Positions 1-64,000 of a stretch of 64,000 bases of DNA are shown here, piece after piece. The DNA is from Anaerolineaceae bacterium (GTDB taxonomy: Bacteria; Chloroflexota; Anaerolineae; Anaerolineales; UBA11657), in the NCBI GenBank assembly GCA_003569365.1, contig BGOS01000020.1, positions 4,050 to 68,049 on the forward strand. Reading direction: 5' to 3'. Numbering within the stretch: position 1 is the stretch's first letter; each line of letters begins with the position of its first letter. The notes beneath the pieces were generated by a model, which had not been told where the DNA came from, did not search any database, and saw only the letters and a list, made by a program, of their open reading frames with translations. The translations under genes and the position numbers were made by a program.

Positions 1-1492
1 CGTTCACCGTGATCGTTTCGGACGTAAAGGCCACGTTCCCGGCCGCGTTCACTGCCCCATCCACTGTGATGGAGTCATTTCCGTCCCTGCCGTCTACTGC
101 CAAGTTTTCCACTGTCCCGTCAAAGCTCACCCGGTCGGCTCCGCCCGTTAGCACGCCTGCGCCCACGCGCAGCGTGTCATTCCCGCTGGTGCCCTCCAGC
201 ACCAGGCTGTCTGTTCCATTCGTGCCGCTGTCGCTTATAAACAACGAGCTCACAAATCCGCCGAGGCGGACCCGGTAGCTGTCGCTGCCGCCGCGCCCGT
301 CTAAGGTGACGTTGCGCGCGCTGCCCAGCAGGTTCACCACCAGCGAATCATCGCCCGTGGTGCCCTCCAGCAATATCTCGGCCACATTGGCCAAGTTGAT
401 CGCCGACGCAAAGAAAAAGTTGCGCAGGCGCACACTGCTGGCATTTGCCACGCTCACCACACCCGCCAGCCGCGAAGTGATGTTGTTGACCGAGCCCGCA
501 ACCGTGATGTTGCTCAGCCCGTCAATCGTCACATTCTCGGCATAGTCGCCGCCTTCCACATACACCGTGCTGTCATTGGGGTGGCCGTTGGCGGCCACAT
601 CATTCAGCGCTGCCTGGATCGGGGTGGCAGTGGCGGTGCAAGTGTTGGTGGCGTCCACTGTCTGCCCGGAGCAATCCGTCAGAAAGCGGTGCGTGATGGT
701 GCCGCGCGTGAAGTAGGGGTCCGGCACATAGGCCGGCGCGGCTGCGTTGGCAGAGGCGGTAGAAGCGGAGCGCTCAGCTGCGGCCTTCAAAGCAGCGGCC
801 TGGTCAGTGGCGGCGGCTGTGTCGGTCAGCGCCGGCATGGCCCCGGAGGGTGCCATCGCGGCTGCTGCAGGCAGCTGTGCAGTTTTGGAAACAGACAGGG
901 GTTGGGTTGCGGCCGGTTGGATGTTGGTGACAGGTACGGCCGCGTTCCCGGAAAGGGCGTTGGTAATTGGGGTGGAGATCGGATTCGTTATTGGGGCTGG
1001 AGCAATTGAGTTCGAAGTTGTGGAGCTGTCCGCGCTAATAGATGAAGAAACCGAAGGGCTGCTGGATGGTGAGCTCTCTTGCGCTGCCGGGCTGGCCACT
1101 GCCGCTGCCGGGCTTTCTTGCGCTGCCGGGCTGGCCACTGCCGCCGCCGGGCTCGCTTGCGCTGCCGGGCTGGCCACTGCCGCCGCCGGGCTGCTCACTG
1201 CTGCACTCACATCCACTGCCGGGCTGGCACTGCTCGCCGTGGCGCTCACGTCTACTGCGGGGCTGGCGCTGCTGGCTGCAACGCTCACATCCACCGCGGC
1301 CGCAGAGCTGCTTGCGGTTGCCTCTGCAACCTGCGCTCCAGCGGGCGTGTCGCCTTCGGCCAGTGCCACGCCAGTGCGACCAACCATCATGCCCGTTACC
1401 AGCGCAGCAACTGCGAGGAAACGCAAAAAGCCGAACGCAAAGCGATCGGTCTTTTTTGACTCGACGATTGATTCAGACACCGACGGGTTCAC
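1..1492 (-). CDS. Large secreted surface/adhesin-like protein, N-terminal part only (runs off the left edge)
   Basis: Not in the ORF track because it has no stop in the window. Manual translation: GTG start at 1492 with AGAGGAG RBS at 1504-1510; signal peptide MNPSVSESIVESKKTDRFAFGFLRFLAVAALVTGMMVGRTGVALA; Ala/Ser/Pro-rich 13-aa repeats; then IQAALND...VYVEGGDYAENVTI and RTX-like GTTGDDSL, GRGGSDSY, GTSGNDTL, GRDGNDSI motifs. The frame stays open to the window edge. Confidence 0.85.
   Translation of the reverse strand, partial: MNPSVSESIVESKKTDRFAFGFLRFLAVAALVTGMMVGRTGVALAEGDTPAGAQVAEATASSSAAAVDVSVAASSASPAVDVSATASSASPAVDVSAAVSSPAAAVASPAAQASPAAAVASPAAQESPAAAVASPAAQESSPSSSPSVSSSISADSSTTSNSIAPAPITNPISTPITNALSGNAAVPVTNIQPAATQPLSVSKTAQLPAAAAMAPSGAMPALTDTAAATDQAAALKAAAERSASTASANAAAPAYVPDPYFTRGTITHRFLTDCSGQTVDATNTCTATATPIQAALNDVAANGHPNDSTVYVEGGDYAENVTIDGLSNITVAGSVNNITSRLAGVVSVANASSVRLRNFFFASAINLANVAEILLEGTTGDDSLVVNLLGSARNVTLDGRGGSDSYRVRLGGFVSSLFISDSGTNGTDSLVLEGTSGNDTLRVGAGVLTGGADRVSFDGTVENLAVDGRDGNDSITVDGAVNAAGNVAFTSETITVN
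1075..1305 (-). repeat. 39-bp (13-aa) intragenic tandem repeats
   Basis: Encodes SPAAAVASPAAQ(A/E) x3 and AVDVSxxASSASP-like x3 in the stalk of the secreted protein. Confidence 0.8.
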
Positions 1493-2018
1493 CTGCCCGT
1501 AAGCTCCTCTTCTAACGAACTAAATTGTCAGAACGAAAAAAATTTGGTTTGTGTTTGCTGCGTTTTCATTTACAGCAACTGGTGTAACACTTTCGTTGTT
1601 TTGGTTAGGCCGCTTCGTTTGGGAAGTTCGTTCCGGCCGCCGCTCGTTTGTGTACCATGTTGCTGCTTGTTGATCACCACAACAAGCCACATCACCCCAT
1701 CACCGAGGTGTTTATAGCAAATTTAGGGGGTCAGAGTCAAGTGTTTCAACCAAATATTCTGGCCAATTTCCGGCTACGCCAGCAGTTGCAAACCAGCCCC
1801 GCAAAGGCCCGGGCTAGCCACAAATTTGCTGATTCGGGCGCTCGGCTGGAGCTTGAATGTCGCAGGACCGGAATACAGGCATAGTGACGCACCGGGTTGC
1901 ACGTGGAGCTTCGGTCTCCACAATATTTCCGCTCAGGGCTGCGCTGTATAACCACAAATCACACTGTTTGGCGGTCAGGCTGTGACACCAGTCGGGAAGA
2001 TGGTGATTTCCGAACGCG

Positions 2019-2899
2019 AATCTGCGCACAGAGGCGCGGAGTACAACCCGCCCGCGCTGCGGAATTTGGATGCCGCTTGGCGCGCACCAAGATCAATCTG
2101 CGCACAGTGCGCGCGGTACAACCCGCCAGTGCCCCGTTTTTTGTTGGCCGCGCTGCGGAATTTGGATGGCGCTTGGCGCGCACCAAGATCAATCTGCGCA
2201 CAGTGCGCGCGGTACAACCCGCAAGTGCCGCGTTTTTTGTCAGCCGCGCTGCGGATTTTGGATGGCGCTTGGCGCGCATCAAGATCAATCTGCGCACAGT
2301 GCGCGCGGTACAACCCGCAAGTGCCGCGTTTTTTGTCAGCCGCGCTGCTGAATTTGGATGGCGCTTGGCGCGCACCAAGATCAATCTGCGCACAGAGCGC
2401 GCGGTACAACCCGCAAGTGCCGCGTTTTTTGTCAGCCGCGCTGCGGAATTTGGATGGCGCTTGGCGCGCATCAAGATCAATCTGCGCACAGTGCGCGCGG
2501 TACAACCCGCAAGTGCCGCGTTTTTTGTCAGCCGCGCTGCTGAATTTGGATGGCGCTTGGCGCGCACCAAGATCAATCTGCGCACAGATCCGTGCGGTAC
2601 AACCCGCCCGTGCCGCGTTTTTTGTCAGCCGCGCTGCTGAATTTGGATGGCGCTTGGCGCGCACCAAGATCAATCTGCGCACAGTGCGCGCGGTACAACC
2701 CGCCCGTGCCGCGTTTTTTGTCAGCCGCGCTGCTGAATTTGGATGGCGCTTGGCGCGCACCAAGATCAATCTGCGCACAGTGCGCGCGGTACAACCCGCC
2801 CGTGCCGCGTTTTTTGTCAGCCGCGCTGCTGATTTTGGATGGCGCTTGGCGCGCACCAAAATCAATCTGCGCACAGAGGCGTGCGGTACAACCCGCCAG
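2019..2899. repeat. Intergenic tandem array of a 96-bp unit (about 9 copies)
   Basis: Unit CGCGCTGC(G/T)GA(A/T)TTTGGATGGCGCTTGGCGCGCA(C/T)CAAGATCAATCTGCGCACAGTGCGCGCGGTACAACCCGC(AA/CC/CA)GTGCCGCGTTTTTTGTCAGC starts at 2053, 2149, 2245, 2341, 2437, 2533, 2630, 2726, 2822. One copy is 97 bp, the last is partial, and a partial copy precedes 2053. No unique spacers. Confidence 0.95.
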
Positions 2900-2967
2900 C
2901 GCTGCGCTTGCACGGCACCGCGATTTTGTTTTCACGGGCGGCCTTGGCCTGCCCGGCGCTTTGCCGC

Positions 2968-5514
2968 TTACTGGCCCAGGTTCTTCAGCGCCGCCTGTCC
3001 CTTGGCAATCCACACCGGATCTTTCTCCAGTTCCACAAAGCGCCGGTAGTCTGCCACTGCCGCCGTCTTATTGCCGGTCGACTCAAAAACCAGGCCGCGA
3101 TTAAAGTACGGGCGCGCAAACGCCGGGTCAATTTGCAGGGCGCTGTCAAAGTCCGCGCGCGCCTTGTCCAGCTGCTTTAGCGCAATAAATGCGATGCCGC
3201 GGTTGTTGTAGGCGCTCGCAAATTTTGCGTCCAGCGCCAGGCCGGCGCTGAAGTCCGCAATCGCTTTTGCATAATCCTTCAGCGCCAGATAGGCCAGCCC
3301 GCGCTCCACCAGCGCCTGCGCAAACTTCGGGTTGAGCTTTAGCACGCCGTTCAAATCTGCAATTGCATCCTTGGATTGCTGCAGCTGGTTGTAGGCCGCA
3401 GCGCGGTTGTAGAGCGCCTCCAAAAATGTCGGCTCCAGCTTGAGCGCGCTGCTGTAGCGCTTGATGGCTTCTTGAAACTGGCCCGCATTGAACGCGGCGT
3501 TGCCCTGCGCCAGCAGTTTGCCCTGGGCCTTCAGTGCGCCAGCGGTGTCCAGCTCGCGCAGCCGGTCTTGCGCGCGCTGGCGCCAGGTGCTGTCGGTTTC
3601 CAGTTCCAAAAACTTGGTGAAGTCCGCGCCGGCCGCCGGCAGTTCGCCCAGTGCCTGCAGCGCCAGGCCGCGGTTGTAGTAGGCCTGGGTATACGCGGCG
3701 TTCAGCTTTACTGTGGCGTCAAAGTCTTTGCGCGCTGCGGCGTACTCGCCGGCCTGCATGCGCACAATGCCGCGGTTGTTGTAAGCCTCAATCAGCTGCG
3801 GGTCCAAACTAATTGCCTTGTCATAGTCTGCCAGGGCTGCGCTGCGCTGGCCGGCGCTGGCTTGCTCCACGCCGCGCCGCAAATACGCCAGCGCATTGCC
3901 GGGCAGCAGCGCCACCGCGCGCGCAAAGTCTGTTAGCGCGGCAGCGGACTGCTGCAGGTTGTGCTGCGCCTGGCCGCGGTCCAAATACAGCTGCCCGTCA
4001 TTGGGCGCCAGCTGCAGCGCTGCGTTCAGGTCTGCCAGCGCCAGTTTGTGGTCGCCCAGCTCGGTATGCGCCGCGGCGCGGTTTTGCAGCGCCAGCACAT
4101 ACTGCGGCTGCAGCGTTAGGGCGCTGTCATAATCCGCCACCGCAGCCGCAAAGTTGCGCTGCTGAAAGTGCACATGCCCGCGGTTGTTTAGCGCCGGCGC
4201 GCTTTGGGGATCCAGCTCCACCACGCGCGTGTAGTCTGCCAGCGCGGCCGGCAGGTCGCGCAGGCCGTCATGCATCAGGCCGCGGTTGTAGTAGCCGCTG
4301 GCTGCCTGCGGCTGCAGCTCTATCACGCGCGAGAAGTCGCGCAGCGCAGCGCCGTAGTCCTGCAGCGCGGCGTGCGTCAGGCCGCGCTCGGTCAGCAGCT
4401 CCACGGAGTCCGGGCTGCTTTGCAGCGCGGCCGCAGCCGCGGCCAGCGCCTCCGGCAGGCGCTGCAGGCCGCGCAGCGCCACCACCAGCGAGCGCTGCGC
4501 ACTGGGGTTGCCGGGCTGAATGCGCAGCGCACTGCGCAGCTGCTGCTCTGCTGCGGCGTACTCGCCGCGCTCAATATGCAGCAGCGCCAGATTGGTGCGT
4601 GCCTGCCAGAATTCGCCGTTGAGCTGCAGCGCATGCTGGTAGTCCGCCAGCGCGCGCGGCGCATCGCCGCTGCGCAGGTAGGCGCTGCCGCGGTCATTAA
4701 ACACCGCGGGGTTGTTGGGGTCCAGCAGCGCAGCCTGGGTGTAATCAGCAATCGCATCCGCCGGGCGCAGCAGCGCAATGAAGGCGGCGCCGCGGTTCTC
4801 GTACGCGGCTGCATTCTTGGGGTCGATTAATATTGCCTCGGAGAAGTCCGGCAGCGCGCGCTCCGGCTGCTGCAGTGCCATGCGCGTCAGGCCGCGGTCC
4901 ACAAAGCCGGCGCCAAACTGCGGCGCCATGATCACAGCGGTGTCAAAGTCCAGCAGCGCATCGCTATACTGCTTGAGGCCGTTGCGCGCCAGGCCGCGCC
5001 CGTAGTACGCCAGCAGCGTGTCCGGTTTTGCAGCCAGCGCACTGTTAAAGTCCGCAATCGCCAGCTGGTACTCGCCGCTTAGGCTGTGCGTTGAGCCGCG
5101 CTCAACCAGCAGCTCCACATTGTCCGGCGCCAGCAGCAGCGCGCTGTCAAAATCCGCCAGCGCTGCCGGCAGGCTGCCCAGCTGGCGCAGCAGCATCGCG
5201 CGCCGCGCCAGCGCTGCCAGCGCGCGCGGGTCCACTGCCAGTACATCGCCATAGCGCGCAATCGCGCGGTATAAGTCGCCTTGCCCGGCCAGCTTGTCTG
5301 CGCTGGCGAGCGCAGTGGCAGCCGGGGCGCGCAGTGTGGCAGTGCCCGCCGGCGCTGCGCCCGCGGGAGTTTGCCCGCCCAGCAGCGGCAAAAGCGTGCT
5401 TAGCAGCAGTGCCAAAACCAGCACACTGCCCAGCAGTGCGCCGAGCAGTGCCGGCACGCTGCGCCGCCAGTTCATGCGCACGCGGCGCGCCCGAATGTGT
5501 TGCAGCCATTGCAT
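2968..5514 (-). CDS. Tetratricopeptide repeat protein with N-terminal membrane anchor or signal
   Basis: 848-aa ORF with roughly 20 consecutive 34-aa TPR motifs (AYxNRG...A..D...A..L.P) and a hydrophobic N-terminal helix. Alternative start at MNWRR. Confidence 0.92.
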   Translation of the reverse strand: MQWLQHIRARRVRMNWRRSVPALLGALLGSVLVLALLLSTLLPLLGGQTPAGAAPAGTATLRAPAATALASADKLAGQGDLYRAIARYGDVLAVDPRALAALARRAMLLRQLGSLPAALADFDSALLLAPDNVELLVERGSTHSLSGEYQLAIADFNSALAAKPDTLLAYYGRGLARNGLKQYSDALLDFDTAVIMAPQFGAGFVDRGLTRMALQQPERALPDFSEAILIDPKNAAAYENRGAAFIALLRPADAIADYTQAALLDPNNPAVFNDRGSAYLRSGDAPRALADYQHALQLNGEFWQARTNLALLHIERGEYAAAEQQLRSALRIQPGNPSAQRSLVVALRGLQRLPEALAAAAAALQSSPDSVELLTERGLTHAALQDYGAALRDFSRVIELQPQAASGYYNRGLMHDGLRDLPAALADYTRVVELDPQSAPALNNRGHVHFQQRNFAAAVADYDSALTLQPQYVLALQNRAAAHTELGDHKLALADLNAALQLAPNDGQLYLDRGQAQHNLQQSAAALTDFARAVALLPGNALAYLRRGVEQASAGQRSAALADYDKAISLDPQLIEAYNNRGIVRMQAGEYAAARKDFDATVKLNAAYTQAYYNRGLALQALGELPAAGADFTKFLELETDSTWRQRAQDRLRELDTAGALKAQGKLLAQGNAAFNAGQFQEAIKRYSSALKLEPTFLEALYNRAAAYNQLQQSKDAIADLNGVLKLNPKFAQALVERGLAYLALKDYAKAIADFSAGLALDAKFASAYNNRGIAFIALKQLDKARADFDSALQIDPAFARPYFNRGLVFESTGNKTAAVADYRRFVELEKDPVWIAKGQAALKNLGQ

Positions 5515-5580
5515 GCGGTTGGTTTATACCATTGCGCGCTGCCCGGTTGCGCCAGCGCGGCCGCGCAGCCCATGGCAGCC

Positions 5581-5596
5581 TGTTTCACGGGAAACG
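5581..5596. promoter_or_regulatory. parS-like site
   Basis: TGTTTCACGGGAAACG versus consensus parS TGTTTCACGTGAAACA (2 mismatches); intergenic, about 35 kb from oriC. Confidence 0.7.
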
Positions 5597-5616
5597 CACA
5601 CCCACATGCCGCAAAC

Positions 5617-5645
5617 AAAAAACCCGCCGCAATCTGCGGCGGGTT
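5617..5645 (-). terminator. Rho-independent terminator of the FecR/RTX gene
   Basis: Stem AACCCGCCGC / GCGGCGGGTT followed by a T-run on the minus strand, about 40 bp after the stop at 5686. Confidence 0.8.
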
Positions 5646-5685
5646 CGGCACTTCACAGTGCGGCGCAGCGCCGGCGGGCTATTTA

Positions 5686-7018
5686 TTATTGGGAAAAACT
5701 CTCGTCACCGCCGGTGCCTTGATCCGTGACAGTGTCTTTATCAAAATCATCAACCGCTGCACCGGCAGTATATGTTCCGCCAATAAACACATCCCTACCC
5801 GCGCCGCCGGTTAATACATCGGCACCCAAGCCACCAATCAGTGTGTCATCGCCGGCACCGCCGTCGATTTTGTTCGCGTTTCCATCACCGGTGAGCGTGT
5901 CATTGCCGCTGCCACCGGTTATGCCTTCAGTGTTGCTGACAGTCTCTGTTCCGTAATTACCCATGTTTACAGAAAGGCTCAGGTCAAAAACCACCGGGCT
6001 AGTTTGGTCGGCGAAGGATATGGTGTCGGAGCCGGCACCACCATCAATTGTGTCGTTGCCGGAACCGCCCTGAAGTGTGTCGTCGCCCGCGCCGCCGGAT
6101 AGCGTGTCATTGCCGGCACCGCCGACAATTGTATTGGCGTTGCCATCGCCGACAAGTGTGTCATTCCCGCCACCACCCGTAATGTTTTCAATGGTGCTTA
6201 TGGTCTCGGTCGTGCTGCTGTCACCAGCAAAATAAACCTCTCCTTTAGATAAGTTGGCGTTGACCGAACCCGAATAAAAAGCATAGGTGATGGAGTCGGT
6301 ACCTACTCCACCGTCCACCATATCATAGCCCCAAGAGCCATCGAGAGTGTCATCGCCCGCGCCGCCGGATAGAGTGTCGTTGCCAGAGCCGCCGTTTAGC
6401 GTGTCATTGCCTGCAAGGCCGTAAATTGTGTCTGCGCCGGAGCCGCCGGTAATTGTGTCGGCTGCAGTACTGCCATAGATGGTGTTTTTGCAGGTGTCGT
6501 TGGTGAGATCCAGAGTATTGCCACCGGTAAAGGCGTAATACACAAAGCTGGCTGAATAGGTCCAGGACCAGTCTGCAGCGGAGAACACAATGTTGCGCGC
6601 GGCGGCGTTGCACGCAGTATTGATTGCAGTGGTGTTAGTGGCAAATGACCCCAGCGGCGCCGGCGTGGCGGTTGCAGTAGTTGTGGCAGTGGTGGTAGTG
6701 GCAAATGACCCCAGCGGCGCCGGCGTGGCGGTTGCAGTAGTTGTGGCAGTGGTAGTGCTGTATGTGCAGGACACAATGTAGTTGGCCGACGCGTTGTAAT
6801 TAGACGCCGCCGAATCCAGACAGCCGTAAATTACTGAGGTGGAGGTAGAGGTAGAGGTAGAGGTAGAGGTGGAGGTGGAGGTAGAGCTCGAGTCCGAATA
6901 TGCTCGCACTACATATTGCAACGGATTGTAATATGTTGAGACCGTGCTGCCAAAGCCCGCAGTGCCGGCAGCTGCTGTAGTGCCATAGCCCGTAGTGCCG
7001 GCAGCTGCTGTAGTGCCG
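5686..7018 (-). CDS. C-terminal part of giant surface protein: Ser/Thr linker, GCLDxxAxNYN motif, RTX Ca-binding repeats
   Basis: ORF 5686..6921 has many GGxGxDxL nonapeptides. Its frame extends upstream (GYGTTAAAGTAGFGSTVSTYYNPLQYVV...) and continues the repeats of the upstream ORF across a 1-nt deletion near 7019. Confidence 0.85.
6627..6757. repeat. 60-bp direct duplication (TTTATTTATATPAPLGSFA x2)
   Basis: Near-identical consecutive 60-bp blocks. Confidence 0.8.
6836..6886. repeat. (GAGGTR)n hexamer microsatellite encoding a (ST)n linker
   Basis: gaggtg/gaggta repeated about 8 times. Confidence 0.8.
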
Positions 7019-10000
7019 AGCCCGTAGTGCCGGCAGCTGCTGTAGTGCCGAAGCCCGTAGTGCCGGCAGCTGCTTTATCACCAAACCCACCCGTGTTACC
7101 AAACCCGCCCGTATTGCCAAACCCGCCGGTCTTGTCCAAGCCGCCCGTGCTGCCAAACCCGCCGGTATTGCCGAAGCCGCCACTGGTATCACCAAACCCA
7201 CCCGTGCTGCCGAAGCCGCCGGTATTGCCGAAGCCTGTAGTGCCGGCAGCTGCTGTATCACCAAACCCACCCGCGCTGCCGAAGCCGCCGGTATTGCCGA
7301 AGCCGCCACTGGTATCACCAAACCCACCCGTGCTGCCGAAGCCGCCCGTGTTACCAAACCCGCCGGTATTGCCGAAGCCGCCACTGGTGTTGCCGAAGCC
7401 ACCACTGGCATCACCAAACCCACCCGTGCTGCCGAAGCCGCCTGTGTTGCCGACGCCGGCGGTCCCACCGCCGCTGGTGGCATCGGAAGCACCACCCGCC
7501 ACGCTCTTGCCGCCAAACGGATCAAAGAACGCAGCCATCCCACCACCGCCGCCCGCATTCATGCTGGTTGTCAGCATGCTAAACATGCCCATGCCGGCAG
7601 TGCCAGCACCGTCCGCCCCCGGCGGGGCATTCATCATGCTGGCCGCCATCGTAAACATATTGGCGCCCGGTGCCGGCCCCATCATTGCCGATGGTGGCAG
7701 CACATAATCCTGCGGCAGCGCCATAAAGCTCATGCCCTCCGCCCCGCCCGTGGCTGCCAGGGCGCCCATCTTTGACCCGAAGTTTTCAAACTTGAAATCC
7801 ATCATCTGCGGGCCCGCACCGCCACCGGCTCCAAAACCCGTAGCCTCATAATTAAAAAAGCCCGCCGGCATTGCTGCCGTTGTGGGTGCAAAAAATGTCC
7901 CGCCGGCAGCATCTGTAAATGTGGGCATTGCAAACGATCCCATGCCCGGCGCACCGGCGTACTTGCCCATGTCTGCCATGTCCACCACGCCCACGCCCGG
8001 CACAAACATGCCGTCCATTGCAAAGTTCATGCGCGGCCCCGCGTCTCCCGCAAAGGTCATTGCCGGCCCCGCGCCAAAGCCGCCACCCGCACCAAAGCCG
8101 CCGAGCGCGCCCGCTGCCAGCCCGGTCAGGTCCATCGAGCCCAACTTCTCGCCGCTTGCAGTGTTGAACTGCATCGGGCCCTGCGCTGCGCCCGGCCCCA
8201 TGTTTGCCAGCATAAAACTTGCCGCCAGCTGGATTTGCCCCGCCTGCATGCCCGCTGCCTGCCCCAGCGCATCAAACATGATTGCCGGCGGCGGCAGCAT
8301 GCCCGCCCAGTTGCCCTTGGCATCAAACACCGGCTCGGCATACATCGCCAGCGTGCCGATGTTGCCGCTCGGATCCACCATCGCTATGCGTATCTCCGCC
8401 ACCGGCAACGCCAGCCCCATCTCAAAAAACTTGCTGTCAAATGCGGCCCCACGCCCAAGGAACTGCACGCCGCCCACGCTGCCGTCTTCGTTGCGCACCG
8501 CCTGCCCCATCATGAACTGGTCCGGCGTCTTCGCCACACCGCTGCTGTCCACCACTATCAGCCCGCCCAGCTTGTCCTTCGGCAGCGCGTTCGGGTCCGC
8601 CACCGTTTGCATCAGCGTTGCCACCGGCAATGCGTCAATCGCCTTCGCCAGCGTCTCCGCCGGCAGCACGCTCATCAAACTCGTCAGCCCGTTAAGCACA
8701 CTCAGGTTTGCTGCCGCGCCGCCCGCTGCCCCGCCCGCTGCGCCCGCTGCTGCAAAACTGTCGCCCAGCGCCTGCACCACGGACAGCAGCTTGTCCGGCG
8801 GGAACACGCCCGGCATCGCCACAATCGCCTCGGGTGCATTCGTGGCCCACGCGCCCGCATCCGCCACAGACATCTCGCCGGTTACCGCCGGCGCGCCGCC
8901 GCCCGGCGGTATGGCAGCCGCAAAGCCCGGCGCCACTTTGATCTCCACGCCGCCCGCCTTCAAGGTGCACGCGCCTTCCAAACATGTCTCTGTTGGCGTC
9001 GTCTCACCCGCTTTCATCTCCAGCCCAATCATCGAGCCGCGCACCGACGCCACGCCACCCGCCGTCTCGATCTCCAAACTCCCGCCGTTCAATACCGTCC
9101 ACACTTTGCCAAAATCCAGCTTCAGCAGCGTGTACGGATCCCCCGGGGCCTTGTCTTCAAATTTTGTCAAGCTGAACTGGCTGTCCGCCGAAAGCCGCAC
9201 CACCGTGCCTTCGCTCAGCTGCAGGCGCACGCCGCTGTCGGCGCTCGTCAGCACCTGAAAGCCGGGCTGCACCAGCTGCCCTTCTGTGGCGTCTGCCAGC
9301 GTGCGCGTTTGCACATTGCCCGCGGCATCGCTCTCGCCCGTTTGCACTTTGCCCTTCAGCTCGCACAGGCTCGCCGTGCGGTCCGTGGCATTTGCGCCCA
9401 CCGCCTTGCACTCCGCTACTTTAGGCTTCGGCCGCGGAAAGTACACCACGTCGCTCTGGTTCAACCCGATCTGGTTGCCGTCCGGCCCCACCAGCAGCGC
9501 CGGCGGCGGCTGCACGCCCAGCACGCTGCCGTCTTCGTTGCGCAGGAACGGATCGCTCACCATCCACTCGCGCGGCAGGCCGGCTGCATCCCACGTTATA
9601 AAGTTCACATCGCTCTGCCCGCTCAGGCTTCCGTCTTCCGCATACGCCATGCCCGGCAGGTCCGGCACTTGCAAAGCTGCGCCGCCCGCTGCGCTCATCA
9701 GCTCTTCGTCCAGCCCCAGGAAGCCCGCAAACGCGCCGCTGGCAAACAGCACAATGCTTGGCCGCATGGCCTGCAGGTTGGGGTCATAGGTAATCGGCGG
9801 CACCAGCGGCAGCTGCCGCAGCCCGCGCATGTCCGCCACCGTCAGCTGGTCCACTATGTCCAGCACCGCCAGCTGCCCGCCGCCCACGCCCACCGGCAAT
9901 CCGGTGTTTACATCCAGCATAAACAGCTGCCCGAAAGCCGGCGCTGCGATCGCTTGCAGCTGTTCGCGCGTCAGCGGCGTGCCATCCACGCTCTGCGGTG

Positions 10001-11627
10001 TGCCCGGCAGCAGCCCAATCGGCAGGCCCGCTGCTTTGTCAAACACCACCTGCAGCGGCGGCACCACGCCCAGCTGCTTGTTGTCCGGCCCGTAAAACGC
10101 CACCGCCTGCGGCCCCAGCAGCTGCTGCTCGGCACGCGCCAGCAGCGCTGCCAGCGTGGCCGGCGCGCCGCTCAATGGTGTTTCTGGTATCGCTGTGCTG
10201 TCTGCCACCGCCAGGCCGGCGGCGTAAATGTTCAACTCCGGCTGCGCTGCCAGCAGCACAGCTGCGGTGTCTTGCGCTGCAAGCGCCTCCAGTGCGCTTG
10301 CACCCACCAGCAGCGGCGCCTTCACTCCGCCGATGCTTATGCTGTCCGGCAGCGTGCCGCCCAGCAGCGCCTGCGCTGCCTTCAAGTCTTCGCCCAGCAT
10401 GGCTTGCGCCTGCGGTGCTTGCACTGCGGCCAGCAGCGCTGCCGTTGCATCGCTGCCAGCCAGCGCTGCAAGTGACTGTGTGCCACCCAAGGCAGCAGCT
10501 GATACAACACTCAACAGCTGCGCACCCGCGCCGCTCAGCACTTCTGGCGGCAGCAAGCCCACCGGCAGCCATGAAAGTGCCGTGCCGTCTTCGCCGGCGG
10601 TCACTTCCGCCAGAAACGGCTTCAACAACTTGCTCTCTGCATCCAGCGCCAATCCGCCCGCCACCCCGCTGCCGCGCAGCAAGTTCAGGCGGCTTACGCC
10701 CGCTTCAAACAATGTGCCCGTTACCGAGAACACGCCCGTGGGCAGCTCGACCAAAAATGCCGAGTCAGCACCCGCCAGCGGCCCGTTTACATCAAACAGC
10801 GCTTTGCCCGCAAAGATGCGGAACGCCGCTTGTGTGCGCGGCACTGCTGCATCGTGCTGGTACATGCGCACCTGCAGCGTGGTTACCGGCTTCACCAAAA
10901 TGCGCGACCCGTCAATCAAATCCAGCCGCACTGTTGAAAGCTGGAAGGTGCGCAGCTGCGTGCCCGGCCGCAGCGCTGCCTGTGGCAGCAGCAGCTGCTC
11001 CCACGTCTCGCTGCCCGGCAGCAGCAGCTCCACGCGCCCGCCCAGCACCGTCAGCACCACATCACCCGTTACCTTTTCCACCACCAGCGCCGGCGCGGGT
11101 GTGGCCACCAGCGGCATGGGGCCCGTAGCCAGACGCGCTGCTTGCTCCGCATCCGGCAGCACTTCCGCTTCACGCCCAAACAACCAGTTGATGAAACCCA
11201 GCCACCACTGCAGCGGCAGCTGCCACCATGCCATGTCCGGCTCTGCTGCTGCACCGCCTTCCGCTGCGCTTTGAACTGCGGCTACCGGCTGCGCTGTGGC
11301 TGCTGCGGCGGGCTGCATGGTGGGCGCGGGCTGCAGTGTGCCGCGCGGTGGAGCGCCCGCCACCGCAGTCAGGCGCGTGTTTAGCGCAGCTGACTGGCTG
11401 CTGCTGCCTTCAATCGGTGCCGACCCGGCCGGGTAGCAGGCCGAAAGCAGCATGCCGCTAATCGCCAGGGTGGCGGCTGCGCGCTGCATGCGGCGCTGCG
11501 CAATTAGGTTCATAAATGAAGGTTGAGTAGGGATTGCTTCGCCAAGGCGCGCTGCCAGGCCGCGCAGTACGCGCGCGGTTGTCAGCACAAAAATTATGGC
11601 GACTGCCGTAAAAACAAGATTTTGCAA
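6909..11627 (-). CDS. N-terminal part of giant surface protein: two FecR-like domains, Met/Gly-rich region, FG repeats (frameshift near 7019)
   Basis: Two FecR-like segments (G..LRT...STVRLDLIDGSRI...SVTGTLF; G..VLTSADSGVRLQLSEGTVVRL...ASVRGS...CLEG). Lipobox-like LSAC if translation starts at 11513. About 20 GFG motifs. Confidence 0.85.
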   Translation of the reverse strand: MQNLVFTAVAIIFVLTTARVLRGLAARLGEAIPTQPSFMNLIAQRRMQRAAATLAISGMLLSACYPAGSAPIEGSSSQSAALNTRLTAVAGAPPRGTLQPAPTMQPAAAATAQPVAAVQSAAEGGAAAEPDMAWWQLPLQWWLGFINWLFGREAEVLPDAEQAARLATGPMPLVATPAPALVVEKVTGDVVLTVLGGRVELLLPGSETWEQLLLPQAALRPGTQLRTFQLSTVRLDLIDGSRILVKPVTTLQVRMYQHDAAVPRTQAAFRIFAGKALFDVNGPLAGADSAFLVELPTGVFSVTGTLFEAGVSRLNLLRGSGVAGGLALDAESKLLKPFLAEVTAGEDGTALSWLPVGLLPPEVLSGAGAQLLSVVSAAALGGTQSLAALAGSDATAALLAAVQAPQAQAMLGEDLKAAQALLGGTLPDSISIGGVKAPLLVGASALEALAAQDTAAVLLAAQPELNIYAAGLAVADSTAIPETPLSGAPATLAALLARAEQQLLGPQAVAFYGPDNKQLGVVPPLQVVFDKAAGLPIGLLPGTPQSVDGTPLTREQLQAIAAPAFGQLFMLDVNTGLPVGVGGGQLAVLDIVDQLTVADMRGLRQLPLVPPITYDPNLQAMRPSIVLFASGAFAGFLGLDEELMSAAGGAALQVPDLPGMAYAEDGSLSGQSDVNFITWDAAGLPREWMVSDPFLRNEDGSVLGVQPPPALLVGPDGNQIGLNQSDVVYFPRPKPKVAECKAVGANATDRTASLCELKGKVQTGESDAAGNVQTRTLADATEGQLVQPGFQVLTSADSGVRLQLSEGTVVRLSADSQFSLTKFEDKAPGDPYTLLKLDFGKVWTVLNGGSLEIETAGGVASVRGSMIGLEMKAGETTPTETCLEGACTLKAGGVEIKVAPGFAAAIPPGGGAPAVTGEMSVADAGAWATNAPEAIVAMPGVFPPDKLLSVVQALGDSFAAAGAAGGAAGGAAANLSVLNGLTSLMSVLPAETLAKAIDALPVATLMQTVADPNALPKDKLGGLIVVDSSGVAKTPDQFMMGQAVRNEDGSVGGVQFLGRGAAFDSKFFEMGLALPVAEIRIAMVDPSGNIGTLAMYAEPVFDAKGNWAGMLPPPAIMFDALGQAAGMQAGQIQLAASFMLANMGPGAAQGPMQFNTASGEKLGSMDLTGLAAGALGGFGAGGGFGAGPAMTFAGDAGPRMNFAMDGMFVPGVGVVDMADMGKYAGAPGMGSFAMPTFTDAAGGTFFAPTTAAMPAGFFNYEATGFGAGGGAGPQMMDFKFENFGSKMGALAATGGAEGMSFMALPQDYVLPPSAMMGPAPGANMFTMAASMMNAPPGADGAGTAGMGMFSMLTTSMNAGGGGGMAAFFDPFGGKSVAGGASDATSGGGTAGVGNTGGFGSTGGFGDASGGFGNTSGGFGNTGGFGNTGGFGSTGGFGDTSGGFGNTGGFGSAGGFGDTAAAGTTGFGNTGGFGSTGGFGDTSGGFGNTGGFGSTGGLDKTGGFGNTGGFGNTGGFGDKAAAGTTGFGTTAAAGTTGSALQQLPALRAMALQQLPALRALAARSQHITIRCNM

Positions 11628-12019
11628 ACTATCCCCCGCAGTTGCAAACGGATGGACAACGTGTTAAGCAGTGTAGCATGCGTGTCAACAGTGCCGATGC
11701 TGTTTGGTTTGCGGCATTTACCGCCACACGGGGCGTTTCTCCGCCGCACCAGCCCAGTACCCCACGCCCGCTCCGCTTTTGTTAACGGCAGTAAATCTAG
11801 TTGCACGCCCCCTGATTGGCATGCTGCACAATTGTTGCACCCAATTCTGGACCAATATAATGAAGGCTTTGCTTCCAACCGTGGGTCTCGGAGCCGGTTG
11901 CAGGGTGCAAAAAAGCGCGGCTCGGCCGGCAGCGGGCCCAATGCCGCACACCTGATCGCCATTCAGCCAGCCAGTGAAAATTTCACGCGCTGCCGCTTAC
12001 CAGCACCGTGTGGCTGCTA

Positions 12020-12035
12020 CCTTTCACGGGAAACG
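12020..12035. promoter_or_regulatory. parS-like site (degenerate)
   Basis: CCTTTCACGGGAAACG; same core as the 5581 and 12168 sites. Confidence 0.55.
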
Positions 12036-12167
12036 CGCGCAATGTAGAGCGGCCAGCGCTGCAGTACAGCGGGGCTTGTACAACCCGGCGCACGCTGCGG
12101 AATGGGCGTCGCAATGTTGTTGATTGCCCTGCCGCACGCAGTATTCTTAAATTAATGCGCTGGTTTA

Positions 12168-12183
12168 TGTTTCACGGGAAACA
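12168..12183. promoter_or_regulatory. parS site
   Basis: TGTTTCACGGGAAACA, 1 mismatch to canonical parS; intergenic. Confidence 0.8.
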
Positions 12184-12209
12184 TTTGCGCGCGGCAGGCG
12201 CAACTGCGG

Positions 12210-13217
12210 TTACGCAGTCAGCTCCGCCACCAGCAGCTCCAGCCCGGTGCGCGGCTCAGTGCCGGATTTCATAGCCACATCCAACTGCGCCAGGCGCGCA
12301 TAGATGGCCTCCAGCGCGGGCAGCGTGTAGCGCCGCGCCTGCGTGCCCAGCTTTTGCGCCACAAACGGATGCACCTTCAGTGCACTTTGCAGTTCGGCGG
12401 CCGCAGCACCGCTGTCCAGCACTTCGCGTGCCTGCAGCAGCAGGCGGTACTGGCGCACAATCATCGGAAAAACTTCGAACAACGGCTGCAACGCGTCGTG
12501 GGTCAGCAGTTTGTCCAAGCAGGCGTGCGCCCGGCGCGCATCGCGCTCTGCCAGCGCATCCACCAGCACCCAAATCGTTCCCTGTCCCGCAGCCGGTGTG
12601 GTTTGTTCAACGTCTGCGGGTTGTACAGGACGTTCCCAATTCACAAAGGCGAGCAGTTTATGCACTTCGCCTGCCAACCGGCGCGGTTCGGGCCCGATAG
12701 CTGCTGCCAGAGCGCGCGCCGCTGCCGGGCTGAAGACGCCACCCGCTGCGCGGGCGCGCTGTACAACCCACTGCGCCAGCTCATCATCTTTAGTCGGTAC
12801 AGTGCAAAAATGCTCCACATACCCCGCCACTTTGCGCGCCGCCTTTAGCAGCCGGCTGTTTTCCGGCAGCTTACGCGCGTCCAGCAGCACCAGCGTGGTG
12901 AATGGCGGCAGCTGCGGCAGGTAATCCACCAGCGCAGACACCAACCCGCCCTTGCCGGCAGCGGGCTCTTCGCCTTCCGCGCTTTTGCCGCCCGCGTTGT
13001 GCAGCACCACCAGCCGGCGCGGGCTCAAAAATGGCAGCGCAGCGCACACGCCGCGCACTTCCGCCATGCCCGCTTTGCGCCCGTCAAACTCGCTGATGTT
13101 CAGGTTGAAGTCCGGCAGCGCGCGCAGCTGCTGCAGGTGCTCGCTGATTGCAAACTCGTCGTCGCCGTGCAGCACCACCAGCGGCGGTGGCGGCGCGCCT
13201 TCAGCTTTGCGCTTCAT
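12210..13217 (-). CDS. holA: DNA polymerase III subunit delta
   Basis: LHGDDEF, LPFLSPRRLVV, IWVLVDAL, MIVRQYRLL, HPFVAQK, D..MKSG motifs. Start chosen at MKRKA (ORF track starts at 13250). Confidence 0.9.
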   Translation of the reverse strand: MKRKAEGAPPPPLVVLHGDDEFAISEHLQQLRALPDFNLNISEFDGRKAGMAEVRGVCAALPFLSPRRLVVLHNAGGKSAEGEEPAAGKGGLVSALVDYLPQLPPFTTLVLLDARKLPENSRLLKAARKVAGYVEHFCTVPTKDDELAQWVVQRARAAGGVFSPAAARALAAAIGPEPRRLAGEVHKLLAFVNWERPVQPADVEQTTPAAGQGTIWVLVDALAERDARRAHACLDKLLTHDALQPLFEVFPMIVRQYRLLLQAREVLDSGAAAAELQSALKVHPFVAQKLGTQARRYTLPALEAIYARLAQLDVAMKSGTEPRTGLELLVAELTA

Positions 13218-13770
13218 TGCCCACCGGCGCGTTTTCCGGCAGCGCTGCACCCGCGTGCGTCTGCACGCGGTGGCGCACTTGGCCGGCGCGCTCTGTGCGC
13301 GTCACACTAACAATGCGCAGCGCACCCATTGCACTGCTGGTGGTAAGGCTGCGCTGCGCCGCATAGCCCAGCGGGCGCGCCGCAAGCAGTGCCAAAGGCA
13401 GCAGGCCCGCCAGCAGCGGGATGCGCAGCAGGCGCGCCAGCCGGCCGCTGCCGGCAGTGGCCACGCGCGCGGCCAGCGCAGCCAGCAACCCGGCTGCCAC
13501 CAGATTGGTGCCGCAGTTGGGATGCAACGCCAGCTGCTGCTCGCCGCTGCGCAGGCGCTGCAGCGCGCTATGCGCCGCCGCCTGCACGGCCGCGCCCGGC
13601 ACGCTGCCATACAGCACAAAGCCGCGCGCATCAGCGCGCCCGGCCAGCATTGCGTGCGGAAACTGCTGCGCCAGCACATGCAGCGTTGCGTGCTCCAGCG
13701 CATGGTTGCGGCGCAGCGCCTGCAGCAGCTGCGCCAGCAGGGCCCCGGTTATTTGCAGCGCACTGCTCAT
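13201..13770 (-). CDS. DUF6391-like conserved membrane-associated protein
   Basis: RRNHALEHAT and LALHPNCGTN motifs; two hydrophobic segments. Confidence 0.7.
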   Translation of the reverse strand: MSSALQITGALLAQLLQALRRNHALEHATLHVLAQQFPHAMLAGRADARGFVLYGSVPGAAVQAAAHSALQRLRSGEQQLALHPNCGTNLVAAGLLAALAARVATAGSGRLARLLRIPLLAGLLPLALLAARPLGYAAQRSLTTSSAMGALRIVSVTRTERAGQVRHRVQTHAGAALPENAPVGNEAQS

Positions 13771-13801
13771 GGCGCGCATTTTACATTGGCGTTGCGCTGC
13801 A

Positions 13802-16655
13802 TCACAGCAGGCTCACCGGATCCACTTCCACGCGCCAGCCGGCGGGCAGTGGCACATCCAGCAGCACCGCGGGCAGCGCGCCGCGCAGCACAATCTGCCA
13901 GCGGTGCAGGCCGTTCACGCGCTGGTAAAAGCACGGCACCGGCCCGATGATGTCCACATCCGCAGCGCGCTGCGCTTGCAGCGCTGCGCCCAGCGTTTGC
14001 GCTGCCGCCTGCAGCACATCGGCGCGCACATGCTGCCCCACCAGGCGCGCCACGCGCCCAAAGGGCGGATAGCCGTGATTGCGGCGCAGCGCCAGCTCCT
14101 GCTTGTAAAACGCGGCGTAGTCGTGCGCGGCTGCGGCCTGAATGGCAAAGTGTTCCGGTTGGTAAGTTTGCAGCACCACCTGCCCGGCGCGCTGCCCGCG
14201 GCCGGCGCGCCCCGCCACTTGCAGCAGCACGCTGAACACGCGCTCGCTGGCGCGGTAGTCCGGCATCGCCAGGCCGGTGTCTGCGGACACCACGCCCACC
14301 AGCGTCACCAGCGGCAGGTCCAGCCCCTTTGCAATCATCTGCGTGCCAATCAACACATCCGCTGCATGCGCTGCAAATTGCTGCAGGATGGCAGCATGCG
14401 CGCCGCGCTGGCGCGTGCTGTCTGCGTCCCAGCGCACAGCGCGCACACCGGGGAACGCCACCTGCAGCGCGGACTCCACCGCCTCCGTGCCCAGCCCAAA
14501 GTGGCGGATGCGCGCAGCTCTGGCACTTGGGGCAGGCGGCGGGCGCTGCGCGCTGCGCATTGCAGTGGTGGCACAGCAGGCGCTCCGGTGCAGTGTGAAA
14601 AGTGTAGGCAATGTTGCAGCGCGGGCACTGCAGCACATGCCCGCAGTCACGGCAGAAAACATAAGTCGCCTGCCCGCGCCGGTTTAAAAACAAAATCGCC
14701 TGCTCGCCGCGCTGCAGTACCTGCGCCAGTTGGCTCGCCAGTAAACGGCTGAAAATAGAGCGGTTTCCAGCGCGCAGCTCATGGCGCATATCCACCACAT
14801 GCACCGGCGGCAGCGGCGCGTACTGCGCGGCTGCTGCGCCCGTGCCAGTGGCCGCTGCATGCGCCAGAATGCGGCGCGGCAGGGACAGCAGCGTATATGC
14901 GCCCTGCTGCGCCCGAAAGCTGTCCACCACATCCGGTGTGGCGCTGCCCAAAATGCAAACCGCAGCGCACTGGCGCGCGCGTTCAATCGCTGCCGTGCGC
15001 GCGTGGTAGTAAGGCACGCTGTCCTGCCAGTACGCCTGGTCGTGCGCCTCGTCCACCACAATCACGCCCACATCGCGCAGCGGCGCAAACAAAGCCGAGC
15101 GCGGCCCGATCACCACATCCAGCGCACCGGAGCGCACGCGCCGCCAGCTGTCGTAGCGTTCGTTGGGCGTCAGCCGGCTGTGCAGCACAGCCACGCGCCC
15201 GGCAAAGCGCGCCATGAAGCGCCGCACTGTTTGCGGCGTCAGCGCAATCTCCGGCACCAGCACAATTGCGCCGCGTCCGCGGCGCAGCGCCTCGGCCACA
15301 GCGCGCAAATATATTTCGGTTTTGCCGGAGCCGGTTACGCCGTGCAGCAGCAGCGGCTTTATGCGGCGCGGCGGCGGCGCTTCAAATGCTGCGTGCACGG
15401 CAGCCCAAACAGCTGCCTGCTCGTCCGTCAGTGCCAGCGCTGCATCCGGCGCCACCTGCACGGCAGCCAGCGGATCATGCAGCACTTCCACCGCATCCAG
15501 GTCTATCAAGCCCAGCTCTGCCAGCTGCGCCAGTTCCGGCAGCGTAACGCCCGTGCGTTCGCGCAGCAGCGCCACGGGCAGCGGGCCGCCAGCATGCAGT
15601 GCCAGCTCAGCCAGCGCTTGGGCGCGGCGCGTGGCGCCGCGCAGCTCCAGCAGCTGCGCGCGTGCCTGCAGCACTGTGCCCGTCAGGCGCAAGCACTGCG
15701 GGTTTGTGGAGCAGTGCGCCAGCCCCAGCGCAGCCAGCTGCGCAGCGCCTGCTGCCTGCGGCAGTGCGCCGTTCGCAGCCAGCAGTTCAGCCAGCGCTGC
15801 GCCGGCTTCCGGCTGCGCCTGCGCGTGCGCTGCCAGCCACGCCGCTGCCACAGGCGCCGGCACAGCCAGCGCCATCACTGCCGCTTGCGGCAGCACTTGC
15901 AGCACACCGCGTTCCACCAGGCGCAACACTTGCGCCCGCGTGCAGCCGCTGGCTGTTTGCGCGGCTTGCAGTTCCGGCTGGCCGGGCCACAGGTCTATCA
16001 GCTGCGCCAGCAGCGCTGCGCTTGCGCTGGGCCTGCCCAGTTGCAGCTGCACAGCTGCCAGGCCTTGCCCCCGGCTGCGCACCGTCAAGCGCGCCGTTTT
16101 TGCATGCCGCACTTGCACCGCGGGCGCATCCAGCAGCGCCGTCTTGCTCACGCAGCCATTGCGCACCAGGCGCTCCAGCACCGGGCGCCACGCCACGCGC
16201 GGCAGTGCGCGCTGCAGTTGGCGGCCGCGCAGTGCGCCGCGTTCACGCAACAACGCCAGCACGCGCTGCTGCAGCGCGCCGGCGCGCGCAGTCACCACCG
16301 GCTCGCGCAGCAGTTGGTACTCCGCATCCGCGCGCTGCGCCAGGCCGGGCGGCAGCATCAGGTTTACGCACTCAATCAGGGCAGCCCGCGTCTCGCGCGC
16401 CAGCCACTGCGCCAGCCCCAATTGTTCCGCGCTCAGCACCGGCTCCGCATCCAGCAGCGCCTCCACCGCCTTAAACTCCGCCACACCCGTTGGGGCATCC
16501 GCGGCCACCGCCAGCACCACGCCCTGCACGCGCTGCTTTCCAAACGGCACCACCACCAAATGGCCGGCGCGCAAAGTGCCCGCCAGAACCGGCGGCACTA
16601 GATAATGAAAAGAATGTGTGAGGGAAGGGACGTTGGGGAGAATTTCGGCGTACAT
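13802..16655 (-). CDS. priA: Primosomal protein N' (replication restart helicase), apparent frameshift near 14516
   Basis: GVTGSGKTE, LVPEIALTPQ, DEAH, SATP, LNRRG and Zn-finger Cys pairs in ORF 13767..16655. C-terminal motifs GTQMIAKGLD, QVAGRAGR, YPPF and EVDP are in the overlapping ORF 13802..14662. Confidence 0.93.
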
Positions 16656-16750
16656 AGTGCGCCAACCGCATTGTTCTGCGGCTGCTAACCAGCCTGTGGG
16701 CTGTTTTTAATTATAGAGGGCGGCGCTGCCTGCGGGCCGGCCGCAGCCGA

Positions 16751-17521
16751 TTAACGCGCCAGCCGCGCAGCCAGCACTGCCGCCAAGGCCACCACTGCAC
16801 TCGCAGCCGGCAGTACCCACCAGGCTGTGCCGGCGCGGTTGCCATCCACCACTTGTGGTTGGCCGCTATCCGCGCCCGGCTGCAGCACCCAGCGCGGTGC
16901 AATCACCGCTGCCAGCGCAGCGCCACCCGCCAGCCCGCCGGCATGCGCCCAGCCGTCAATGAACGGCAGCAAACCCAACCCCAGATTTAGCAGCAGCGTG
17001 CTGCCAATATTTTGCAGCCGCCGTTTTCCCAGCGCGCCAAACGCAGCACGATTGCGCAGCAGGTAAACCGCCAGTGCGCCAATCAAGCCAAACAGCGCGC
17101 CCGAAGCACCCACCGAGTTTGCGTCCGTAAATAAAAAGCTGGCGAGTATGCTGCACACCCCTGCCAGCATGTACAGCGCCGCAAAGCGCACATGCCCAAA
17201 CGCTTTCTCCACTTCCGGCCCGATGATGTAGAGCGTGTAGCAATTGACCGCCACATGCACTAGGTTGCCATGCAAAAACAATGGCGTCACAAAGCGCCAG
17301 TACTGCCCGGCAATGATGGCAGCGTTTACTTTGGCGCCCAGCGCTTGAATAACCAGCGGCCAGCGCGCGTCCAGCCACCAGCCCAATGCCTGCTGCAATG
17401 CAAAGACGGCAATGTTCGCAGACAAAAATACGTAGCACCAATACGGCGCCGCGCCGGGGATTGCGTACTGGCGGGTGCCGGACTGCGCTGCCGCGCCGCT
17501 GGCTGCGGGCTCCCCGCTCAC
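16751..17521 (-). CDS. Rhomboid family intramembrane serine protease
   Basis: GQYWRFVTPLFLH, HxxxN, GASG, and AHAGG catalytic His. Confidence 0.92.
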   Translation of the reverse strand: MSGEPAASGAAAQSGTRQYAIPGAAPYWCYVFLSANIAVFALQQALGWWLDARWPLVIQALGAKVNAAIIAGQYWRFVTPLFLHGNLVHVAVNCYTLYIIGPEVEKAFGHVRFAALYMLAGVCSILASFLFTDANSVGASGALFGLIGALAVYLLRNRAAFGALGKRRLQNIGSTLLLNLGLGLLPFIDGWAHAGGLAGGAALAAVIAPRWVLQPGADSGQPQVVDGNRAGTAWWVLPAASAVVALAAVLAARLAR

Positions 17522-18132
17522 AAGCTGATGGCCGGGCGGTTCACCTTGTGGCGCTCGGCCACCAATATTCCCTCAATCACAGCCACGGCTTGGTCAAGAT
17601 CTTTGTCATCGTTGGGAACGCAGTAATCAAACTCCGGCACGCGCTGCAGCTCCTGGCGCGCCATGGAAAGGCGCATGCGCTGCTTGTCCTCCGTCTCCGT
17701 CTGGCGCCCGGCCAGGCGGCGCTCCAGCTCCTGCTCGGACTCCACGGTTAGAAAGATCAGCACCGCAGCCGGCTGCAGCTGCTTGATGCGTGCCGCGCCC
17801 TGCACATCCAGGCGCATCACCACATCCTTGCCGCTGGCCAGTGCAGCCGCCACCTGCTGCTTGGGGACGCCCTTGTACTCGCCGTACACCACCGCGTACT
17901 CCAGCAGCGCGCCCGCATCAATCATGCGCGCAAACTCCGCCATGGCGCAAAAGTTGTAGTCCACGCCCTCCACCTCGCTGCTGCGCCGCGCGCGCGTGGT
18001 GGTTGTCACCACAAAATGCAGCTGCGCGTTGCGCTGCTGCAGGCGCCGCACCACGCTGTCCTTGCCCACGCCCGCCGGGCCGGAAATGACAATCAGCAGC
18101 CGCTGCTGCACCGGAATAGTTTGCGGATTCAT
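17518..18132 (-). CDS. gmk: Guanylate kinase
   Basis: SGPAGVGKD, TTR..R..EVEGVDYNF, DVQGA. Confidence 0.95.
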   Translation of the reverse strand: MNPQTIPVQQRLLIVISGPAGVGKDSVVRRLQQRNAQLHFVVTTTTRARRSSEVEGVDYNFCAMAEFARMIDAGALLEYAVVYGEYKGVPKQQVAAALASGKDVVMRLDVQGAARIKQLQPAAVLIFLTVESEQELERRLAGRQTETEDKQRMRLSMARQELQRVPEFDYCVPNDDKDLDQAVAVIEGILVAERHKVNRPAISL

Positions 18133-18190
18133 TTTGCGCTCTGCACCAGAAGTGCTATTATATTCACGCGGGCACCGGGGAACACCATCA

Positions 18191-18589
18191 ATGCCACTTT
18201 ATGAATATCGCTGCCTGGCATGCGCTGCGCCGGTTTCCATTCGCATGACGTATGCCGAATTTGACACGGCCAAGCCCAAATGCCCGCAATGCAAAAGCCC
18301 CAAACTGCAGCGCCACCTCTCGCGCGTGCGTGTGCTGCGCTCGGAAGATTCACGCATGGAGCAGCTCTCAGATCCGTCCAACTTCAATGACATTGACGAG
18401 AACGATCCAAAATCGGTGGGGCGCTTCATGCGCCGCATGGGCGGCGAAATGGGCGAAGACATGGGCGGCGAATTTAATGAGATGGCCGGGCGGCTGGAGG
18501 CGGGCGAAGACCCGCAGTCAATTGAGAACGAGCTGGGCCTCGGCGGCGCCGGGGATGGCGGCGGCGGAGCGGGCGACTTCGACGACTAG
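18191..18589 (+). CDS. FmdB family zinc-ribbon protein
   Basis: MPLYEYRCxxC...CPxC N-terminus and acidic helical C-terminus; ATG at 18191. Confidence 0.88.
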   Translation: MPLYEYRCLACAAPVSIRMTYAEFDTAKPKCPQCKSPKLQRHLSRVRVLRSEDSRMEQLSDPSNFNDIDENDPKSVGRFMRRMGGEMGEDMGGEFNEMAGRLEAGEDPQSIENELGLGGAGDGGGGAGDFDD

Positions 18590-19218
18590 CGGCCGGCGGC
18601 AGCCAGCCGCGCCAGCACATGCTGCAGCACTGCAGCTTGCAGCTGCGCCGCGCCGGCGCTGGCATCCAGCACCACCCAGCGTGCGGGCTCGGCAGCTGCC
18701 AGCTGCAAAAAGCCCGTGCGCACGCGCTCATGAAAATCCAGCGCGTAGCCATCCAGCCGGTTCCATTGCCCGCCCTGCGCGCGCCGCCGCTGCAAGCCGG
18801 CCTGCGCATCAATGTCCATCAAAAATGTCAAGTCCGGCACGCGCCCGCCGGTTGCCAGGCGCGTGGTGCGCTGCAGCTCTGCCAGATCCAGCCGGTGGCC
18901 GTAGCCCTGGTACGCCAGGCTCGAGTCGTAAAAGCGGTCGCACAAGACCACGCCGCCGCGCGCCAGCTGCGGCTCAATCACCTCGCGCACCAGCTGCGCA
19001 CGCGACGCGCTGAAAAGCAGGAACTCCGTTTGCGGCTGCATGCCCGCACTGCCGTGGTCCAGCAGCAGCTGGCGCACCTGGTTGCCAATCGGCGTGCCGC
19101 CCGGCTCGCGCGTGTTGACTACGGAATGGCCGGCGGCAGACAGGGCATCCGCCAGCTGCTGCGCCTGCGTTGTTTTGCCGCCGCCCTCGGGCCCCTCAAA
19201 GCTTACAAACAAACTCAC
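18586..19218 (-). CDS. tmk: Thymidylate kinase
   Basis: FEGPEGGGKTT, REPGG, DRFYDSSLAYQG. Confidence 0.95.
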   Translation of the reverse strand: MSLFVSFEGPEGGGKTTQAQQLADALSAAGHSVVNTREPGGTPIGNQVRQLLLDHGSAGMQPQTEFLLFSASRAQLVREVIEPQLARGGVVLCDRFYDSSLAYQGYGHRLDLAELQRTTRLATGGRVPDLTFLMDIDAQAGLQRRRAQGGQWNRLDGYALDFHERVRTGFLQLAAAEPARWVVLDASAGAAQLQAAVLQHVLARLAAAGR

Positions 19219-20909
19219 TCGCTGAAGATCCGCACGCGCCGGTTGGGCTCTTTGCCATAAGAGTGCGAGATGAGCTGCGCGGTGCGCACCAGCTCATGCT
19301 GGTGGCGGCGGATGCGCGCATCTTGCGGGTACAGGTCCAGATGGCGCACGCCCAGGCGCACGCTCTCCACGCCCGCTTGCGCTTCTTGCAGCGCCTCTGC
19401 CAGCAGCGGGTCGTCCGCTTCCAGCCCGCTGCTCACCTGAAAAACCTCCATCAAAAAGCCGTCAATTTGATGCGCAGTGTTGGAGCGCAGCACATACACC
19501 GGCATGCCCAGGTTTTCGGCATCGCTGATCGGGCGCTGGCGCCGGCGGTAATAAGACTTAAGTGTGAGCAGCGCGCTGGCATCTTCCACACGGTCCACCA
19601 AGCGCAGCGGCACGCGCAGGCGCCGCGCCGCTTGCTCCACGCGCGTGCGCGTGATGCCGTAGGCATACACCTTCACCACCGGTGCATCGCCATTTTGCTC
19701 GGCTGCCCCGGGCGCTGATCCGGGCGCAGCTGCTGCTAAAGCAGCGGGGTTCGCATACGCGGAAGGTGCAATCGTACGCTGCACCTGGCCGCCTTGCACC
19801 ACCAGCGGCGGCCGCGCCGCGCGCGCATTACTGTCGTACGCGGCGGGCTGCGCACTGCGCCCCGCCTCCACGTGCAGCTTGCCCGCGGCGTCGCGGTAGC
19901 GCAGCTCCGGCACACTCGCAAAGCCGCGCAATGCGTTGTCCACAGCTGTGGCCACATCCGCATGAATGCGCAGGCGCGCGCGTTCCTCAATCTCCACCAG
20001 CACATCAAAAGTGGGCGGTGCGCGGCGCTCCAGCACCGTCTTGCGCGTGCCGCGCCGGCGCGCCTCTTCATCTGAGAGGGTCACCGCTTCCACGCCGCCC
20101 ACCAGGTCGGCCAGCGTCGGGTTGCGCAGCAGGTTGTCCAGCGTGTTGCCGTGCGCCGTGCCAATCAGCTGCACGCCGCGCTCCGCAATTGTGCGCGCAG
20201 CCAGCGCCTCCTGCTCGCGCCCGATCTCGTCAATCACAATTGTCTCGGGGTTGTGGTTCTCCACCGCTTCAATCATTACCTCATGCTGGCGCGCCGGGTT
20301 GGGCACTTGCATGCGCCGCGCGCGCCCCACCGCCGGGTGCGCAATATCGCCGTCACCGCCAATCTCGTTGGATGTGTCCACAACCACCACCCGCCGCCGC
20401 TCGCCAAGCACGCGTGCCGCTTCGCGCAGCATGGTGGTCTTGCCCACGCCCGGCCGCCCCAGCAGCAAAATACTTTTGCCGGAGAGCACCAGGTCTTCAA
20501 CAATTTGCGTGGTGCCGTAAACCGCGCGCCCCACGCGGCACGTCAGCCCGATGATTTTTCCCTGCCGGTTGCGAATGGCGGAGATGCGGTGCAGCGTGCG
20601 CTCGATGCCGGAGCGGTTGTCCGAGTCAAACTCGCGCAAGCCGGACACCACCGCCTGAATATCCGCCGCCGTCAATTTAGTTTCCGCCAGCGCCACCTCG
20701 CCGCTCAGGTAGCGCGCTGCCGGCACGCGCCCCACATCCATTACCACCTCCAGCAGCTCATCAGACCGGTCCAGCTCGCGCACGCGCTGCGCAATTGCCG
20801 GCGGCAGCAGGTTCAGCAGCGCAGGCAGGTCATCAGTCAGCGGCAGGTCGGGGTCCAGCACCGGCGTGTCATCCAACGCTTCCGGGTTCGGTCGTGGGTT
20901 GCGCATCAA
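19215..20909 (-). CDS. Ycf45/SpoIIIAA-like AAA ATPase with C-terminal R3H domain
   Basis: GRPGVGKTT, DTSNEIGGDGD, VENHNPETIVIDEIG, GTAHG; R3H motif RRHQH...SYGKEPNRRV. Confidence 0.88.
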   Translation of the reverse strand: MMRNPRPNPEALDDTPVLDPDLPLTDDLPALLNLLPPAIAQRVRELDRSDELLEVVMDVGRVPAARYLSGEVALAETKLTAADIQAVVSGLREFDSDNRSGIERTLHRISAIRNRQGKIIGLTCRVGRAVYGTTQIVEDLVLSGKSILLLGRPGVGKTTMLREAARVLGERRRVVVVDTSNEIGGDGDIAHPAVGRARRMQVPNPARQHEVMIEAVENHNPETIVIDEIGREQEALAARTIAERGVQLIGTAHGNTLDNLLRNPTLADLVGGVEAVTLSDEEARRRGTRKTVLERRAPPTFDVLVEIEERARLRIHADVATAVDNALRGFASVPELRYRDAAGKLHVEAGRSAQPAAYDSNARAARPPLVVQGGQVQRTIAPSAYANPAALAAAAPGSAPGAAEQNGDAPVVKVYAYGITRTRVEQAARRLRVPLRLVDRVEDASALLTLKSYYRRRQRPISDAENLGMPVYVLRSNTAHQIDGFLMEVFQVSSGLEADDPLLAEALQEAQAGVESVRLGVRHLDLYPQDARIRRHQHELVRTAQLISHSYGKEPNRRVRIFSE

Positions 20910-20913
20910 CAGC

Positions 20914-21948
20914 TCAATTCAAGCGTTCCCAAGCCGGCAGCGTGCCCGGCACGGGCGCAAACTCCGCAGGCAGATTCGGGCGCGCCGCGTACCCCGCTAA
21001 TGCGGGCAGCAAATCCGCACGCGCAGACTCAGTGATGCGCGCCGATACTTTTATTTCTGGCGCCGGCAGCACAGCCAGCCGGTCCAACAGCGCGCGGCGC
21101 ACCGGCACCACCAGGCGCTTCACCATCACCGCCTGCTGCCCGTAGAGCGTAAAGCCAAAATCAAGCAGCGTATGCCGCATCCATTGCTGGTAACTGCGCA
21201 CGCACCAATACAAGGGGTTGCCGGACTGATGCGCTTCCAGCTGCAAAAATCCGCCGACCACCACAGAAATAGCATCCTGCACCTCTGGATGCAGAAACGG
21301 CTGCACGAAACAGCCGCGCGTGCCGCGCCCAACCTGCAGAAACGCCTGCAGCTCGCCGCCGCGCGTGAACACATAGCCATTGCCCTTCGCGGACGGCGCC
21401 GGCTCCACCTGCTGCACCAGCCGCGGCACCACATTGTCATAAAGCGCAAGCACCGCCAAGCCATCCGCCGCCGTGCGCTTGCGCAAAGCGCTGCTGGGGC
21501 CGGGCGGCACCGGCGGCTGCAGCTGGTAGATTTCCTGGCGGGCATAGATTGAAAAACCGCTGCGGCGCAGCATTTCAAATTCCGCGCTGTGCTCGTCAAC
21601 TTCGGCAATCAGATTTTGCGCGCCGCGCCGGCCGGCTTCGGCGGCCAGCTCCTCCAGCAGTGCGCTGCCCGTATGCGGCGGCAGCTGCCCGCTGGCCGGC
21701 GCCAGAAAGTGCACGCGCGCGTGTGTGCCGCTGCTGCGCAGCTGCGCAAACGCCGGCTGCGCGCCGGGCTCACGCGCCACAAAGGTGGCAGCAGAGCTGC
21801 CCACAATCATGTAGCCCGCAATGCCCACCGTCAGCGGATGCGTGTCGCGCGTCAGCGCTGCCTCGGTGTGCAGGCATATCCCCTGCACGCTCATGCGCCG
21901 CAGCGCCGCCAGGTCGCGCCAGTCCAATGCCCGGATTAGCAATGGCAT
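20914..21948 (-). CDS. Conserved hypothetical protein, possibly tandem GNAT-like fold
   Basis: 344-aa ORF packed tightly in the operon; LRRSGFSIYARQ and CVRSYQ..M...L..FGF resemble GNAT motif B. Confidence 0.65.
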   Translation of the reverse strand: MPLLIRALDWRDLAALRRMSVQGICLHTEAALTRDTHPLTVGIAGYMIVGSSAATFVAREPGAQPAFAQLRSSGTHARVHFLAPASGQLPPHTGSALLEELAAEAGRRGAQNLIAEVDEHSAEFEMLRRSGFSIYARQEIYQLQPPVPPGPSSALRKRTAADGLAVLALYDNVVPRLVQQVEPAPSAKGNGYVFTRGGELQAFLQVGRGTRGCFVQPFLHPEVQDAISVVVGGFLQLEAHQSGNPLYWCVRSYQQWMRHTLLDFGFTLYGQQAVMVKRLVVPVRRALLDRLAVLPAPEIKVSARITESARADLLPALAGYAARPNLPAEFAPVPGTLPAWERLN

Positions 21949-21957
21949 GCTTCTAGT

Positions 21958-22552
21958 TTACTTTCCGGCCAGCTGCAAAAACAATTCATGAAAGCGCGGG
22001 TCTGCCGTGAGCTCCGGATGAAAAGCCGTAGCCAGCAGGCGCCCCTGGCGCGCTGCCACAATTTCGCCAGCGGGCAGCGTTGCCAGCACTTCCACATCCG
22101 GCCCCACACTCTCAATCATTGGCGCGCGAATAAAAATTGCGTGGAAGGCTTTGTGGCTGCCATTTTCGCCGGTTAGCCAGGGCGGGCACATGCAGTTGCG
22201 CTTCAAAGCTGTCCACCTGGCGCCCGAACGCGTTGCGCTGCACCGTGATGTCCATCAGGTTCAGCAGCGGCTGCAAGCGGTGTGCGTCGCGCGATAGCAG
22301 AATGGCGCCGGCACAAGTGCCCCAGATTGCAGCGCCCTGCGCAGCCAGATTGCGCATCGGCTGCATCAGCCCGTACGCTTCGGCTAGTTTGCCTATGGTT
22401 GTGGATTCTCCGCCGGGGATCACCAGCCCGGCCAGGCCCGCCAGCTGCGCCGGCAGGCGCACCGCGCGCGCCTCCGCCCCCAGGTGCTGCAACACCGTGA
22501 GGTGTGCATGGAAGTCGCCCTGCAGCGCGAGTACGCCGACCGCGACGCCCAT
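21958..22552 (-). CDS. pdxT: PLP synthase glutaminase subunit, apparent frameshift near 22175
   Basis: GVLALQG, PGGEST, GTCAG and RNAFGRQ..SFE in ORF 22112..22552; FIRAP and AFHPEL in the shifted ORF 21958..22206; adjacent to pdxS. Confidence 0.92.
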
Positions 22553-22558
22553 GCGCGT

Positions 22559-23446
22559 TTACCAGCCGCGCGAGGCGAGCAGCTCGGTGGAGGGGATGTC
22601 GTGCACGTGAATGCCGACCATCGCCACGCCAATGTTCTTGCTTACATCAGCAATGATGGCGGCATCTTGAAAATGCGTGGTTGCCATCACAATCGCCTTC
22701 GCCCGCTTAAGCGGATCGCCGGATTTAAAAATGCCCGAGCCCACAAACACGCCATCCACGCCCAGCTGCATCATCAACGCTGCATCCGCCGGCGTCGCAA
22801 TGCCGCCAGCCGCAAAGTTCACCACCGGCAAGCGCCCGCGTTCGCGCGTCTCCTTCACCAGCTCGTACGGCGCGCCAATCTCCTTCGCAAACGCCATCAA
22901 CTCTTCCTCTTGCAGGGATTGCAGCCGGCGAATAGCGCCGAGCACGCTGCGCGCATGGCGCACGGCCTCCACCACATCCCCGGTGCCGGCTTCGCCCTTG
23001 GTGCGCATCATTGCAGCACCTTCGCCAATCCGGCGCAGCGCCTCGCCCAGGTTGCGGCAGCCGCACACAAACGGCACCTTGAAGTCATGCTTGTTTACAT
23101 GGTGCTCTTCATCCGCCGGCGTCAGCACTTCGGACTCATCAATGTAATCCACGCCCAGCGATTCCAGAACCTGCGCCTCAACAAAGTGGCCGATGCGGCA
23201 CTTGGCCATCACCGGAATGGAAACCGTCTCCATGATTTTTTCGATCATCGCCGGGTCGGACATGCGCGCCACGCCGCCGTCCGCGCGAATGTCCGCGGGC
23301 ACGCGCTCCAGCGCCATCACTGCGCAGGCACCAGCCTCTTCGGCAATCTTCGCTTCGTCGGCGTTAACCACATCCATGATCACGCCGCCCTTCAGCATCT
23401 CTGCCAGCCCGCGTTTGAGTGTCACCGTTCCAGTTTGAGGTTCCAT
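22559..23446 (-). CDS. pdxS: Pyridoxal 5'-phosphate synthase lyase subunit
   Basis: [44 protein letters not shown]. Confidence 0.97.
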
Positions 23447-23665
23447 TCCATTGCTCCGTTTGCAAGCTATTGAACTTGGAGTTTACCACTTTCAGCACAC
23501 AGGACTGCCAATCCGCAAGCTGCGCCACACACCCACAGCGGGTGAAATCCGCTCCAAATTTAGGGTGTTATCGGCAGATTTAGGATGCATACTGAGCGCC
23601 TGTATTAGAATAATACCCACTTGCGGCGGGGGTTGTACACCCGCCCTGCCCGCGGAGGCACCCAA

Positions 23666-24916
23666 TTGACCGATGACTTGAACCCGTTTGCACTCGCCCA
23701 GCAAAAGCTGGACGAAGCTGCCGCCATCTTGAATCTGGATGATGCCACGCACCAGATGCTGCGCTGGCCGCAGCGCGAGTTGCATGTGACTGTGCCCGTG
23801 CGCATGGATGACGGCAGCACGCGCATCTTCCATGGCTTTCGCGTGCAGTACAACGACGCGCGCGGACCCACGAAGGGCGGCATCCGCTTTCATCCGGATG
23901 AAACCATCAACACAGTGCGCGCACTGGCTGCGTGGATGACCTGGAAGACCGCCGTTGTGGATGTACCACTGGGCGGTGCCAAGGGCGGCATCATTTGCAA
24001 TCCCAAAGAGCTCTCGCTGGCAGAGCTGGAGCGCATGAGCCGCTCCTACATCCGCCAAGTGGGGCGCATCCTTGGCCCGGACCAGGACATTCCCGCGCCG
24101 GACATTAATACCAACCCACAGGTAATGGCATGGATGGCGGATGAGTTTGCAGCCATGCGCGGCCACAACAGTTTTGGCATGATCACCGGCAAGCCGCTTT
24201 CAATGGGCGGATCGTTGGGGCGCGGCGATGCCACCGCCCGCGGCGGCGCGGCCTGCCTGCGTGAAGCCGCGCGCGAACTGCGCATTGACTTGCAAGGCGC
24301 AAAGATTGCCATTCAAGGCTACGGAAACGTGGGTTCCTACATGCACATGCTTGCACAGCACCAGCTGGGCATGCAGGTGGTCGCCGTCTCTGATGATGTT
24401 GGCGGAATTTTCAACGCCGCCGGGCTGGATTACGAAACGGTACGCGCCCACAAGCAGGCGCACGGCAACGTGCTGGCGCTGCCGGGCAGCCAGCCCATCT
24501 CCAACGCCGAGCTGCTGGTGCTGGATGTCGAGGTGCTGGTGCCCGCCGCTATCGAAAGCGTCATCACCGCTGCCAACGCCGGCAACATTCGCGCCCGCAT
24601 CATTGCCGAGCTGGCCAACGGCCCCACCACGCCCGCGGCAGATGCCATCTTGTATGAACGCGGCGTTTACATCATCCCGGACTTCTTGTGCAACGCCGGC
24701 GGCGTCACGGTCTCCTACTTTGAGATGGTGCAAAACTCCTACGGCTTCTACTGGACCGAGGAGATGGTGCACGAGCGACTGGAGGCCAAGATGACGGCGG
24801 CCTTCCGCGCCGTGCACTCCGGCGCGCAAGCGCACCGCGTGGACAACCGCATGGCTGCGTATCTGGTGGCGGTAGCGCGCGTGGCAGAAGCGATGAAGGT
24901 GCGCGGCTGGGTGTAG
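23666..24916 (+). CDS. gdhA: Glutamate dehydrogenase (Glu/Leu/Phe/Val family)
   Basis: GPTKGGIRFHP, GGAKGG, DIPAPD, TGKP, QGYGNVG, ANGP, NAGGV. TTG start at 23666 with GGAGG RBS. Confidence 0.93.
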   Translation: MTDDLNPFALAQQKLDEAAAILNLDDATHQMLRWPQRELHVTVPVRMDDGSTRIFHGFRVQYNDARGPTKGGIRFHPDETINTVRALAAWMTWKTAVVDVPLGGAKGGIICNPKELSLAELERMSRSYIRQVGRILGPDQDIPAPDINTNPQVMAWMADEFAAMRGHNSFGMITGKPLSMGGSLGRGDATARGGAACLREAARELRIDLQGAKIAIQGYGNVGSYMHMLAQHQLGMQVVAVSDDVGGIFNAAGLDYETVRAHKQAHGNVLALPGSQPISNAELLVLDVEVLVPAAIESVITAANAGNIRARIIAELANGPTTPAADAILYERGVYIIPDFLCNAGGVTVSYFEMVQNSYGFYWTEEMVHERLEAKMTAAFRAVHSGAQAHRVDNRMAAYLVAVARVAEAMKVRGWV

Positions 24917-24940
24917 CAACCGCTGCGCAATGCTGCAAAG

Positions 24941-24971
24941 AAAAAAGCCCCGCAGTGTAGCGGGGCTTTTT
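24941..24971. terminator. Bidirectional intrinsic terminator
   Basis: AAAAAAGCCCCGC-AGTGTA-GCGGGGCTTTTT between the convergent gdh and cytochrome c genes. Confidence 0.88.
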
Positions 24972-24994
24972 GTTTCATTACACGGTGGTTGCGC

Positions 24995-25849
24995 TTACTT
25001 GATCGTCTGCAGATATGCAATCACATCCGCCAGATCCTGCGCTGCCATTTGCTCGCCGTAAATCTTGGGCATGATGTTGGCCACATAAGGCGGCACTACA
25101 TAGACATTGGTCTGCAAAATGGATTCGCGCAGATATTCCTCGGCGCTGGTGGCGTTGCCGGTATAGTCCGCCGCCGTGAAGCGTGTGGCAGCGCGCTCCG
25201 CAATGGATACGCCGCCGGAGTAGTATTTGGCGGGCCAGCCAGGGCCGGGCGCAACGTTCATGTCCGGGTTCATGTGGCACGCCACGCAGCCGTAGGTCTG
25301 CGTCAGTTTTTCGCCGTGCGCTACATCGCCTTTGGGCAGCACCGGGTCCTTCAGGTCCAAGCCCACGGCCACAAAGTCAGATGGTTTTTCTGCCACAACC
25401 TCGAGCAGCGCGGTCTCTTCCCAGTTCATCACAAAGTCCACAATGTTGTTCACCTGGTCGGGGCGCAGCGGGCCGCCAAATTCCCGGCTCCAAGTGGGCA
25501 TGCGCTGCGGATAGTCTGCAAACGCAGCTGATGCACGCGGCCGGCCGCCGGCAATTGCACCGTGCACATAGTCGTGCGTGGTGCCACTCCAGCCAATCTC
25601 CTTGAAGCGCGTGCCGTTGTACAGGTCCGCTGCGTTGATCGCAGGCGCACGCCCCGCAATTCCCTTGCCATCAGGACCGTGGCAGGTGGCGCAATTGTTT
25701 GCATACAACGCCGCCCCGGCTTCCACCGACCGGCCATGGTAGCCGCTTTCAAATTGCGCCATGCGCGCCGGCTCATCGATTGCAGTAAAACTCACGATCA
25801 TCAGGGTTGCCACCATGAAGACCGTGCCCAGCGCCACTCGTGTAATCAT
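24995..25849 (-). CDS. Membrane-anchored diheme cytochrome c of the Rieske/cytochrome b complex
   Basis: N-terminal TM helix, CATCH and CVACH heme motifs, distal MP Met ligands; operonic with cytochrome b and Rieske genes. Confidence 0.9.
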   Translation of the reverse strand: MITRVALGTVFMVATLMIVSFTAIDEPARMAQFESGYHGRSVEAGAALYANNCATCHGPDGKGIAGRAPAINAADLYNGTRFKEIGWSGTTHDYVHGAIAGGRPRASAAFADYPQRMPTWSREFGGPLRPDQVNNIVDFVMNWEETALLEVVAEKPSDFVAVGLDLKDPVLPKGDVAHGEKLTQTYGCVACHMNPDMNVAPGPGWPAKYYSGGVSIAERAATRFTAADYTGNATSAEEYLRESILQTNVYVVPPYVANIMPKIYGEQMAAQDLADVIAYLQTIK

Positions 25850-25862
25850 GCCTGTCTCCCGC

Positions 25863-27434
25863 CTAATGCTCGTAAGCAGAGTCGCGATGCAGGTAGACCG
25901 TGAGTGGTTCGCTGGCGTGCGCGCCGTTGTTCTCCCACTCTACTTGCATGGTGACCTGCTTCAGGCCCGCTTGAATTTCGGTGATGGACATCTTGCCCTT
26001 TGCATTCACCAGCTGGTCGGCATAGCGCTCAATTTCCTGGTTGTAAAGCTGCAACACAGCTTGTAACCCCTGGCTGGGCGCATTGTTCCAACCGGATGCC
26101 ACCCACTCACCTACCGGCAGTTCGTCATACGCCGTTCCGCGCAGCAGGCCAGGGTGCGTCTGTGGTGCCAGAGTTGTTAGTACTTCCTGGTCCGGAGATG
26201 AGGACACGCCATAGTACGGCGTTCCCATAAACGTCAGCACGGACATGATCACAATCGTCAGCGCCGCAATCGAGAGGCCGATGCGCCGGTCGGCATAGCG
26301 CCGGCTTGGTCCCACTTCCAGATATGGCATTACAAACAGCAGCCCGCTGAGGATGCCCGGCAAAATCACGCCAAAGAAAACTTTGTCGCCCAGCTTAAGC
26401 ATGCCCTGCAACCACAGAAAGTACCAAGGCGCCGTGGTGTGCAAAGGCGTAATCTGCGAATCTGCGTGCGGCTCCAGCGGGGCATGCCAGCCGCCCCACG
26501 TCACCATGAATACCATCAGCGCCAGCCAGCCCACGGTCCAGAAGAGCTCGCGCGTCATCACATCCGGCAAAAAGTACAGGCGGCGCTCCATCGGCACCTT
26601 GCGCGCCGTGTCTTCGCCCACCTTCTCCGCACCCGGCGGCAGCGAGTGGCCGTGGATGATGACCTTGTAGTAATGCACGCCAACAAAAATGAATGCAATC
26701 AATGGCAGTGCAAAAACATGCAACAGGTAAAAGCGCAGCAAGCCGTTTGCGCCAATGTCTGCACCGCCCCGCACCAGCAGGTTCACCTCACGGCCCACCA
26801 CCGGGGTGGCTTCGGCCATGGAGGCGCCAATGGTTACGGCCCACAAGGCAAGCTGATCCCACGGCAGCAAGTAGCCGGAGAAGGAAAGAAACAAGGTAAG
26901 CAACAGCAGCACGCCACCGGTAAACCAGGTGAACTGGCGCGGCTTCTTGTAGCTGCCAGTTACAAATGTGCGCAGCATGTGGAGAAGAACCAGCATCACC
27001 ATCAACTCCGCCCCGAGCCGGTGCAGATCGCGCATGAACAGGCCAAACGGCACATTGCTCAGCAGGCTGAGCATGTTGGTGTAGGCAATGTCCGGTGAAG
27101 GCGTGTACCACAACATCAGGAACAGCCCGGTGATGGTTTCAAACACCAGCATGTAAGTCGTCAACCAGCCCAGCCGGAAGGTTGGGTAGAGCGACATCAC
27201 CTGCTCGTGAAAGAAGGTGGGGCGCATGTGCATCCAAAACCCGTCTGCGTGCGGCTTGACGCGCGGGTTGGGGCGCCTGGGCGCCTCGCCGCGCAAGATG
27301 GAGCGAATCTCGCCGATGTTGATGCCGGCAGTAATGCGCTCAACCGTCTGGTCTACCGTGGCTACCAGCGCACTGCGCCAGCCCTTGGTTTTGATGTCAT
27401 CGAGAATGGGGACGTGAAGCTTGAACAAGGCCAT
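25863..27434 (-). CDS. Cytochrome b of bc-type complex (b6-like and subunit IV-like parts in one chain)
   Basis: RDLH, LHMLR, GYLLPWDQ, RFYLLH...HY heme ligands; Qo-site motif reads APWY. Confidence 0.93.
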   Translation of the reverse strand: MALFKLHVPILDDIKTKGWRSALVATVDQTVERITAGINIGEIRSILRGEAPRRPNPRVKPHADGFWMHMRPTFFHEQVMSLYPTFRLGWLTTYMLVFETITGLFLMLWYTPSPDIAYTNMLSLLSNVPFGLFMRDLHRLGAELMVMLVLLHMLRTFVTGSYKKPRQFTWFTGGVLLLLTLFLSFSGYLLPWDQLALWAVTIGASMAEATPVVGREVNLLVRGGADIGANGLLRFYLLHVFALPLIAFIFVGVHYYKVIIHGHSLPPGAEKVGEDTARKVPMERRLYFLPDVMTRELFWTVGWLALMVFMVTWGGWHAPLEPHADSQITPLHTTAPWYFLWLQGMLKLGDKVFFGVILPGILSGLLFVMPYLEVGPSRRYADRRIGLSIAALTIVIMSVLTFMGTPYYGVSSSPDQEVLTTLAPQTHPGLLRGTAYDELPVGEWVASGWNNAPSQGLQAVLQLYNQEIERYADQLVNAKGKMSITEIQAGLKQVTMQVEWENNGAHASEPLTVYLHRDSAYEH

Positions 27435-27470
27435 GGTGATTGTTAATTCCTTTGCAGGTTACAAAATATT

Positions 27471-28106
27471 TTATAAACCGCCGCCGGGCTGCGTGTTGCT
27501 TGCGCCCTGTACCCGGAAGGCAGTGTTGATGCGCAGCGCCACAGCCCCTTTCGGTACTTCCAGTGCGGCGTTCTCGTCCACGCCAGCCGCGCCGGTGGGC
27601 GCCGATGACGCGAGCACTTTGCCGTCCGCATCCACAAACTCGATCGGGAAGGTGTCCAAGTTGCGGCGCGCCGGGCCATCCACGCGCGAACCGCTCGTCA
27701 GATATTTGGAACCATGGCATGGGCATTCAAAGCGGTCATTTGCAGGCGCCCATTTGTAAAGGCAGCCCAGATGCACACAAATCTTGTAGAGCGCCTTTAC
27801 GCCCGTCTGCACCGGATAGTCCACTGGCTGGCGCGGGTCACCCACGCGCCCGCCACCCAAGTTCACCAGCCACACGCGGGCGTCCGGCAGGTCTTTGGGT
27901 CCAGAGTCTACAGCCGGAATATCGGTAACGGGCACGGTAATGATGCCGCCAAACTCGCCTTCTTTGAAGCGCGGGAAAGCGAACCACAGAATTGCCCCGC
28001 CCATTTGCGCCATGAACAGCGTCATGGATGCGCCCCAAATGTAATACAAGAACTCGCGGCGTGAGAGCGGCGCAACTACCGGAGCCTGAAGTGCCTGAGC
28101 GGTCAT
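27471..28106 (-). CDS. Rieske 2Fe-2S subunit with Tat signal
   Basis: SRREFL twin-arginine motif, TM helix, CVHLGC and CPCHGSKY boxes, GPARR. Confidence 0.93.
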   Translation of the reverse strand: MTAQALQAPVVAPLSRREFLYYIWGASMTLFMAQMGGAILWFAFPRFKEGEFGGIITVPVTDIPAVDSGPKDLPDARVWLVNLGGGRVGDPRQPVDYPVQTGVKALYKICVHLGCLYKWAPANDRFECPCHGSKYLTSGSRVDGPARRNLDTFPIEFVDADGKVLASSAPTGAAGVDENAALEVPKGAVALRINTAFRVQGASNTQPGGGL

Positions 28107-28406
28107 ATATTCTGTATTCTCCGCGATTTGATTAGTGAACTATAGCACAAATGGTATCTCGTGTCACATTTTTAACAGTATGCTGTACATATTTTATGGC
28201 AAAAGCCGGCGCTTAATCCCGCACCAAGCCTGCCTGCCCATTCTTTGCTCCCAGTCGCTTCATATTAATGCAATTCCGCACGCACAGTGATTTTCCGATT
28301 GCCTCCGAGGCCTGTCCTGAGGACGCCTGCCTCAAGATTTGGCGGCGGATCGCCAAGCGTTTGCGGGTTGCCGGATATCCGTGCAGTGGGTTGGCGCGCC
28401 GCCCGT

Positions 28407-30224
<1,818 letters not shown>

Positions 30225-30563
30225 TTAAACCGCCGCCAGCACCGCTTCTATCTTTTGTTCGTACACCTTGGCCGGGCCGGCGCCCACTATTTTATCCACC
30301 ACCTGTCCGCCCTTAAAAAACAACAGCGCGGGAATGCCCTGAATGCCGTACTGCCCGGCATACTGCTGGTTCTCGTCAACATTCACCTTGGCCACAACTA
30401 TTTTGCCATCGTACTTGGTGGCCAGCGCATCAAGGATCGGGGCAATTTGCCGGCAGGGCCCGCACCACGGCGCCCAAAAATCCACAAGCACCGGCACTGT
30501 GGACTTCAATACCGCCTTGTCAAACGCCGCATCGGTCAAATGAACTACTTCTGAAGTGGACAT
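30225..30563 (-). CDS. trxA: Thioredoxin
   Basis: DFWAPWCGPC active site; GGAGG RBS. Confidence 0.96.
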   Translation of the reverse strand: MSTSEVVHLTDAAFDKAVLKSTVPVLVDFWAPWCGPCRQIAPILDALATKYDGKIVVAKVNVDENQQYAGQYGIQGIPALLFFKGGQVVDKIVGAGPAKVYEQKIEAVLAAV

Positions 30564-30605
30564 GTATCCTCCGTGTTTCCCGAATTGTATCGCAGACGGT
30601 GCGCG

Positions 30606-30902
30606 TTATTGGCGTGCCGCGCCGATGGCGGCAGCCAGCAACAAACCCACACCCAGCGGCAATACAAGTGCAACGAGCGTGTTGAGGAGGCGGTTGTCCC
30701 GGCGGGTAAAGATGCGCCCCAGCACATGCAGCTCGCTGACCGAGCCGGCCAGTGCACCGATGGCCACGCCCCACATAATGGCGCCCGGCCAGCCGCCAAG
30801 CAGCGCACGCACAGGCGGCCAAAAATTGGCTGTCATCAGCGCACCCACCAGCGCCACAATTATGCCGCTGGCCTGGTTCAGTCGCAGTTGGTGCCGGTCC
30901 AT
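30606..30902 (-). CDS. Small hypothetical membrane protein (3 TM)
   Basis: 98-aa hydrophobic ORF between the SCP2 gene and trxA. Confidence 0.65.
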   Translation of the reverse strand: MDRHQLRLNQASGIIVALVGALMTANFWPPVRALLGGWPGAIMWGVAIGALAGSVSELHVLGRIFTRRDNRLLNTLVALVLPLGVGLLLAAAIGAARQ

Positions 30903-30905
30903 CGA

Positions 30906-31238
30906 TTAGAACTTGAAAAAGTTTTGCATCTTCAGCGCCAGCGACATGTCGCCTTTGACCTTAATTTTTCCGCCCATGAATAGCGCCATTGCATTCGCCT
31001 CGCCGTTCACCACTTTTAACCAGTCTGCCGCAGACAGTTCCATGGTCATGTTGGGGCTGGGGTGGCTGCCGCTTTGCACCTGCAGCGCGCCATCCGCTAT
31101 CAGCAGCTGCCATTGCCCGCCCTGCTCGCCCGCCAAATCCATCTGGATCACGGCGTTGATTGAGCCGGCTTTCTCCGCCACAAAATGCGCCGGCATCCGC
31201 TCAAAAATCTGCTTCACGTTTTCTACAAGTGGTGGCAT
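30906..31238 (-). CDS. SCP2 sterol-binding domain protein
   Basis: GEQGGQW...G.ANAMALFMGGKIKVKGDMSLALK signature. Confidence 0.9.
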   Translation of the reverse strand: MPPLVENVKQIFERMPAHFVAEKAGSINAVIQMDLAGEQGGQWQLLIADGALQVQSGSHPSPNMTMELSAADWLKVVNGEANAMALFMGGKIKVKGDMSLALKMQNFFKF

Positions 31239-31342
31239 GGCAAGGTTTCTCCGTGGCCTGAGTTGCATGGAGTATATGGCTGCGGCCGGCAGTGCGTCAA
31301 ATAATTGGGCCGCATGCTATACTTTTTTTCGGCCGATTCGAA

Positions 31343-32779
31343 GTGAGCGCGCGCGCCAACTCCACACTCTTCGAGTGGCTCACAATCCTGTGCATGCTGG
31401 TTGCCATCGGCGCGCTGCTGCTGGAATTGGTGGGCTTTCAGGGTGCGCGCAGCGCGCTGGCGCCGGGCACCATCATGGCCGGGCTGCCCGTGGGCAACTT
31501 GGCGCCGGAGCAGGCAGCAGCGCTTTTGCGCACCGCCTATGGTGCGCCGGTGGAGCTGCACTACATTGACCAAACGCTGCTGTTAGACCCCGCCCAAATC
31601 AGCCTGCGCCTCGACACCGACTCGATGCTGGCACAGGCCGAAACGTACCGCACCGGCGCCAACTTCTGGTCTGCGTTTTGGGATGATCTTTGGCAGCGGC
31701 CGGTGAGCGGCTTCAATGTGCCGCTGGCACTGGACTACTCGCCGGCGCAGCTGCGCACAATGCTGCTGGACACAGCTGCGCGCTACGATCTGGCGCCCGC
31801 CGCCCCTGTCGCAGACATCGGCACCTTCAATATCAGCGAAGGGCGGCCCGGTTATGCGCTTGATGTTGAGTCTTCCATGACGGTGATTGACATGGCACTG
31901 CGCGTGCCGGATAACCGCCGTGCCGCGCTCACGATTGCGCCCGTATCACAGGCTGCGCCCACCATGCAAACGCTGGGCACGCTGGCCCAGGACTATGTGC
32001 GCCAAGCCGGCTTTGACGGCCTGCTCAGCCTGGTGGTGGTGGACTTAAAGACCGGCAACGAGTTGAGCCTGAATCCCGATGTAGCCTATGCCGGCATGAG
32101 TATCATGAAAGTGCCAATACTTATCGACACGTACCGGCGGCTGGACACTGACCCGGTGCTGGACGAAATAAACGTGATTGAGGGCACAATCGTCAAGTCA
32201 TCCAATGTGCATGCCAATATTTTGTTGATGGAGCTGGGCGAAGGCGAGATGCAGCGCGGTGCCGAAAATCTCACAAGCCACTTGCGCCAGCTGGGCTTGC
32301 AAAACACTTTTATGGCCGGCTACTTTGACCAGCGGGATCCGCCGCCAAAACTTAACACGCCCGCCAATCAGCGCACAGACTTCAATACCTATCCTGATCC
32401 ATACATGCAAACAACGCCGGCGGACATGGCGGTATTGATGACTGGCTTGTACCAGTGCGCCAGCAGCGGCGGCGGCCTTTTGCCGCTGGTGTTTCCCGGC
32501 CAGATTACGCAGGCGGAGTGCGCAGCGATTGTGGACCTGCTGAAGCGCAATGACATTGCCACGCTGATAGAAGCCGGCGTGCCGGAGGGCAGCGTGGTGG
32601 CGCACAAACACGGTTTTAGCGAGGGCGACACCATCGGCGATGCCGGCATTGTGTTCTCGCCCGCCGGCGATTATGTGCTGGTGGTTTACCTGTGGCGCGA
32701 GGGCTATCTGGAGTGGCAGCGCACAGCGCCGCTGGTGGCCAACATCTCACGCATGGTGTACACCTTCTTCAATCATTAA
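31343..32779 (+). CDS. Membrane-anchored serine hydrolase (class A beta-lactamase-like) with putative peptidoglycan-binding N-domain
   Basis: SxxK (SIMK), SxN (SSN) and HKHG motifs; N-terminal TM. GTG start at 31343 after a TGCTATACT -10. Confidence 0.85.
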   Translation: MSARANSTLFEWLTILCMLVAIGALLLELVGFQGARSALAPGTIMAGLPVGNLAPEQAAALLRTAYGAPVELHYIDQTLLLDPAQISLRLDTDSMLAQAETYRTGANFWSAFWDDLWQRPVSGFNVPLALDYSPAQLRTMLLDTAARYDLAPAAPVADIGTFNISEGRPGYALDVESSMTVIDMALRVPDNRRAALTIAPVSQAAPTMQTLGTLAQDYVRQAGFDGLLSLVVVDLKTGNELSLNPDVAYAGMSIMKVPILIDTYRRLDTDPVLDEINVIEGTIVKSSNVHANILLMELGEGEMQRGAENLTSHLRQLGLQNTFMAGYFDQRDPPPKLNTPANQRTDFNTYPDPYMQTTPADMAVLMTGLYQCASSGGGLLPLVFPGQITQAECAAIVDLLKRNDIATLIEAGVPEGSVVAHKHGFSEGDTIGDAGIVFSPAGDYVLVVYLWREGYLEWQRTAPLVANISRMVYTFFNH

Positions 32780-34131
32780 TTATCCAGCTTGGCGGCGGCG
32801 GGCAGGCTGCGTGGATCCTGCACCCACCAGTGCAGCGCCAGCAGCGCCAGCAGGTTGAAGGCCGCGCCAACCGCAAACACAACGCCGTAGCCCAGCGCGG
32901 CCAAGCCCGCACCCAGCAGCGGCGCCGCGGCTGCAGCCACGCCCACGGTTGTGTTCCACAAACCAATGTAAGTGCTGCGCTCTGCGGCATCGCCGAGCTC
33001 CAGCACCACCAAAGTTCCAGAAACCACCATTGCGCCAATGCCGTAACCCAGTAGCGCAAACGTAACGTAACTCCACATCAAGCCCGGCGCCCACACGGCA
33101 AGGCTGTAAGCCAGCACACCGGCGAGTGCTGCCGTTTCCAAGGAAAATTTATGGCCGTAATGGTCTGCCAGCCAGCCGGAAGCCAAATTGGAAACAGCAG
33201 TGCCCGCCAGCATCAGTGCAGTGTAAATGCCCGCCGTGCTGTCCGACACATTCAGGCGCTGCACCATTGCCACCAGCACAAAGCCCAGGCCCAAGTCGCC
33301 AAATGCCAGCAGCATGCGCGCCAGCAGGAAGCGCCGAAAGTTGTGCTCCGTGCGCAGAATGCGCGGCAGCGCCGCCCAGAACTCAGAGTGCGTGCGGCGC
33401 ACCGGCGCAGCTGCCGGCAGCGGCTCGCGCGTTAGCGCCAGTATAAAAATACAAAAAGCATTGCAGCCGGCAGCGATGCAAAAAATGTAAAAGAAGTTGA
33501 GGGGAAAGGCAAAGCGCACCAGAATCCAAGTGCACAGCCCGGCGCCCAGCAAACCGGTGCCGGTGCCCGCAAAAGACGTGAAGCCCAAAAAGAAGCCGCG
33601 CCGGTCCACTGGAAAGCAGCGCTCCACCAGTTCCTGCCAGGCGGGGGCAATCACGCCCGCACCCACATGATGCCAGGCCAGCGCCAGCATGAAAAGAACA
33701 AGCGCCAAGCGCGGTGCGCGCAGCGCAAGAAGTGGCGCCGCCGCCATCAACACCAGCGGCAGGCGCTCGGAAAACAAGCCCAACCACACCACCAGCGGCT
33801 TCTTGTGCGGCAGGCGCTGCGTTAAGTTTGCCATGAAGAGCTGCGGCAGGAACCACGCGCTTTGCGTAATGACGGCTGCCAGCCCCAAAACCAGCGGCGC
33901 AGTAGTGAGCTTGCTGATGAAGAGCGGCACCAGAGTGCTGGCGCTCATAAAGCTGCGCCCCAGGAAGAACAGCGCGCCATCGGCTGCGTTCACAGTGAAG
34001 TTCCATTTATAGTTGCGCTCAACTTCGGCTGCCACTTCGTGCGCCGGGCGCACCGGCACCACCGCATCCACTTGCAGCAAGTGGCGCAGCAGCGGGTTGG
34101 CGCGCATTTGGGACCAGGCGCTGCGCAGCAT
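32776..34131 (-). CDS. MFS transporter
   Basis: About 12 hydrophobic helices; GWLADHYGHK motif A. Start directly after the EamA stop. Confidence 0.88.
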   Translation of the reverse strand: MLRSAWSQMRANPLLRHLLQVDAVVPVRPAHEVAAEVERNYKWNFTVNAADGALFFLGRSFMSASTLVPLFISKLTTAPLVLGLAAVITQSAWFLPQLFMANLTQRLPHKKPLVVWLGLFSERLPLVLMAAAPLLALRAPRLALVLFMLALAWHHVGAGVIAPAWQELVERCFPVDRRGFFLGFTSFAGTGTGLLGAGLCTWILVRFAFPLNFFYIFCIAAGCNAFCIFILALTREPLPAAAPVRRTHSEFWAALPRILRTEHNFRRFLLARMLLAFGDLGLGFVLVAMVQRLNVSDSTAGIYTALMLAGTAVSNLASGWLADHYGHKFSLETAALAGVLAYSLAVWAPGLMWSYVTFALLGYGIGAMVVSGTLVVLELGDAAERSTYIGLWNTTVGVAAAAAPLLGAGLAALGYGVVFAVGAAFNLLALLALHWWVQDPRSLPAAAKLDN

Positions 34132-34132
34132 C

Positions 34133-35011
34133 TTACGCAGCCGCCACTGCGCCATTGCGCGCACTAAGATGCACCAGCAGCACACCAGACACAATCAGTG
34201 CGCCGCCCGCCACCTGCCACACAGTAAAGCGCTCATCCAGCAGCCATGCAGCCTGCAACGCACTCAAGATGGGTTGTACCAGCAGCGTGGTGGCTACCAG
34301 TGTGGCCGGCAGGCGCCCCTGCGCAGCGTTAATTAACAAGTAGCCGCCCACTTGCACCACAACGCCCATCAACAAAAAATAATAATACGTAGCGGGTGAG
34401 TACCCCGCTAGCGGCAAGCCAAAGCCCAGATTTACAAACAGCAAAACGATGGTGCTGGCAGAAACAGAAAGCCAGAAGAATGAGAGGGTGTCCTGCTTTT
34501 GGCGCCCCTTTTGCGTGATGAGTTGATAGCCGGCGTAGAACAAGCCGGCTCCCAACCCCAGCACGGCGCCCCAGTTCAGGCGGGCGTTGAGCAGCACATC
34601 CGGCCCCAAAATGGAAAGCGTGCCGGCAAAGGCCAGCACCAAACCCGCCCAAAACAGCGCTGGTGGCTGCTCCCGAAAAAATACCACCGCGCCCAGGCCC
34701 ACCCAAATGGGCGCGGTGTTGGCCAGTAGTGTGGGGCTGGCCACACCCGCCAGCATCACACCCGTGGACCACAGCGCCATGTCGCCGGCAAAAAACACGC
34801 CGGCCAGCGCTGCCACCGCCAGCTGGCGGCGCGTGGGCCAGCCCAGCGCGCGCACGCGCAGCCCGAACGGGCCGGCCATCAGCAGCATGCCAATCAGCAA
34901 GCGGTAAAAGCTGCTTACCGGACCGGGCGCCGCAGCCAAAACCATCAGCACTGCGGACCAGCTCATTAAGAACAGCCCGACACCCAGCATCAGATACGCA
35001 GTTAGTTTCAT
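34133..35011 (-). CDS. DMT/EamA family transporter
   Basis: Ten TM helices in two EamA repeats (LANTAPIWV, LVQPILSAL). Confidence 0.9.
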   Translation of the reverse strand: MKLTAYLMLGVGLFLMSWSAVLMVLAAAPGPVSSFYRLLIGMLLMAGPFGLRVRALGWPTRRQLAVAALAGVFFAGDMALWSTGVMLAGVASPTLLANTAPIWVGLGAVVFFREQPPALFWAGLVLAFAGTLSILGPDVLLNARLNWGAVLGLGAGLFYAGYQLITQKGRQKQDTLSFFWLSVSASTIVLLFVNLGFGLPLAGYSPATYYYFLLMGVVVQVGGYLLINAAQGRLPATLVATTLLVQPILSALQAAWLLDERFTVWQVAGGALIVSGVLLVHLSARNGAVAAA

Positions 35012-35154
35012 GTGAGCGAAGGAAGGCAGCGCAATGGGCTGCCAAGTGAAGCAGCGCCAGCAATTTTTATGCGCGGCAGTTTGAATGCCGCCTGTGCTGC
35101 CAGATTATAACGGCTGGACTTTGACCAGCGCTTCACCTATGCGCGCGGGCGCTG

Positions 35155-36237
35155 TTATTTGCGCTGCGTTTTGCGGCGCTGCTCGCGCGCCAACAGTGCT
35201 TGCTTGCGCGCCACGCCCCAACGGTAGCCGGCAAGCGCACCGCCGGCCCGCACCACGCGATGGCACGGCACCAGCAGCGCCACCGGGTTTGCAGCGCACG
35301 CCTGTGCCACGGCGCGCACTGCGCGCGGCCGCCCGATGCCCACTGCCACCTGCTGGTAAGTGCGCGTCTCGCCGCTGGGAATGGTTTGCAGTGCCCGCCA
35401 CACTTGCGCCTGAAACACGCTGGCGCGCACATCCAGCGGCAGCGCAGCCACCGGGCCGCGCCCCGTCAGGTCCCGCAAGATGGCAGCCACCCAGTGCCGC
35501 AAGCGCACATCACCGGGCAGCAAGTGCGCTTGCGGAAATTCCGCCCGCATGCGGCGCAACAGAGCGCTGCGGCTGGCGCCCAACTCCACCGCGCACACAC
35601 CGCGCTCCGTGGCAGCCACCAGCACATATCCCAGATAGCAGCGCGCCACATGCTGCCAGATGCGTTGGCCAGCTGCACCGCGCGCGTAGCTGCGCGGCGT
35701 AAGCCCGAAGCTTGCAGAGTACAGCCGGCTGCTGGAGCTGAACCCCGCAGCGTGCATGGCGGTTGTGATCCGCGCGCCGCCGCGCACTGCTCCCTTGAAC
35801 TGGTTGAGGCGCGCAGCCGCCTGGTATTGCTGCGGTGTAAGGCCGGCCACCTGCCGGAACATTTTTGCAAGCTGGCGCGCCGGTAGATTAAAAACCAATG
35901 CAAGGTAACCCAGTGTCAGGCGCTCCATAATGTGGGCGTCAATATACTGGCACATCTCCAGCACGCGCTCGGCAGCCACTGCATCCTCACCGGAACGCTG
36001 CGGATGGCAGCGCAGGCAGGCGCGGTAACCCGCGCGCTCGGCACTGGCCGGCAGTGCAAAAAACTGCGCCTGCTTGCGCTGCGGTTTGCGCGCCGCACAA
36101 GACGGCCGGCAGTAGATGCCGGTGGAGCGCACGCCATAAACAAACACGCCGTCGAACCAGCGATTGCGGCGCAGCACCGCCTGCCAGCAGCGCGCCGCGC
36201 TCAGCGCCGGCGCGGAGTTTCCGGTTGCGGTCTTCAT
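35155..36237 (-). CDS. ada: Bifunctional Ada regulator / O6-methylguanine-DNA methyltransferase
   Basis: STGIYCRPSC...YRACLRCHP Zn domain, AraC-like HTH, and PCHRV active site. Confidence 0.93.
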   Translation of the reverse strand: MKTATGNSAPALSAARCWQAVLRRNRWFDGVFVYGVRSTGIYCRPSCAARKPQRKQAQFFALPASAERAGYRACLRCHPQRSGEDAVAAERVLEMCQYIDAHIMERLTLGYLALVFNLPARQLAKMFRQVAGLTPQQYQAAARLNQFKGAVRGGARITTAMHAAGFSSSSRLYSASFGLTPRSYARGAAGQRIWQHVARCYLGYVLVAATERGVCAVELGASRSALLRRMRAEFPQAHLLPGDVRLRHWVAAILRDLTGRGPVAALPLDVRASVFQAQVWRALQTIPSGETRTYQQVAVGIGRPRAVRAVAQACAANPVALLVPCHRVVRAGGALAGYRWGVARKQALLAREQRRKTQRK

Positions 36238-36378
36238 CCAACGCGATGGTAACCGTGAACGCCGCGCGCGTCTATCCGTTTTGAACGCGCAAACTTTTGC
36301 GCCTGCGCTGCGGCGCACGCGTATAATCATTGTTGCCGGTTGCGCCTCAAGTTTGCGCGCCACCGCATCATTTTCTCC

Positions 36379-37917
36379 ATGAATCTAAGCCTTTACGGCC
36401 CGCCCGGCTCCGGCAAAACCACCGTGGGCAAGCTGTGTGCGCGGCTGATGCAGTGTGATTTTGTGGACGTGGATGCGCACATAGAGTCCGCGACGGGCAG
36501 CACGGTTGCGGAATTGTTTGCCAGCGAGGGTGAGCTGCGCTTCCGCGCCCGCGAGCGCGCTGCCATCTTGCAGCTGGCCCAACGCGACAATCTGGTGATT
36601 GCCACCGGTGGCGGCGCACTGCTGGACGCCAACAACCGCACCGCGCTGGAGGCCAGTGGCCCGGTGGTGTGCTTGCGCGCCAGCGCTGCCACCATCCGCG
36701 CGCGCCTCTCCGGCGATCGCACGCGCCCGCTGCTGCAGCCCGCCGCAGATGGCGAGTTGCAGCTGGAGCAGCTGCTTGCACAGCGCCAGCAGCTCTACGA
36801 TTCTTTTGCCCTGCAGCTGCCCACAGACGGGCTTGCACCGCAAGTGGTGGCGCAACGCATCCTGGCGGAAGCGCTTGCGTGGCAGCCGCCGCGCCAGAAT
36901 GAAAGCAGCCCGGCGCTGCTGCTGGGCAGCGGTGCGCTGCAATATCTGCCGCGCGTGCTGCAGCAAGCGGGCCTGCCGCTGCCCGCGCTTATCGTCACTG
37001 ACACAAACGTCGCGCCGCTGTGGGGCACGGCGCTGGGCAGCCGGCTTGGCGTGCCCGTTTGCAGTGTGCCCGCTGGTGAAGCACACAAAACACTCGCAAC
37101 CATGCGCCTGCTATACGACGCATTTTTGGATCACGGCCTCGAGCGCGGCAGCGTTGTGCTGGCATTGGGCGGCGGTGTGCTGGGGGACATGGCGGGCTTT
37201 GCGGCTGCAACCTATATGCGCGGTGTGCGCTGGATCAACGCGCCCACCACACTGCTGGCAATGGTGGATGCCAGCCTCGGCGGCAAAGTGGGGGTGGATC
37301 TGCCGCAGGGAAAAAATCTGGTGGGTGCATTTCATCCGCCGGCACTGGTGGTCAGCGACCCGTGTGTGCTGGCCACTTTGCCGCCCGCCCAGCATGCTGC
37401 CGGCTTGGCAGAGGCGCTCAAGCACGGCTTGATTGCTGATGCGGCATTGTTTGCCGAGCTGCCGGCAGCAGCCCCGCTGCCACGCGCACTGCTGCAGCGC
37501 GCCATCCAGGTCAAACTGGATATTGTTGCGCGCGACCCGCTTGAGCACGGCGAGCGTGCAAAATTAAATGTAGGCCACACCATCGGGCATGGGATTGAGG
37601 CAGCTTGCGGCTACACACTGCCGCACGGCTTTGCGATTGGAATTGGCCTGCTGGCGGAAGCGCAGCTGGCTGTGCGCCTGCAGCTGGCGGATGCCGCCTT
37701 GCCCGCCACCATTCGCGCGCGCCTGCTGCAGCTGGGCCTGCCCGTGGCGCAGCGTGGCTTGCACGCACAGCAGGTGCGCGCCGCAATGCAGCGCGACAAG
37801 AAAAAGCAAGCCGGCCAGTTGGCCTTTGCACTGCCGCGCGCGCCGGGCTTGGTAGAATACGGCGTGCATGCAAACGATGCCGACATCATGGCGGCCATCG
37901 AAAGCGTGTGCACCTGA
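36379..37917 (+). CDS. aroB: Fused shikimate kinase / 3-dehydroquinate synthase (AroK-AroB)
   Basis: N-terminal GPPGSGKTT, EGELRFR, ATGGG; C-terminal GEAHK, GGGVLGD, PTTLLAMVDASLGGK, LNVGHTIGH. Confidence 0.92.
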   Translation: MNLSLYGPPGSGKTTVGKLCARLMQCDFVDVDAHIESATGSTVAELFASEGELRFRARERAAILQLAQRDNLVIATGGGALLDANNRTALEASGPVVCLRASAATIRARLSGDRTRPLLQPAADGELQLEQLLAQRQQLYDSFALQLPTDGLAPQVVAQRILAEALAWQPPRQNESSPALLLGSGALQYLPRVLQQAGLPLPALIVTDTNVAPLWGTALGSRLGVPVCSVPAGEAHKTLATMRLLYDAFLDHGLERGSVVLALGGGVLGDMAGFAAATYMRGVRWINAPTTLLAMVDASLGGKVGVDLPQGKNLVGAFHPPALVVSDPCVLATLPPAQHAAGLAEALKHGLIADAALFAELPAAAPLPRALLQRAIQVKLDIVARDPLEHGERAKLNVGHTIGHGIEAACGYTLPHGFAIGIGLLAEAQLAVRLQLADAALPATIRARLLQLGLPVAQRGLHAQQVRAAMQRDKKKQAGQLAFALPRAPGLVEYGVHANDADIMAAIESVCT

Positions 37918-37929
37918 AGCACTGCACTG

Positions 37930-38376
37930 ATGCTCAACATTCTTTTACTCCACGGCCCCAACTTGAACCTGCTTGGCACACGCGAGCCGGCTGTGTACGG
38001 GCGCGACACCCTCGCCGACATAAATGGGCGCCTGGCCGAGCTGGCGGCAACGCTGGGCGCCAGCACCCGCGCGCTGCAATCCAACCACGAGGGCGCCCTG
38101 GTTGACGCATTACATGAAGCCCGCGCCTGGGCGCAAGGCGTAGTGTTCAACCCCGGCGCCTACAGCCACACTTCCATCGCGTTGCGCGACGCCATCAGCG
38201 CCGTGGCCCTGCCCGTTGTGGAAGTGCACCTCTCCAATATTCATGCGCGCGAGGAATTCCGGCAGCGCTCGCTGCTGGCGCCCGTGTGCGTGGGCGCAAT
38301 TGCCGGCTTTGGCTGGAACTCTTATGCGCTTGGCTTGCGCGCGCTGCTGCAGCATTTAGGCAGCAGCCCGCAATAA
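37930..38376 (+). CDS. aroQ: Type II 3-dehydroquinate dehydratase
   Basis: [32 protein letters not shown]. Confidence 0.96.
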
Positions 38377-38388
38377 CGGGCGACGCAC

Positions 38389-39480
38389 ATGGCAGACCCC
38401 AAGCCCATCAACTTTACGCGCGGCGTGCCGGCCACCGAATCATTTCCGGCCGCGCAGCTGGCCATTGCCGCCGAAAATGCGCTGCGCAATCACAGCGCCA
38501 CCATCCTGCAGTACGGGCCGGCCAGTGGCTTCTTGCCAATGCGGGAATGGCTGGCGGCGCGCTACGGCGTGGCGGTGGAAAGCGTGCTGTGCAGCAACGG
38601 CTCGCTGCAAATTGTGGAGTTTCTGGGTGCGGCGCTTTTAGCGCCCGGCGATGCCGTTTTTGTGGAAGAGCCCACGTACGACCGCACACTCACTACGCTG
38701 CGCAAAGCGGGCGCGCGTGTGGTGGGAATTCCACTGGAGGCCGATGGGCCGGACATTGACGCGCTCGAGCAGGCGCTGCGCATTCACCACCCGCGCTTTT
38801 TTTACGTAATCCCGGACTTTCAAAATCCGTCTGGTGCCACCTGTTCGCGCGCAAAACGCGAGCGCCTGGTGGAGCTCGCGCGCTCGCACAACTTCTTTTT
38901 GCTCGAGGACTGCCCCTACCGGTCGCTGCGCTACAGCGGCCAGGCAGAGCCCGCTCTGATTGAATTGGCGCCGGATGTAGTGCTGTTGATGTCATCTTAC
39001 AGCAAGCTCATCGGCCCGGGGCCGCGCTTTGGCTTTGCCATCGGCGATGCCGGCCTGCTGCAACGCATTGCGAAGGTTGCGGAAGACACCTACATTTCGC
39101 CCGGTTTGCTGGCGCACGGAATTGTGTACGAGTATTGTGCGGCTGGATATTTAGAGCCGCAAGTGGAGCGCCTGCTGGCGCTGTACGCGCCGCGCCTGGC
39201 AGCCACTTTGGCCGCGCTCGACAAGCATTTGCCTGAAACGGCGCCTACGCGCCCGCAAGGCGGCTTCTTTCTTTCGCTCACTTTGCCGGAAGGTGTGAAT
39301 ACCAGTGACGTGCGCACGGCTGCCGCGCTGGTAGGCTTGAATTTAGCTGATGGCCGGGGATTCTTCAGCAATGGCGGTGGTGAGCGCTTTCTGCGCCTGC
39401 CATACTGTGCCCTTTCTCCCGTAGATTTGGAAGAGGGCATAAAACGCCTGGCTGGCGTTGTGCACGCTTTGCAGGCGTAA
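38389..39480 (+). CDS. PLP-dependent aminotransferase class I/II
   Basis: LQYG, FQNPSG, EDCPY, SYSK (PLP lysine), GGFF. Confidence 0.9.
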   Translation: MADPKPINFTRGVPATESFPAAQLAIAAENALRNHSATILQYGPASGFLPMREWLAARYGVAVESVLCSNGSLQIVEFLGAALLAPGDAVFVEEPTYDRTLTTLRKAGARVVGIPLEADGPDIDALEQALRIHHPRFFYVIPDFQNPSGATCSRAKRERLVELARSHNFFLLEDCPYRSLRYSGQAEPALIELAPDVVLLMSSYSKLIGPGPRFGFAIGDAGLLQRIAKVAEDTYISPGLLAHGIVYEYCAAGYLEPQVERLLALYAPRLAATLAALDKHLPETAPTRPQGGFFLSLTLPEGVNTSDVRTAAALVGLNLADGRGFFSNGGGERFLRLPYCALSPVDLEEGIKRLAGVVHALQA

Positions 39481-39532
39481 TTAGGCGCTGAAATTCGCGC
39501 GGTGTTTTTTGCCGCCGGCGTTGCACAGCCAG

Positions 39533-39557
39533 GCTTAAGTTTTTCAAAAACTTAAGC
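39533..39557. promoter_or_regulatory. Perfect 25-bp AT-rich palindrome upstream of the dnaA promoter
   Basis: GCTTAAGTTTTT-C-AAAAACTTAAGC. Confidence 0.55.
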
Positions 39558-39575
39558 TTTGCGCCAAGATTGCCA

Positions 39576-39605
39576 TTGACTCGCGCTCTGCCAGCTTGTT
39601 ATAAT
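39576..39605 (+). promoter_or_regulatory. Sigma70-type promoter of dnaA
   Basis: TTGACT-18 nt-TATAAT with extended TGn. Confidence 0.7.
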
Positions 39606-39837
39606 TCGCGCCCACTGGCAGGGTGGAGTTGGATGCGTGCGCCAAACAGGGTGCGGCTCGCGCGGGGCAGAACCCAACGCCGGTGCGCAGGTTCTGAGTT
39701 CTTTGAACAATTGAATAATAGTTTTGCGGCGCCAGGTTGTGCAAGCAGCCGGCGCCTTGTATGTTTATTGAGGACTAATCGTTGGCATTATTAATTTGCG
39801 GGCCCCGGCGGCTGTGCGCTGCGCCGGGCAGTTGTAA

Positions 39838-41172
39838 ATGAAGCCGGAGCAAATCTGGCAGGCAGCGCTGGGTGAACTGCAACTGCAGATGACCCCGGCC
39901 ACATTTGACACGTGGCTGCGCGGCTCGCGTGTGCTGGCACACGAGGAAGGCTTGTTTGTGGTTGGTGTGGCTTCCGGCTACGCCAAAGACTGGCTGGAGC
40001 GGCGCCTGCACGCCACAATCGCGCGCACCCTCTCGGGCATTGTCGGCCGCACGGTTGAGGTGCGCTTCTCCGTGTCCGGCAACGACGCACCCGCAGCTGA
40101 GCCATTGGTGGGCGCCAAAGTGCTTTTGCCCGCTGCAGAAATTGAAGTGCCAGAAACTCCCAGCCTCAACCCGCGCTACATTTTTGAGAACTTTGTGGTT
40201 GGTGCGCACAACCGCATGGCGCACGCTGCGGCGCGCGCCGTCAGCGAATCACCGGCCGGCGCATACAACCCGCTGTTTTTGCACGGCGGCGTGGGCCTCG
40301 GCAAAACCCACCTGCTGCAGGCGATTGGCAACGCAAGTGCCCGCCAGGGCTTGCGCGTACTTTATGTAGCGGCCGAAGAATTCACCAACGATCTGATCAA
40401 CGCCATCCGCACGCACACCACCGGCGCCTTTCGCGAAAAATACCGCACAATCGATGTGCTGCTGGTGGATGATGTGCAGTTCATTGCCGGCAAAGACGCC
40501 ACCCAGGAAGAGCTGTTTCACACCTTCAACACATTGCATGGGCAGAACAAACAGCTGGTGCTTTCGTCGGACCGCTCGCCAAAGGCCATGATGACGCTGG
40601 CCGAGCGCCTGCGCTCGCGGTTTGAGTGGGGCCTTTTGGTGGATATTCAAACACCGGACGCAGAAACGCGCAACGCCATCCTGCGCAACAAAGCTGAAGC
40701 CCTGGGACAGAGCGTGCCCGCGGCAGTGCTAGCGCTGATTGCACAGCGCGTGCAAAGCAATGTGCGCGAACTCGAGGGCGCCCTCAACCAGGTTCTGGCG
40801 CAGTCTGCACTGCTTGGCCTGCCGCTGGATGAGGCGCTTGCCAACCGCGTGCTTGCCAATTTGCGCCCGCAACAGCGCACTGTTTCCACTACGAGTGTCG
40901 TGGCAGCTGTCGCCGCTTTTTATGACCTGACCGTGGCGGACCTGTGTGGGCGCGACCGCTCGCAGCAAATTGCCCTGCCGCGCCAGATGGCGATGTTTAT
41001 CATGCGCGAAGAAACCGCGGCCTCGCTGCCACAGATTGGCGATGCACTGGGCGGCCGCGACCACACCACCATCAAGTATGGCTACGAAAAGCTGCGCGGC
41101 TTGGTGGACACGGACGACAAGCTACGGCGGGAGGCAGCGCTCATCCGCGAGGCGCTTTACAGCGCAAAATAA
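39838..41172 (+). CDS. dnaA: Chromosomal replication initiator DnaA
   Basis: YNPLFLHGGVGLGKTHLL, DDVQF, QEELFHTFN, RLRSRFEWGL, NVRELEGAL, GGRDHTT. Confidence 0.98.
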   Translation: MKPEQIWQAALGELQLQMTPATFDTWLRGSRVLAHEEGLFVVGVASGYAKDWLERRLHATIARTLSGIVGRTVEVRFSVSGNDAPAAEPLVGAKVLLPAAEIEVPETPSLNPRYIFENFVVGAHNRMAHAAARAVSESPAGAYNPLFLHGGVGLGKTHLLQAIGNASARQGLRVLYVAAEEFTNDLINAIRTHTTGAFREKYRTIDVLLVDDVQFIAGKDATQEELFHTFNTLHGQNKQLVLSSDRSPKAMMTLAERLRSRFEWGLLVDIQTPDAETRNAILRNKAEALGQSVPAAVLALIAQRVQSNVRELEGALNQVLAQSALLGLPLDEALANRVLANLRPQQRTVSTTSVVAAVAAFYDLTVADLCGRDRSQQIALPRQMAMFIMREETAASLPQIGDALGGRDHTTIKYGYEKLRGLVDTDDKLRREAALIREALYSAK

Positions 41173-41600
41173 CGAACCCCAGCAACCGATAACAACCAAA
41201 ACCCGCAAGTGACGGTTTTTTGTCGCGCGCGCGGCGCCCTGTGGATAACCAGCGCTTTTCTGTGGATAACTTGGGTTTGAGGGGGATAATCTTTTAAGCC
41301 TTGCCGCCCAAGGGGCAAAAACCGCGCCAAAAAGCCGAAAACAGCCCGCGCCACCGGAGCTGCCGGCCCCTGGCTGGATGCAAAAGAATCCGGCCAACCA
41401 CATCTAGTTTTTATCCCCTGCTTATCCTTATACTGTAGGCGGTGGCTGATTGAAGAAAAAGAATTGTTGCCAAAACCGCTGGTTTTAATTTGAAAAACTT
41501 TCGTGCCGAAGGTTACTAGAGTTTTCCACAGTACTACGGCTACTACGATTCATTAAGAGAGATAAGAGGAATACATAATTAGCGTCCCGCTAAACTGCGG
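41173..41600. other. Chromosomal replication origin (oriC)
   Basis: Perfect DnaA boxes TGTGGATAA at 41240 and 41261; degenerate boxes at 41281, 41411 and 41422; TTTTCCACA at 41522 followed by GTA CTA CGG CTA CTA CGA (DnaA-trio-like) and an AT-rich tract; directly downstream of dnaA. Confidence 0.88.
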
Positions 41601-41611
41601 GGGGAACAGAG

Positions 41612-42940
41612 GTGCGTATGCTACAAACACTAAGCGAAGCAAGCAAGCAAATGCGGTTCAAGGCGGACTTGCCGGAAAAACTACTGGAGGTGCACCAGAA
41701 TTTTGTTGCGCCACGGGTGGACGATGTTTCCGGGGCGGTTACCGCTGCGCTTGAAGCGGGTGGTTTGTTGGCGCTGGTCCGGCCCGGCGAAACTGTCGCG
41801 GTGGGTGTTGGCTCGCGCGGCATTGCAAATATTGCCGCGATTGCCCGCGCAACAGTGGGCTGCCTCAAGGCCCACGGCGCCCAGCCTTTTATTGTTGCTG
41901 TGATGGGCAGCCATGGCGGCGCCACCAGTGCCGGCCAAACCGAGTTGTTGGAATCAATGGGGGTAACCGAAGCCACGATGGGCTGCGAGCTGCGCGTGAC
42001 AATGGAAGTGCAGGCGGTGGGCCGCATCCCGGACGGCCCTGAGCTGCACCAGGACATTCGCAGCGCCGCCGCCAACCACACAATTCTGCTTAGCCGAATC
42101 AAGCCGCACACAGACTTTCATGGCAAGCTGGAAAGCGGGCCGGCGAAGATGGAAGTGATTGGGCTTGGCAAGCAGTGCGGGGCGGAGATGATGCACGCGT
42201 ATGGCACGAGTGGCTTCCAGCGCTTTTTGGCGCCAGCTGCCCGCGTGTATGCCGCAAACACAAACGTGCGCGGCGCCATCGCCATCATTGAGAATGCGCG
42301 CGAGGAAACAGCCGAGATCAGTTGGCTGGCCGCAAAAGATATTGGCACCGAAGCCGAAGAGTTGCTGCTGCGCAAAGCCAAATCCCTGATGCCGAGCCTG
42401 CCGTTTGCTGCCATGGATGTGCTGGTAATGCGCGAACTGGGCAAGAACATCAGTGGCACAGGCATGGACACAAATGTGATTGGCCGCCTACTGGTGAACC
42501 GCCAGCCCGAGCCGGATGACCGGCTGGATATTGGCGCTATCGTTGTTCTGGATTTGACAGAGGCAACCCACGGCAATGCCTCGGGCATTGGCCTGGCTGA
42601 TGTGACTACACTGCGCGCCGTAAACAAGATTGACTTTGTTGCAACCTATACCAACGCGGTGACGGCCACCACCTTTGGCCTCAAGCGCAGCACCATCCCG
42701 ATCACCATGGCGGACGACCAGCGCGCGCTGGAAGTGGCGGTGCGCACCTGCGGCGCTGCGCCGGGCAGTGCGGTGTCCTTCGTTTTTGCGCGCAATACGC
42801 TCACGGCGGAGAAGTTGTGGGTAAGCCAGGCGCTGCGCGCCCAAGTGGAAGCGCACCCGCGCTTGACGATTGTGGGTGAGGTGCCGCTGAGTTTTGACCG
42901 AAACGGCAGCATGACCTCGCCGTGGCTGATGGAAGGTTAG
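41612..42940 (+). CDS. Lactate racemase (LarA)-like / DUF2088-type domain protein
   Basis: VGSRGIANI, MGSHGGAT, RIKPHTDF, GLGKQ, GKNISGTGMDTNV. Exact start uncertain (41612, 41618 or 41651). Confidence 0.8.
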   Translation: MRMLQTLSEASKQMRFKADLPEKLLEVHQNFVAPRVDDVSGAVTAALEAGGLLALVRPGETVAVGVGSRGIANIAAIARATVGCLKAHGAQPFIVAVMGSHGGATSAGQTELLESMGVTEATMGCELRVTMEVQAVGRIPDGPELHQDIRSAAANHTILLSRIKPHTDFHGKLESGPAKMEVIGLGKQCGAEMMHAYGTSGFQRFLAPAARVYAANTNVRGAIAIIENAREETAEISWLAAKDIGTEAEELLLRKAKSLMPSLPFAAMDVLVMRELGKNISGTGMDTNVIGRLLVNRQPEPDDRLDIGAIVVLDLTEATHGNASGIGLADVTTLRAVNKIDFVATYTNAVTATTFGLKRSTIPITMADDQRALEVAVRTCGAAPGSAVSFVFARNTLTAEKLWVSQALRAQVEAHPRLTIVGEVPLSFDRNGSMTSPWLMEG

Positions 42941-43019
42941 TGCGCAACACTGATATCGACAAACAAGCCGTTTTTGGAGAAGTGAGGGGAGCCAAGATAA
43001 CACTTGCTTCGGCATAGGA

Positions 43020-44681
43020 GTGGAAAAACATAAGTGGGTAGGCGCTGCAGGTGCGACAATAGCCGTAGGTATGCATAAGCCACACACACAGCAGCTTTTT
43101 GCGCTTCGGGCAAAGAATCTCCGCCTTGATCTGGCTGCGGTCGGTGCTGTGACACTATTGTTCTGGCTGGCAACTACACCGGGCAGTGCCTATTTCATAC
43201 AGGGTGACACGCCTGCACAGGATTACGTTGCACTCGCATGGTCGCAGGGGTGCTGGGAACATGTGACTGAGAAAATGTTGGCGGTTGTGCTGCTGACGCC
43301 GCTATTCGTGTTCTTCGGACCGTCGCCAAATTGGGAAACCGCTCTGTTGGCTGGGGCATCTGTGGTCAGTGTTGTAACCACCTATGAACTGTCTAGATTG
43401 CTGACGAAATCCCGGTGTGGCGGAATGTTTGCGGTGTTGTTTCTAACGGCACTACCGGCATTTCAGTTCTTCAGCCACACCTATTTTGGCTATCAAGTGC
43501 CCTGCTTGCTGCTTGCGTGGCTTGCAGTGCAGCGTAAACAGTGGGGATGGGCTGGCTTCTGGTTTGGTTTGTCTTTTGTCGCCCACTTTAATGCTCTTGT
43601 GCCCATCGTATTCTCGGTTTGCAGCTTGTTTGTGACTCACATCAGATATCTGCCATGGCGCAGTAAGCTCCAGTTAGTCTTTGGTGGCCTCGCACCATTG
43701 GTTTGTGTGGAGGGACTGTTCTTTATTTATACAGGCGACCCATTAATTTGGTCACGCGGAATACTTGCTGTTATATCAAAGTTCTCGGGAGCGACTGTAG
43801 CGGGTCTTGCTGCGGTTGCGCACCCCAATTGGTGGTGGCTGATGGAAACGGTCGTAAGCAATAACGGTGCTTCAAACAGCGCCGTATTGGCACTTGGTAC
43901 GCTTGTACCTTTTGTGTTTCGGGGCAACAAGACGGGCATGGCACTTGGCCTTTCATTTTTAGGAGCCGCCTTGTTTTATTCCCTTCAAGCTGGAGTTGGT
44001 CGGTCGTTGATGTTGGCGCGCTCACTGGCTGTCTTGTACCCGTTCTGGGTTGTCTGTGCTAGCGCGGTGTTGTTATGTGTAACAAAACTCCTGTCGGCCT
44101 CACAGAGAATTCGCGAGCTTGGCGCGGGTGCAATATTACTCGGTCTTTTTGGCGCGACTGTACAGACAGGATTGTTTTTGCGAGATTTCAGTGCGACTCT
44201 ACAACCGCAAGTTGCAGAATGGTTCATGGCTGCCGCGGCTGAACATCGGCCGATCAAGTATTCGGGGTCTACCTGGTCCGCAATGTATCTGGCGCAGGCT
44301 TACGGTGTGGAATTACTGGTAGGCGACGCGCGCTGGATAGAAGCAAACGATCCGGGTCAGGCGGTCCTGATATTTGAAGGTCAGGCGCCCGCAGGCCTAG
44401 TGCCCGACGGCTACAAGATCGAGGCTTTGTTAACCAAGCCCACGGCAGACGCAATGTATCCGGCTTTGACTATGCAGGCTGGGATTTTCCGCCGAGTGGA
44501 ACTGTGGCGGCCAACTAGGCCGTCACAGCCAATTAAGCCGACAAGCTCCACAAATCTGGGCAACGCCTCTTATTATTATGCCGGAGCAGGGTGCTACACA
44601 CCACCACGCTTCATGCACGGCGCAATGCATTTCTATGAATTACTGTGGTACAAATTTGTTAATCTACTGAAGTTTAGATGA
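43020..44681 (+). CDS. Polytopic membrane protein, GT-C (ArnT/PMT-like) glycosyltransferase candidate
   Basis: About 11 TM helices and a soluble C-terminal domain; overlaps the start of a GT2 gene; visibly lower GC. Confidence 0.65.
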   Translation: MEKHKWVGAAGATIAVGMHKPHTQQLFALRAKNLRLDLAAVGAVTLLFWLATTPGSAYFIQGDTPAQDYVALAWSQGCWEHVTEKMLAVVLLTPLFVFFGPSPNWETALLAGASVVSVVTTYELSRLLTKSRCGGMFAVLFLTALPAFQFFSHTYFGYQVPCLLLAWLAVQRKQWGWAGFWFGLSFVAHFNALVPIVFSVCSLFVTHIRYLPWRSKLQLVFGGLAPLVCVEGLFFIYTGDPLIWSRGILAVISKFSGATVAGLAAVAHPNWWWLMETVVSNNGASNSAVLALGTLVPFVFRGNKTGMALGLSFLGAALFYSLQAGVGRSLMLARSLAVLYPFWVVCASAVLLCVTKLLSASQRIRELGAGAILLGLFGATVQTGLFLRDFSATLQPQVAEWFMAAAAEHRPIKYSGSTWSAMYLAQAYGVELLVGDARWIEANDPGQAVLIFEGQAPAGLVPDGYKIEALLTKPTADAMYPALTMQAGIFRRVELWRPTRPSQPIKPTSSTNLGNASYYYAGAGCYTPPRFMHGAMHFYELLWYKFVNLLKFR

Positions 44682-45454
44682 CAGACAGCATTCCAATCAT
44701 CTTAATTCTCCCGGCTTTTAACGAGGGGGTGGCTCTCGGGCCACTACTCTCTACGACGGCTATCACACGGGCCACACACCTGCAAAACCTGACCGTGATT
44801 GTAGTAAACGACGGTAGCACTGATGATACGGCGTTGGTTGTCAATGCTGCGCGTTTACAAAATGGCAACGACAGCTGGTTAACCCTGGTGTCACATCCGG
44901 TTAATATGGGGCTTGCACAAGCCATGCGCACAGGTATTGCTCAGGCTCTTCAGGTGGCACCAACCGACGGCCTGATAGCCAGCATGGATGCTGACAATTC
45001 ACATCAGCCATCTGAAATGGTTAAGATGGTGGACAGAATACGTGCAGGCGCAGATGTCGTGATAGGATCCCGATTTCAGGCTGGCGCAGAAATGCGGGGT
45101 ATTCCGAGACATCGACAGCTGTTCAGTGTCGGCGTCAGCATTCTCTTCCGAATGTTCTGTCCTATAGTGGGCGTCCGTGATTTTTCATGCGGCTACCGCA
45201 TTTACCGTGCTAGTGCGTTGCGGCGGGCAACTGCAGTGTTCGGGGAGAAACTGATTACAGAGCAGGGTTTTGCCTGTATGACCGAAGTTCTACTTAAGAT
45301 GTCCCAGCTACCCGGCCTTAGGTTTGTAGAAACTCCGATCTGTCTACGTTACGACCGGAAACCAGGACCGACCAAGATGAAGGTATGGCAAAATGTGAAG
45401 GACATGATTGCACTTATGTGGCGGTTGCGTGCCGGCAGTATGGCAGCAAGGTAG
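44678..45454 (+). CDS. GT2 polyprenol-phosphate glycosyltransferase (DPM1-like)
   Basis: PAFNE, VNDGSTDDT, MDADNSH, GSRF, DFSCGYR. Confidence 0.9.
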   Translation: MTDSIPIILILPAFNEGVALGPLLSTTAITRATHLQNLTVIVVNDGSTDDTALVVNAARLQNGNDSWLTLVSHPVNMGLAQAMRTGIAQALQVAPTDGLIASMDADNSHQPSEMVKMVDRIRAGADVVIGSRFQAGAEMRGIPRHRQLFSVGVSILFRMFCPIVGVRDFSCGYRIYRASALRRATAVFGEKLITEQGFACMTEVLLKMSQLPGLRFVETPICLRYDRKPGPTKMKVWQNVKDMIALMWRLRAGSMAAR

Positions 45455-45479
45455 GCGAACAACACTCGCCACCTCGCAT

Positions 45480-46769
45480 TTATTGAGGTGCGGTTGGCAC
45501 CTCCGTCTGCCCACCCTCCCGGTAAGCCTCGTCCAATATTTGCATGGTGTGGCGCACTGCCGGAACAGAACCGGATGCACCCAGGCTGCGCTCAATTTGC
45601 ACCATACAACCGATGTTGCCCATCGCCACAATTTGCGCAGCGCTGGCACGCACATGGCCGGCTTTGCGCGCCCCCAGCTGTTGTGCAAGGTGCGGTTGCT
45701 CGATATTGTAGGTACCAGCCGATCCACAGCACAACTCGCCCTCCGGTAAATCCAGCAGTGTAAGGCCGGGAATTTGGCGCAATAAATTGCGCGGGGCAGC
45801 GCGCACACCCTGCGCGTGCGAAAGATGGCAGGCATCGTGATAGGCAACGCGCCGGGTTTGCGCCTGTGCGGGCAGCGGCACCAGCCCCAAGCGGTCCAAA
45901 AATACAGTCACGTCGCAGGTGCGCGTGGCAAATGCCTGAGCTTCTGCGTGCTGCGCGGTTCCCGCAAACAGCAGCGGGTAATCATGGATGCCGCTGCCGC
46001 AGCCGGCGGCGGTGGTTAGGATGGCATCCACATCCGCGGGGAACGCTGCCAGATTGTTGCGCGCATACTGGCGCGCCTGTGGTGCGGCACCGGTATGAAT
46101 GGCGAGCGCACCGCAGCAGCCTTGCGCCTGCGGCACCAGTACTTCCACGCCGTTGCGGGTTAGCACGCGCACTGTGGCAGCGTTTATTTCCGGCGCCAGC
46201 ACTTGCTGTGCGCATCCGGCCAGCAGCGCCACGCGCGCCCGGCGCGTGCCCAGCGCCGGGGACACGGCCGGCAAATGGACGGCAGCCGGCAGGCGGGCGG
46301 GCAGCAGTTCCAACATGGCGCGCAGGCTGCGCGGCAGTGCCGGCGCAAACGGCTGCGCAAAGCGCCCGGCAAGCGCAGCCATCCGGAATAATTTCGGCCG
46401 GGGCAGCACTGCGTGCGAGAGGGCGCGCGCAATGGTGTCGAACAGGCTGCGCCGGGCGGCTGGCGCGGTGCGGGCGCGGTAGCCGGAAAGCAGCTCGCCG
46501 TACTTAACGCCCGACGGGCAGGCGGTGACGCAGCCGAGACAGCCGAGGCAGCGGTCAATGTGCGGCTGCGCGCTTGCTGCGGGCAGGCTGCCCTCCAACA
46601 CGGCTTTCATGAGCACGATGCGCCCGCGCGGCGAATCGGCTTCGTCGCCCAGCAACTGGTAGGTGGGACAGGCGGGCAGGCAAAAGCCACAATGCACGCA
46701 CGCACTAATTGCTTCGGCCATGGCTGGCGCCTGTGCGCCAAGTTGTTCAACGGGAATGTTGTGCTGCAT
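45480..46769 (-). CDS. glcF: Glycolate oxidase Fe-S subunit
   Basis: CVHCGFCLPACPTY, SPRGRI, CLGCLGCVTACPSGV, two CCG domains. Confidence 0.93.
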   Translation of the reverse strand: MQHNIPVEQLGAQAPAMAEAISACVHCGFCLPACPTYQLLGDEADSPRGRIVLMKAVLEGSLPAASAQPHIDRCLGCLGCVTACPSGVKYGELLSGYRARTAPAARRSLFDTIARALSHAVLPRPKLFRMAALAGRFAQPFAPALPRSLRAMLELLPARLPAAVHLPAVSPALGTRRARVALLAGCAQQVLAPEINAATVRVLTRNGVEVLVPQAQGCCGALAIHTGAAPQARQYARNNLAAFPADVDAILTTAAGCGSGIHDYPLLFAGTAQHAEAQAFATRTCDVTVFLDRLGLVPLPAQAQTRRVAYHDACHLSHAQGVRAAPRNLLRQIPGLTLLDLPEGELCCGSAGTYNIEQPHLAQQLGARKAGHVRASAAQIVAMGNIGCMVQIERSLGASGSVPAVRHTMQILDEAYREGGQTEVPTAPQ

Positions 46770-46789
46770 GTACGGCTGCCTCTGGCGCG

Positions 46790-47881
46790 CTAATCGAAGC
46801 GCATGAACCTCGCGTTTGGATCAAGCGCGTGCTGTGCGCGCTGCAGCAGCGCTGTGCCCGGCTGCGGCCCGTGCAGCGCCGGCTGGCCTGCGGTAAACGT
46901 TCCACCGAACAGCAGCGCAGAAAGTTGATGCGCCCGCAGCAGTTCGTCCAGCGCGGGCAGCGCCTGCGCTGGCCAGGCCAGCCAGCACACCTGCCCGCCG
47001 GCGGAGTAGCGGCTGCTGGCTGCGCCCGGCAGTGCAGCCGCAAACGCAGCAATGCGCACCGGCGTGAGCGGCACTTTGAGCAGCGCGCTGCCCGCCGGCG
47101 CCCACGCAAACTCGCGCGCAGCGTCCCACACTGCTTGTTCCTCTGCGCCTTCCAGCAGCGTGCCGCCCCCCAGTGCCTGCTGCAAACGCGCAGCGCGCCC
47201 GGGCAGCGCTGCCGGCAATCCGGCCAGGCGCGCCCACAATGTTGCGGGCGGCTGCAGATCAAGCGCGTCCAGGTCCATTGGCATCGTGGCTGCTTGCAGC
47301 AGTGCAGCCACAGCCGCAGCCAGATCCGGATACGTGAAGCGCAGCGAGCAGTGGGCTGCCGGCGCCGGAAACACTTTGAAGGTGAGTTCGGTCAGCACTG
47401 CCAGCCTGCCGAGGCTGCCCACCAGCAGTTTCGGCAAATCGAAACCGGCGGCGTTCTTAACCACCCGGCCGCCGGCACGCGCGAGTTCGCCAGCGCCGCT
47501 TACAAACTGCACCCCCAAAATAAAGTCGCGCAAGCCGCCAAAGCGCCAGCGGCCGGGCCCGTTCAAGCCGCTCGCCAGCGCGCCGCCCAGCGTTGCGCCG
47601 CGCGCAGCAAAAGGCGGATCAAACGGCAAATACTGGTTGTGTCGCGCAAGCAAAGCCTGCACTTCCGCCACGGGCGTGCCGGCCAGTGCCGTGAAGGTGT
47701 ACTCGTCGGGCGTATATTCAAGCACGCCTGTGAGAGCCGAGAGATCCAGCGCCGCCACCCCGGTTGGCGGTGTGCTGAGTGCGGGCTTGCTGCCTCCGGC
47801 GCGCGGCAGCAGCCGGGGCAGCTGCAGTACGGCCTCTGCTACTTGTGCGGGCGTTGCAGGTCGGGTTAGTGGCGGTGGCAT
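46790..47881 (-). CDS. glcE: Glycolate oxidase FAD-binding subunit
   Basis: GGSK, FDPP, ATLGG, GGRVVKNAAGFDLPKLLVGSLG, LDP; adjacent to glcF. Start chosen at MPPP. Confidence 0.88.
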   Translation of the reverse strand: MPPPLTRPATPAQVAEAVLQLPRLLPRAGGSKPALSTPPTGVAALDLSALTGVLEYTPDEYTFTALAGTPVAEVQALLARHNQYLPFDPPFAARGATLGGALASGLNGPGRWRFGGLRDFILGVQFVSGAGELARAGGRVVKNAAGFDLPKLLVGSLGRLAVLTELTFKVFPAPAAHCSLRFTYPDLAAAVAALLQAATMPMDLDALDLQPPATLWARLAGLPAALPGRAARLQQALGGGTLLEGAEEQAVWDAAREFAWAPAGSALLKVPLTPVRIAAFAAALPGAASSRYSAGGQVCWLAWPAQALPALDELLRAHQLSALLFGGTFTAGQPALHGPQPGTALLQRAQHALDPNARFMRFD

Positions 47882-48063
47882 GGGCGTGGCATATGCAGGC
47901 AGTGGTTCAAACAGAGGCACGCGACCAGCATGCTGTTCGGCAGGATAGCACATGGCAAGCGGGCCAGGCGGGGAGCGTTGGGGCTGCGTTGCAGCGTGCG
48001 CTGCAGACTAAGACACCAGCCAAACCCGCCGGCATATACTCAACCAGGAGCGCACTGTAACCG

Positions 48064-48993
48064 ATGCAAATCTCCAACAACCGCACACGCAGCGTTCTGA
48101 TTGCGCTGGCGGGTACTACTGCCTGGGCCACCACCGGAATTTTCTTCAGCGTGCTGCTCAACCGCTATCAGCTGGCGCCGCTGGCGCTGGCATTTTGGCG
48201 CGACCTCTTTATTGCAGTGGTGGCGCTGGCCGGGCTGCGTGTGGTGCGCCCGGCTGCACTGCGCATCAGCCGCAAAGACCTGCCATTTTTTCTGGGTTAC
48301 GGATTTGTGGGGCTGTCAACCTTTAACGCGATGTGGATCTACAGCGTCAAATTTAATGGCGCAGCGGTGGCTACCGTGCTGGCCTACAGCTCGCCGGCGT
48401 TTACAGTATTGCTGGCGCGTGCGGTACTGGGCGAGGCGCTTACGGCCCGCAAGCTTGTGGCGGCGTTCGTCTGTTTGCTGGGCTGCGCATTTGTGGCGCG
48501 CGCAGAGAGCCCTGCCACTTGGCAGGTGAACCCGCTTGGCATTTTGGTTGGGCTTGGCACGGGCGTGGCTTTTGCCTGCTACAGCCTGGCCGGCCGGTGG
48601 AGCGCCGGGCGCTTCGCCAGCTCATGGACCGTGACGGCGTATGGGTTTCTGTTTGCGGCGGGCGGCCTGGCACTTGTGCAGCGGCCGGCCACACTGTTCT
48701 CCTTGGGCACGGAGTGGAGCGGCTGGGCTCTGCTGCTTTTCCTTGCGGTTGGCCCATCGCTTGTGGGCTATGCGCTGTACACGCACAGCCTGCGCGACCT
48801 GCCCGCCAGCACAGCCGGGCTGATTGCCGCGCTGGAACCGGCCCTGGCAGCCTTGATGGCTGTTGTTTTTTTAGGCGAGCAGTTGGTGTTAAGCCAGTGG
48901 CTTGGCGTCGCACTCATTTTGGGCGCGGTGGTGCTGGTGCAATTTGAGCCGGACCCGGCGGTGCCGGTTGCAGTGCAGGAACCGGCAGCGTAG
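48064..48993 (+). CDS. DMT/EamA family transporter
   Basis: Ten TM helices; LAYSSPAF and LEPALAAL. Confidence 0.9.
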   Translation: MQISNNRTRSVLIALAGTTAWATTGIFFSVLLNRYQLAPLALAFWRDLFIAVVALAGLRVVRPAALRISRKDLPFFLGYGFVGLSTFNAMWIYSVKFNGAAVATVLAYSSPAFTVLLARAVLGEALTARKLVAAFVCLLGCAFVARAESPATWQVNPLGILVGLGTGVAFACYSLAGRWSAGRFASSWTVTAYGFLFAAGGLALVQRPATLFSLGTEWSGWALLLFLAVGPSLVGYALYTHSLRDLPASTAGLIAALEPALAALMAVVFLGEQLVLSQWLGVALILGAVVLVQFEPDPAVPVAVQEPAA

Positions 48994-49172
48994 CCCGCGG
49001 CTTTGGCAGCCGCTTGCAGGCGAGCGGCGCAGCCCTTGGTGGCAGCTGCCGGGCAGCAAGCCAGCTGATTCACAAAAAGCTGGCGGGGTAAACTTTACAG
49101 AGATCTTCGGTGGTTGATGGGGCGCTGCGCCACGCGCATTTCACCCCAAGCCACTTGCGCAGAAAAATCAAC

Positions 49173-50213
49173 ATGAAAACTATGAAAGCCCTGGTTAAGA
49201 AATCTGCTGCGCCGGGATTATGGCTGGAGGATGTGCCGGTGCCAACTTGTGGCGACACTGAAGTGCTGATCAAGGTGTTGCGCACGGGCATCTGCGGCAC
49301 AGACCTGCACATTTTTAACTGGGACGCGTGGGCACAGAAGACCATACCTGTGCCGATGGTTGTTGGCCACGAATTTGTGGGGGAGATTGTTGCGGTTGGA
49401 GCGCAGGTGAAAGAATTCCACGCGGGCGAGATTGTGAGTGGCGAGGGCCACGTGGTGTGCGGGCGCTGCCGCAACTGCCTGGCTGGGCGGCGCCACCTGT
49501 GCAAGGCCACGCAGGGCATTGGCGTGAACCGCCCCGGCGCATTTGCCGAGTTCATTGTGTTGCCGGACACAAATGTCTGGGCGCACGCTGCCAGCATTGC
49601 GCGCGACGTGCAGGCAATCTTCGATCCGTTTGGCAATGCAGTGCACACTGCGCTGCAGTTTGACATGCTGGGCGAGGATGTGCTGATCACGGGCGCCGGC
49701 CCGATTGGAATTATGGCTGCTGCGGTGGCGCGCCATGCCGGCGCGCGCTATGTGGTGATCACAGATGTGAACCCGTACCGGCTGGAATTGGCGCGCCAAA
49801 TGCGCGTCACATTGGCGGTGGATGTGCGCACAACCAGTTTGGCCGCAGTGCAGCAGCAGCTGGGCATGCGCGAGGGCTTCGACGTTGGCTTGGAGATGAG
49901 CGGCAACGCGGCCGCATTCCGCGACATGCTGGCCAATATGTGCCACGGCGGCAAGGTGGCAATGCTGGGCATTCCGGGCGCAGAGATGGCGATCGATTGG
50001 AACACGGTGATCTTCAACATGCTCACCATCCGCGGCATCTACGGCCGCGAGATGTACGAGACCTGGTACAAGATGACGGTGCTGCTGCAGGGCGGCCTCG
50101 ATATCGATCCAGTGATCACACACCGGTTGCATTACACTGAATTTCAAAAAGGGTTTGACGCCATGGCGTCCGGCCAGGCGGGAAAGGTGGTGCTCACCTG
50201 GAGCGCGGGGTAA
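49173..50213 (+). CDS. tdh: L-threonine 3-dehydrogenase
   Basis: [34 protein letters not shown]; next to kbl. Confidence 0.97.
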
Positions 50214-50218
50214 CAGCG

Positions 50219-51406
50219 ATGATCACAGACAGTTTGCGGCAGCAGTTGGGCGGCGTGCTGGAAGAAATGCGCGCTGGCGGCTTGTACAAAGAAGAGCGCA
50301 TCATCAGTTCGCCGCAGCGCACGCATATCAGCATCACAGGCCGACCGGATGTGCTCAACCTCTGCGCTAACAATTATCTTGGGCTGGCATCGCACCCGGA
50401 GGTTGTGCAGGCGGCGCATGCTGCGCTTGAGCAGTGGGGGTACGGGCTGGCGAGCGTGCGCTTTATTTGCGGCACCCAAACTTTGCACAAGGATCTGGAG
50501 CGCCAGCTGAGTGCGTTTCTGGGCACGGACGACACAATTCTGTACTCCTCGTGCTGGGATGCAAACGGCGGACTGTTTGAGACACTGCTGGGCGCGGAGG
50601 ATGCCGTCATCTCTGACGAGTTGAATCATGCATCGATTATTGACGGGGTGCGTTTGTGCAAAGCGCAGCGCCTGCGCTACCGCAACAACGACATGGCAGA
50701 CCTGGAGCAGCAGCTGGTTGCAGCGCATGGCGCGCGCCACCGCCTGATAGCAACCGATGGCGTGTTTTCCATGGATGGTTCGGTTGCCAACCTGCCGGCA
50801 ATCTGTGATCTGGCAGAGCGCCACAACGCCTTGGTGATGGTGGATGACTCGCATGCGGTGGGCGTGCTGGGCGCGCACGGCCGCGGTACGCCGGAGCAGC
50901 AGGGCGTGCTGGGGCGCGTGGATGTGATTACAGGCACGCTGGGCAAGGCGCTGGGCGGCGGTAGTGGCGGCTACGCCAGTGCCAGTGCGGAAATAGTGGC
51001 CCTGCTGCGCCAGCGCTCGCGCCCGTATTTGTTTTCCAATTCTGTGCTGCCGCCGGTGGTGGGCGCTGCGCTCAAATCACTGGAGATCCTCGGCCGCTCC
51101 ACAGAATTGCGCGACCGGCTTGAGCAAAACACAAAATACTTTCGCGCAGCGATGACTAACGCCGGCTTCAACATTGTGCCCGGCATTCACCCCATTACCC
51201 CCATCATGCTTGGCGATGCCAAACTGGCAACCCGGATGGCAGCCATGCTGCTGGAGCATGGCGTGTATGTGGTTGGCTTTGCCTATCCGGTGGTGCCGCA
51301 GGGCAAGGCACGCATCCGCGTGCAAGTTTCGGCGGCACACTCACACGCGGATTTGGAGCGGGCGGTCAGCGCCTTTAGTGCCGTAAAGCAAACGCTCGGA
51401 ATATAG
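50219..51406 (+). CDS. kbl: Glycine C-acetyltransferase (2-amino-3-ketobutyrate CoA ligase)
   Basis: [43 protein letters not shown]. Confidence 0.97.
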
Positions 51407-51416
51407 GAGAGCTTGG

Positions 51417-52514
51417 ATGCAGGCAACAACACGCGCAGTCCCCGTTTTCGACGGGCACAACGACACACTGCTGGATCTGGCTGGTTCCGCGCGGTCGTTT
51501 TTTGAGCGGTCAGAAACCGGGCACATTGATCTGCCGCGTGCGCGCGCGGGCAATCTGGCGGGCGGATTTTTTGCGGTCTTTGTGCCTGATCCCGCGCCGG
51601 AAGCAGCCGCTGGCGGGCTGGCTGCCGACAGCGGGCTTGCCAGCTCGATTGCAGCGGGCGGCAGCATCTATGCTGCGACAGCCACCATGCCGGCACCCAT
51701 GGCCCTCGAGTACGCGCAGCAACAATCGCTGGCAACGATTGCGAGTTTTCTGCGGCTGGAACAAACCTCCGGCGGCCAGATGCGGGTGTGCCGCACGGCG
51801 GCGGAAATTCAGGCGTGCATTGAGGCCGGCGTGTTCGCAATGGAGCTGCACATGGAGGGCGCCGAGGCAATTGACCCCGGCCTCGACATGCTTGATGTTT
51901 TGCACGCAGCTGGTTTGCGCTCGCTTGGCATCTGCTGGTCGCGCCCCAACCGCTTTGGCCATGGCGTTCCATTTGCATTCCCCAGCACCGGCGACACCGG
52001 ACCCGGGCTCAGCGAGCTTGGTATTGCGCTGGTGCAGCGCTGCAACCAGCTGCGCGTAATGATAGACCTCTCGCACCTCAACGCGGCCGGTTTCTGGGAT
52101 GTGGCCAAGCATTCCCGCGCCCCGCTGGTGGCCACGCACTCCAATGTGCATGCCATCTGCGCATCGGCACGCAACTTGAGTGAACGGCAGCTGGATGCCA
52201 TCCGTGATTCTGACGGCCTGGTTGGCTTGAACTTTCATGTTGGCTTTTTGCGGCCGGATGGCGGCCGCGACCCTGACATCGCACTCGACATCATGATCGA
52301 TCATTTGGATGCGCTGCTGCAGCGCCTTGGGCCCACCCGCGTTGCGCTGGGCTCAGACTTTGACGGCGCCACGATGCCGGCTGCAATCCGCGATGCAGCC
52401 GGCTTGCCAGCGCTGCTGGCAGCCATGCGCACCCGCGGTTATGGCGAAGACATCATTGAGCAGATCGCCTGGCGAAATTGGATTCGCGTTTTGCGCCAAA
52501 CCTGGGGGGAGTGA
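51417..52514 (+). CDS. Membrane dipeptidase (peptidase M19)
   Basis: DGHND, HMEGAE, DLSH, THSN, RNL, GSDFDG. Confidence 0.93.
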   Translation: MQATTRAVPVFDGHNDTLLDLAGSARSFFERSETGHIDLPRARAGNLAGGFFAVFVPDPAPEAAAGGLAADSGLASSIAAGGSIYAATATMPAPMALEYAQQQSLATIASFLRLEQTSGGQMRVCRTAAEIQACIEAGVFAMELHMEGAEAIDPGLDMLDVLHAAGLRSLGICWSRPNRFGHGVPFAFPSTGDTGPGLSELGIALVQRCNQLRVMIDLSHLNAAGFWDVAKHSRAPLVATHSNVHAICASARNLSERQLDAIRDSDGLVGLNFHVGFLRPDGGRDPDIALDIMIDHLDALLQRLGPTRVALGSDFDGATMPAAIRDAAGLPALLAAMRTRGYGEDIIEQIAWRNWIRVLRQTWGE

Positions 52515-52889
52515 AGCCAACCAGGCGCGCAGCTTACTGCCCGCGAAAATACGGTGCTGGCGGCCCAACGGTTTGGCCTGTGACGGCAGAGTGCCGGTGT
52601 TGTTGCACAAAACCAAACCGGCAAGTGTGGTGCGGTGCAGGCGGCCGGATTGGCGTGCACTCAGGGCTTTCACCGAGTGTCTGCTTCTACAACAACTTCG
52701 AAGTGAGCCTGCTTTCAGCTCAACTGTGATCGCATCAGTATTGCCACAGCTTTTTGTGGCTCACCACAAATCATTTTGACTTCGTAATATTTCGGCCTTA
52801 GCGGGGTAATTCCACACGCTCTGGAAGTTTGGGGGCGGCCGCCGGGCAGTGCTTGGCGCCCAAATTTTGCAGGCGATAATCCACCGCGC

Positions 52890-55499
52890 ATGAGCATACT
52901 GATTGCAAAACCGCCAATTAGTGGCGAAACACCGTCGCCGTTGGGTACGCCAATGTTCGGCGGAGCGCGCCGTGCATTTGTGAACCGCCACATCTGGATT
53001 GCTGTAATACTGGTGCTCGCTGCGTTTTTCCGGCTGAACGATCTTGGGGCTGGTTATTTCGATGGCGACGATGCGTTCATCAGTATTCGTGCGTTGCAGG
53101 TGGCGCGCGAGCATGCGCTTGTGCTGGTGGGCCCGCCAATGGCAGTGGGATTGTGGCATTCGCCCGTCTCAGTTTATCTGTACGCCATTCCCTACTCGCT
53201 ATCTTTGGATCCGCGCGCAGCGCGCGCATTTACTGCGCTGCTGAATGTGGCTTCAATCGCGGTGCTGTATCTGGTGGGCGTCAAGTACTTCAACCGCGCG
53301 GGCACTCTGGCGGGCGCGCTGCTGCTGGCGGTTCATCCATACATGGTTGCATCCAGCCGCGATATCAACAATGCGCAGCTGGGCGCGTTGTTTGTGGCGC
53401 TGTATTTGCTGACCGGTTTTATGGGCTGTGTGGATGGTGCGCGCGGGGCGCGCTGGCTGCATTTGTTGATGCTCAGCCTGGCCGGCCAGTGCCACCCGCA
53501 CACTTTTGCGATCGCACCAGTCTCGCTTATCCTGTTTGCTGATGCGTGGATTAGCGGCCGGCGCCGATATTTGCTGGCGGATTTTCTGGGCGGGGGACTG
53601 CTGGCATTGGCCAGCTTTGCGCCGTACGCAATCGGACTATTGCAATTGCTGCCGACAGCCAACCTGCCGGCTGCTGCAATTACAGCTTTCAGCAACAAGG
53701 GCGTGCTGTTCTTGGCAGACATGCTTCACTGGCGCTTGTCTGAGGGTGCCCCACAGTGGCTGACACTGGTGCTGCCAGTTCTGCTGCTGGGCGGGATTGC
53801 GATTAGCGCGGTGCGCCTGCGCGGCCTGGCGTTACTTGTGGCAGTGTGCAGCATGCCGCTGGTGGCAACAATCTTCAATATTCATCTTGTGATTGATTAT
53901 TTCTGGAGCACGCTGCCGGTTGCCTTCTTGTTGATGGGTGTTAGTTTGGGGATGCTGTTTGAGCGGCGCTGGCTGCGCTGGATTGGGTTCGGACTGGTTG
54001 GCGCAATCGCAATCAGTAATCTGAACTATCTGGTGCGGCTCAACCGGCGCGTGGATGTGATTTCACTGGACCAGCAACTAGCTGCAACTGACCAGGCACT
54101 CGCAACAAACAAGCCAGTGCTGTTGCTGAGTGACGGCAACTATGACAATTTGATGCGCTGGGAACTGCACAGTATGCGCGCCAACTTGCTGGGGCGCGAT
54201 GCGCGCGTGGTGGCGGGCAGCCGTTCCATGCCACTGCCGGTGGCAGGCGCAACGCTGTTGGGGTCGGTGGATTTTGGATTGCGCCCGTTGTTCCCGGCTG
54301 GTGCAGTTGTAAATCAAAGTTTCAGAGTTGCGCCCTTGGCCGGGGCTGCGCAGTTTGCCCCCAATATTCCGCTGCGCGCGCCGCAGCGCTTTGATGGCGG
54401 CCAAACTGTACTTGGGTTCTATGCGCCGGCACCGTTGACGTTCGGGACTGCTGCGCTGAACCTGATTTGGCGCGTGGACCAGGTTTCGCCGGTGGAGTTT
54501 GGTGTCTTTGCGCAACTCGTCGATGAGCGCGGGGCAAAGCTGTCGCAAGTGGATCTGGCCGGATTGCCGGTCGCGCAGCAGCGCGCCGGCGAATGGGTGC
54601 TCAACCAGCTGGATTTCACGGATGTTCCCAGCGCGGGTCCGCTCTTTATCCGTTTTGGATTCATTGCGGCTGATGGGCGCCGGTCACACCGGTTGAGTGC
54701 TGGCGGCGCAATTGTGGAGGGCGATGCATTTGCGCAGGTGCGTGGTTTTGCGTTGCCGGTAATGGAGTTCAACTCCGCGTTGACACTGGAGGATATCCGG
54801 CTGAATGCGCCGACACAGGGCGAGCCACTGCTGGTGGATGCAACTTGGCGGTTGAAGCAGGCTTTGGAAAATCAGGCGCTGCGCTGGCGCGTTGTTGACA
54901 AACAGAGCAGGCGAGTCGTCTACGAAACGGCAGCGGTGCTTGCCACTGGAGAATGGGCGGTGGGTGCTTTTGTCAGCGAGCAATATGTTTTACGCGTGCC
55001 GACGGATTTGCCAGCGGGTGCATACGTAGTTGAAGCCCAGTTAGCGGGCGATACCGGTGCTGCAAACACTGTGAAGTGGTCTGATGACGTGGCGCTTGCT
55101 GCGCGCAACCGAAACTTTTTGCAGCCCGTGATGATGCATAAGTTGCAAGCATTGTTCGGCGACGAAATCAAACTGGCGGGTTATGACTTGCAGCTGGCCG
55201 GGCGCAGTTTGAGAGTTACATTGCACTGGCAGGCGCTGCGCCAGTTGGAGCACAGCTACAAGTACTTTGTGCATGTGCTGCGCAATGGCGAGTTGGCAGC
55301 GCAATCGGATGCAATTCCGCAGGATGCGGAATATCCCACGCTGTGGTGGGCGCGGAATGAGTTTGTTTCACAAGCAGTGCAGTTGGACCTGGCTGCGCTT
55401 GCGGGCGGCGAGTACACGGTTTCTACCGGCTTCTATGATTCACCAACCGGGCAACGCCTTGCTGCACCCGTAACCCTGCAGGAAATTCGGCTGCCATGA
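52890..55499 (+). CDS. Large membrane protein: ArnT/PMT-like GT-C N-terminal domain with repeated extracellular beta-domains
   Basis: N-terminal TM, acidic loop (DGDD), about 11 TMs, then repeated L.L.W...Y..F.H/Q...Q.D modules. Confidence 0.75.
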   Translation: MSILIAKPPISGETPSPLGTPMFGGARRAFVNRHIWIAVILVLAAFFRLNDLGAGYFDGDDAFISIRALQVAREHALVLVGPPMAVGLWHSPVSVYLYAIPYSLSLDPRAARAFTALLNVASIAVLYLVGVKYFNRAGTLAGALLLAVHPYMVASSRDINNAQLGALFVALYLLTGFMGCVDGARGARWLHLLMLSLAGQCHPHTFAIAPVSLILFADAWISGRRRYLLADFLGGGLLALASFAPYAIGLLQLLPTANLPAAAITAFSNKGVLFLADMLHWRLSEGAPQWLTLVLPVLLLGGIAISAVRLRGLALLVAVCSMPLVATIFNIHLVIDYFWSTLPVAFLLMGVSLGMLFERRWLRWIGFGLVGAIAISNLNYLVRLNRRVDVISLDQQLAATDQALATNKPVLLLSDGNYDNLMRWELHSMRANLLGRDARVVAGSRSMPLPVAGATLLGSVDFGLRPLFPAGAVVNQSFRVAPLAGAAQFAPNIPLRAPQRFDGGQTVLGFYAPAPLTFGTAALNLIWRVDQVSPVEFGVFAQLVDERGAKLSQVDLAGLPVAQQRAGEWVLNQLDFTDVPSAGPLFIRFGFIAADGRRSHRLSAGGAIVEGDAFAQVRGFALPVMEFNSALTLEDIRLNAPTQGEPLLVDATWRLKQALENQALRWRVVDKQSRRVVYETAAVLATGEWAVGAFVSEQYVLRVPTDLPAGAYVVEAQLAGDTGAANTVKWSDDVALAARNRNFLQPVMMHKLQALFGDEIKLAGYDLQLAGRSLRVTLHWQALRQLEHSYKYFVHVLRNGELAAQSDAIPQDAEYPTLWWARNEFVSQAVQLDLAALAGGEYTVSTGFYDSPTGQRLAAPVTLQEIRLP

Positions 55500-56128
55500 A
55501 CAGCACAAACGGCGAGAAAGCCATCGACCTTGAGTGGCTGAAATCCAGTGTTGCGGCGGGTGGCCGGCTGGCGGTATTTGATTTGGAATACACAACGTGG
55601 GAAGGCGCAAATACAAGGCGCTGGAGCGGCCCGGGCGAATATTTTGAAGTGGTGCAAATTGGCGCGGTTGTTTTACAGCTGGAGCCAAACTTGACGGAGA
55701 TTGCAGCCTTCGAAGTGCTGACGCGTCCGGTGTTCAATCCAATCCTGTCGGATTATTTTACGGAGCTGACTGGTATCTCCAACGCTGATCTTGAGGTGGG
55801 GGCCGTGAGCTTTGCGGATGGATTTGGGAAGTTTGTGCAGTTTTGTGCCGCAACAAACGCGATTGCTTGTAATGGCTGGGACAACAGAGCGCTGCGAGAC
55901 AATTGTGGTTGGCGGGGCGTTGAATGGCCCTTTGTTGCGGGCAGTTTTGGAAATCTGCGCCCGATGTTTGAGAACCGGGTTGGCAATGCGAACAATGCGG
56001 CATGGAGCAGCAACATGCCGGTAAGTTTGGGTTTGCCAGCACCGGGTGGCGCGCATACCGGGCTTGGTGATGCGCGCGCGATTGCCATTGCGCTGCGCGC
56101 AATACTGCGCGAGGCCCTGGCGGAATAA
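55496..56128 (+). CDS. DEDDh 3'-5' exonuclease (ERI-1/KapD-like)
   Basis: DLEYT, EVVQIGAV, LTGIS, D (Exo II), HTGLGDA. Confidence 0.88.
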   Translation: MNSTNGEKAIDLEWLKSSVAAGGRLAVFDLEYTTWEGANTRRWSGPGEYFEVVQIGAVVLQLEPNLTEIAAFEVLTRPVFNPILSDYFTELTGISNADLEVGAVSFADGFGKFVQFCAATNAIACNGWDNRALRDNCGWRGVEWPFVAGSFGNLRPMFENRVGNANNAAWSSNMPVSLGLPAPGGAHTGLGDARAIAIALRAILREALAE

Positions 56129-56155
56129 CCGCGGACGTTGATGCGCGCGCAGCAG

Positions 56156-57604
56156 TTACATGCGCGAAATGACGCCGGCGCGCTCCAAGGCATGCGGGCC
56201 GGCAGCATGTGCCGGGGCCGCATCAGAGCCCGGAAACATTTTGCCGGGGTTGGAAAGCTCCTGCGGATCAATGCTATGGCGCACGCGCTGCATGACTGCC
56301 AAATCAACTTCAGAAAAAAGCTCCGGCAGATAGGCGCGCTTCTCCATGCCGACACCGTGCTCGCCGGTGATGGAGCCGCCGCGCCGAATGCACATGCGGA
56401 TTACCTCGCCCGCCACAACCTCGGCGCGCTCGAGGGCACCGGGCTCGCGACCGTCAAACATAATCAGCGGATGCAGGTTGCCGTCGCCGGCATGGAAGAC
56501 GTTGGCGATGCGAATGTTGTGGCGCCGGCCGCTCTCCTGAATTTCGGCAAGCGCTGCACCCAGCTGGCTGCGCGGCACCACGCCGTCCTGCACAATGTAA
56601 TCTGGGCTGATGCGGCCGACGGCTGAGAAGGCGCTCTTGCGCCCCTTCCAAATTAGCAGGCGCTCTTCTTCCGTTTTGGGCACGCGCACATCGTACGGGC
56701 CGCTCTCTTCGATGACCTGCATCAGCTGCGCGAACTCCGCTTCTACTTGCAGTGTCTCGCCTTCCAGTTCCACAATCAGTAAGCCTGCTGCTGCGGCGGG
56801 ATAACCGGCATGCACGGCAGCTTCTGCCGCCTGAATGGCGAGGTTGTCCATGATTTCCATTGCGCCGGGCAAAATGCCGGAGGCAACCACCATGCTCACA
56901 GCATCGCCCGCTGCTTGCAGCGAGCTGTAGGCTGCCAAGACGGTACGGTAGAGCTCCGGCTTGGGCAGCAGCCGCAGTGTGATCTCCAGCGCCACGCCAA
57001 ACAACCCCTCCGAGCCCACAAACAAACCCACGAGGTCCGGGCCGGCACTCTCCTGGCTTTCGCTGCCCAGCTCCACCACGGTGCCATCTGCCAGCACCGC
57101 GCGCATGGCCAGTACATGGTTGCTGGTCATGCCGTACTTGAGGCAGTGTGCACCGCCTGAATTAAATGCGATGTTGCCACCGATGGTGCAAATGGATTGG
57201 CTGGACGGGTCAGGCGCGTAGTACAGCCCGTGCGGTGCGGCTGCAAGCGACACATCCAGATTGCGCACGCCCGGCTCCACAACGGCAATCCGCTGGCGGG
57301 CATCGATGCGCAGGATGCGGTCGAGGCGGCCGAGCGCAATCACGATGCCGTCCGCCACCGGCAGGCTGCCGCCAGAAAGGCTGGTGCCGCTGCCGCGCGC
57401 CACAAAGGGCACGGCGTGCAAGTTGCACAGGCGCACGGTTTCCACCACTTCGGCGCTGGTGACGGGCAGCACCACCGCTGCCGCGCGCGCGCGAAACACA
57501 GTAAGCGCATCCGACTCGTAGGATTGCAGATGGGCGGCGCTGGTTAGCAGGCGCTCGGGCGGATACAAGCGCTGCAGGTCGCGCAATAACTTTTGGACGG
57601 TCAT
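56156..57604 (-). CDS. glcD: Glycolate oxidase subunit GlcD (FAD-linked oxidase)
   Basis: [46 protein letters not shown]. Confidence 0.92.
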
Positions 57605-57864
57605 AGTGTTGGTGGCTGGCGCTCTAATACTGGTCGTCTGTGCGCACCGGGCTGCAGGCGGCGGGCCTCGCCGGCAATTGCCAGCTCAATCTCGCCCTCC
57701 AGCACTGCGCCGGATTGTTCGTAAACATGGCTGTGGCCCGGCACGGTACTGTGCGCAGCGAAGCTCACAAAGGAGAGCAGTTGCTGCGCGCCCCAAAATG
57801 TCTGGATGCGGATGCCCGGGAACAGCTCTTTGAAGGCACGGGTTTCAAGGTCAATGAAAGTCAT
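57601..57864 (-). pseudogene. Cupin-domain gene with internal deletion and frameshift
   Basis: Cupin motif 1 (HSH..EQ...VLEG) is present. After LQPG, motif 2 is missing, while another frame reads PVRTDDQY* (stop at 57624), a typical cupin tail. Confidence 0.7.
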
Positions 57865-57960
57865 ATTGGCTAGGGGCGCTTGTGCTTTACGAGTGTAGCT
57901 TAGATAGGGCGCGGGCGGGCGTCAATGCGAGCGGTCGTTAGCATGCGCCAAAACGTGCGG

Positions 57961-59004
57961 TCACTTGCGGGCGTGGCGGGCGCTTACCACCTGCGCCATG
58001 ATCGCCAGTGCAATTTCTTCCGGCGAGCGGCCCCCAAGATCAAGCCCGATGGGCGCATGCAGGCGATCCAAAACTGCTGGTGTCAGGCCCGCATCGAGCA
58101 GGCGCTGCCGGCGTTTGGCGTTGGTGGCCGGGCTGCCCAGGGCGCCCACATAAAAAGCCGCGCTGGGCAGCGCCAGCAGCAGGCCGGGATCGTCCAGTTT
58201 GGGATCGTGCGTTAGCATGGCGATGGCAGTGTTGGTGTTGATGCCCAGCGTTGCCAGCGCAGCGTCAGGCCACTCTGTAAGCAGCCGGTCCACATGCGGG
58301 AAGCGTTCGGCGCTGCCGAACGCCCGCCGCGGATCCACCACCACAGTGCGGTAGCCCAGAGTGGCGGCCAGCGCACACAACGGCACGGCAATGTGCACGC
58401 CGCCAACAATGACAAGCGTGGCCGGCGGCAGCAGCACATCCAGAAAGAGCTCAATGCGTTCGCCGGCAGTGGAGTCGATTGGCACGCATTTGGATTTTCC
58501 GCTGTGCAGCGCGCGCTGCATTTCAAGCAGCGCTGCTGCATCCAGTGCGCTTCCCAGCGTACCGGCTTGGGCGCCGTCTTCGCGCAGCACTAGTTCGCTG
58601 CCCGGCAGCGCGGCCGCTGCGCTGCGCACAACAGTGGCGCGCACCGCGCCCTGAAAATTTTCGCGCGCCGCGCGCACAAACTCAAACAGGACTGGCGCCA
58701 GCGGCTGCACAAATACCTCAATGGTTCCGCCGCATGCCAGCCCCACTTCCCACGCGGTTTCATCCGCAACACCAAAGTGCAGCAGTTGCGGCCGGCCGTC
58801 GCGCAGCACTTGCGCGGCGCATTCGGCCACCGCGCCTTCCACGCAGCCGCCGCTCACCGAGCCGGACAAGCGGTCACCAGCTGCGATGGCCATTTTGCCG
58901 CCGGCAGCGCGCGGCGCCGAGCCCCAGGTTTGGATGACGGTGGCCAGCACAACGGGCTCGCCCGCCTGCAGCCAGCGGCTGATGTCTGCGGTTACTTCAT
59001 GCAT
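57961..59004 (-). CDS. XdhC/CoxI(CoxF) family molybdoenzyme maturation factor
   Basis: GSAPR..G, GSVSGGCVEG, GLACGG, THDPKLD, YVGALGS, PIGL...PEEIA. Confidence 0.93.
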   Translation of the reverse strand: MHEVTADISRWLQAGEPVVLATVIQTWGSAPRAAGGKMAIAAGDRLSGSVSGGCVEGAVAECAAQVLRDGRPQLLHFGVADETAWEVGLACGGTIEVFVQPLAPVLFEFVRAARENFQGAVRATVVRSAAAALPGSELVLREDGAQAGTLGSALDAAALLEMQRALHSGKSKCVPIDSTAGERIELFLDVLLPPATLVIVGGVHIAVPLCALAATLGYRTVVVDPRRAFGSAERFPHVDRLLTEWPDAALATLGINTNTAIAMLTHDPKLDDPGLLLALPSAAFYVGALGSPATNAKRRQRLLDAGLTPAVLDRLHAPIGLDLGGRSPEEIALAIMAQVVSARHARK

Positions 59005-59030
59005 TGGGTTTCTTTGTGTGGGTGCGGCTG

Positions 59031-60224
59031 CTACAGCGCAGGCTGCAGGGCGGGCTGGCGCCGGGCGGGGCGCGCGCCGTCCAGGCGTTCCAGCTGCGCA
59101 GCCAGCTGTTCCAGGCTGGCCAGATTATGCACTGGCAAAAAGTTGTCAATGTGCGGCAGCGCAGCTTGCATGCCGCGAGTCAGTGGCTCGTATTCAGGCG
59201 AGCCCAGCAGCGGGTTGAGCCAGACGAGGCGATGACAGTTGCGCTGCAAGCGCGCCATTTCCGTTTTCAGCAGCGTTGCGTCGCCGCGGTCCCAGCCATC
59301 ACTAATGAAGAGCACCACCGCACCGCGGCGCAGCACGCGCCGGCCCCATTCAAAGTTAAAGGTTTGCACGGCCTCGCCGATGCGCGTGCCGCCGGACCAG
59401 TCCGGCACACTGCGGCCCACTTCGTCCAGGGCGCGATCCACCTCGCGGCCGCGCAGCTGGCGCGTGATGTTGGTGAGGCGCGTGCTGAAGACAAACGAGT
59501 ACACGGGCTGCGCGAGCCCCTCCGCCAGGCTGTAAATGAAGTGCAGCAGCAGGCGCGTGTAGCGTTCCATGGAGCCGCTGATGTCTGCGATGACGACCAC
59601 CGGGCGCGGCTTGTATTTGGGCTGGCGCTGCGCCCAGCGCAGCACTTCTCCGCCGTGGCGCAGGCTGGTGCGCAGTGTGCGGCGCAGGTCATAGTAGGCG
59701 CTGCCGCCGGGCTGGCGGCGGCGTGTGCGGCGCTGGCCGATGCGCCATACCAGCGCGCGCATCATGTGCTTGATGGCCTCCAGTTCCGCGCCGCTCAGGT
59801 CGCCGAAGTCTTTGCGGCGCAGCAGCTCTTGCGTGCTAAAGGTTTGCGTCACCTCCACCACGGGCGGCGCCAGCGGATCAGCCGGCGCCTCGTCTGCGTT
59901 GCTTTCGGGCTGCGGTTCTGCCGCTGGCGCAGGCACAAACACAGGCTTGGTGCGGCGCGGTCGCAGCAGCGCGCCCATGTCCACTACCGCGCCCGCGGTT
60001 GGCTTCACCCAAAAAAGTTCGAAGGCCTGGTCGAATAGCGGCAAATGTTCGCGGCGCTGCGCCAGCAAGGTGCGCAGTGCATGATAAAAATCGCTGCGCC
60101 GCCCCAGCTGCACATGCTCCAGCGCCTGCACCACATCCACCATGCGGCCGGGGTTTACTTCCAGCCCCAGCCCGCGCAGGATGCGCCCGAACAATAGCAG
60201 GTTGTGCAGCAGCTGGCCGGACAT
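59031..60224 (-). CDS. CoxE-like VWA domain protein
   Basis: DISGSM MIDAS, FSTRL, GGTRIG, SDGWD, WLNP. Confidence 0.92.
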   Translation of the reverse strand: MSGQLLHNLLLFGRILRGLGLEVNPGRMVDVVQALEHVQLGRRSDFYHALRTLLAQRREHLPLFDQAFELFWVKPTAGAVVDMGALLRPRRTKPVFVPAPAAEPQPESNADEAPADPLAPPVVEVTQTFSTQELLRRKDFGDLSGAELEAIKHMMRALVWRIGQRRTRRRQPGGSAYYDLRRTLRTSLRHGGEVLRWAQRQPKYKPRPVVVIADISGSMERYTRLLLHFIYSLAEGLAQPVYSFVFSTRLTNITRQLRGREVDRALDEVGRSVPDWSGGTRIGEAVQTFNFEWGRRVLRRGAVVLFISDGWDRGDATLLKTEMARLQRNCHRLVWLNPLLGSPEYEPLTRGMQAALPHIDNFLPVHNLASLEQLAAQLERLDGARPARRQPALQPAL

Positions 60225-60233
60225 TGCGCGCGG

Positions 60234-61121
60234 TTAGCGGTGCTCGGTGCGCACGTGGTCCAGAATTTGCTGCGCGCGTGCGCCGCGCACTTTTGAAACA
60301 TCATCCTGATACTTGAGCACCACGCCCAATGTCTCGTTCACCACATCCAGCTCCAGCGCTTGCTGGTCCAGCGCCACAAGTGCCGCGGTCCAGTCCAGTG
60401 TTTCGGCCACGCCCGGTATTTTGTAAAGTTCCACGCGGCGCAGCTCTTGAATGAAAGCGGTGACCTGCGCGGCCAGGCGCTCGGGCGCCTGCGGCTGGCG
60501 CGCATGCACAATTTGCAGCTCTTTGTCGAAGGCGGGGTAATCGATCCAGTAGTACAGGCAGCGGCGCTTGAGGGCATCATGCACTTCGCGCGTGCGGTTG
60601 GAGGTGAGCACCACCACCGGTGGCTGTTCCGCGCGAATGGTGCCGATCTCCGGGATGGTGATCTGAAAGTCCGAGAGCACCTCCAGCAGATAGGCTTCAA
60701 ATTCGTCATCGCTGCGGTCCAGCTCGTCAATCAGCAGCACGGGCGGCGTGCCGCCATGCTCAATCGCCTGCAGCAGCGGGCGGCGCAGCAAAAACTCCGG
60801 CCCAAACAATTCGGTTTCAGTGGGCCGCTCCTGCCGTGTTTCCGCAAGGCGCAGGTGCAGCATTTGGCGGGCGTAGTTCCATTCGTACACTGCATGATGC
60901 ACGTCCAAGCCCTCGTAGCACTGCAGCCGGATCAGGTCGGTTTGCAGCAGGGCTGCCAGCACTTTGGCCACTTCGGTTTTGCCAACGCCAGCCTCGCCTT
61001 CCAGCAGCAGCGGGCGGTGCAGGCGCAGCGCCAAAAAGACAGCGGTGGCCAGGCCGCGGTCGGCGATATACATGTGCGCGCGCAGCGCTTCTTGCAGCGT
61101 ATCTATTGAGTCGATTTCCAC
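60234..61121 (-). CDS. CoxD-like MoxR family AAA+ ATPase
   Basis: EGEAGVGKTE, RLQCYEG, IDELDR, TSNRTRE, ALKRRC. Confidence 0.93.
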   Translation of the reverse strand: MEIDSIDTLQEALRAHMYIADRGLATAVFLALRLHRPLLLEGEAGVGKTEVAKVLAALLQTDLIRLQCYEGLDVHHAVYEWNYARQMLHLRLAETRQERPTETELFGPEFLLRRPLLQAIEHGGTPPVLLIDELDRSDDEFEAYLLEVLSDFQITIPEIGTIRAEQPPVVVLTSNRTREVHDALKRRCLYYWIDYPAFDKELQIVHARQPQAPERLAAQVTAFIQELRRVELYKIPGVAETLDWTAALVALDQQALELDVVNETLGVVLKYQDDVSKVRGARAQQILDHVRTEHR

Positions 61122-61207
61122 CGGGCCTCCGCAATCACAAACAAATACTGATTATTATATGAGGGCTTGGCGATTGGCGCCGCGGGGGCGGATTGCCACC
61201 CGTACCG

Positions 61208-61729
61208 TCAGTGTGCTGCGGGCCCCAGCTGCAGCAGCAGCGGCGCATGCCCGCAGGCTTGCACAAAGCGCAGAAAATCTGCGCTGCGAATGCTGCTGGT
61301 GGCGGTATTGGTGAGCGGATGGTAATTAAGCCACGCATGCTGCAGCATGTGCGCATCCAGTGCCACGCGCACGCGTTGCGCGTGGTCGTTGATGAGCGCA
61401 AAGGGCGTGACTGCGCCCGGTGTCACACCCAGCACGGCCTGCAGTATTTCCGGCTTGCCAAACGAGAGGTGCGCTGCGCCCAGATGCTGGCGCAGTTCTT
61501 TTAAATCCAGCACGCGCTCCTCCAGCACCACCACCAGCCATAGCTGGTCCTTTTTGTCCTTGAGGAATAAATTTTTGCAGTGGGCGCCCGGCAGGTTGCC
61601 GCGCAGCTGGCGGCTTTCCTCTACAGTGAACACCGGCGGGTGCTCCGTGGTGGTGACGGCAATATCCAGTTCGGCCAGGCGCCGGAACAAATCCGCCGGC
61701 GTGGCGTGCGCTGCCGGTTCGGGCGTCAA
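61208..61729 (-). CDS. YbaK/ProX-family prolyl-tRNA editing domain protein
   Basis: HPPVFTVEE, KNLFLKDKK, LGVTPGAVTPF, HPLTN. Confidence 0.9.
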   Translation of the reverse strand: MTPEPAAHATPADLFRRLAELDIAVTTTEHPPVFTVEESRQLRGNLPGAHCKNLFLKDKKDQLWLVVVLEERVLDLKELRQHLGAAHLSFGKPEILQAVLGVTPGAVTPFALINDHAQRVRVALDAHMLQHAWLNYHPLTNTATSSIRSADFLRFVQACGHAPLLLQLGPAAH

Positions 61730-61786
61730 TGCAGGCGCAGCGCAGTCACAAATTTTTATGCGGTAACTTTTGCGGGCGGACGCGCG

Positions 61787-63823
61787 CTACTTGCCCTGCA
61801 CCATAATGCGCACTTGCTCCACCACTTCCGGGTTGGCAAGCGTGGTGATGTCGCCCACGGGGCTGCCGTTGGAAATGGCCGCCAGCACGCGGCGCATGAT
61901 TTTGCCAGAGCGCGTCTTGGGCATGTCCGGCACAATCCACACATGCCGTGGCCGTGCAATCTTGCCTATCTCCACCTCAATCGCCTTCACCACCGCCTGC
62001 TCAATTGTTTTGCTGGCTTTCACGCCCGGTTTGAGCGCAATGTAGATTTCCGGCAGCTTGCCCTTGATTTCGTCGTTGACGGGCACCACCGCGGCTTCGG
62101 CCACTTCGTTCACTATCAGGCAGGCTGACTCCAGCTCTTTGGTGCCCAATCGGTGGCCGGCTACATTGATCACATCATCCACGCGCCCCAAGATGCGGTA
62201 GTAGCCATCTGCTGCCAGCACCGCTGCATCGCCGGGGAAGTATGGCCAGTCACGCCAGTCTTTGCTCTTGGGGTTTTTGTTGTACTTGGCAAAGTAAGTT
62301 TTCACGTAGCGTTCGCGGTCGCCCCAGATGGTTTGGAACAGGCCGGGCCACGGGTTGCGGATGATGATGTTGCCAGCTTTGCCGCTGCCGGCCGGCATGT
62401 TTTGGCCGTCCTCATCCAGCACGGATGCGTGAATGCCGGGCGCTGCCGGCCCGGCGCTGCCGGCCTTCATGGAGTGGATGCCGGGCATTGTGCTGCACAA
62501 AACACCGCCGGTCTCTGTTTGCCACCACGTGTCCACAATCACGGCCGCGCCTTTGCCCACAACCTCGTGGTACCACTTCCACACCGTTGGCTCAATCGGC
62601 TCACCCACGGTGGTCATATGCTTGAAGTGATAGTTGTACTTGGCGGGCTCATCCGGCCCCAGTTTGCGCAGCATGCGAATGGTGGTGGGCGCGGTATGGA
62701 AGATATTGACGCCCAGCTGCTCGGCGATGCGCCACGCGCGCCCGGCATCCGGGAAGGTGGGCACGCCCTCAAACAGCACGCTGGTTGCGCCCAGCGCCAG
62801 TGGCCCGTACACAATGTAAGTGTGGCCGGTGATCCAGCCGATGTCGGCCATGCACCAGTACACATCATTGGGGTGGATGTCCTGCACAAGCTTGGAGGTA
62901 CCGGCGGCATACGCCAAATATCCGCCGGTTCCATGCTGGCAGCCTTTGGGGCGCCCGGTGGTGCCGCTGGTGTACATTAAAAACAGCGGCGCCTCGGCGG
63001 GCATGGGCACGGGTGCCACGCGCTTGCCGCGATAGCGCGGCAGTACCTCGTTCATAAAGTGGTCGCGGCCGGCTTGCATGGGCGTGGCGGAGTGGTAGCC
63101 GCCGGTTTTGCGCTGCCACACCAGCACAGTGTCGATCGCCTGTTTTTCGGCAGCCGCTGCGTGCACAGCCTCATCCGCTTTTTCTTTGTGGTCCAGCAGG
63201 GCGCCGCCGCGGTAGTAGCTGTCCATTGTTATCAGCACGCGGCTGCCCGAGTCGGCGGCGCGCTCGCCGCACGCCTTGCCGCTGAAGCCCGCAAACACCA
63301 CAGAATGAATAACGCCTAGGCGCGCGCACGCCAGCATGGTGACCGGCAGCTCAGGCGTCATGGGCAGGTGGATGGTGACGCGATCGCCGGCTTTAAGGTG
63401 CGCAAAATCCTGCAGCAGGGCAGCGGTCTCATTTACACGCACCCACAACTCCTGGTATGTGATGGCCTGATGCGCCTCGCCCTCCGGCTCCGGCACAAAC
63501 AACAGCGCCACTTTGTTGCGGTTGAGCGCCAGGTGCCGGTCCACGCAGTTATGGCTGGCGTTGATGCGCCCGCCCACAAACCACTTGAAGCACGGCGCAT
63601 CGCTGCTGTCCAGCGTGGTGTGCCACGTCTGGTCCCAGTCCAGCAGGTCCGCATATTCCTTAAAACAATCGGGGAAGTTATCCAAGCCGAAGCGCTCAAA
63701 GATGGCGCGGTCGGTGAGGTTGGCCTGCGCCACAAACGCAGCGCTGGGCGGCAGCAAATTTTCCTCCTGCCAGTACACGGCAATCTCGGCTTCGCTAACG
63801 CTGCTGGTGTCTTTGTCGCTCAT
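61787..63823 (-). CDS. acs: Acetyl-CoA synthetase
   Basis: YTSGTTGRPKG, ADIGWITGH, VGEPI, DTWWQTETG, GRVDD, PKTRSGKIMRR. Start at MSDK. Confidence 0.95.
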   Translation of the reverse strand: MSDKDTSSVSEAEIAVYWQEENLLPPSAAFVAQANLTDRAIFERFGLDNFPDCFKEYADLLDWDQTWHTTLDSSDAPCFKWFVGGRINASHNCVDRHLALNRNKVALLFVPEPEGEAHQAITYQELWVRVNETAALLQDFAHLKAGDRVTIHLPMTPELPVTMLACARLGVIHSVVFAGFSGKACGERAADSGSRVLITMDSYYRGGALLDHKEKADEAVHAAAAEKQAIDTVLVWQRKTGGYHSATPMQAGRDHFMNEVLPRYRGKRVAPVPMPAEAPLFLMYTSGTTGRPKGCQHGTGGYLAYAAGTSKLVQDIHPNDVYWCMADIGWITGHTYIVYGPLALGATSVLFEGVPTFPDAGRAWRIAEQLGVNIFHTAPTTIRMLRKLGPDEPAKYNYHFKHMTTVGEPIEPTVWKWYHEVVGKGAAVIVDTWWQTETGGVLCSTMPGIHSMKAGSAGPAAPGIHASVLDEDGQNMPAGSGKAGNIIIRNPWPGLFQTIWGDRERYVKTYFAKYNKNPKSKDWRDWPYFPGDAAVLAADGYYRILGRVDDVINVAGHRLGTKELESACLIVNEVAEAAVVPVNDEIKGKLPEIYIALKPGVKASKTIEQAVVKAIEVEIGKIARPRHVWIVPDMPKTRSGKIMRRVLAAISNGSPVGDITTLANPEVVEQVRIMVQGK

Positions 63824-63937
63824 GATGTTTGAACCTTTGGAGTGGTGGGTGTGCACGCAAATGGAATGTGCGCCAAAACAATCCGCCCCGGAAGCCGCTG
63901 CCGGCCCCGGGGCAGATAATAACTTAACAGCTTGCGG

Positions 63938-64000
63938 CTACTTTTTTGCGCGGGCTGCTGCGGCCGTCACCGCGCGTTCCACAAATACCTGCGACATGGC
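63938..64000 (-). CDS. 3' end of a gene entering from the right edge, possibly an XdhB/CoxM-type FAD subunit
   Basis: Reads ...AMSQVFVERAVTAAAARAKK*, resembling the C-terminal helix of CoxM-type subunits; context is near coxDEF-like genes. Only 20 codons visible. Confidence 0.4.
   Translation of the reverse strand, partial: AMSQVFVERAVTAAAARAKK

Follow-up and report, generated by a model that had tools for sequence, protein, structure and literature searches.

The window, by which we mean the whole 64,000-nt stretch of DNA analyzed, contains an array of 96-bp direct repeats near its left end. The array lies in the gap between two genes on the minus strand, which are a TPR gene and a giant secreted-protein gene, as claimed in the original prediction. 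The genes around the array are the following.

1–1492, minus strand (start at 1492): gene of a secreted Ala/Ser-rich PATR-repeat protein, at least 1825 aa; downstream neighbor of the array, continuing left of the window to the contig end
2968–5514, minus strand: gene of a TPR-repeat protein, 848 aa (TPR_1, E = 5.5e-112); upstream neighbor of the array
5686–6921, minus strand: gene with RTX calcium-binding repeats, 411 aa
6909–11627, minus strand: gene of a FecR-domain protein, 1572 aa, with FecR as the only Pfam match

The stop codon of the TPR gene is 68 nt away from the end of the array. The giant protein has a signal-peptide-like N-terminus, Ala/Ser-rich 13-residue repeats, and a long Gly/Ser/Thr-rich, beta-helix-like sequence. 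Its PATR repeat (E = 1.3e-11) is autotransporter-passenger-like. The N-terminal Ala/Ser-rich region is encoded in part by 39-bp (13-codon) tandem repeats at window positions 1073–1294, with 3.1 copies at 95% and another 2.7 copies at 75%. Near the contig start, the gene changes frame. Over its last ~200 residues, the 1825-aa frame reads as Arg/Pro/His-rich nonsense, and a second frame (contig positions 2–1150, minus strand) carries on the PATR-like repeats, repeating a ~40-residue stretch of the first frame. The frame change is either a true frameshift, a duplication, or an assembly error in the repeat. On the other side of the array, the RTX gene overlaps the end of the 1572-aa FecR-domain gene by 13 nt, and the latter is full of 18–57-bp coding repeats. 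The TPR, RTX, FecR-domain, and giant PATR genes form a co-directional cluster of large secreted-looking proteins.

Farther to the right, the housekeeping genes holA, priA, rhomboid, and gmk were found, and the context of the array is therefore chromosomal. Together with the TPR, RTX, and FecR-domain genes, a DUF6391 gene, and several family-less ORFs, these are the genes scanned within ~20 kb. The DNA at the 3′ end of the TPR gene was not found in five same-genus or same-family genomes (68–90% complete), and the first 497 residues of the giant protein were not found in 20 relatives. The flanks are thus not conserved, and the locus has the sequence character of flexible, repeat-rich DNA of putative surface-protein genes.

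Tandem Repeats Finder (TRF) reported a single array on the window, at 2052–2906, having a period of 96, 8.9 copies as assembled, 95% matches, and a score of 1503. With a 13-nt motif as the anchor, the units start at 2019, 2095, 2191, 2287, 2383, 2479, 2575, 2672, 2768, and 2864; the start-to-start spacing of the repeats is 96 seven times and 97 once. In this register, the array spans 2019–2899, and its predicted coordinates and description as 96-bp units fit these results. It is composed as follows.

2019–2094: first unit, truncated to 76 nt; the long hairpin is present and contains a C–C mismatch in its top stem
2095–2863: eight full direct units, seven of 96 nt and one (2575–2671) of 97 nt
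2864–2899: last unit, degenerate; it is homologous to nt 1–36 of a unit and then gives way to unique sequence

The units directly abut each other head to tail, without spacers. Missing from the first unit are 20 nt, which in the full units contain the T-run and the 3′ arm of the terminator-like stem. Beyond the last unit, a diverged look-alike of this 3′ arm plus a T-rich run is seen at ~2914–2933. When the flanks were searched by local alignment for further decayed units, none was identified; the scores (21 and 16) stayed below the best ones of shuffled sequences (23 and 24). The internal units show 0–8 pairwise differences over 97 aligned columns, the rotated units at 2625–2720 and 2721–2816 being identical. 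The edge units are the most diverged, having 6–18 differences over 97 columns. The copy-to-copy differences were predicted to fall mostly in the loop or to exchange G–C for G–U pairs. This was partly right; differences also occur in the unpaired columns 2–3, 14, and 61–64, and there are two stem-breaking changes, both in the first unit. In a genome-wide TRF run, the block at 2019–2899 was the only long-period non-coding array in the assembly.

Each full unit contains two hairpins on the plus strand, exemplified by the following features.

2254–2286, plus strand: hairpin 1 (alignment columns 15–47); 14 pairs, one A–A mismatch, one U–G pair, and a 3-nt loop
2303–2334, plus strand: terminator-like motif; 9-bp stem (two G–U pairs), 9-nt loop, and T6 at 2329–2334

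Both correspond to structures that had been described from the letters, namely, a long imperfect hairpin and a stem with a 9-nt loop and a T-run. Hairpin 1 was seen in nine of nine rotated units. Eight T6 runs are present on the plus strand, starting at 2137, 2233, 2329, 2425, 2521, 2618, 2714, and 2810 (2137–2142 to 2810–2815). Directly 5′ of T6, a perfect 8-bp stem was found in seven of the eight cases; the stem at the first T6 run has a C–C mismatch. The perfect pair claimed for the last unit was recovered as a perfect 8-bp outer stem. An automated terminator scan missed the unit hairpins because its loop limit was 8, and the loop here is 9. On the plus strand, the units have a GC-rich stem directly followed by a U-run, as intrinsic terminators do. 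They do not stand at the end of a same-strand transcription unit: both neighbors are on the minus strand, and no credible plus-strand gene ends upstream of the array. A 78-aa plus-strand ORF at 1648–1884 looks spurious.

The two strands are not equivalent in their pairing. When the same 23 pairs were scored over the nine units, 95.1% of the cells were paired on the plus-strand RNA versus 81.0% on the minus strand, where helix 1 had 73.6% of its cells paired. The plus strand pairs better because three fixed and two polymorphic mispairs are G–U on this strand and A–C on the other. Each of the fixed transition-type mispairs (three of three) and of the polymorphic stem changes (two of two) favors the plus strand. 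By our own arithmetic, five one-sided mispairs would have a two-sided probability of about 1 in 16 if they were independent, which gives a hint, but no proof, of selection on a plus-strand RNA or on single-stranded DNA.

The folding energies show the same direction for the local hairpins, which are 4–5 kcal/mol more stable on the plus strand than on the minus strand. The isolated terminator hairpin had −16.5 kcal/mol on the plus strand (z = −1.95; 7 of 200 shuffles were as good) versus −11.4 kcal/mol on the minus strand (z = +0.33). The corresponding values for the local fold of hairpin 1 were −14.9 and −10.5 kcal/mol. The minus-strand local folds were no better than shuffles (z = +0.33 and −0.96). 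Whole units did not stand out from their dinucleotide shuffles, whichever strand was folded (z = −0.27 to −1.35); on the minus strand, their energies were −36 to −43 kcal/mol. Folding one unit on both strands, the check proposed along with the prediction, thus supported the plus strand for the local hairpins and left the whole units at the level of shuffles. Compensatory changes were not found: none of the 23 pairs was altered on both sides over the nine units, with a shuffle control that was uninformative (500 of 500). The proposal that the structure is conserved in a plus-strand RNA therefore agrees with the strand asymmetry (95.1% vs. 81.0%), but its conservation part is not supported, with two-sided changes in 0 of 23 pairs and no credible homologue in the genomes searched.

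We then considered how hairpins of this kind are used elsewhere in the genome. Directly before T5+ runs, perfect stems of 8 bp or more were found at 98 sites outside the array versus 39 in a mirrored control, and adjoining T6+ runs at 29 versus 10 sites. For 50 of the 98 sites with a T5+ run, an ORF of 120 aa or more ends on the same strand within the preceding 150 nt, as compared with 241 of 1022 random positions. A cruder test on the minimum free energy (MFE) of the 40 nt upstream versus downstream of T-runs showed no difference (−9.68 vs. −9.66). The organism uses hairpin-plus-T-run terminators, moderately. Since it does, the unit hairpins would probably terminate plus-strand transcription. 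The hairpin-plus-T6 motif of the array is not a trivial chance occurrence, because only 29 such T6+ sites are found elsewhere in the genome, versus 10 in the mirrored control. Genome-wide, canonical hairpin-plus-T-run terminators are few, at ~100 sites (stem of at least 8 bp, T5+) versus 39 mirrored, and most genes must therefore end transcription in some other way.

The promoter scan covered the sigma-70-like consensus. It yielded one site in 1300–3300.

1720–1749, minus strand: sigma-70-like promoter match (TTGAAA, 18 nt, TAAATT), the only one in 1300–3300; a consensus match

One site was found versus 0.6 expected from shuffling, which makes this a weak match. Read in its own direction (1749–1720), the promoter-like site falls between the array and the giant gene. 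Within 2019–2935, no sigma-70-like promoter was found on either strand, and the 270 nt to the left of the array contain no such site on the plus strand. The lack of a promoter-like site in the array speaks against a set of independent small-RNA genes. The idea of an ECF-sigma promoter was dropped, with no sigma gene beside the FecR-domain gene.

Searches for related sequences returned the array itself. The genome (2.63 Mb in 30 contigs, 95.5% complete) gave BLAST matches to the unit and nine matches to a covariance model, built from the nine units and their plus-strand structure; all of them fell within this single array. A match to a dispersed REP or MITE family would have overturned the prediction, and the unit occupies only one locus in its own genome. 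BLAST against 60 relatives gave no real match; five of them had merely 25–39-nt GC-rich matches with E values of 2e-4 or worse. Scans with a 20-mer core, which may leave out records of the window's own genome, returned five single chance matches in the GTDB species genomes and five in the JGI metagenome contigs, none of them extending past ~29 nt. Two of the five GTDB matches are one duplicated sequence.

Among 150 genomes of the order, the covariance model gave two weak matches, with per-genome E values of 0.012 and 0.083; they share a GC-rich 14-mer without the terminator half. Both were rejected: L037 is inside a 551-aa ORF and misses the terminator half, and L038 misses the terminator half as well. 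No match was obtained in 150 genomes sampled from the phylum, and the plasmid and phage collections contained no match to the unit. In Rfam, no family was identified; the best scores were 7.6–12.7 bits versus gathering thresholds of 40–154, with nothing below E = 1.7 (E = 1.7–9.9). The comparison with relatives that had been called for thus produced no credible homologue by BLAST (60 genomes) or by the covariance model (300 genomes), and the Rfam check was likewise negative. A small-RNA array is expected to be conserved in relatives with structure-preserving changes, and neither was seen over the 60, 150, and 150 genomes and the 23 pairs.

The stretch is present in 20 DNA runs from six studies of lake and river water; among the 24 runs listed, no RNA run contained it. 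In Logan contigs of four runs from four studies, long contigs on the left side end in the array at 2062–2103, and those on the right side begin at 2848–2869. The array interior is represented in the four runs by many short contigs (44–165 nt) with unit variants; no Logan contig among these runs spans the whole array. Word depth, which is a sum over contigs and not a copy number, reaches several times the flanking level within the array (e.g., up to 3550 vs. 395 in run X1). Since contigs from four studies enter the array at both edges and carry unit variants, the array is not an assembly artefact, which was another outcome that would have undone the prediction. The repeat is real and polymorphic in nature.

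Two joints were noted in a riverine run, X19. A ~90%-alike contig joins the TPR gene end (2963–3099) to 33 letters of 1709–1741, in the promoter-like region, and past these 33 letters, it continues unlike the window. This 1741-to-2963 joint may come from a related lineage without the array, and it is too thin to use. A second joint, weak and out of register, connects 2070 to 2493 in ~90%-alike contigs with a 29-letter side.

Several classes were tested against these data and discarded. For a coding repeat, two of the six frames are nearly stop-free, which a GC-rich repeat would be expected to show, but all long ORFs pass into another repeat frame at the single extra nucleotide of unit 2575. 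The only ATG-started frame has 29 codons; five units interrupt it with an in-frame stop, and the remaining units leave it open. By our own count, one of about seven substitutions is synonymous in this frame. No Pfam family passes the cut-off (best, 17.6 bits vs. 27). A CRISPR array was rejected, as the units abut without spacers and none of the genes scanned within ~20 kb is a cas gene, in line with what had been noted from the letters. A plasmid centromere or iteron was rejected on the chromosomal context (holA, priA, and gmk are 12–18 kb away), on the lack of a match in the plasmid and phage collections, and on the 16-bp near-palindrome of the unit, which is broken by substitutions that hairpin 1 tolerates. 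Dispersed families (MIRU, REP, BIME, or MITE) were ruled out by every own-genome match lying in one array, and a known RNA family by the lack of an Rfam match at the gathering threshold.

Known repeat systems resemble the array in part. The array is similar to mycobacterial MIRUs in being spacer-less, head to tail, of similar unit size, non-coding, and intergenic between co-directional genes. MIRUs, the classic example of such intergenic minisatellites, have units of 40–100 bp at 41 mainly intergenic loci, with copy-number polymorphism at 12 of these (PMC5056196). They form a dispersed family, contain small ORFs, lack obvious palindromes, and share one orientation with respect to the genes around them. 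In contrast, the array occupies one locus and has two hairpins and a T-run per unit. Not being dispersed, it does not qualify as a MIRU.

The array shares with the NsiR1 locus about a dozen spacer-less direct repeats of ~60–100 bp, an adjoining gene, and a terminator-like unit end. According to Ionescu et al. (2010), NsiR1 units reportedly carry terminators. In heterocystous cyanobacteria, there are 12 tandem copies of a 60-nt RNA, each copy with its own promoter (PMC4030482). The RNA is detected, and the locus is conserved in all heterocystous genomes (PMC4030482). For the array, in contrast, no promoter or homologue was found. The REP/BIME elements of enterobacteria have units of ~35–40 bp, in alternating orientation, with hundreds of dispersed copies. 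The array is like them in having tandem palindromic units in the gap past the 3′ end of a gene, and differs in its 96-bp unit, direct orientation, and single locus.

BrickBuilt, a minisatellite/MITE of Porphyromonas gingivalis, has 23-nt units, 19 genomic copies, and promoter activity (PMC4596501). It also has a leader and a tail with inverted-repeat ends (PMC4596501). Like the array, BrickBuilt is an intergenic tandem repeat that is restricted to one species, lacks spacers, and is predicted to form secondary structures (PMC4596501). The 23-nt units, leader and tail, 19 copies, and promoter activity set BrickBuilt apart from the array, in which none of these was seen. The array also resembles the hmw1A/hmw2A tracts, since both are repeat arrays upstream of a very large surface-protein gene. 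Known contingency repeats are short tracts in or between promoter elements. In the hmwA promoters of Haemophilus influenzae, the number of 7-bp repeats is inversely correlated with the transcript level (PMC2424069). The hmw1A/hmw2A units are 7 bp long and lie within the promoter with a proven dose effect (PMC2424069), whereas the 96-bp units of the array are upstream of a putative −35 element, where a dose effect is hypothetical.

With moderate confidence, we interpret the array as a young, lineage-private intergenic minisatellite, amplified from a terminator-like hairpin segment. The units are spacer-less direct repeats with a period of 96, and they are non-coding and intergenic, with the TPR stop codon (2968) on one side and the start codon of the giant gene (1492) on the other. 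We read the array in this way because the internal units are similar, the edges are decayed, the unit is confined to a single locus amid flexible, repeat-rich surface-protein DNA, and no promoter, coding capacity, homologue, or compensatory change was found. Similar internal units and diverged edges are the usual pattern of a homogenized tandem array, and strain-to-strain variation in copy number, a hallmark of minisatellites, would be expected of the array. The original prediction held that the array fits no recognized class. In our view, it does fit one, that of bacterial intergenic minisatellites with hairpin- or terminator-derived units.

We infer a young age, the lack of a selected function, and the following course of amplification. 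Through unequal recombination or replication slippage between its units, a head-to-tail array would have grown from a 96-bp segment with two GC-rich hairpins, one of them followed by T6. The hairpin-forming nature of the units probably aids amplification. The same process would keep the units alike through concerted evolution, with the two edge units left to drift. The array does not code for a protein and probably contains no separate RNA gene. Any effects are likely to be passive: each added unit would move the TPR gene and the giant gene 96 bp farther apart, and up to eight terminator-like hairpins on the plus strand would stop an antisense transcript heading to the TPR gene.

The alternatives assign an activity to one strand or to the unit number. 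It is unlikely, in our estimate, that the array is transcribed on the plus strand, either as a row of self-terminated small-RNA genes similar to NsiR1 or as stacked fail-safe terminators. As an insulator, the latter would block antisense transcripts from the control region of the giant gene from entering the TPR/RTX/FecR-domain cluster. This explanation accounts well for the perfect 8-bp stem before seven of the eight T6 runs, which provides a terminator per unit, and for the preference of the plus strand in both the terminator hairpin (−16.5 vs. −11.4 kcal/mol) and the pairing (95.1% vs. 81.0%). It also accords with the use of hairpin-plus-T-run terminators in this genome, and tandem small-RNA gene arrays have a precedent in NsiR1 (PMC4030482). 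However, a promoter per unit is missing, with no sigma-70-like site in the units or, on the plus strand, in the 270 nt left of the array, and no credible plus-strand gene ends upstream. A lone transcript from upstream would be stopped by the first complete terminators, which would make units 3–8 redundant. Compensatory changes, homologues, and an Rfam family are also lacking, and the array is private, whereas NsiR1 is clade-wide. The narrower proposal that each unit is a small plus-strand RNA gene, or that the array is a processed multi-hairpin RNA, with a promoter type unseen by the sigma-70 scan, appears improbable. For the minus strand, one may imagine a read-through transcript from the TPR gene to the giant gene, in which the hairpins would be REP/BIME-like stabilizers or processing sites of the upstream mRNA. 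The array directly follows the TPR stop codon, no hairpin-plus-T-run terminator is present past this gene on the minus strand, and the units fold at −36 to −43 kcal/mol on it. We regard this as very improbable, as the minus-strand helices contain A–C mismatches (81.0% paired; 73.6% for helix 1), the local folds equal shuffles (z = +0.33 and −0.96), and REP/BIME elements are dispersed families, whereas the unit here is at one locus.

The array may also be a contingency element, in which the gain and loss of 96-bp units would alter the expression of the giant gene through distance, TPR read-through, or local DNA structure upstream of the promoter. Functional repeat tracts often sit just upstream of giant surface-protein genes, as this array does. 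It is located 270 nt upstream of the only promoter-like site of the giant gene, amid co-directional secreted-protein genes, and its unit variants are numerous in natural populations. The hmwA promoter repeats of H. influenzae offer an analogy (PMC2424069). Nevertheless, known contingency repeats are short tracts within or between promoter elements, whereas these 96-bp units are upstream of the −35 element, and the promoter call itself is a weak consensus match (1 vs. 0.6 expected). This makes the contingency role rather unlikely. Finally, the array or its size could have been produced by metagenome assembly. Short-read assembly has difficulty with 96-bp repeats that are 95% identical, the array is not crossed by any single public contig of the four runs, and toward the contig end, the reading frame of the giant gene is broken and a repeat is duplicated. 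Against this, contigs from four runs of four studies enter from both flanks with many unit variants, and the summed word depth is several-fold that of the flanks (up to 3550 vs. 395 in X1, a sum that gives no copy number). An artefact is therefore extremely improbable.

The significance of the locus depends on which of these explanations applies. If the units were small plus-strand RNA genes or a processed RNA, they would constitute a family of about eight terminated small RNAs that is private to its lineage and was amplified recently, lying in antisense orientation between two surface-protein genes of a freshwater bacterium. This would be an NsiR1-like array born de novo from terminator duplication. 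Expression of the units would provide a rare glimpse of a small-RNA gene family arising in one lineage beside a giant adhesin-like gene. If the array is the minisatellite that we favor, it would have little importance alone, and it may serve as a strain-typing marker for an abundant lake bacterium. As a minisatellite, it would also be another case of terminator-like hairpins acting as favored seeds of tandem amplification, which can mislead those who hunt for RNA motifs.
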